In this document: positions 1-34,968 of the stretch, one piece after another
Position numbering within the stretch: the first letter of the stretch is position 1
Layout: each line of letters opens with the position of its first letter
From: Parvularia atlantis
Lineage: Eukaryota
Assembly (NCBI GenBank): GCA_943704415.1
Contig: CALSCO010000461.1
Span: forward strand, 1-34,968
Direction: 5' to 3'
Length of the DNA stretch: 34,968 bases
Made by a program: the position numbers and the translations under genes
Notes under the pieces: generated by a model
The model's input: only the letters and a program-made list of their open reading frames with translations
Databases searched by the model: none
What the model was told of the DNA's origin: nothing

Positions 1-2620
1 CCCCCCTCCCGCTGTGCAGAGAGCGCAGGCACTCGAGGCCGCCGCGACCGCCGCCAAGCAGGCACTCGAGCGCGACCGAGCGCGCGCTCAGGACGACCTG
101 CAGGCACGTGCGCTGGGAGGCTTCACAGTACGCCGACGCAACCCCATCGCAGGCCGCGAGTGTGCGCGCAGACGCGCTGGCAAAGGAGCTCGAGGACGAG
201 CGCCGCAAGCTGACCGCTGTCCAGAGCGATCTGCAGGTGTCGCACGCCGGCGCGCAGCGTATCGGGCAGCTCGAGAAGGAGCTCAAGTGCGTCGCGCGCG
301 CTGCCGCTGCCGCTGTGCCAACGTGACTGACGACCGGCGCCAGGGTCGCCAAGGTCGACATCGCCGACCTGAACGAGGACCGCGTCGAGCTCGAGGAGCG
401 CATCGCACAGCTGCGCCGCGACGCACAGGCGATCGAGACGCGCGAGAAGAAGGCTGTGCGTTGCGCCCCTTTCGTGCACACTGGCGCGCTCGCTCATCTA
501 CCCTCGCAGCGCGCCGGCGCACAGGCCGCCGAAGAGGAGCGCGACCAGCTGCAGGCACAGCTCACGTGCGCGCATCTGCTTTGGCGCGAAAGCTTCAGTG
601 CTGATGCGGTGGGCGCACGCCAGGTCGCGCACGACGGAGCTCAACACCGTGCTCGAGAGCCTCAAGGCAGAGCGGATCGACCACGACGCCAACGTGGCCG
701 ATCTCGAGAAGGAGATGGACATGCTTGGCGCCAAGCTGCGGGTGTGCCTGCATCGCTCGTCTTCGCTGCGGGCCGCAGCTGACCCGTCGGCAGGACTCGG
801 AGCGCCTGCGCGTCGAGAAGGCCGCGCTTGTGCAGTCGCTCGAGGGCGAGCGCGCCGAGCTGCAGCAGCGCGTGATGGAGCTACAGCAGAAGGCCACCGC
901 GGCCGTGCGCGCCAAGGACGAGTTTGACGAGCGGTGCAGCTCTTGTCGCGTGCGGGTCTCCACGTGCTGAGCACCTCGCGCAGGCTCGCCACCGCCAAGA
1001 ACCGCGCCGACTACCTTGAGAAGGAGGTGGCGGAGCTCGGCGCCAAGCTCGCCGACAGCGAGGGCAGCCTGCAGGATACCAAGATGGAGCTGCAGTCGAC
1101 CAAGGTGCCCGCAAGCTCGGACATGCCGTGCACGCTAAACACAAGGCGCACCAGGGGTCGCTCGAGGCCGAGTCGGTGCGCGTGCGCGAGCTCAATGCGC
1201 TGCTCGAGCGCTCGCTAGAGCAGAGCGGCGTGATCATGGGCGACGTACGTCGGCCCGTGCGGAGCTCCGGGTCCGTTTCTCACCTCCGTCCGCGTCGGCA
1301 GGCCGAGGTCATGCGTGCGCGCCTGGCTGAAGAGCGCGAGGACTGGGAGCGTGACCTCGTGCAGCTCGAGAAGGCACTGCAGGAGGCCAATGCCGCACGC
1401 GAGCACGCCGAGGCCGACCTGGCCGGGCTGCGCAAGGAGCTCGACATGACCAAAAAGAGCCTCGACGACACCAAGCAGCGCCTTGCTGCGACGGTCGAGA
1501 AGGTGCGGCGCCTGAGGACTGGCTGTCGTGGCTGACGTGCGTTGATCGTCCGCAGCTCGCCACGAGCGGCGTGTTTGAGGGGCAGAAGAAGACGGCCGTG
1601 GGCGGGCGCGCCTCGACCGACCTCATTAAGATGCGTTCGGAGAAGCGCGCGATGCAGGAGAAGCTGCGCACGGAGGAGCAGCTGCGCATGAACCTCGAGG
1701 TGTGCGCCTCCCCCACCGTGCACGCACATCGCGTAGTCGCTTACCGCAGTGGCCGTGCAGACGCGCATCAAGAAGCTCGAGAAGCAGCTCGAGGAGAACG
1801 AGAGCGAGCTGCGCCAGGCGCAGGAGCACGGCTCGCAGCGCCCGCGCTCACCCACGCCCAGCTTCTCGTCCGAGGTCTCGCTCAGCAAGGACGCGAGCCC
1901 GTCGTCGCTGTCGGTCTTTGGCGGCTCCGTGCGCGAGCGCAAGTCGTTCCTGGGTGCGGTCGTCGTGCGCGCTGCGCGGTTAGCCGGCTCATGCGACGGT
2001 CGTTTCGCACAGGCGGTACCGACACGGTCGAGAAGCTGCAGGCGCTGTTTGGTCACGGCCACAAGCCGTCGGTGCCGCTCAAACCGAACGGTACGGTACC
2101 GTGCCGCGACACACAGGCTCACGCCGCGCGTTATAGGGCCGCTCGAGGGCACGCTCAAGGTGCGCCGGCCCAAGAACGCCCGCGCCGGCTTCAAGAAGAT
2201 GTTTGTGGCCGTGCGGGACCACACGGTCCGTCGTCTGCCGCGCACCGCACGGTGGCGCATGCTGACCGGGCCCGTGTTGGCAGATGTACGTGTTTGAGAA
2301 GCAGAGCGACAGCACCAACCTGACGCTGGCGGTGGTCGCGTTTAACTTGTGGTGCGTGCGTGCTCCCGCGCGCCATCGCAAGCCTTGATGCACGTCGCGC
2401 ATTAGGCAACAACAGTTGATGCTGCGCGTGCCGACGGCGGCACAGATCCGCAACATCACCGAGAAGGAGCTCGCGTGCACGTTCATGGTCATCGTGCTCG
2501 ACGTGCGTCTGCTCCCGCACGCCACGCGTGCGTGTTGCGCGTGCACTCACTGCGGGCATGCAGGGGCTGACCACGGGCCCTGGCACGATGCTGCCGCAGC
2601 TCACGGCGTCGGCCGAGGCC

Positions 2621-2652
<32 letters not shown>

Positions 2653-4052
2653 GAGCGCGGCGCCGCCGAGCCCATCCGTGGCCAAGGTGCTTTGCGCACG
2701 ACGCAAGAGCGCCCAGGCGGCTGAGCAGTCGGCGCACGCACAGGCTGAAGATCGCATGACGCGCGAGCAGATCGAGGACAAGATCAAGGCACTCAAGGCC
2801 GACAAGGAGCGCGAGACGCGCATCCTCAGCGGCGCGCGCGGGATGGCGCAGGCGCTCGAGGTGCGCGCGCCCGCGAGCGCAGCGTGTATCCCAGCCCACC
2901 GTGACGATGGCTGCCCCTCGCAGAAGACCGAAAAGTCGAACAAGAACCCGTCACCGGCCATGCTCCAGGCGCGCGCGCAGGTCGAAGGTGCGTGCACGCA
3001 AGCCGCACAGACGCGTGTCTGTTGACGGCTGCGCGTCGATAGGCTGCACGAAGAAGATCGCTGAGATCGAGCGCAGCCTCGAGGCACTCGACAAGCAGCT
3101 CGCCACGGCCAAGAAGGTGGAGGAGGCCGGCGGCGCGGAGACGCTGGCGGTGCCGGCGTCGTCCGGCGGCGGCATCGTCAAGTCGACGTCGAGCACGTCG
3201 ATCGGCTCGGGTTCGGACGACCAGGAGGCGCTGCGCGCGAGCATCCGCAAGGAGATTGAGAAGGAGACGCAGAAGAAGCAGGGCCTCGAGAAGATGATCT
3301 CGCGCCTCGGCGGGCAGCAGGCGGAGGGTGCGTGCGCTTACCCTCTCGCAAGCATGGCTGACCGCGGGCCCCGCGTGCGCAGAGGCCAAACGGCAGCTCG
3401 CCGAGGTGGCCATTCGCATCAGCACGCTGCAGTCGGAGCTCGACCACGAGACCGTGAGCGCGACAGGCGTGCCGGGACTGCAGCGCGAGGTGGCGTGGCG
3501 CGACGATGGGCGCGGGCTCGCGACGCTGAAGTACCACGCGGCAGACCGCCGAGTTTAACGGTCACCGCTTCCGCATGACCTCGTACATCGTGCCCGTTGA
3601 CTGCCACGTGTGCTTCCAGCCGCTCAAGGTGCACGCGACGAGCCCGAACGAAGGCTTTGCGTGCCAGGGTGCGTTTGCCTGCGCGCTCTTCGCTCGTGCG
3701 ACCGCTGACAGCGCTGCCCTCGTGTGTAGTGTGCCATCTCATCTGCCACAAGGTGCGGGCCAGCACGCGTGCAACGCATGACATGACCTGACACCGCTTA
3801 CGCGCGCCCGCGCCCGCGCCCGGCACAGCAATGCCACACGACCGTGACCGAGACGTGCGCGATTGTGCAGGAGCTCAAGGAGGCGCCGCCGACGTTCTTC
3901 ATCGTCGACTCGGAGGAGCACAAGTTCATGTGGCTGAGTGCGTTCCCTTGCTAACATTGTGCGTCCGCGCGTCGGCCCCGCTCACGCGCCCGCGCACGGC
4001 ACGTGCAGCCCAGCTGCACCTCGTCCGCACACAAGCGCCCTCAAGCTCGTAG
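1..4052 (+). CDS. ROCK/citron/MRCK-like protein, C-terminal part (5'-truncated, multi-exon): long coiled coil, split PH domain, two HR1-like repeats, C1 zinc finger
   Basis: Spliced exons give E/K/L/R-rich coiled coil, PH N-half (GPLEGTLKVRRPKNARAGFKKMFVAV..MYVFEK), HR1-like helices (IEDKIKALKADKERETRILSGARGM; IRKEIEKETQKKQGLEKM), C1 pattern (HRF..CHVC..CQVCHLICHKQC..C) and PH C-half (FFIVDSEEHKFMWL); stop TAG 4050-4052. No kinase domain inside the window. Confidence 0.65.
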
Positions 4053-4107
4053 TAAGCTTCTTTACCAATCCACACTTACCCCTGCGTTTCCAGTCGCTGA
4101 CCACGCG

Positions 4108-7100
4108 ATGGGTGTGGTTGCGACGGTCGCGTCGCACGCACTGCCGCTTGCGTTGGTGCGTCGCACTGCCACCGCGGCACCGTCTGACACGCGTGCGCAG
4201 CTGCTCGGCGCATGCTACGTGCTTGCGGTCCTGCTCGATGCCGTGCTGCGCCGTCGCAAGGCACGCGCGCCCCGCCCCGCCCCGCTCGCACCCGTTTGTT
4301 AACACGACCACCGCGACCAACGCGACCATCGCAGTTCGTCGCCGCGCTCGAGCCCTTTGCGCGCCCCGGCCCGCCGCACTGGCTGCTCGGGCACATCCCG
4401 CTGCTCACACGGCAGCTCAACCCTCAGCACGGCCGCGCCGACTTTCTCGCGGCGCTCGTCGCCGCCGCACACGCGCCCAACCAGCCCGTCGTCGCACTCG
4501 ACCTGTTTGCGCCGTGCGTTGTGCAAGCAGGCACGCGTGCGGCCACTCACGGCGCCACCCGCAGGTGGGTGCCGTGGGCCAACCCGATCCTGATCCCGTG
4601 CAAGGCCGAGGTCGTGCAGGAGATCCTGTCGCAGCGCAACTACCGGCGCATGTACAAGAGCCGGGCGTACCGTATCTCGCGGCCGCTGATCGGCGGTACG
4701 CGCCGTCTGCTGCCGCGCCGCATCGTCTGAGAGGCGTGTGCGCTGCCAGACGGTATCCTCAGCGCCGAGGAGGACAACTGGAAGCACCAGCGCAAGGTCG
4801 CCGAGCCAGGCACGCACGCGTCTGCAGCCATTCGCGTGTGTGCACCGCTTGACGCAGGCACCGCGCAGGCTTCCGCTACGCCTTTCTGCGCGATCAGGCC
4901 GTCCCGACCGTGCAGCGGCTGTCGGATAAACTCGTGCGGCACTGTCTGTGCGTGGTGTACGCGCCTCGCTCATTCGACCGCTCCCGCGCAGCGCGACCTG
5001 CTGCGGACGCACGACCCGAAGGAGCCGTTCGACATGTACGCACTCATGCTGCGCTTTACGGTGCGTCCGTGGGTCTGCGACGAGCAGCGCGTGGCTCATG
5101 CTGCGCGTGCCAGGCCGACGCCATCGGCCTTATCGCGTTTGGCTACGACTTCCAGGGCCTCGGCGCCGCGTCGAACAAGGACGCGACAATGTGCGTGGCC
5201 ACGCTGAGGCAGTGCGGCCTAGGTTCACCTGCTGGCCAGGTACGAGATCTTCCGGGTGGTCCTGCACGAGCTCGCGCGCCGCACCGACAGCATGCTCTCG
5301 CGCTTTGTGTGGCAGTACCTGCCAGTCGAGAGCACGCGGCAGTTCCACGTGAAGGTGCCCCTCCTCCCCCTGGAGGGTTGGAGCACGGCTCGTTGTGACA
5401 ATTGCGCGCGCGCGCGCGCGCATGTGTGTGTGCGTAGATCAAGCAGCTGCGTGCGGTGATCCAGGACGTGATCGCGCAGCGGCACTTGAAGATCAAGACG
5501 GTGCGCTGGACGCGGCAGATGTGCACATGAGCCGGTCTGATCGCGCCTCCCCCGCGCATGAGCAGGGCCAGGTCACCGAGTGGGAGAAGAACGACGTGCT
5601 GTCGCAGCTGCTCAAGCGCGACGAGAGCGGCCAGGCGCTGCTGACGGACGATCAGGTCCTCGAGAACATGCAGAGTGCGTCTTACGCATGCGCGTGCACG
5701 CGCCCGCGCATGCTTACCTGCAACCGTGCAGCGTTCCTGTTTGCGGGCCACGACACGTACGCCCGGCGGCTGTGCCGTCTGTGTGCTGCCGGCTGACACG
5801 CTCGCAGCACCGCGTCTGCCCTCACTTGGGGCACGTACATCCTCGCGACGCATCCGGAGATTGAACGCAAGCTGTATGCGGAAGGTGTGCCCGCCTGCCT
5901 TGCGCGCAGCCCGCCCGTCTCACGCGTGACCGCAGTTGTCCGCGTGCTCGACGGGCGCGAGGGGCCAACGTTTGACGACATCGACTCGCGCATGCCGTAT
6001 CTCAACGCGTTCCTCAAGGAGATCCTGCGCCTGTACCCGAGCGCAGGTGCACCGTGCGCGTTGGTGCCGCGTTGGCGCCGCGCACATGCGTCTCACGACC
6101 GTGCCGTGCGCAGGCTTCGGGCGCGTGGCGACAGAGGACGTGCACCTGGAATCGGTCAGGCTGACGGTACCGAAGGGCTGCGAGGTGCGCGCCGCGCAAT
6201 ATCCTGCGGTGTTTGACGCGTCACTCGGCGCGTCGATCGAGACGCAGATACTCTTCATCCCGACGATCATGCATACGGACCCGCAGTACTACACCAACCC
6301 GCTGGCCTTCCGGTGCGGCGTGTGCGTGTGTGTGCGCATCGGCTTCAGGCTTACGGTGCACGGCTCAGGCCCGAGCGCTGGCTGGGCGAGGAGGGCCTGC
6401 ACATCAACATGAACGCGTACTTTCCGTTCTCGGCCGGTGCGGGAGGGGGATGCTGGTGATGTTGCGCGTGTGACTCGATGCACGCGCGCCTTGCCAGGGC
6501 CTCGCAACTGCATCGGGCTGCGGCTCGCGCAGACCGAGTTCCGCGTGCTCATGTGCTCGGTGCGCGTCGCTTGCACCGGCGCGAACTGGCTGGACGCGCA
6601 CGGCCGCAGCTGGTGCAGCACTTCCACTTCCAGCACTCGGACATGTTTACGCCGCGCGTCAACATCGGTGTGTGAGACTGCTCGTGCGCATTGCTCTGAC
6701 GGCGCGCGCAGACCTCACACTCTTCCCGGTCCACATGCACATGACCGTGCGGCCCAAGACTACACACGACCTGCGCGTCATTCAAGCGTACATCGGCGCC
6801 GGCGAGCCGGATGACTTTGAGGTCTTGTGCGCGCTTGCGTGCGCGCCTGCGCGACGGGCTGACGTGCACGGTGCAGGAGCCCGTGCCAAGCTTCGTCGTT
6901 GCATCGGCTGCCGCACCGGCTATTGCATCGGCTGCCGCACCGGCTACTGCACCGGCTGTGTCGCGTGCGCAGGACGATGCTGCGGTGCGCTTGCCGTGCG
7001 CCAGGAGAGCCGATCGGGCCTGACGGCACTGTGCGCAGCTTGCTCGCATCGTGCAGCAGCTCGACGCCGCAACTGCGCTTGCGCGCAAGCTCGAGGCGCT

Positions 7101-7248
7101 CGTCCACGCGCCGCCGCAGCGACAGCCACCCCACCCCCACCCGCTGCCACAGATCGTGCCCGCCGTGCTGGCCGCGGCAGTCGCCGGCGCGGCCGCGGGC
7201 GCCGTCGCCACCGCGCTGCTGTCGCGTCGTCGCCCTGGTCGTGTGTGA
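4108..7248 (+). CDS. Cytochrome P450 (CYP4-clan-like), multi-exon, with C-terminal extension
   Basis: N-terminal hydrophobic anchor, [18 protein letters not shown]-helix FAGHDTT, EILRLYP (ExxR), PERW, heme motif FSAGPRNCIG; stop TGA 7246-7248. Confidence 0.93.
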
Positions 7249-7288
7249 AACCCGTGTCACTTTTTGTACCTCAACGCGACCTGTGGCA

Positions 7289-9413
7289 ATGCCGCGCGAG
7301 ATCATCACGGTGCAGGCGGGCCAGTGCGGCAACCAGGGTGCGGCGGCCCACAACACTCGCACAGTGAGGGCTGACGCGGCGCGGCGCACGGCAGTCGGCA
7401 GCGAGTTCTGGAAGCACCTGTGCGCCGAGCACGGCCTCGACAGCAACGGCAAGCTCAAGCCGGGCGCGCACGACGGCCAGGACCGCAAGGACGTGTTCTT
7501 CTACCAGGCACGGCGTGTGCGCACAGGCGCGTGTGCCCATGCTGAGCGTGGTGCGCATGCAGGCCGACGACGGGCAGTACATCCCGCGCGCCGTCCTGGT
7601 TGACCTCGAGCCGCGCGTGCGCACGACGACGCCGAGCCCGCGCCGCCTCACCGTCGCGGCCCGCAGGTGATCAACCAGATCATGTCGGGGCCGTACGCGC
7701 GCCTGTACAACCCAGAGAACGTGTTCATCGGCAAGGAGGGCGGCGGCGCGGGCAACAACTGGGCCGAGGGCTACGGCAAGATGGACGAGGCCATCCTCGA
7801 GATCATCGACCGCGAGGCCGACGGCAGCGACAGCCTCGAGGTGCGTGAAGGGGGGGCCGAAGCCTCGCGCGATCGCTCCAGCGCGACGGCGCGGCCGCCA
7901 GGGCTTCACGCTGTGCCACTCGATCGCCGGCGGCACGGGCTCGGGCCTCGGCTCGCATCTGCTCGAGAAGCTCAACGACCGCTACCCGAAGAAGCTCGTG
8001 CGTGCTGCAGCGGACGACAGACGGCCGCACTTGCACGTGGTGGCCAACGCCCTCGCGCAGATCCAGACGTACTCGGTCTTCCCGAACGAGTCGCAGAACC
8101 AGAGCGACACCGTCGTGCAGCCGTACAACGCCATCCTCACGCTCAAGCGGCTCATCCTCAACACGGACTGCGTGGTGCGTGCGTGGTGCACGTCGGTGTA
8201 TGCGCTTCGCTTGACGCAGCGCGCAGATGGTGCTCGACAATATGGCCCTCGACGCCGTGTCCATCTCGCAGCTCAACATGGCCCAGCCCACGCTCGCCCA
8301 GACAAATCAGATGGTGCGCTGCGCAGCCGCTTCGCGTGGCGTGCATCGCTCACGTGGTTACTCGCAGGTCTCGACGGTCATGGCCGCCTCGACGTCGACG
8401 CTGCGCTACCCGAGCTACATGAACAATGACCTCGTGCGCCGCACCCCGTCGCATTGCTGCCGCTTGCGTCGCTGAAGAGGCATCGCGCCTCGGGCGGGCA
8501 GGTCGGGCTGCTCGCGCCGCTCATCCCGACGCCGCGCCTGCACTTTCTCATGCCCGCGTACACGCCGTTCTCGTCCGACATGGTCGAGGAGGTGCGCGCC
8601 GCGCACGAGCTGGGCGGCGGCTCAGTGCGCGCGTGGGCAACGCAGGCCAAGAGTGTGCGCAAGACGACTGTGCTCGACGTGATGCGGCGCCTGCTCAACC
8701 CGGCCAACCTGATGGTGTGTTGCAGGCCCTGCCGTGCAAGGCTGATGTGCCGCGGGCCAGGTCAACGCGCCCACGGGGCGGCACGGGCGGTACATCTCCG
8801 TGCTCAACATAATCCAGGGCGAGACCGACCCGACGCAGGTGCCCGCACCCGCTCTCGTCGCGACCGGGCTGAGCGTGTGCGCACGCACACAGGTGCACAA
8901 GAGCCTGCAGCGGATCCGCGACCGCAAGCTGGCCAACTTCATCCCATGGGGCCCCGCGTCGATCCAGGTGCCGTCTCACGGTGCTAGACGAGCCGCAGCG
9001 CGCTCAGCACCCCCGACGCGCCGCAGGTCGTGCTGTCGCGCAACAGCCCGTACGCATCCGACCCGACGCGCATCAGCGGGCTGATGCTGGCCAACCACAC
9101 GGCGTTTGGGATGGTGCGCACCTCGCTTCACGGCCGCCACGGCCGCCGCGGCCGCTCACCACCGCGACGGTGTACGCCGCAGCGCATCCGCAAGACGTGC
9201 GACGCGTACGACGTCATGCGCAAGCGCGGCATGTTCCTGCATCTGTTCAAGAAGAACGAGTCGTTCCAGATGGAGGAGTTTGATGACTCACGGTGCGCCG
9301 CGCCTGCAGCTGGCTGCGCGCCTGCCTGACGCCGCCGTCGCAGCGCCGTGGTCGAGGAGCTGATCCAGGAGTACGCCGCGTGCGAGTCGCCCGACTATGC
9401 CAAGGCGCCGTAG
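7289..9413 (+). CDS. TUBG1: Gamma-tubulin, multi-exon
   Basis: [77 protein letters not shown]; stop TAG 9411-9413. Confidence 0.97.
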
Positions 9414-9469
9414 CCAGGCCCCACCGCCCGCGCTCTGTGCCACTGTACAAACCAAGAAGATCGCCTTTC

Positions 9470-11675
9470 TCACATGCCCATGTACTGCCCAAACGCGCCC
9501 GCGTAGGCCATCGGGCGTACGTTCGGGTGGGGCACGTGCGTGAACGAGGTGATATCGCGGCGCACGGGCCCGTCCTTTGTGTCGCGGAAGAGCTTGACAA
9601 AGGCGCCCTTGTTGCCGACCTGGTCGCTGTGTGCGCGCACGCGTGCTTGTGTGTCAATGCCGCGCGGCGCGCACGAGGAGGCAGGCACCGCGCACCAGTA
9701 GTTGGGCGCCGAGAAAACCGTGATGCACTTGCCGCTGTGCTCAACCACGTAGCCTTCGTCCTTGACCTCGTGGCTGCGGATGATGAAGTCTGCACGGCAC
9801 ATTACCAGACGCAGATGGTGTGTGCGCCACGCACCGAGGTCGTTCAGCTCGAGGAACTTGGTTGTGACGTCGGGCCCAAACTGGATGCCGACGCCGCGCT
9901 TGCTCGGCGAGCGGCCGGGCTGCGTGCGAGGTTAGCAGGCGCGCGACACAGCGGTCACGCGCCGCACCATCGGCTGCGGGTCTGACCAGAGCATCTCGAC
10001 CATGAGGCCTGCGACGCGGCGTAGCGGTCACGACGCCGCACGTACTGCTGCCCGCGCGCGCAGGCACCTTCACTTGGCGGCTGCTGGAAGCGGTTGATCT
10101 GGCGCAGCTCCTGCAGCTTGACGTCGTCGCGGCTAAAGAGGCCGCCGTGCACGACCTGCGGCACACGGCCGGCGCTCAGCATGCGCACGCCAGCCTGTCG
10201 GGTCCACACCAGCACTTTCGACCCGACGCACGCCGCCAGCGGGATCGCATTGAACACTTCCTCAAATAGGCGGAATGCCAGCTCCGAGTACTTGGCCTTG
10301 ACCTCACCCTCGAAGCCGTAGACGCGGTTCATGTCGCTCGTCTCATGATTGCCGCTGCCGCGGGGTGGCGGACGGCGTGAGCAGCGGCTCCACACACGCG
10401 CGCGCACGAGAGGGGCGCGCACCGCATGATGTGGAAGTGGTCGGGGTAGAGGACCTTGTACGCGATCATGGTCGTGATCACCTCGACCGAGAAAGAGCCG
10501 CGGTCGACAAAGTCGCCGTTGAACAGCTGCGCGCGCTCGCATCAGGTCGACGTTCACCCATCATGCGCTGCGGGCAGCGCGCGTAAGGGTTCGACGGCGA
10601 GGGCTTGCCGTTGAGCTCAAAGATGTTGAGTAGGTCGTAAAACTGCCCGTGCGTGTCGCCGCAGACAGTGATCTGCCCCGCGCGCGTGCTCAGTGTGTAG
10701 CGCGCCGGCGCGCTCGGTGCGGCCGCGCACCTGCGTGCCCGCCTCGAGCGGCACGTCGACGAGCGACGGCAGCGCGGCCAGGATCTCCTTTGCTTTGAGC
10801 AGCATCTGCGGCGAGCGTGCGGTCAGCGCGCGCAGGTGAGGCCCACACCGCGCACCTTGAACAGGTACTTGCGGTGGATCGTCTTCTGCTGCTTCATGCG
10901 GGCGAGCACGGCGTCGACAAACTCGGCCGTGATCTCGCCGTCCATACGCGGCCCGTCGTACGAGTCCTCGACCGCTGCCGTCGCCGCTGGGGTGAGCGGC
11001 CGCGCGCGCACAGGGCCCGCGCACCGATCGCGTCCAGGTCGATCGTCTTGGACGGCGGCACAACGTCCTGCTCGCTGTCGATCGCCTGCGGGGCGCGCGC
11101 GGCTTGCGGTCAGCAGCGGCCACGTGCGGCGACCGCGGTCGGGCGCATCGGCGTTGCCTTCTCAAACTCGATCCGTCGCACGATCTTCTCAACCTCGGCC
11201 AGCTTCTTCTTCGCATCCGGGTCGCTGGGCGCGACCTTGACGACGGCGCGGAGGTCGCGCAGAGCGTCCTTGAACTTGAGCAGGCCCATGTGCGCGGTGG
11301 CGCGGCGGTAGTAGGCCTTTGTGGCAGCGACTTTAGGGCATGAACGTGGGCGGCACACGGCGCCTCGGGCCGCACCTTGACGTACGTCCGGTCCAGCTCG
11401 AGTGCGCGGTTGGCGTCGGCCACGGCGTAGCCGTAGTTCTCCACGCGCGTGTGCGCGAACGCGCGGTTGGCAAAGTACGCCGCGACGGTCGGGTTGAGCT
11501 CGATCGCGCGGTCGTACATGTCGATCGCCTTGGCAAAGTGGCCCTCCTGGAACTGCTTGTTGGCCGTGTTCTTGGCCTCCTCAGCGCGCGCACGGTCCTC
11601 GTCGGTCACGGGCGCGGGCGCGGCTGCCGCGACGGGCTGCGACGGCGCGTCGGCCGCGTCGTCTACGTCGGCCAT
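9470..11675 (-). CDS. PPP5C: Serine/threonine protein phosphatase 5 (TPR + PPP catalytic domain), multi-exon
   Basis: TPR repeats ([35 protein letters not shown]), [36 protein letters not shown] and PP5-type C-terminus HPNVRPMAY. Confidence 0.96.
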
Positions 11676-11710
11676 GTCTTTTGCCTGTCTCCCGGCAAAC
11701 CGTGCGACAC

Positions 11711-12547
11711 ATGGCCGCAGACGGTGCACCCGAGTCGCCTCTGTATGACCACATCGCGGACGCGTACAGCAGCGTGTCGCAGTACCTGCACGAGCAGCTC
11801 ACGCTGCCGACCGTCACGGCGCTGCTTGGCCCGGGTGGCGTCACGGGGCTCAAGATCGTCGACGTCGCGTGCGGCTCGGGCCCGCTCTCGCGCGAGCTGC
11901 GCCGGATGGGCGCGGCGGCCGTCGTGGGCGTGGACCTGAGCGGGGAGATGATCGCGCGGGCGCAGCAGGAGGAGACCGTGGCGCCGCTTGGGATCTCGTA
12001 CCATGGTGCGTGCTTCGGTGCGGCGCAGCCGACATGTGCCCCTCACAAACATCACACGTTCCCACGCTTCTCTCGCGCCCGCGCAGTCGGCAACGCGCTC
12101 GAGGTCGCGCACATCGGCCTGCCGCACACGGGCGAGTTTGACCTGGCTACGTACATCTTCTGCTTCGTCTACAGCCAGACGCGCGAGCAGCTGGCGACGA
12201 TGGCGCGTGAGGCCGCGGCGCTGCTGCGTCCTGGCGGGCGGCTCGTGGCGGTCGTGGCCAACCCGTTCACGATCGCGACCGCGCACGGCGACCTGGGTGA
12301 GTTCCGCATGGCGCGCGTGGTGCGCGAGGACGTGCGCGAGGGCGATGCGATCCAGATCCGCCTGGGCACGCCGGCCAAGTACGTCGAGTTTGACAACTAC
12401 TACTGGACGGCAGCCACGTACGAGGCCGTGCTGGGCGAGGCCGGGCTTGTGGGCGTGACCTGGTCCGAGCCGCGGCCGACGTTTGCGGTGCAGGCGGGTG
12501 ACACGCGCTGGCCGATGCACTCGTGGTTTACCGCGACGCGTGCGTAA
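11711..12547 (+). CDS. Class I SAM-dependent methyltransferase (one intron, 12006-12086)
   Basis: YDHIADAY, motif I IVDVACGSG, VVGVDLSGEMI, FDL, LLRPGGRLV; stop TAA 12545-12547. Confidence 0.88.
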   Translation: MAADGAPESPLYDHIADAYSSVSQYLHEQLTLPTVTALLGPGGVTGLKIVDVACGSGPLSRELRRMGAAAVVGVDLSGEMIARAQQEETVAPLGISYHGACFGAAQPTCAPHKHHTFPRFSRARAVGNALEVAHIGLPHTGEFDLATYIFCFVYSQTREQLATMAREAAALLRPGGRLVAVVANPFTIATAHGDLGEFRMARVVREDVREGDAIQIRLGTPAKYVEFDNYYWTAATYEAVLGEAGLVGVTWSEPRPTFAVQAGDTRWPMHSWFTATRA

Positions 12548-12552
12548 TCAGT

Positions 12553-12553
<1 letters not shown>

Positions 12554-12608
<55 letters not shown>
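12554..12608. repeat. (GT)n microsatellite
   Basis: Perfect GT dinucleotide run just after the methyltransferase stop codon. Confidence 0.97.
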
Positions 12609-12609
<1 letters not shown>

Positions 12610-12720
12610 TGCTGAGCCTTGTACTCTCAGTCGCCACGCTCGCCCGCACTGTGCACCACTCAACTGCAATCATGAGCCTTTACCAGGCCTCCGAGAAGTG
12701 TGTGAGCCTTCCCAGACCCA

Positions 12721-12824
12721 GCGGTCTAAGGCGTCCGTTTCAGGAAACTGAATCTACGGATCCGAAAGGGCACGAGTTCGAATCTCGTCGTCATCAGTAT
12801 CATAAACCTTGGTGACGTGGCCGA
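12721..12824 (+). tRNA. trnL-CAG: Permuted tRNA-Leu(CAG): 3' part (nt 15-73) at 12721-12796 with a 10-nt intron at 12745-12754; 5' part (nt 1-14) at 12811-12824
   Basis: GCGGTCTAAGGCG D-loop/stem; anticodon stem TCCGT/ACGGA with TT-CAG-G; variable arm CC-GAAA-GG; T arm ACGAG-TTCGAAT-CTCGT; acceptor 3' strand CGTCATC+A. The matching 5' strand GGTGACG-TG-GCCGA lies 14 nt downstream, not upstream. Confidence 0.88.
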
Positions 12825-12839
12825 ATGGGATGTGCCGCA

Positions 12840-12852
12840 TTTTTTTTTTTTT
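12840..12852 (+). terminator. RNA polymerase III oligo-T terminator
   Basis: T13 run 15 nt after the tRNA 5' fragment; no T4 run occurs between the two tRNA fragments. Confidence 0.75.
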
Positions 12853-12895
12853 CTCTTTTTCTTTCTGTCTCGTCCATGCGCGCACGATTGTGCCC

Positions 12896-12937
12896 CCGCT
12901 CGTCTCGCCGCTCGTCTTGCCGCTCGTCTCGCCGCTC
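12896..12937. repeat. 12-bp tandem repeat CCGCTCGTCT(C/T)G x3.5
   Basis: Read directly from the intergenic sequence upstream of the GH31 gene. Confidence 0.85.
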
Positions 12938-13032
12938 TTGCTCGCAATCGGCGCTGCCGCTGCCACGTGACGCGCCATCGATGATCCACGTGGCCCACAC
13001 TTTCCCCGCGTCACAGCACTACCTCACGCGCG

Positions 13033-16194
<3,162 letters not shown>

Positions 16195-16295
16195 GCCCAG
16201 CTCGTCCGGCGGCCCTGTCCTTTTTCATACATCACATTCTTTCCTTGTTTTCCTCTTTGGTCTTGCGCGATTCTTTTTTTTTTTTTCTTTTTTCG

Positions 16296-20969
<4,674 letters not shown>

Positions 20970-21063
20970 GCATTTAGTCCACAGACGTGAGCTGCTTTGT
21001 GCATGTCATGCGCATGAAGCGGGCACTGTGGCGCGCAGATTCGGCTGCGCCGGCGGGGCGCAC

Positions 21064-22961
21064 TCAGACAGAGACAAACTCCTCCCTGAAGACAATGCCC
21101 GCGCCCTTGGCCAGCTGCTCCAGCAGCGGCTCGTACAGGTCCGCGGTCATCGGCGCGATGACGCCGCGCCGCGCCGCCGCGCCGTTGAGCACGAGGTCGG
21201 CCGCGATCGCCGTCGGCAGCCCCACCGTCTTGGCCATGGCCGTGTAGCCGCCGGGCGTGCCGTACTCGATCATGGTCGCGACGCGCCGCTCGCCCGCGCG
21301 GCCGGGCCAGTCGATGTCGAACCGGTGTTGCATGATCACCATGTCGCGCTCGCCCGGCCCAAACACGAGCCGCCGCTGCAGCAGCGCGCACAGGGCGTCG
21401 ATCGGCGTCGCGCTCTCGACGCGCACGCCCTCGTCCAGCACGCCCAGCGAGCGCGCGGCCGCCAGCGCCGCCGCGGCGTCCTCGGCCGTCGCGTGCGCCG
21501 GCAGCAGGCGCCGCGCCGTGTCGATGCTCATGCTCGCCACGCCGTCGAGCCCCTTGGCCTTTGCGAGCTCGCGCGACAGCTGCGCCCACGACCACGCCGA
21601 CGACGCGCCGCGCACGGGCGTCTCGGCCAGGTAGCCGAGCTGCGACAGAAGCTCCATCGCGTGCGAGAAGCCGCGGTAGCGCAGCGTGCCGCGGAAGACG
21701 TCCTGCGCCTCGGGGATGCCATAGAGGTCGCGGTAGGGCAGGGCGTTGCGGTTGGGCAGGTACTCGAGCGCGAGGCCGGCGTAGCCGAGCGTGGTGGGAC
21801 GCGCGTGGCGGAAGAGCTGGCCGCGCTCGGTGCGCTGCGCCTGGCCGCCGACGAGGTACTGCGACTCGTTCAGCCCGGCCGAGAGCACGCCGCGCGGGCT
21901 CCACGAGAACTTGTAGCCGAGGGCGTTGTCCGAGGCCTCGGGCGCGGGCAGGCCGCCGCAGACCGACCAGAAGCCGCGCACGCGTCCGCCCTGGGCGTGC
22001 ACCTCGTGGATCGTTTTGACGGCCGAGAGGTGGTCGATGCCCGGGTCGAGACCAATCTCGTTGAGCACGGTGATGCCCGCGGCGAGCGCGCGCTCGTGCA
22101 GCGCGGCCATCGCGGGCGAGATGTACGACGCCGTAACCATGTTCTTGCGGTGGCGGATGCAGAGCTCGGCCACACGCGGGTGCATGGGCGCGGGCACGAG
22201 GCTGATGACGAGGTCGTGCGCGGCCACGAGCCTGTCAAGCTCGGGGCCGTCGGGCACGCTTGCCGGGACCGCGCGGGCGACGTCGCGGTGGCCGTCGACG
22301 AGCGCCGCGGCCTGCTCCACGTCCACGCTGCCGACCGTCACGTGCGTGTACGGTAGCGCGCACAGATGGTCGACGACCGGCTGCGCGACCATGCCCGATC
22401 CTAGCAGGAGCACGCGGCGCGGCGCGAGCGACGTGACCTTGTAGTGCCCGTGGCGGCCGAGCGAGGTCTGCAGCCGCTCGCTCTGGGCGTGCGGCGCGGT
22501 GAGGCGGCCGTTCTCGGCGATGATGGCACCGCGCAGGATCGCGCTGTAGGCGTCGGGCGAGGGCGCGGTGGCGAGCTCGCGCACGTAGTTGACCAGGGCC
22601 GAGCCGAAGAAGAGCGACGACTCGCGCGCCATCTCGGCCGGCAGGTTGTCAATCGACATGACGAGCAGGCCGTCGCCCTTGAGCGTGCCGTCGTTCTTGG
22701 CGATGCGGTCGCGCCGCGCATCGTACAGGTAGAACGGGTCGTCGATCGTCGTAACGCGGCTCATGAACTCGAGCGAGCCCTCGACGTCGCACGAGATGTC
22801 GGCCACGCCGAGGAAGCGCGCGTCGGGCGCGGCCATGAGTGCGGCCGTCTGCTGCCGCGTGAGCAGGCGCGGGTACTGCGACTCCCAGTAGATGCCGTTG
22901 ACGAGCACGCTCATGTACGGGGCGATCTGGCGGCGGCAGGCACGTTGAGCACGCGACGACG

Positions 22962-23055
<94 letters not shown>

Positions 23056-23661
23056 GCGGTACATACCCGCTCGTGGAAGACTGAGGTGTAGTGGTGCGGG
23101 TTCTTGAAGTAGTCGAGCCGGTCAAACGCGCTCGCGCCATCCTTGTGCACGAGGTAGTCGCCCTCGCGCACAATGCAGCCATAGACGACCTTGGGGTCAA
23201 AGTCACGCGAGGCCACGAGTGCGGGCAGGTCGCGCGGACGAATCCACTGGTGTGGCAGCTGCTCAAAGATCTCCTGGGCGCCGCGCGAGACGTAGCCGTC
23301 GCCGGTAAAGACGCAGACAAAGGGGCCGTACTTGGCTGGGAGGCCCCAGCGCGCAATGTCGCTGCCGACGGCCTCGACGGCCAGCTTGGCGCCGAGGAGG
23401 TTGCGGTACGAGTAGGTCATGCCAATGTTCTGTGTCGGTGCAGGATCAGCGTCTGCGCGCTTGTGCGAGGGACACAGGGGGCGTGCGCACGCGCGCGCTC
23501 ACCAGGAACGGCGTGCTGTTGCCGAGGGCGAGCAGGCGTTTGCCCAGGCCGTGGAAAAAGTCGATGAAGCCGGCGTAGCCCGCGAACGTGCCGAAGCGGA
23601 CGAGGCGCTGGCCCGCGGCGTCCTTGAGCAGCTCATAGTCGATGAGGCGGATGCTCTGCGC

Positions 23662-23732
<71 letters not shown>

Positions 23733-24158
23733 AGCAGACGTGCACCGCACACCGGCGCGACGCACCCGGTCGAGCACGGCGCGGAGCATGGGCATGTTGT
23801 AGGCCTGGCCCTTGTGCGTGTGCGAGAACATGAGGTAGGTCTTGCCGGCGACGAGGTGCGGGATGGGGACCTCCTTCACGCCGAGGATGATGTCGGCGGC
23901 CGAGACGTCATCCACGACGCGCGCGCCCGCGTGCTCAAACTCGGCGTCGTTGAAGACGCGCCGCGACGACGCCTGGACGAGCACGGGCACGCCGTCCTCG
24001 ACCAGGCTGCGGACGTGCGCAGGCGCGATGGGCGTGCGCCGCTCCCACTGGTTCTTGTCCTCGCGGCGCACGCCGACGACGCGCGCCGAGGTGGCGGTGG
24101 CGGCGGCGGTGGCGGCAGGGCGCGCCGCGGTCGCGAGGCGGCGGCGCGCAGCGAGCAT
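21064..24158 (-). CDS. AASS: Alpha-aminoadipic semialdehyde synthase (bifunctional lysine-ketoglutarate reductase/saccharopine dehydrogenase), mitochondrial
   Basis: Arg/Ala-rich presequence, RREDKNQWERRTP, ILGVKEVP, FSHTHKGQAYNM, ADISCD, SIDNLPAEM; SDH domain LLLGSGMV, EIGLDPGIDH, YKFSWSPRG, MAKTVGLP. Confidence 0.96.
22966..23050. repeat. (CA)n microsatellite inside an AASS intron
   Basis: Perfect AC run between donor GTATGT and acceptor CCAG on the minus strand. Confidence 0.97.
23666..23731. repeat. (GT)n microsatellite inside the first AASS intron
   Basis: Perfect GT run. Confidence 0.97.
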
Positions 24159-24218
24159 GGTTCCCACGGTTCGTGTCACAGTTCGAGACCCTTCTCGAAG
24201 CGCCGCGAAAGAGCCGCC

Positions 24219-25303
24219 ATGCTCCGCACCGGCGCCGCGGTCGTCGTCGCGGGCGCGGCCTGGTACGGGCTCAAGTGGGCCACGCCCGGGTCCGGCGCGG
24301 TCGTGCTCGCGTCGGACGACCCGCTGCATGCGACCGAGTACCCGTGGCCGCACAAGAGCTTCTTCGGCGCCTACGACCACGCCGCGTACGTCGACCCCGT
24401 CGCGTAGACCCACGTGAACGGCCCTTTCCTTGCCTTTCCCTTGCGCACGTCGCGCACGTCGCGCACACCGCGCACACCGCGCACACCGCGCTCACCGCGC
24501 TCACCGCGCGCCACGCGCAGGATCCGCCGCGGCTACGAGGTCTATAAGCAGGTGTGCTCGTCGTGCCACTCGCTCAACCGCGTGGCCTTCCGCAACCTCG
24601 TCGGCGTGAGCCACACGACGGCCGAGGCCAAGGCCATCGCCGAGGAGGTCGAGGTCGAGGACGGGCCGGACGACAAGGGCGACATGTTCAAGCGCCCCGG
24701 CAAGCTCTCAGACTACTTCCAGCCGCCCTACGCCAACGAGAACCAGGCCCGCGCGACCAACAACGGCGCATACCCGGTCGACCTCTCGCTCATCACCAAG
24801 GCCCGCCACGGCGGCGAGGACTACGTCTTCGCCCTGCTCACTGGCTACAAGGAGCCGCCCGCAGGCATCGAGGTCCGCCCGGGCCTGTACTACAACCCGT
24901 ACTTTGCCGGCGGCGCCATCGCCATGCCGCAGCAGCTGTACGATGGCATGGTCGAGTACTCGGACGGCACGCCGTCGACCGCGAGCCAGATGGCCAAGGA
25001 CGTTGCCACGTTCCTGTCGTGGGCCGCCGAACCCAACCTGGAGGAGCGCAAGCTGATGGGCATGCGGGTGCGTGCAGTGGCGCGATGGCTCAACCCACAT
25101 ACACACACACACACACACGCACGCACGCGCGCGTGTGCGCAGGCCTTTGCCCTGCTCGGGCTCGGCGCCGTCACGTCGCTCTACCTCAAGCGCTTCAAGT
25201 GGGCGTACCTCAAGGTGCGCGCACGCTTTGCGTGTGCGCACGGTCGCTCATGCTCGCGCGCGCGCTCCAGGCCCGCAAGGTCGTCTACAACCCGCGCATG
25301 TGA
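24219..25303 (+). CDS. CYC1: Cytochrome c1, mitochondrial bc1 complex, 4 exons
   Basis: [27 protein letters not shown] (CxxCH), [35 protein letters not shown]; stop TGA 25301-25303. Confidence 0.97.
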
Positions 25304-25465
25304 TGCGGCACGGCCCCGCTCAAGCGTCTCCCCGTCGTGTGTCGTGCGTCGTGCGTGGTGTGTGTGTGTGTGCTCATTGTTCGTGCGTGCGTGTTCGTTC
25401 TATCATTTGGCGCGGTGAAGCGGCGGGGCATTTCGGGGGTGGCAGCACAGGCCGCCATGGGGTGT

Positions 25466-27867
25466 TCAGCGGCGGGCCTCGTCGAACGTGCACGGGCCGG
25501 GGCAGACCTGCTCGTGCACCTCGCGCAGCAGCAGCGCCGCCGTGCGCTCGACAAACGACTGCTGCGCGTAGACAAAGTTGTGCTGCGCACCGCACGCGTG
25601 AGTTCTCGCAGCATCAGCGACCTCTCGCGTGACGCACCGTGTCGAAATTGCGGTCCGGCGGCGTGTTGTAGATCGGCACCTCGGGCACGTTGAACTCGTA
25701 GCTGCGGGACACGTCGCGGGCTCAGCGCGCTCGCTCGGCGGACACGCGGCAGACGGGTGCACCCCATGATGATGTGTCCAAAGGCGATGCTTGTGCCGGC
25801 GATGATGTTGATGCCGTACTGCGTCTCGTTGGCGCGGCCCGTGACGATGTTGCTGAACGTGCGCGCGCCCATGCCGCGCGCCATGTTGTTGGCACCGAGG
25901 TAGGTCACCTGTGCATCGCCCTTGGCCCAGATTATCTGCGTCTTTTTGCGCGGGTTGGTCGCGAGCTCGTCAACCCAGCCCACGTTCTCGACGTGGTCCC
26001 AGAGGATCTGCGCACGCGCGAACGTGAGCCGGCCAGCCGTCGCGCCGCGCGCGGCACCTGCAGCGCCGATAGCAGGTTTAGCCGGTCGAACGGGTCCTTG
26101 TACCGGCCGGTGAGGATCGCCCAATACGGCCGGAACGGCTCGGCGCGCGGCAGGAGCAGCACAAACGGCCCGCCGGGCACGCCAAAGACGCCGCGGTCGA
26201 TGTCCTCCGATAGGCTCGTGATCGTCGGGCCGTAGATGCCGCCCTGCCACGGTCATGTGCGTGCTGCGGCCTCGCGCGCGACCCAGCACACCTGCGAGTA
26301 GCCGAGGTAGCCGAGCCGGCGGTCGTCGGACAGGAGCACCGAGCGGTTATTGTAGATCACGACGGGGTCCTCGGCCAGCGCGCCCAGCACAAGCTTGGTC
26401 AGGACGAGGTGGTTGACAACGCCCTGCATGCAGCTGTGCGGGATGATCGCGGCGTCGCTCACGTCGGTCGCGAGCCTGTCGTACGGCGCGCGCAGAGCAG
26501 TGAGCACTGCGCCTCGCCGCTCGCACGGTGCGCACATCTCCGAGATGGCCGCGACGTCGCGCGAGGCCATGCCGTGCATGTTGGTCGCGTAGAGCACGAG
26601 CCCAAACTCGTTCGCGCCTCGCTGGAGCTCCGCCTGGAGCACGATGAAGTGGTTCTGGAACAGACCGTGGCCAAACTGCACGGTGGCGCGCGTGGGCTGC
26701 GTGCCGTCGGCCACGCTTCGCGGGATCAGCAGCGAGAACGGTGCAAAGCCCTCGGTCTGGTACACGGGCATGCCCTCGCCGTCCTGCACGAGCTTGCCGC
26801 CGGGCTGGTTCGTGTTGAGGTACCAGGGCACGCGGAACGTGCCGACGACGTGGCGCGCCCCGTCCTCGCTCACGTCGTCCGTGACTTGGAGGATGCGGTA
26901 GTCGACGCCGATGCGGGCCACGCGCTCGAGGGCGTCGCGCACCATGAATCGCAGCGGCTCGCGCGTGTTGGTCTCGGACGCGACCGTAAACTCCCACGCG
27001 ATCACGAGCGAGCCGCGCGCGTAGCCCGCGCGCTCGAGCAGCGGGAAGATGTCCTGCTCGTAGAGCGCGCGCCGGCCCTCGACGTCGTAGTCGCCCGACG
27101 GCAGGCCGTCGCGCAGCTGCACGAACGCGGTCGACGGCGTCACGGCGCCGCCGCTCTCGGTCGCGAGGGTGCGGTACGCGACCACGTAGCGGCGCGCGTA
27201 GGCGAGCGGCGCGGCCGGCCAGAGCATGAGCATGTGGTTGTCTGACACGACGTCGTCCGAGCGCTCGTCAACCTCGACCCAGTGCGCCACGCGCTCGCCC
27301 GTCGCCGTGTCGATGAGCACCGAGGGGCAGTCGGCGTCGAGGCTGCGCACAATGTCCTGCGCGTCACGTCAGCAGACGTCCGCGGCCACTCGCGCGCGCA
27401 CGGCCGCACCCAGTGCCGCGGCAGGCGCGAGCGGTCAAGCGACACGTCGCGGAAGTAGGTCGAGAGCGGCATGAGCCGGCCGAAGCCGTCGCGGAAGAGC
27501 CAGTCGGCCTGCGCAGGGAGGAGGGCCAGGGGGGCGTCAAGGCCGAGAAGCAGCGCTCGCGCGACGACCGCGCTCACGGGGTCGATCGTCGCGCTGTCGT
27601 TGGCCACGGGCAGCGACGCCGACGAGATGGCCAGGCGCAGGCCCGTGCCCGTGGTCGGGTCCGGGCGCAGGTAGAAGTCGTTCGGGACTGCGTGCAGGAC
27701 CAGCAGGTCAGTGTGCGGAGATTCGGCACGTGCCCCACGCGCGCCGACGACGCACACGGCAGCAGGCAGTTCTCGGGCGTGAGCGGATCGCACGGCGAGA
27801 ACGATTGCGCGCGCGCGAGCGGCCCCGCGGCCGCGGCCAGCGCGAGCGCCACGAGCACGACGGTCAT
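25466..27867 (-). CDS. Secreted alpha/beta-hydrolase-fold protein resembling bacterial extracellular lipase-like proteins, multi-exon
   Basis: Signal peptide MTVVLVALALAAAAG, CDPLTPENCLLPVPNDFY..TGTGLRL, FGHGLF, nucleophile elbow GYSQGGIYG (joined across an intron), GDAQV; stop TGA 25466-25468. Confidence 0.7.
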
Positions 27868-27934
27868 GTGTGCGGTGAACGGCTCAACTTGTCTGATAAT
27901 ATTATGGGCCGAACTGACTGGGCCCTCGCTCTGC

Positions 27935-29867
27935 TCAGCCCACCGGCAATGAAAGCAGCTCAAACGTGCGCCCGGTCAGCAGCCGGTCCGACGACGTCGC
28001 CGTCAGCGTCGCCGCCGGCAGCGCGTGCAGCCCGCGCCCACCGGCCACAAAATGCGCCTGCACGACGGCGCGCGCTCCCTGTGCGAGTGATCTGTCCGAC
28101 TCGTGGTCTCAGTGCCCGCGGCGGCGGTGCCTGGCGTGCGCCACGCACCCGATGCGCACGCCGTTGTCGACCGCCGCGATGCCGCGCACGTCCGTCGGCG
28201 CGGCAAAGGCGAGACTGACCGTCTGTGTGCTGGTGGCGCGGTGCGCGCGGTCAGCCGTCGCGAGCAGCGCAGCGTTCGCCAGAGCGCACGTCGTTGTCGC
28301 GTTGGCTACCATCAGCTCGACCGCGAAGGGCTCGTACGGGCGCCGCACCACGTCCGCCAGCCCGTCGGCTGCCACCGACGTCGTGATGAGCAGGCCGGGC
28401 GGCAGCGGCGCAAGGAGCATCGTGTAGATCGCGTCAAGCGGCCAAAGATGCACGGCCTCGAACGCCGCGCCCGCGTCGACCTCGTACCGCACCGTCACGA
28501 TCGCCTTCCACAGTGGCGACTTGTCGTCGCGCGGGAACGCGCCCACGGGCCGCGCCACACGGTACGCCGCCGCGTGTACCTCGCCCGGCCGCAGCCAGGC
28601 CTCCGTCGCGGGCTGCAGCGGCTGCACGATCAGGCTGCGGCTCAGGCGCGTCGACTGGTGGCTGCCCTCGGCCGCCGAAGAGACGATCTGCATGTCGAGC
28701 GCGCGCACGCGCACGCCCGCAATCTCGACCGGCGCGATGTTGTCGGGCGCGATCGAGTGTGCGTCCGACTCCCACGTCGGCACTGGCGCGGGCAGCGACA
28801 CGGCCGAGCTGACGTTGGGCGCCGCCGCCGCGCTCGTCGCTGCTGCGGCGCTGGCCGCTGCTGCCGCGTTGCTGTTGTTGCGCCGCCGCGAGATCGACCG
28901 AAACGGCGAGAGCGCCTTCTGCACGGGCGAGGCCGCGACGGCGGCGGCGACGACCGAGACGGTGCGCGAGCGCGACGTCGAGGGCTGCTTGGCGCTGTCG
29001 AGCGAGGCGCGAATGGTCGCCGCGGTGGAGGAGGACGAGCTCGAGGTGACGCCGCTGGCGCTGCTGCTGCTGCTGGTGGCCGTCGGCGTCTGCAGCTGGC
29101 CCTGCTCGGTTTGGCGGTGGGACGACTCAGCAAAGCGCACAGCCGCGTGCATCCGGTTCTCGACCTCGAGCACGACCAGCGCCTCGTGCAGCGACCCGCG
29201 CACAGGGACGGCGCGCGCCCGCACGGCCAGCGGCTGGATCGCGACGAGTTCGCGCAGGAAGAAGCGCTGGCGCACGGCGGCCGTCTGTGCCTGCTGCTGC
29301 GTCACCGTGACCATGAGGCTCACGCGATAGTCGTCCTGCGCGCCAAGTGCGTCGAGCTCGACGGCTGATGATGCGAGCGTGAGCGAGCGCGCACACGCGG
29401 CACCACACACCGCGCCACATACCGCATCGCGCACGCAGGGGGATCGCGATCCAGTCTCCCCGCAGCGCCACGTACGCGCCCGTGCGCTGCTCGAGCTGGT
29501 ACTGCTGACGCAGCTGATCGTCGCCGTCATCGGCGTCGGGGCCGGCGCGGCGCACGGTCGATGCGTGCAGCGCCTCTTCGCCGGCCGGCCGCGCGCGCTG
29601 CGGCGGAAAGGCGACGTCGACCGAGACGTCGAGCGAGGCGACAAACTGGCGCAGGGGGTCGGCGGCGGCCCCGGCAGCGGCGGTCGATGCGTCGCGTGCG
29701 AGGTTGTTGACGAGCAGGTAGCACGGCACTAGCTCGCCGCACATCACAACGCTGCGCTGCGCAATCGCCTCGACGTCGGCGTCGGGCGCGAGCGACGGCG
29801 CGGCCGGCACGACGAGGCGCAGGTCGGCCGTCTCGGTCGGCAGCAGGATCGTCGTCGTTGTGGGCAT
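27935..29867 (-). CDS. TRAPP II subunit Trs65/TRAPPC14-like protein, 3 exons
   Basis: N-terminal RSVVMCGELVPCYL, VLEVEN, LRPGEVH, PYEPFAVELMVAN and C-terminal AVDNGVRIGSLAQGARAVVQAHFVAGGRGLHAL resemble the Trs65 domain. Family assignment is from memory. Confidence 0.55.
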
Positions 29868-29896
29868 TCAACACACAAGTGATCGCCCAGTTCCCT

Positions 29897-31345
29897 TCAC
29901 GAGCTGTTGTGCAGGAACTCCATAATGCGCGCCTTCTTGTCCTCGAACTCGGTGTGCAGCTTGGCGATCCACGCGCCGTTGTTGATGATCGCCTCGACCA
30001 CCTTGTCGTCCGTCATGTGCCGCTGCAGCTCGAGCACCTCGTGCCCGACCGTCTGGTACAGTTGCAGGCGGCAGTGCTGCAGCCAGTGGAAGTAGCCGGC
30101 CTTGCGCGCACAGTGCCGCCCGACGTGGAACAGGACGTCGTGCTCGTCGTCACCCTCGGCCTCAATCACCTCGAACGTGACCGGATCGTACTTGGGCCCG
30201 TGCAGCCGCAGCGAGACCGTGGCCGTGTGGTTCGAGCTGCGTCGTGCGCGCGCGCGTGCGTGTGCGTATGTGAGTCGCCCTTCACTACTGCAGCAGCAGC
30301 GCGCACCGGTTACACGCCTCGCAGTCGCTCCCGCCATGTGACACGCCCGCGACCGAGTCACGCAGGTATGGCCGCTCCTCGAGCACCTCGCGGAAGTGCG
30401 GGCGCCAGGCCGTGCTGTCGCACACACCCTTGATCACGGCCAGGTCGCGGTCGATACGCTCCATTGCCGGGCAAAAGTACGGGTCTGCCAATGCGCTACA
30501 GCGTCAGCGGCGCCTGTGCGCACCCCGCAACAAGCGCACCGCGCTCGTCCACGACCGTGCGGATGAACGTCGGGTCGCACGCGGCCGATGCGAGCAGCTG
30601 CACGTACACCTCGAACGCGTCGGCCGAGGTGTTGTTGGCCGAGAGCGAGAAGCGCTCCGGCAGCTGCGTCGCCGCGGTCTGCGTCGCCGCCGCACGCCTG
30701 TTGTGGTCGCTTCGCGCGGTGAGGCGCCCGTACGTGCCCTGCGACGCCTGCAGCACGGTCATGAGCGACGGCAGGTCGTCGGTCTGCGTCGTCGCCGTCG
30801 ACGACCGACCCCCGTTGCAGCGGCGGCGGCGGCGGCGGCGGCGGCGTCGCTCATCCTCGTCCGCGTCCTCGTCCTCGTCGTCGCGCACGATGAACCCGTC
30901 GAGGTCTACGCGCACGGCTCAGACACGCTGTCGCTGGGCCCCCCCTTGCCGCGCGCGCACCGTCCTCGTCCTCGTCGCCCGGCGGCGCATCGGCCTGTGC
31001 GGCACACGCGGCCGCGCCCGCGGCGACGTCCTCACGAACGCGCGACGTCCACGACGGCCACGGCCACATCGCGCTCTCGTCTAGCCGGCGCTGCCGCTTG
31101 GCGGGCGGCCGCGGCGCGCGGAACGCATCGTCGTCGTCGTAGTCGTCGTTGTCGTCGTCGTCGTCGTCGGTGTGCCCGTTGTCGCCCGGCGCGCCATCGC
31201 TTATATCGCTACTGCTCGCAGCCACCGCAGTGCCCGCGCCCTCGTCATCGCTCTCGCTGTCGTCCCCGCTCCGCTTGCGCAGCCGCCCGCGCGCCGCCGG
31301 CTCCGGTGAGGGCGAGCGTGAGGCGCGCTTCTTCAGTCGCGGCAT
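29897..31345 (-). CDS. DUF4211 / CCDC82-like nuclear protein, multi-exon
   Basis: Acidic/basic N-terminus, DLDGFIVRDDED, AFEVYVQLL, STAWRPHFREVLEERP, CEACNR, LHGPKYD, VGRHCARK..HWLQH. Confidence 0.75.
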
Positions 31346-31422
31346 TGCTTGTCGCCGGCACGTCTGTTCCGCCGCACAGCCAGGCACTTTTGTCGCTTCC
31401 CCTCCCGCCACGCGCGCTGACG

Positions 31423-32926
31423 ATGTTCCGCTTCGCCAACCCGAACCGCGCCTTCGAGCGCCGCCTGCGCTGCTACTCGGTCGCGCTCGCGCCGACGCAG
31501 CAGCGCCTGGATGACGTCGAGTTTGGCGGGAAGAGTGCGTGCCGTTCGTTTCGCCGGCAGTGGCTGACGCAGCGCCCAGTCTTCCTGCCGCCGTCGGCGC
31601 TGGAGGAGCTCGGTGCGCGCTGCGCCCGCAGGGTGGGACGTGTGCGCCCGCGTGCTGACTCGTTGCCGCCTGCGCGCGCGGTGCCCGGTGCCCAGCCATG
31701 CTCAACATCTCGTACCCGATGCTCTTCAGGCTCGGCAACGAGCGCGACAGCCGCGCCACGCACTGCGGCGTGCTCGAGTTCAACGCCAAGGAGGGCCAGT
31801 GCCACCTGCCGTACTGGGTGCGCGCACGCGACCTGCGCGCACGCTGCCTGACAGCACCGTGCGCGCGCGCGCGCGCAGATGATGCAGCAGCTGCTCCTGG
31901 CCGAGGGCGACATCGTCATCGTGCGCAACGTCACGCTCGAGCTGGGCCGCTTTGTCAAGGTGCAGCCCCAGTCGGCCGAGTTCCTCGACGTGTCCAATCC
32001 GCGCGCCGTGTGCGTGCGCGGGCGCCGACAGCCTGCCGTGCGCGGCTGACCCACCTTGCGCCGTGCGCCGTCCCGGGCCAGCCTCGAGCACGAGCTGGCC
32101 AAGTTCTCGTGCCTCACGGTCGACGACGTCATCGCGATCAAGTACAACGACAAGGTCTTCGAGCTCAAGGTGGTCGACACGCGGCCCGGCACCGGTGCGT
32201 GCGCAGGGGCCGCGTGCGCCAGTGCCGCGCTCACGCCGGCCTGCAGCCGTCTGCATCGTCGAGACCGACATTGAGATCGACTTTGCGCCGTACCCGGGCT
32301 ACGTCGAGCCGCAGCGGCCGCCGTCGTCGCAGGGCATCCCGTTCGGCACGAGCCCGAACCAGCAGCTGCTGCAGCAGGCGGCGCTCGCGGCATCGATGGA
32401 GGAGTCGAGCTCGGGCTTTGTGGCGTTCAAGGGTGCGTGCGTGCGCGGATGCTTGCTGCGTGCGATAGGGCTCACGAGCCTCGCACGCATCGCAGGCCAG
32501 GGCAACCGCATCAAGGAGCGCACGCCGTCGTCCAGCATCCCGATCGCCGTCGGCGCCGCCAAGGCCAACGGCACCGGCAGCGGCACGGCGGCGCCGCCCG
32601 CCACGCCCGCCTCGTTCACCACCGTGGGCGGCATACCGCTGAGCGCCCCGGCCGGCGGCGTGCCGAGCATGTCGCCGCAGAGCAAGTCGTTTGGCGGCTT
32701 CTCGCCCTCAAACGCCGCGCCGCTCAACCTGCCCAAGGGCAAGCTCGTCTTTGCCGCGCCGACATCGATGCCGCCACCGCCGCAGCCGCAGGCGTCGACG
32801 CAGGCGGCCGCGGGGGCCGGGGCGGGGGCGAGTGGCGCAAGCACCGTCGTGCGCTCGCAGGGCGTGCCGCGGCAGACGACGGCGGGCTTTGTGCCGTTCA
32901 GCGGGCAAGGGCACTCGCTTAAGTGA
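31423..32926 (+). CDS. UFD1: Ubiquitin fusion degradation protein 1, multi-exon
   Basis: [66 protein letters not shown] boxes FKGQGNRI and FSGQGHSLK. Confidence 0.95.
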
Positions 32927-33011
32927 GGACGCATGCATGCGGCGTCGCGCGTGTCTGTACAGGCTGGACATGGTGACTGTTGCACATGATCTTGAGACTT
33001 TGGGCTTGTGC

Positions 33012-33143
33012 TCAGTCGTCACGCCCTTGCCGCGAGCGCCCGAGCGACGACTGCCGTCTGGACGTGGCGCTGGACGTGGCGCTGGACGTGACACGGCTTC
33101 AATCGTCACGCCATTGCCGCGAGCGCTTGAGCGACGACTGGCG
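33012..33143 (-). repeat. Imperfect direct duplication (~45 bp) of the ICT1 3' end, separated by 12-bp tandem repeats
   Basis: Minus strand CAGTCGTCGCTCAAGCGCTCGCGGCAATGGCGTGACGATTGA versus CAGTCGTCGCTCGGGCGCTCGCGGCAAGGGCGTGACGACTGA; spacer contains (CTGGACGTGGCG)n on the plus strand. Confidence 0.85.
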
Positions 33144-33680
33144 CTTCTTGTCGAGCATGCGGCGCTGCTTGGCTGCGTGCTCGCTGCGCACGCACGCAGT
33201 CAGCGGGGGCGATCGCACGGTGCGGTAAAAGACGCACAGGCCACGCACGTGCGCGCGCTGCGCCGCGTCGGGCTCCTTGGGCACCTCAGACGCGCGCTGG
33301 ATCATCTCGTGCAGCTTGCCAAAGCAATCGTCCAGGTTGGCCGACTGCGTGCGGTTGCGCTCAGACGTAACGATGAGCTGGCCCTCCTTGTTGATTCGGT
33401 GGCCCTCGAGCTCGCGCAGGCGCCCGCGCGTGTACGCCGGCAGCCAGTCGGCCGCGGCGAGCTCGAAGCGGACCTCGGCCTTCGTATTGACCTTGTTCAC
33501 ATTCTGCCCGCCGGGCCCGCGTGACCGGTTGAACGAGACCGCGAGGCGATCGCGCGGGATGCGCTCACGCGTGAACGCCCGCGCCCACGCCGCCACCTGC
33601 CCGAGCTGCTCGCGCGTCCAGGCCGCCGTCGCCGCGCCGCTGGTCGCGATCGATCGCCACGTGACCTGCCACGGCCACAT
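33099..33680 (-). CDS. ICT1: ICT1/ArfB-type codon-independent peptidyl-tRNA hydrolase (mitochondrial), 2 exons
   Basis: RSRGPGGQNVNKVNTKAEVRF, INKEGQLIVTSERNRTQSANLDDC, basic tail RRMLDKKRQSSLKRSR. Start codon is tentative. Confidence 0.9.
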   Translation of the reverse strand: MWPWQVTWRSIATSGAATAAWTREQLGQVAAWARAFTRERIPRDRLAVSFNRSRGPGGQNVNKVNTKAEVRFELAAADWLPAYTRGRLRELEGHRINKEGQLIVTSERNRTQSANLDDCFGKLHEMIQRASEVPKEPDAAQRAHVRGLCVFYRTVRSPPLTACVRSEHAAKQRRMLDKKRQSSLKRSRQWRDD

Positions 33681-33702
33681 TTTTTCCCGCGCCGCAGCTA
33701 GG

Positions 33703-34968
33703 ATGGACCAGGCGACGCTTGGTGCGCTCCTCTTCCCCCTTGTTGGCGCGTCGCGGCCGCGGCGGCTCACGGGCGCACGCACCGGCACGCTCGCCTCGTG
33801 GCACGCACCGTCCCGCACACGCTATCGACGCGACACTGCCGACTCGCGCCGCTCGCAGTGCCCTCGTACGACCATCACGCGACGCTCGTCGCCGGAGGTA
33901 AACAGCGCGCCCGTCCGCCTCCCCGCGTCCCCGTCCGCTCACTCGCCGCGCACGCACGCCCCGCGCCCCGCGCCCCGTGCACATCCGCACCAGACGACAA
34001 CGCGACGCTCGTGGGCTCGGGCGGCCCGCAGTTCGTGTCGAACCTGTCGCGGGTGCGCGCCGGGCCGAAACAACGCGAAACGCTCATGCGCCGCCGTTTG
34101 CCCGCGCCGCCGCCGCGTCACCCAGCAAGCGCCGCAGATGCCGACGATCGTGCCGCACATCCGCATGGTCCCGCACTACTCATACTTCCCCCTGGTCGAC
34201 TGCGACGTGCCGCGCACGGTCAAGTTTGGCCGCATTGTGCGCCCCGCCCCCCCTTTTCCCCGTTGCCGCGTGAACGGCCGCCCGCTCACGCGGCACACGC
34301 GCGCGCCCCGCACGCGCCGCAGACCGAGCCGCCCGTGGAGGAGCCCGACTTTATCGGCTTCCCGAGCAAGGTCGTGTCGCGCCGCCACGCCGAGATCTGG
34401 ACGGTCAACAACGAGTTTTACATCCGCGACACCAAGAGCCAGTCGGTGCGCGCTGCCCGCTGCCTGTTCCCGCCTCATCCGCCGCTGCTGCGCGCGCCAC
34501 GCAGGGCACGTTCCTCAACGCGATGCGCCTCAGCCTGCCCGGCGAGGAGAGTAAGCCGTTCAAGCTCAAGAATGGCGACGCGATCCAGTTTGGCGTCGAC
34601 CGCCGCGGCGCCAGCGGCGACGACATGAAGTGTGTCGCGATGACGATCGAGCTCTCGTTCCGCAAGGTCGCGCCGCAGGAGCAGCCGGGCATGCGGCAGC
34701 AGCCGTCCTTTGGCGCGGCCGCGCCGCAGCCGCTCAGCGCGGTGCGTCCGCGCATTGCGTGCGCTGCCGCGTCGCTGACGCCGTTTGTCGGTGCGTCAGG
34801 GCAGCATGTCGGACCTCACGCTTGTCATGAACCACCAGCAGCAGCAGCAGCAGCACCCGCACGGCTCACTCCGCCGCTGAGACCGGCAGACATACATCCA
34901 ACGTGGCCGCTTGCGCAGGCCGCTTTTCTTGGTTCTTGTTGCGCCGCCGCACCCCCCCCCCCCCCCCC
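33703..34968 (+). CDS. FHA-domain protein, Dma1/SLMAP-type (probably 3'-truncated), multi-exon
   Basis: VKFGRI..IGFPSKVVSRRHAEIW..FYIRDTKSQSGTFLNAMRLS..SKPFKLKNGDAIQFGVD..KCVAMTIEL. Start codon tentative; no RING domain visible in the window. Confidence 0.8.

What the first reader, a model, noticed from the sequence alone, without database searches (positions are those of the whole stretch)
12701..12839. BHB-like leader/trailer structure places the permutation junction at D-loop position 14/15
Seen: leader TCCCA (12710-12714) pairs perfectly with trailer TGGGA (12826-12830). Adjacent GACC (12715-12718) pairs with GGCC (12819-12822) with one mismatch, flanked by 3-nt bulges CAG (12719-12721) and GAA (12823-12825). 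Cutting after the second nucleotide of each bulge (CA|G and GA|A), the known splicing-endonuclease rule, yields exactly the exon ends needed. The C. merolae junction classes I recall are 20/21, 37/38, 50/51 and 59/60, so 14/15 would be a new class. It would imply a TSEN complex able to cut outside the anticodon loop.
Basis: partly seen in the sequence, partly recalled or inferred. Interest (0 to 1): 0.8.

Follow-up and report, generated by a model that had tools for sequence, protein, structure and literature searches.

The report
Back-to-front leucine tRNA in fungal relative
A leucine tRNA gene is written with its 3' half before its 5' half in what is likely a non-photosynthetic protist related to fungi, and its flanks pair so that the tRNA-splicing enzyme would cut and rejoin it at D-loop position 14/15, a junction missing from the published list of such genes, which covers only algae and one archaeon.

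Summary
The paired segments sit at the stated coordinates. They flank a complete circularly permuted tRNA-Leu(CAG) gene: 3' half 12721-12796 with a canonical 10-nt 37/38 intron, 14-nt spacer, 5' half 12811-12824, then T13. Swapped in silico, ARAGORN calls it tRNA-Leu(CAG). Of 16 junction registers, 14/15 pairs best (5/5 plus 3/4; chance about 2e-4, or 2e-3 with G-U).
The motif is a relaxed HBh', not a full BHB. There is no exon-side helix, and the central helix folds about 5 kcal/mol above the minimum.
Cutting outside the anticodon loop is therefore known. The closest gene is C. merolae tRNA-Leu(UAA): 20/21 junction, HBh', 37/38 intron.
The larger novelty is the host. A neighbouring gene's tree places it sister to Fungi and rejects grouping with the plants and algae sampled. 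I found no permuted tRNA reported from opisthokonts.
Earlier scan notes report permuted tRNAs on other DNA (diatom, phages, archaea), none like this sequence. Expression, cut sites and the host's TSEN set are untested.
Verdict: new variant of a known kind, interest 0.7.

The parts
12700..12708 (+). Outer leader arm; predicted to pair with 12832-12840 and extend the clamp that closes the precursor
   Evidence: 8 pairs in the minimum-energy fold, 2 of them G-U; predicted only
12710..12714 (+). Leader arm of helix h' (TCCCA)
   Evidence: 5/5 Watson-Crick with 12826-12830; pair probabilities 0.82-0.86 for four pairs, 0.29 for the innermost
12715..12718 (+). Leader strand of central helix H (GACC)
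   Evidence: 3/4 pairs with GGCC 12819-12822; ensemble probability 0.00; competes with hairpin 12714-12727
12719..12721 (+). Predicted 3' splice site CA|G, in an open loop rather than a closed bulge
   Evidence: register scan; exon-side helix 1 of 3 pairs
12721..12796 (+). 3' half of tRNA-Leu(CAG), positions 15-73: G15, G18G19, anticodon CAG at 12741-12743, 11-nt variable arm, T arm, discriminator A73, no encoded CCA
   Evidence: ARAGORN on the swapped halves; conserved positions; anticodon stem 5/5 and T stem 5/5
12745..12754 (+). 10-nt intron at the canonical 37/38 position
   Evidence: positions 32-35 pair 4/4 with the intron, leaving 3' bulge TC|T; its removal restores a 7-nt loop with anticodon CAG
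12776..12784 (+). B-box-like T-loop sequence GTTCGAATC (B-box consensus recalled)
   Evidence: sequence; the only T-loop pattern match in the window on either strand
12797..12810 (+). 14-nt intervening sequence closing the acceptor stem; would be removed by tRNase Z and RNase P
   Evidence: acceptor stem 7/7 between 12789-12795 and 12811-12817; pathway from Soma 2014 section 6
12811..12824 (+). 5' half of tRNA-Leu(CAG), positions 1-14; G9-C12 (GGCC, self-complementary) serve both as D-stem and as the H strand
12823..12825 (+). Predicted 5' splice-site bulge GA|A
   Evidence: 3 nt between H and h'
12826..12830 (+). Trailer arm of helix h' (TGGGA)
12840..12852 (+). Run of 13 T, a likely Pol III terminator
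   Evidence: sequence
13033..15084 (+). Neighbouring GH31 alpha-glucosidase ORF with trefoil domain; used only to place the host
   Evidence: Pfam; homologs; tree and AU test on 13033-14838

Best explanation
This is a circularly permuted, intron-containing tRNA-Leu(CAG) gene, in what is likely a protist sister to fungi, whose precursor would be circularised by the tRNA-splicing endonuclease at D-loop position 14/15. Shown by sequence: the order is leader, positions 15-73 with a 37/38 intron, 14-nt spacer, positions 1-14, trailer, T13. All cloverleaf stems are intact, and the leader and trailer pair in exact register. Inferred, by analogy with C. merolae: (1) Pol III makes one transcript that starts about 25 nt before G15 and ends in the T run. 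(2) The acceptor, T and anticodon arms fold, and helix h' clamps leader to trailer. (3) TSEN binds the junction and induces the weak GACC/GGCC helix at the cost of the D-stem and the local hairpin, then cuts CA|G and GA|A. (4) The ligase joins A14 to G15, giving a circle. (5) The D-arm forms, so the 37/38 intron can be spliced by the normal ruler mechanism. (6) RNase P and tRNase Z remove the spacer and CCA is added. The product would read CUG, the commonest Leu codon in three window ORFs (70 of 149).
For: Swapped halves give ARAGORN tRNA-Leu(CAG), with U8, A14, G15:C48, G18G19, U33, G37, TTC, A58, C61 and A73. Stems are 7/7, 5/5 and 5/5. The intron has a 4/4 anticodon-intron helix. Register 14/15 pairs 8 of 9 positions, against at most 6 of 9 for the 15 other registers; chance 2e-4 to 2e-3 per register. 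The fold z-score is -2.45. The same architecture (D-loop junction, HBh', 37/38 intron) is listed for C. merolae Leu(UAA). C. merolae Arg(CCT) has an intron at 14/15. Host: the GH31 tree puts the window with 5 unnamed proteins (SH-aLRT 98) as sister to fungi plus an aphelid (99), apart from Holozoa. The AU test rejects grouping with the 5 plant, green-algal and glaucophyte rows (p 5e-8). The best named hits are a chytrid for saccharopine dehydrogenase (48%) and a chytrid for the assembled eRF1 (81%).
Against: There is no RNA evidence: neither RNA-guess run (X2, X3) covers 12553-13020, which contigs cannot turn into proof of absence. The central helix has a mismatch and zero ensemble probability. 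Even as an isolated two-strand motif it lies 1.9 kcal/mol above a shifted register. There is no exon-side helix. Yeast and human TSEN need the tRNA body for relaxed motifs, and the host's subunits could not be inspected (no genome held). No homologous permuted locus was found, so there is no covariation. Host placement rests mainly on one gene with a paralogue-rich family and no red-algal or prasinophyte row; the eRF1 tree is unresolved. The X1 contig over the locus has depth 114, against 184-196 on the flanks, unexplained.
Confidence: 0.7

Rival explanations
1. The gene is functional and permuted, but the junction is cut in another conformation. Either the favoured fold is used (3' site in the CAGC loop of the AGACC/GGTCT hairpin, 5' site beside h'), or the cut is at 13/14, by two uncoupled cuts. 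The mature tRNA would be the same.
For: The local hairpin has pair probabilities 0.65-0.94 and H has 0.00. 13/14 gives an identical mature sequence. 'No H' junctions are a recognised class in Soma 2014.
Against: 13/14 has H 0/4 and h' 3/5 with G-U. The spacing between h' and both exon ends (4+2 nt on the leader, 1 nt on the trailer) matches BHB geometry exactly at 14/15.
Confidence: 0.13
2. It is a non-functional remnant of a tandem duplication of an ordinary tRNA-Leu gene. The upstream copy's first 14 nt decayed and only 14-18 nt of the downstream copy survive.
For: The flanks weakly resemble the missing tRNA parts (6 of 14 and 6 of 15 identical, together p 0.04). GGCC is self-complementary, so H could come free from a duplication. 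No expression data. Whether the genome has another Leu(CAG) gene is open.
Against: There are no decay marks in the exons: every stem is complete and all invariant positions are kept. h' is 5/5 in exact register and is not explained by duplication (2.6e-3 alone). A T13 terminator follows the trailer directly.
Confidence: 0.12
3. It is a tRNA-mimicking RNA (YrlA-like) that is never opened, or a foreign or misassembled piece from an alga or archaeon.
For: Earlier scan notes describe permuted tRNA mimics in phages and bacteria (unchecked). The X1 contig is bounded by a GT microsatellite and a T run, so its link to the flanking genes is not shown by one contig.
Against: No Rfam match at E up to 1 in 12000-13500. 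The anticodon arm is complete, with a spliceable intron. No CCA is encoded and a T-run terminator follows, as in eukaryotic nuclear genes. Soma 2014 notes that the archaeal permuted genes encode CCA.
Confidence: 0.05

Closest known systems
Cyanidioschyzon merolae permuted tRNA-Leu(UAA), type I (Soma 2014, PMC3978253, Table 1 and Fig. 2 legend)
   Same: Class II leucine tRNA; 3' half before 5' half; junction in the D-loop; HBh' motif at the junction; intron at 37/38; short spacer (10 nt there, 14 here); T-run terminator; no encoded CCA.
   Different: Junction 14/15 rather than 20/21; anticodon CAG (C. merolae's own Leu(CAG) is permuted at 37/38); no TATA-like sequence in the 100 nt upstream; host likely a non-algal opisthokont.
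Ostreococcus tauri permuted tRNA-Ser(CGA), type V (15/16) (Soma 2014 Table 1, after Maruyama 2010, which I did not read)
   Same: Class II tRNA, permutation junction at the 5' end of the D-loop, similar spacer (17 nt).
   Different: One base further 3'; no intron; flagged there as atypical and in need of experiment; green alga. I could not see its sequence, so I cannot exclude that its register is really 14/15.
C. merolae tRNA-Arg(CCT) intron at 14/15 (Soma 2014 Table 1; Chan 2011 Table 1, PMC3218864)
   Same: The splicing cut falls at the same phosphodiester, 14/15, in a eukaryotic nuclear tRNA.
   Different: There it is a cis intron with a strict hBHBh' motif, and the permutation junction is at 59/60. 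Here 14/15 is the permutation junction and the motif is relaxed.
Thermofilum pendens permuted tRNA-iMet and tRNA-Tyr (Chan 2011)
   Same: Permuted layout plus a 37/38 intron.
   Different: Junction 59/60, encoded CCA, archaeal enzyme.

Membership tests
Circularly permuted tRNA genes (Soma 2007/2014) | [quoted passage not shown] | tested here: met
   12721-12796, 14-nt spacer, 12811-12824; acceptor stem 7/7
Circularly permuted tRNA genes (Soma 2007/2014) | Swapped halves form an ordinary cloverleaf with conserved eukaryotic positions | tested here: met
   ARAGORN tRNA-Leu(CAG); conserved positions
Circularly permuted tRNA genes (Soma 2007/2014) | Leader and trailer can form a strict or relaxed BHB motif at the junction | tested here: met
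   Met in the relaxed form: h' 5/5, H 3/4, no h; H is thermodynamically disfavoured
Circularly permuted tRNA genes (Soma 2007/2014) | Downstream T stretch, and no terminator between the halves | tested here: met
   T13 at 12840-12852; the spacer has no run of more than 2 T
Circularly permuted tRNA genes (Soma 2007/2014) | Upstream TATA-like promoter (most C. merolae genes; typical, not universal) | tested here: not met
   No TATA, TAWA or TATW in 12610-12710; richest 6-mer AATCAT
Circularly permuted tRNA genes (Soma 2007/2014) | Expression through a circular RNA intermediate to a mature tRNA | not testable with these tools
   Only contigs were available; X2 and X3 do not cover the locus
Strict BHB motif (hBHBh') | Two 3-nt bulges, 4-bp central helix, helices on both sides | tested here: not met
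   Exon-side helix 1 of 3 pairs; central helix 3 of 4
Listed junction types I-V (20/21, 37/38, 50/51, 59/60, 15/16) | Junction at one of these positions | tested here: not met
   Register after A15 scores H 1/4, h' 1/5 and would give A15 opposite C48; no register up to 23/24 exceeds 6 of 9. Both halves are contiguous across 37/38 (apart from the intron), 50/51 and 59/60.
C. merolae-type relaxed TSEN | Sen2, Sen34 and Sen54 present, Sen15 not found; many ectopic introns genome-wide | not testable with these tools
   No whole genome held
YrlA / Y RNA tRNA mimics | Match to the Rfam model | tested here: not met
   No Rfam match at E up to 1 in 12000-13500

The most novel reading that the evidence does not exclude
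A lineage sister to Fungi makes an essential tRNA through a circle, with a TSEN that in vivo cuts a relaxed BHB far from the anticodon. The 14/15 junction arose without any ancestral intron. In a tandem gene duplicate the self-complementary G9G10C11C12 of the two copies pair as the central helix, and the bulge rule then cuts both copies after A14. This junction also leaves an A-box-like stretch (leader plus G15-G18, 4 of 6 consensus positions) upstream of the B box at normal spacing, so ordinary TFIIIC could still transcribe the gene without a TATA box. More hidden disrupted tRNAs would then be expected in this genome and its relatives.
Probability: 0.3. Interest if true: 0.85.

Novelty: new variant of a known kind. 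Interest (0 to 1): 0.7.

Why it matters
Permuted tRNA genes are in print, as far as my searches reached, only for red and green algae, chlorarachniophyte nucleomorphs and one archaeon. They are tied to the idea that these organisms have unusual splicing and Pol III systems. A case on the fungal side of the opisthokonts would show that the layout can arise or persist in the supergroup whose TSEN is the textbook strict ruler enzyme. It makes an open question testable: how a heterotetrameric TSEN handles a relaxed motif outside 37/38. The precursor can be offered directly to reconstituted human or yeast TSEN. It also warns that standard tRNA finders miss such genes (ARAGORN 0 in the window, Rfam 0 in 12000-13500). 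The 14/15 position alone is a modest addition, given the listed 15/16 type and the C. merolae 14/15 intron.

Tried and rejected
ARAGORN on the window found 0 genes and Rfam on 12000-13500 found 0: both miss the permuted order. With the intron left in, ARAGORN miscalls the joined halves as SeC with a 12-nt intron. I rejected that call because the 10-nt intron restores a 7-nt loop and has the canonical 4-bp helix and 3-nt bulge.

Search for relatives to get covariation found none. Viral contigs gave 4 loci, none permuted. Metagenome contigs gave 120 loci, but the scan stopped after 20 of 64 parts, out of an estimated 410. My pattern was too loose and filled with ordinary bacterial-type tRNAs. 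Of the 124 loci, 2 had a downstream acceptor match of at least 6/7: L118 has a normal upstream half, and L037 is swapped but not at the D-loop. Genome contigs gave 14 loci, 0 with a downstream match of at least 5/7, and 13 with a normal upstream half. These collections hold little protist DNA, so the blank says little.

RNA-guess runs X2 and X3 do not cover the locus; this is no evidence either way.

The first eRF1 tree had one row trimmed at the wrong end. The corrected tree leaves the window unresolved among the major groups. The Auxenochlorella supplements held as text have no match for 'permuted' or 'tRNA', so its junction positions (Figure S1) are unseen and could include 14/15. Resemblance of the flanks to the missing tRNA parts is weak (p 0.04, and partly forced by pairing). 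The A-box match of the leader (4 of 6; 3 of 5 leader-supplied positions) is no better than suggestive.

Full report
Observation. TCCCA (12710-12714) pairs 5/5 with TGGGA (12826-12830). GACC (12715-12718) pairs 3/4 with GGCC (12819-12822). Random leader/trailer pieces from the window reach this with frequency 2.3e-4 (Watson-Crick) or 1.9e-3 (with G-U); over the 16 registers scanned that is about 4e-3 and 3e-2. Register 14/15 pairs 8 of 9 positions; the best of the other 15 pairs 6 of 9. A contig of run X1 is identical over 12617-12834, so the letters are not an assembly slip, although X1 may be the window's own source.

What the thing is. Neither ARAGORN nor Rfam sees a gene. Placing 12811-12824 before 12721-12796 and removing 12745-12754 gives an 80-nt tRNA-Leu(CAG). 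It has acceptor 7/7, anticodon 5/5 and T stems 5/5, and U8, A14, G15:C48, G18G19, U33, G37, TTC, A58, C61 and A73. The intron is canonical: positions 32-35 pair 4/4 with it and leave a 3-nt bulge cut after its second base. The same rule applied to the junction gives 14/15. A 14-nt spacer joins A73 to G1, CCA is not encoded, and 13 T follow the trailer. It is the only T-loop pattern in the window. It lies between a methyltransferase ORF and a GH31 glucosidase ORF.

The exon-side helix is missing (1 of 3 pairs), so the motif is HBh' in the terms of Soma 2014. The central helix has ensemble probability 0.00. A hairpin AGACC/GGTCT (0.65-0.94) puts the 3' site in a four-base loop, and the D-stem (0.44) uses the same GCC. 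The forced BHB form is 5.3 kcal/mol above the minimum, and 5.3-7.2 for other start points. As an isolated two-strand motif it is -6.4 against -8.3. Helix h' is well populated (0.82-0.86 for four pairs). The enzyme would have to induce H. Because A14 is present in both leader and 5' half, 13/14 gives the same mature tRNA, but its register pairs poorly (H 0/4, h' 3/5).

Host. No genome is held. In a GH31 tree of 26 rows (25 chosen from the 120 listed hits), the window groups with 5 unnamed proteins (SH-aLRT 98). This group is sister to fungi plus an aphelid (99), with Capsaspora and sponges in a separate group (98) and plants and green alga apart. An AU test rejects joining the window to the 5 plant, green-algal and glaucophyte rows (p 5e-8). 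The best named hit is a chytrid for saccharopine dehydrogenase (48%) and for eRF1 (81%). The eRF1 tree is unresolved. No red alga or prasinophyte was among the rows, and searches scored only 8000 candidates each. I put a non-fungal lineage sister to Fungi at about 0.8 and an opisthokont at about 0.9. The label 'nucleariid-like' is my recall, supported only by the title of PMC2789072 in a search listing.

Mechanism. By analogy with the pathway in Soma 2014 section 6: one Pol III transcript; leader-trailer clamp; TSEN cuts at CA|G and GA|A; ligation to a circle; splicing of the 37/38 intron, which in C. merolae is always last; then RNase P, tRNase Z and CCA addition. All enzymatic steps are inferred. 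Eukaryotic TSEN is reported to cut a universal BHB without the tRNA body, while relaxed motifs need the body (bioRxiv 10.1101/2022.09.02.506201; PMC10275265). How this relaxed junction is cut is the real open question.

Two further inferences are mine. First, G9G10C11C12 is self-complementary. Two tandem copies of an ordinary gene would therefore pair these bases as H, and the bulge rule would cut both after A14, with no ancestral intron needed. The published duplication model starts from an intron-bearing gene. The flanks resemble the missing parts only weakly (12 of 29, p 0.04). Second, unlike the inverted A and B boxes described for permuted genes, an A-box-like stretch (4 of 6 positions; consensus recalled) lies upstream of an intact B box, and no TATA is present. 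TFIIIC-dependent transcription is thus possible. Both are hypotheses.

Comparison with what is known. Soma 2014 Table 1 lists junctions 20/21, 37/38, 50/51, 59/60 and 15/16, the last for one O. tauri Ser(CGA) gene flagged as atypical; 14/15 is not among them. C. merolae Leu(UAA) has a D-loop junction, HBh' and a 37/38 intron, which is this gene's architecture. C. merolae Arg(CCT) has an intron at 14/15, and C. merolae has 14 D-loop introns. Cutting there is thus known in a eukaryote. Later reports add Auxenochlorella and Amorphochlora; a 2026 review names only archaea and algae. Searches for 'permuted tRNA' (74 papers, 40 listed; 46 since 2015, 40 listed), with 'opisthokont', with 'fungi' and for nucleariid tRNA introns showed no opisthokont case in their listings. 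The library lacks most subscription papers.

What I saw of each paper. PMC3978253: abstract, sections 4-8 and the first part of 10. PMC3728597: parts 1-2 of 6. PMC13578239, PMC12633428, PMC4494063, PMC4090602, PMC3218864, PMC10275265, PMC9602550, 10.1101/2022.09.02.506201 and 10.64898/2026.07.10.737489: passages only. PMC12633428 supplements: 3 files searched, no match, Figure S1 unseen. Soma 2007, Maruyama 2010, Fabbri 1998 and Fruscoloni 2001: not read, known through the citing papers. The unseen Auxenochlorella figure and Maruyama 2010 bear directly on whether 14/15 is new.

Relatives. Pattern scans gave 4 viral, 120 metagenome (20 of 64 parts scanned) and 14 prokaryote-genome loci. None is a D-loop-permuted gene by my stem test, so there is no covariation test. 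Earlier scan notes hold no look-alike of this sequence and none on an opisthokont permuted tRNA. They do report permuted tRNAs in a diatom, phages and archaea (unchecked). Whether this genome holds other Leu(CAG) genes remains open.

Verdict. The permuted gene is real as sequence. Function with processing at 14/15 is likely (0.7). It is a new variant of a known kind: a junction not in the published list, one base from a doubtful listed one, in a lineage where such genes were not reported in what I could search. Interest 0.7; 0.85 if the duplication-palindrome origin and an opisthokont relaxed TSEN hold (probability 0.3).

Noticed in passing
window 18436-19728 (+), inside the eRF1 gene at about 17928-20930: A 431-aa intein (starts Cys, ends His-Asn, followed by Cys; Pfam Intein_splicing E 9e-13) interrupts the release factor eRF1 in frame. 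Two paper searches listed no natural eRF1 intein, but they were dominated by engineering papers.
   Followed up: partly
L037 about 660-570 and 490-405 (- strand): Two tandem tRNA-like units with the T arm and acceptor 3' strand before the 5' half, each inside longer flanking helices, next to an ORF matching phrog_34511. The anticodon loops are irregular and no unique junction was found. They resemble the phage permuted tRNA-like RNAs in earlier scan notes.
   Followed up: partly
window 12613-12620, 12673-12680, 12703-12710: Three exact copies of TGAGCCTT at 60- and 30-nt spacing upstream of the tRNA. The middle copy is followed by a leader-like stretch containing GGCC (12686-12689), which could be an older duplicate of the leader or a promoter element.
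   Followed up: partly
window 12553-12608 and 12840-12872: A GT microsatellite and a T-rich run bound the tRNA locus. The X1 contig between them has depth 114, against 184-196 on the flanks.
   Followed up: no
window 12004-12086 and 14838-14959: GT-AG spliceosomal introns of 81 and 120 nt are skipped in RNA-guess contigs of the methyltransferase and GH31 genes. A GH31 paralogue is present in the same runs.
   Followed up: no
window 21064-23064 (-): An ORF with an AlaDh/PNT C-terminal piece fused to saccharopine dehydrogenase, i.e. the end of a bifunctional lysine-pathway enzyme. An unnamed metagenomic relative is 74% identical over half the query, with contigs up to 79 kb in its cluster.
   Followed up: partly

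What the first reader, a model, noticed from the sequence alone, without database searches (positions are those of the whole stretch)
12721..12852. Circularly permuted tRNA-Leu(CAG) gene in an apparent opisthokont
Seen: nt 15-73 of a type-II tRNA (12721-12796) are followed by a 14-nt spacer (GTATCATAAACCTT), then GGTGACGTGGCCGA (12811-12824), then a T13 run. GGTGACG pairs 7/7 (one G-U) with CGTCATC, and GCC pairs with GGC of the D stem. Joining the two parts gives the classic Leu D arm GCCGAGCGGTCTAAGGC. The bases where nt 1-7 would normally lie (CCTTCCC) cannot form the acceptor stem. Known: permuted tRNA genes maturing via a circular intermediate are described in Cyanidioschyzon merolae, some prasinophyte algae, chlorarachniophytes and the archaeon Thermofilum; I know of none from opisthokonts. 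Inference: this is a functional permuted gene that standard tRNA scanners would miss or call a pseudogene.
Basis: partly seen in the sequence, partly recalled or inferred. Interest (0 to 1): 0.95.

Follow-up and report, generated by a model that had tools for sequence, protein, structure and literature searches.

The report
Back-to-front leucine tRNA, fungal relative
An amoeba-like relative of fungi (a likely nucleariid) carries a leucine tRNA gene written back part first, with predicted tRNA-splicing signals at both cut sites, so it likely works through a circular intermediate, a gene layout I found in print only for algae and one archaeon.

Summary
tRNA nt 15-73 (12721-12796) precede nt 1-14 (12811-12824) across a 14-nt spacer. 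Re-ordered and spliced in silico, this gives a clean 80-nt tRNA-Leu(CAG); in genomic order ARAGORN and Rfam call nothing. One unbroken contig of a public DNA run spans the gene with no differences, which argues against mis-assembly or an identical second copy. Three protein trees place the host among non-fungal Holomycota (nucleariid-like). Against: the central helix has a mismatch and is not the lowest-energy fold; no RNA contig covers the locus; no homologue was found in 57 pattern matches elsewhere. Best reading (about 0.78): a working permuted gene with a junction (14/15) missing from the published list, in a supergroup with no report in my searches. This scan has noted permuted tRNA candidates before in diatoms and unidentified protists (unchecked notes), none at this junction or in an opisthokont.

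The parts
12700..12714 (+). Leader arm that pairs with the trailer; 12710-12714 is one strand of the outer helix h' of the BHB-like motif
   Evidence: 5 contiguous pairs with 12826-12830; pair probabilities 0.92 and 0.97 for two outer pairs tested, 0.33 for the innermost; leader/trailer duplex -13.8 kcal/mol, 2.4% of 5000 shuffles as good
12715..12721 (+). Central helix strand H (12715-12718) and 3-nt bulge (12719-12721); predicted cut between 12720 and 12721
   Evidence: 3 of 4 pairs with 12819-12822; the only register of 14 with 3 or more H pairs, and with a 5-bp h'; not part of the lowest-energy fold
12714..12724 (+). Degenerate A box rebuilt from leader plus nt 15-19, in the normal order ahead of the B box (inferred promoter element)
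   Evidence: 8 of 11 letters match the gene's own rejoined nt 8-19; A box = positions 8-19 per PMC3978253
12721..12744 (+). tRNA exon nt 15-37: D loop, 3' D-stem strand, 5' anticodon stem, anticodon CAG (12741-12743), G37
12745..12754 (+). 10-nt canonical 37/38 intron; N32-N35 pair with 12749-12752, 3-nt 3' bulge, U32 opposite the third-last intron A (hBH/BHL motif with A-I pair)
   Evidence: Of 9, 10 and 11 nt, only a 10-nt excision gives a clean tRNA-Leu(CAG) in ARAGORN; 0.8% of random 10-mers give 4/4 pairs; motif as defined in PMC10275265
12755..12796 (+). tRNA exon nt 38-73: 3' anticodon stem, short variable arm with GAAA loop, T arm with B box (12776-12784), 3' acceptor strand 12789-12795, discriminator A73; no encoded CCA
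   Evidence: (Rfam tRNA T-arm match, 13.9 bits, below gathering)
12797..12810 (+). 14-nt intervening sequence closing the acceptor stem; no T run longer than 3 between 12690 and 12839
12811..12824 (+). tRNA nt 1-14: 5' acceptor strand, U8, G9, 5' D-stem strand, A14; predicted cut between 12824 and 12825
12825..12839 (+). 15-nt trailer; 12823-12825 is the 3-nt bulge, 12826-12830 the second strand of h'
12840..12852 (+). T13 run, likely RNA polymerase III terminator
11711..12547 (+). Upstream neighbour: SAM-dependent methyltransferase gene, followed by a GT microsatellite (12554-12607)
   Evidence: Pfam Methyltransf_25, E 1.8e-13
13033..16194 (+). Downstream neighbour: trefoil-domain GH31 alpha-glucosidase gene, used to place the host
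   Evidence: Pfam; homologues; tree

Best explanation
This is a circularly permuted, intron-containing nuclear tRNA-Leu(CAG) gene with its break at position 14/15 of the D loop, in a likely nucleariid, and it is likely expressed as one RNA polymerase III transcript that the tRNA-splicing endonuclease would cut and close into a circle before the spacer is removed. Shown by sequence: the order of parts, the intact cloverleaf after rejoining, the intron with its splice motif, the leader/trailer pairing with both cut sites at 14/15, and the T run. Inferred: (1) Pol III starts about 20-30 nt upstream of 12721, using the intact B box and an A box rebuilt by the leader (the H strand must pair with the self-complementary GGCC, so it copies the A-box core), and stops at the T run. 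(2) TSEN cuts the relaxed HBh' motif after 12720 and after 12824, and the tRNA ligase joins A14 to G15, giving a 104-nt circle (94 nt without the intron). (3) With the D arm restored, the 37/38 intron is spliced in the ordinary ruler mode. (4) RNase P and RNase Z cut out the 14-nt spacer and CCA is added, giving an ordinary 80-nt class II tRNA that reads CUG. Likely origin: tandem duplication of an ancestor with a 14/15 intron, then loss of the outer exons.
For: ARAGORN calls the re-ordered, spliced sequence tRNA-Leu(CAG) and still does at -ps120, where 3 of 9 conventional Leu genes from fetched loci remain. It aligns without gaps to a conventional 80-nt Leu(CAG) gene in L039 (55/80), and its variable arm matches Leu(AAG) genes in L003/L005. 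The four stems are fully paired; U8, A14, G15:C48, G18G19, U33, G37, UUC and A73 are present. The BHB register is unique among 14 shifts; 219 of 200,000 random 11-mers do as well. The precursor folds with z = -2.5 (3 of 200 shuffles as good). The intron motif is canonical. One X1 contig covers 12612-12834 with 0 differences and is the only X1 contig laid there at 80% likeness. The flanks are not significantly like the missing tRNA parts (6/14, p 0.15; 6/15, p 0.20), so they do not look like fresh duplication debris. Host: the cytochrome c1 tree groups it with Fonticula alba and unnamed relatives (94/89); the AASS and GH31 trees place it sister to fungi (SH-aLRT 91 and 99). Eukaryotic TSEN can cleave a BHB without the tRNA body (10.1101/2022.09.02.506201; PMC4090602); C. 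merolae splices a 14/15 intron (PMC3978253 Table 1).
Against: No expression evidence: 0 of 4 RNA or possible-RNA runs laid (X2-X5) have a contig over the gene (contigs cannot show absence). The central helix has a C.A mismatch and no inner h helix. Its pairs have probability 0.001 or less, because the leader prefers to pair with the D loop (0.93); forcing H costs about 5 kcal/mol. There is no TATA box in 12612-12720, unlike C. merolae genes. No second example turned up in relatives, so no covariation test was possible. The X1 contig over the gene has depth 114 against 177-185 for most neighbouring pieces, which is unexplained, and X1 may be the window's own source. CUG could also be read by another Leu tRNA that I could not look for.
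Confidence: 0.78

Rival explanations
1. A dead relic: tandem duplication and decay, or a local rearrangement, left nt 15-73 of one copy next to nt 1-14 of another; it is not processed, and another gene decodes CUG.
For: Imperfect BHB that is not the lowest-energy fold; no RNA cover; faint likeness of the flanks to the missing parts (6/14 and 6/15); most eukaryotic tRNA genes with D- or T-arm insertions are taken to be pseudogenes (PMC4090602).
Against: No mismatch in any of the four stems and an intact intron motif. Both ends stop at the one register that forms a BHB. The X1 contig is unbroken across the gene, so no copy sharing 31 or more exact letters is evident in that run (inferred from how such contigs break).
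Confidence: 0.13
2. The gene works, but not through a BHB-cut circle. For example, the leader/D-loop hairpin of the lowest-energy fold guides a different cut, or the product is a two-piece tRNA nicked in the D loop, or the ends are joined between two transcripts.
For: In the lowest-energy fold the leader pairs with the D loop and the 3' cut site sits in a 4-nt hairpin loop. Standard eukaryotic TSEN is tuned to 37/38 (PMC3978253).
Against: 3-nt bulge geometry and a 5-bp outer helix in exact BHB register; circular intermediates were detected for both red and green algal permuted genes (PMC3978253).
Confidence: 0.07
3. Assembly artefact between two low-complexity runs (GT microsatellite, T13), or DNA of another organism joined into the contig.
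For: The locus is AT-richer than its neighbours and lies between repeats; its contig depth is 0.6 times that of its neighbours.
Against: A separately assembled X1 contig reproduces 12612-12834 exactly. Its unlaid end and the next contig's unlaid start would overlap by 30 nt (12823-12852), linking it to the GH31 gene (inferred from record offsets). Mis-joins would not create a BHB register.
Confidence: 0.02

Closest known systems
Cyanidioschyzon merolae permuted tRNA-Leu(UAA), type I (junction 20/21, intron at 37/38, 10-nt spacer) (PMC3978253 Table 1 and Fig. 2 legend)
   Same: Leu tRNA broken in the D loop, relaxed HBh' motif at the junction, extra canonical intron, short spacer, downstream T run, no encoded CCA.
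   Different: Junction 14/15 rather than 20/21; anticodon CAG; no upstream TATA; heterotrophic opisthokont host. C. merolae's own Leu(CAG) is type II (37/38).
Ostreococcus tauri tRNA-Ser(CGA), type V (15/16), flagged atypical in PMC3978253 Table 1
   Same: Nearest listed junction position; class II tRNA; similar spacer (17 nt).
   Different: One position later, no intron, marked as needing experimental confirmation; green alga.
C. merolae tRNA-Arg(CCU): permuted at 59/60 with an hBHBh' intron at 14/15 (PMC3978253, PMC3218864)
   Same: Shows that a eukaryotic endonuclease can process a BHB at 14/15.
   Different: There 14/15 is a cis intron, not the permutation joint.
Type II permuted genes of Mamiellophyceae and the Bigelowiella nucleomorph; type IV of Thermofilum pendens; permuted genes of Auxenochlorella (PMC12633428, junctions not seen)
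   Same: 3' part before 5' part, spacer at the acceptor end.
   Different: Junction at 37/38 or 59/60; photosynthetic or archaeal hosts. [quoted passage not shown]

Membership tests
Circularly permuted tRNA genes (Soma type) | 3' part upstream of 5' part on one strand, spacer of 1-74 nt at the acceptor end | tested here: met
   14-nt spacer; range from PMC3978253
Circularly permuted tRNA genes (Soma type) | Rejoined exons give a canonical cloverleaf with U8, R15:Y48, G18G19, U33, U54U55C56; CCA not encoded | tested here: met
Circularly permuted tRNA genes (Soma type) | Leader and trailer can form a BHB or relaxed BHB motif whose cuts fall at the junction | tested here: inconclusive
   HBh' geometry in the unique correct register (3/4 H pairs, 5-bp h'), but H is not favoured in the predicted ensemble
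Circularly permuted tRNA genes (Soma type) | T-stretch after the 5' part and no terminator between the parts | tested here: met
   T13 at 12840-12852; longest T run in 12690-12839 is 3
Circularly permuted tRNA genes (Soma type) | Circular intermediate and junction-spanning mature tRNA | not testable with these tools
   Only assembled contigs were available; none of X2-X5 covers the gene
Circularly permuted tRNA genes (Soma type) | Product is aminoacylated | not testable with these tools
   needs bench work
Published junction types I-V (20/21, 37/38, 50/51, 59/60, 15/16) | Junction at one of these positions | tested here: not met
   Register scan gives 14/15; list from PMC3978253 Table 1. Not filed under any of the five types.
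C. merolae-type TATA-driven tRNA genes | TATA-like box within 50 bp upstream | tested here: not met
   No TATA in 12612-12720; one TTTA at 12679
Canonical eukaryotic 37/38 intron (hBH/BHL) | N32-N35 paired to intron, 3-nt 3' bulge, A-I pair of U/C32 with third-last intron purine | tested here: met
   definition from PMC10275265
Host: Opisthokonta, Rotosphaerida (nucleariids) | Nuclear proteins branch with Fonticula or as sister to Fungi, outside Fungi and Holozoa | tested here: met
   cyt c1 94/89 with F. alba (not starred); AASS 91 and GH31 99 SH-aLRT sister to fungi, Fonticula absent from those two sets; lineage
Host: Opisthokonta, Rotosphaerida (nucleariids) | rRNA or multigene phylogenomic placement, with apusomonad and breviate outgroups | not tested
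   no rRNA found in the window; no named apusomonad or breviate among the rows used

The most novel reading that the evidence does not exclude
The sister lineage of fungi uses an undescribed type of permuted tRNA gene (junction 14/15). One 4-nt leader segment does double duty: it is the central helix of the splicing motif and it rebuilds the A box ahead of the B box, so the gene can use the ordinary internal TFIIIC promoter that other permuted genes lose. The host's TSEN would then process D-loop BHBs as archaeal and C. merolae enzymes do, and further hidden permuted or oddly spliced tRNA genes are expected in nucleariid genomes.
Probability: 0.4. Interest if true: 0.85.

Novelty: new variant of a known kind. 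Interest (0 to 1): 0.7.

Why it matters
In the papers I could search, permuted tRNA genes are reported from red and green algae, a nucleomorph and one archaeon. The 2014 review says most eukaryotes lack them and ties their survival to TATA-driven transcription and a relaxed splicing endonuclease. A working example in the fungal sister group would put the trait in a heterotrophic opisthokont. It would favour repeated recent origin, and show that the yeast/human-type splicing machinery, or a close version of it, can handle a D-loop joint in a natural gene. It would also mean that standard scanners under-count tRNA genes in early opisthokonts. The prediction is cheap to test by one inverse RT-PCR.

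Tried and rejected
ARAGORN and Rfam at gathering threshold on the window: 0 tRNAs; E-value mode gave only the T arm. No whole genome was held, so no census of Leu tRNAs or TSEN/TFIIIC subunits. A pattern for a 14/15-permuted Leu gene gave 1 viral, 43 metagenome and 13 prokaryote matches. None is permuted: 47 of 57 have 6 or more conventional upstream acceptor pairs; the best downstream score is 6/7, in a truncated conventional tandem (L052); most of the others are SINE-like or odd elements. The exact pattern would miss relatives with other D- or T-loop letters. Runs X3, X4, X5, X7 and X8 gave no cover of the gene; X6 gave two identical 151-nt records at 12873-13040 only: no evidence either way. 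Junctions 8/9 to 21/22 other than 14/15 were rejected (H pairs 0-2 of 4). ARAGORN's tRNA-SeC call on the unspliced rejoined sequence was rejected: it needs a 12-nt intron and a shortened anticodon stem. The idea that the 5' piece is only a promoter-type TGACGTGG word was considered: that word occurs twice in the window and does not explain the 7/7 fit to this acceptor strand or the BHB register. Cluster look-up of the ten closest unnamed proteins gave no names. The codon count had one block out of frame and was redone, where two further blocks with stops were dropped. PMC2779668 is not held.

Full report
Observation. The window holds, on the + strand, tRNA nt 15-73 at 12721-12796, a 14-nt spacer (12797-12810), nt 1-14 at 12811-12824, a 15-nt trailer and a T13 run at 12840-12852. 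In genomic order ARAGORN finds no tRNA and Rfam nothing at gathering threshold; Rfam's E-value mode sees only the T arm (13.9 bits). When the two parts are re-ordered in a script and 10 nt after G37 are removed, ARAGORN calls an 80-nt tRNA-Leu(CAG). Removing 9 or 11 nt gives pseudogene calls, and putting the natural upstream 14 nt in place of the 5' part gives nothing at default threshold. The rebuilt tRNA is still called at 120% of ARAGORN's threshold, where 3 of 9 conventional Leu genes from fetched loci remain (one of the nine was not called at all in that run). It aligns without gaps to a conventional Leu(CAG) gene in L039, 55 of 80 identical. Only 2 of 69,910 14-mers in the window satisfy the acceptor, U8, D-stem and A14 constraints; one is this locus.

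First, 12745-12754 is a canonical 37/38 intron: N32-N35 pair 4/4 with 12749-12752, the 3' site lies in a 3-nt bulge, and U32 faces the third-last intron A. This matches the definition in PMC10275265 (passages); 0.8% of random 10-mers give the 4/4 pairing. Second, leader and trailer form a relaxed bulge-helix-bulge (HBh'): outer helix 12710-12714/12826-12830 (5 bp), 3-nt bulge 12823-12825, central helix 12715-12718/12819-12822 (3 of 4 pairs) and 3-nt bulge 12719-12721. Cutting two bases after the central helix on each strand puts both cuts at 14/15. Sliding the junction over 14 registers, only this one gives three or more central pairs, and it has the longest outer helix; 219 of 200,000 random 11-mers do as well. 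These tests were defined after seeing the locus, so the numbers are indicative. Against: the central helix is not in the predicted ensemble (pair probability 0.001 or less), because the leader prefers the D loop (0.93); forcing it costs about 5 kcal/mol. The precursor as a whole folds with z = -2.5.

Is the DNA real and single? No whole genome was held. Six public runs hold words of 12612-16200. X1, which covers intergenic DNA, has one contig over 12612-12834 with no differences, and no other X1 contig lies on the tRNA at 80% likeness (depth flat at 114). An unbroken contig suggests that no second copy shares 31 exact letters with the gene (inference from how such contigs break); a more divergent Leu tRNA is not excluded, and the tool drops human-like records. 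Record offsets imply a 30-nt overlap with the next contig, which carries the GH31 gene. The depth is about 0.6 times that of neighbouring pieces, which is unexplained, and X1 may be the window's own source. X2, a probable RNA run of the same organism label, covers the GH31 coding region from 13133 but not the tRNA. X3, X4, X5, X7 and X8 do not cover it; X6 has two identical short records just downstream. So there is no expression evidence either way.

Host. The window is an intron-rich, 69% GC eukaryote. The best-scoring cytochrome c1 homologue with a plausible name is Fonticula alba (73%; a record labelled Closterium scores higher at 66% over 71% of the query). The tree of 44 rows groups the query with F. 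alba and unnamed relatives (94/89, below the starred level). The AASS tree (35 rows) and the tree of the adjacent GH31 gene (31 rows) place the query's clade as sister to fungi, apart from holozoans, amoebozoans and plants (SH-aLRT 91 and 99). Rows were subsets of the top 120 hits of each search; no named apusomonad or breviate was among them. F. alba is Opisthokonta, Rotosphaerida. The host is therefore most likely a nucleariid other than F. alba. CTG makes up 56 of 125 Leu codons in three open blocks.

Relatives. An exact pattern for a 14/15-permuted Leu gene matched once in the window and never in 100 shuffles. It gave 57 matches in viral, metagenome and prokaryote collections, none with 7/7 downstream acceptor pairs; 47 of 57 are conventional genes. 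These serve as a null set, but leave no homologue for a covariation test.

Mechanism. By analogy with the algal pathway in PMC3978253 (parts 1-6 of 11 read), one Pol III transcript would be cut at the terminal motif and ligated into a circle, then spliced at 37/38, opened by RNase P and RNase Z, and given CCA. Eukaryotic TSEN can cleave a BHB without the tRNA body (10.1101/2022.09.02.506201 and PMC4090602, passages). An engineered permuted tRNA gave functional tRNA in mouse cells (as cited in PMC2943599, passage; the original paper is not held). One point differs from the algal genes. The review says that permutation inverts the A and B boxes and that a TATA box takes over. Here there is no TATA in the 109 nt upstream, but a break at 14/15 leaves nt 15-19 ahead of the B box, and the leader restores 8 of 11 letters of the gene's own A box. 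The central-helix strand has to pair with a self-complementary tetramer, so the splicing constraint and the promoter constraint coincide. This is inference. The likely origin is the duplication-and-outer-loss model for an ancestor with a 14/15 intron (PMC3978253); such introns exist in C. merolae.

What is known. The review's table lists 34 genes from red and green algae, a nucleomorph and Thermofilum, with junctions 20/21, 37/38, 50/51, 59/60 and 15/16; none is at 14/15 and none is opisthokont. A 2026 review of photosynthetic organisms (PMC13578239, passages) and PlantRNA 2.0 (passages) name only algae and archaea. Auxenochlorella is a later algal addition (PMC12633428, passages); its Figure S1 was not seen and could contain other junctions. 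Searches for 'permuted tRNA' (40 of 74 and 33 of 37 listed), with 'nucleariid' or 'opisthokont', for 'Fonticula' with 'tRNA intron' and for fungal cases (20 of 45 listed) showed no opisthokont report in titles, abstracts or the passages read. Subscription papers, including Soma 2007 and Maruyama 2010, were not searched. Earlier notes of this scan report permuted tRNA candidates in diatoms and unidentified protists (unchecked); none matched this sequence, genome or an opisthokont.

Verdict. The layout is real and far beyond chance. It works like a Soma-type permuted tRNA gene, and it meets every feature testable from DNA except that its BHB is relaxed and not thermodynamically favoured. It fits none of the five published junction types. 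Probability that it is a working permuted gene with a circular intermediate: about 0.78. New variant of a known kind; interest 0.7, held back by the lack of RNA evidence and of a second example.

Noticed in passing
window 18436-19728 (+): The eRF1 (translation release factor) gene carries an in-frame 431-aa intein-like insert: starts with Cys, ends His-Asn before a Cys; Pfam Intein_splicing 48.9 bits, above cut-off. The top 10 of 34 papers for intein + eRF1 showed no natural case.
   Followed up: partly
window 12612-12834: X1 contig depth over the tRNA gene is 114, against 177-185 for most neighbouring pieces; possibly repeat-related drop-out or a second haplotype.
   Followed up: no
window 12812-12821 and 12962-12971: The tRNA 5' part is 90% complementary to a 10-mer upstream of the GH31 gene; E-box-like CACGTG words occur there (motif label recalled).
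   Followed up: no
window 12818-12828: The 5' part plus trailer still reads as a near-complete A box downstream of the B box (9 of 11 letters match the rejoined nt 8-19).
   Followed up: partly
window 21064 to about 23900 (-): Fused lysine-ketoglutarate reductase/saccharopine dehydrogenase gene; its closest unnamed relative cluster (P0122, 73%) is a 520-aa protein with only the saccharopine dehydrogenase domains.
   Followed up: no
L017 (match 87-191, - strand) and L051 (105-209, - strand): A tRNA-like element in Anaerolineales DNA whose 3' acceptor strand has no good partner upstream or downstream (4/7 each); possibly split, intron-broken or degenerate.
   Followed up: no
window 7290-9414 and 9470-11678: Intron-rich tubulin gene (gamma type by my reading) on + and a TPR-phosphatase (PP5-like by my reading) gene on -, with many short introns.
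   Followed up: no
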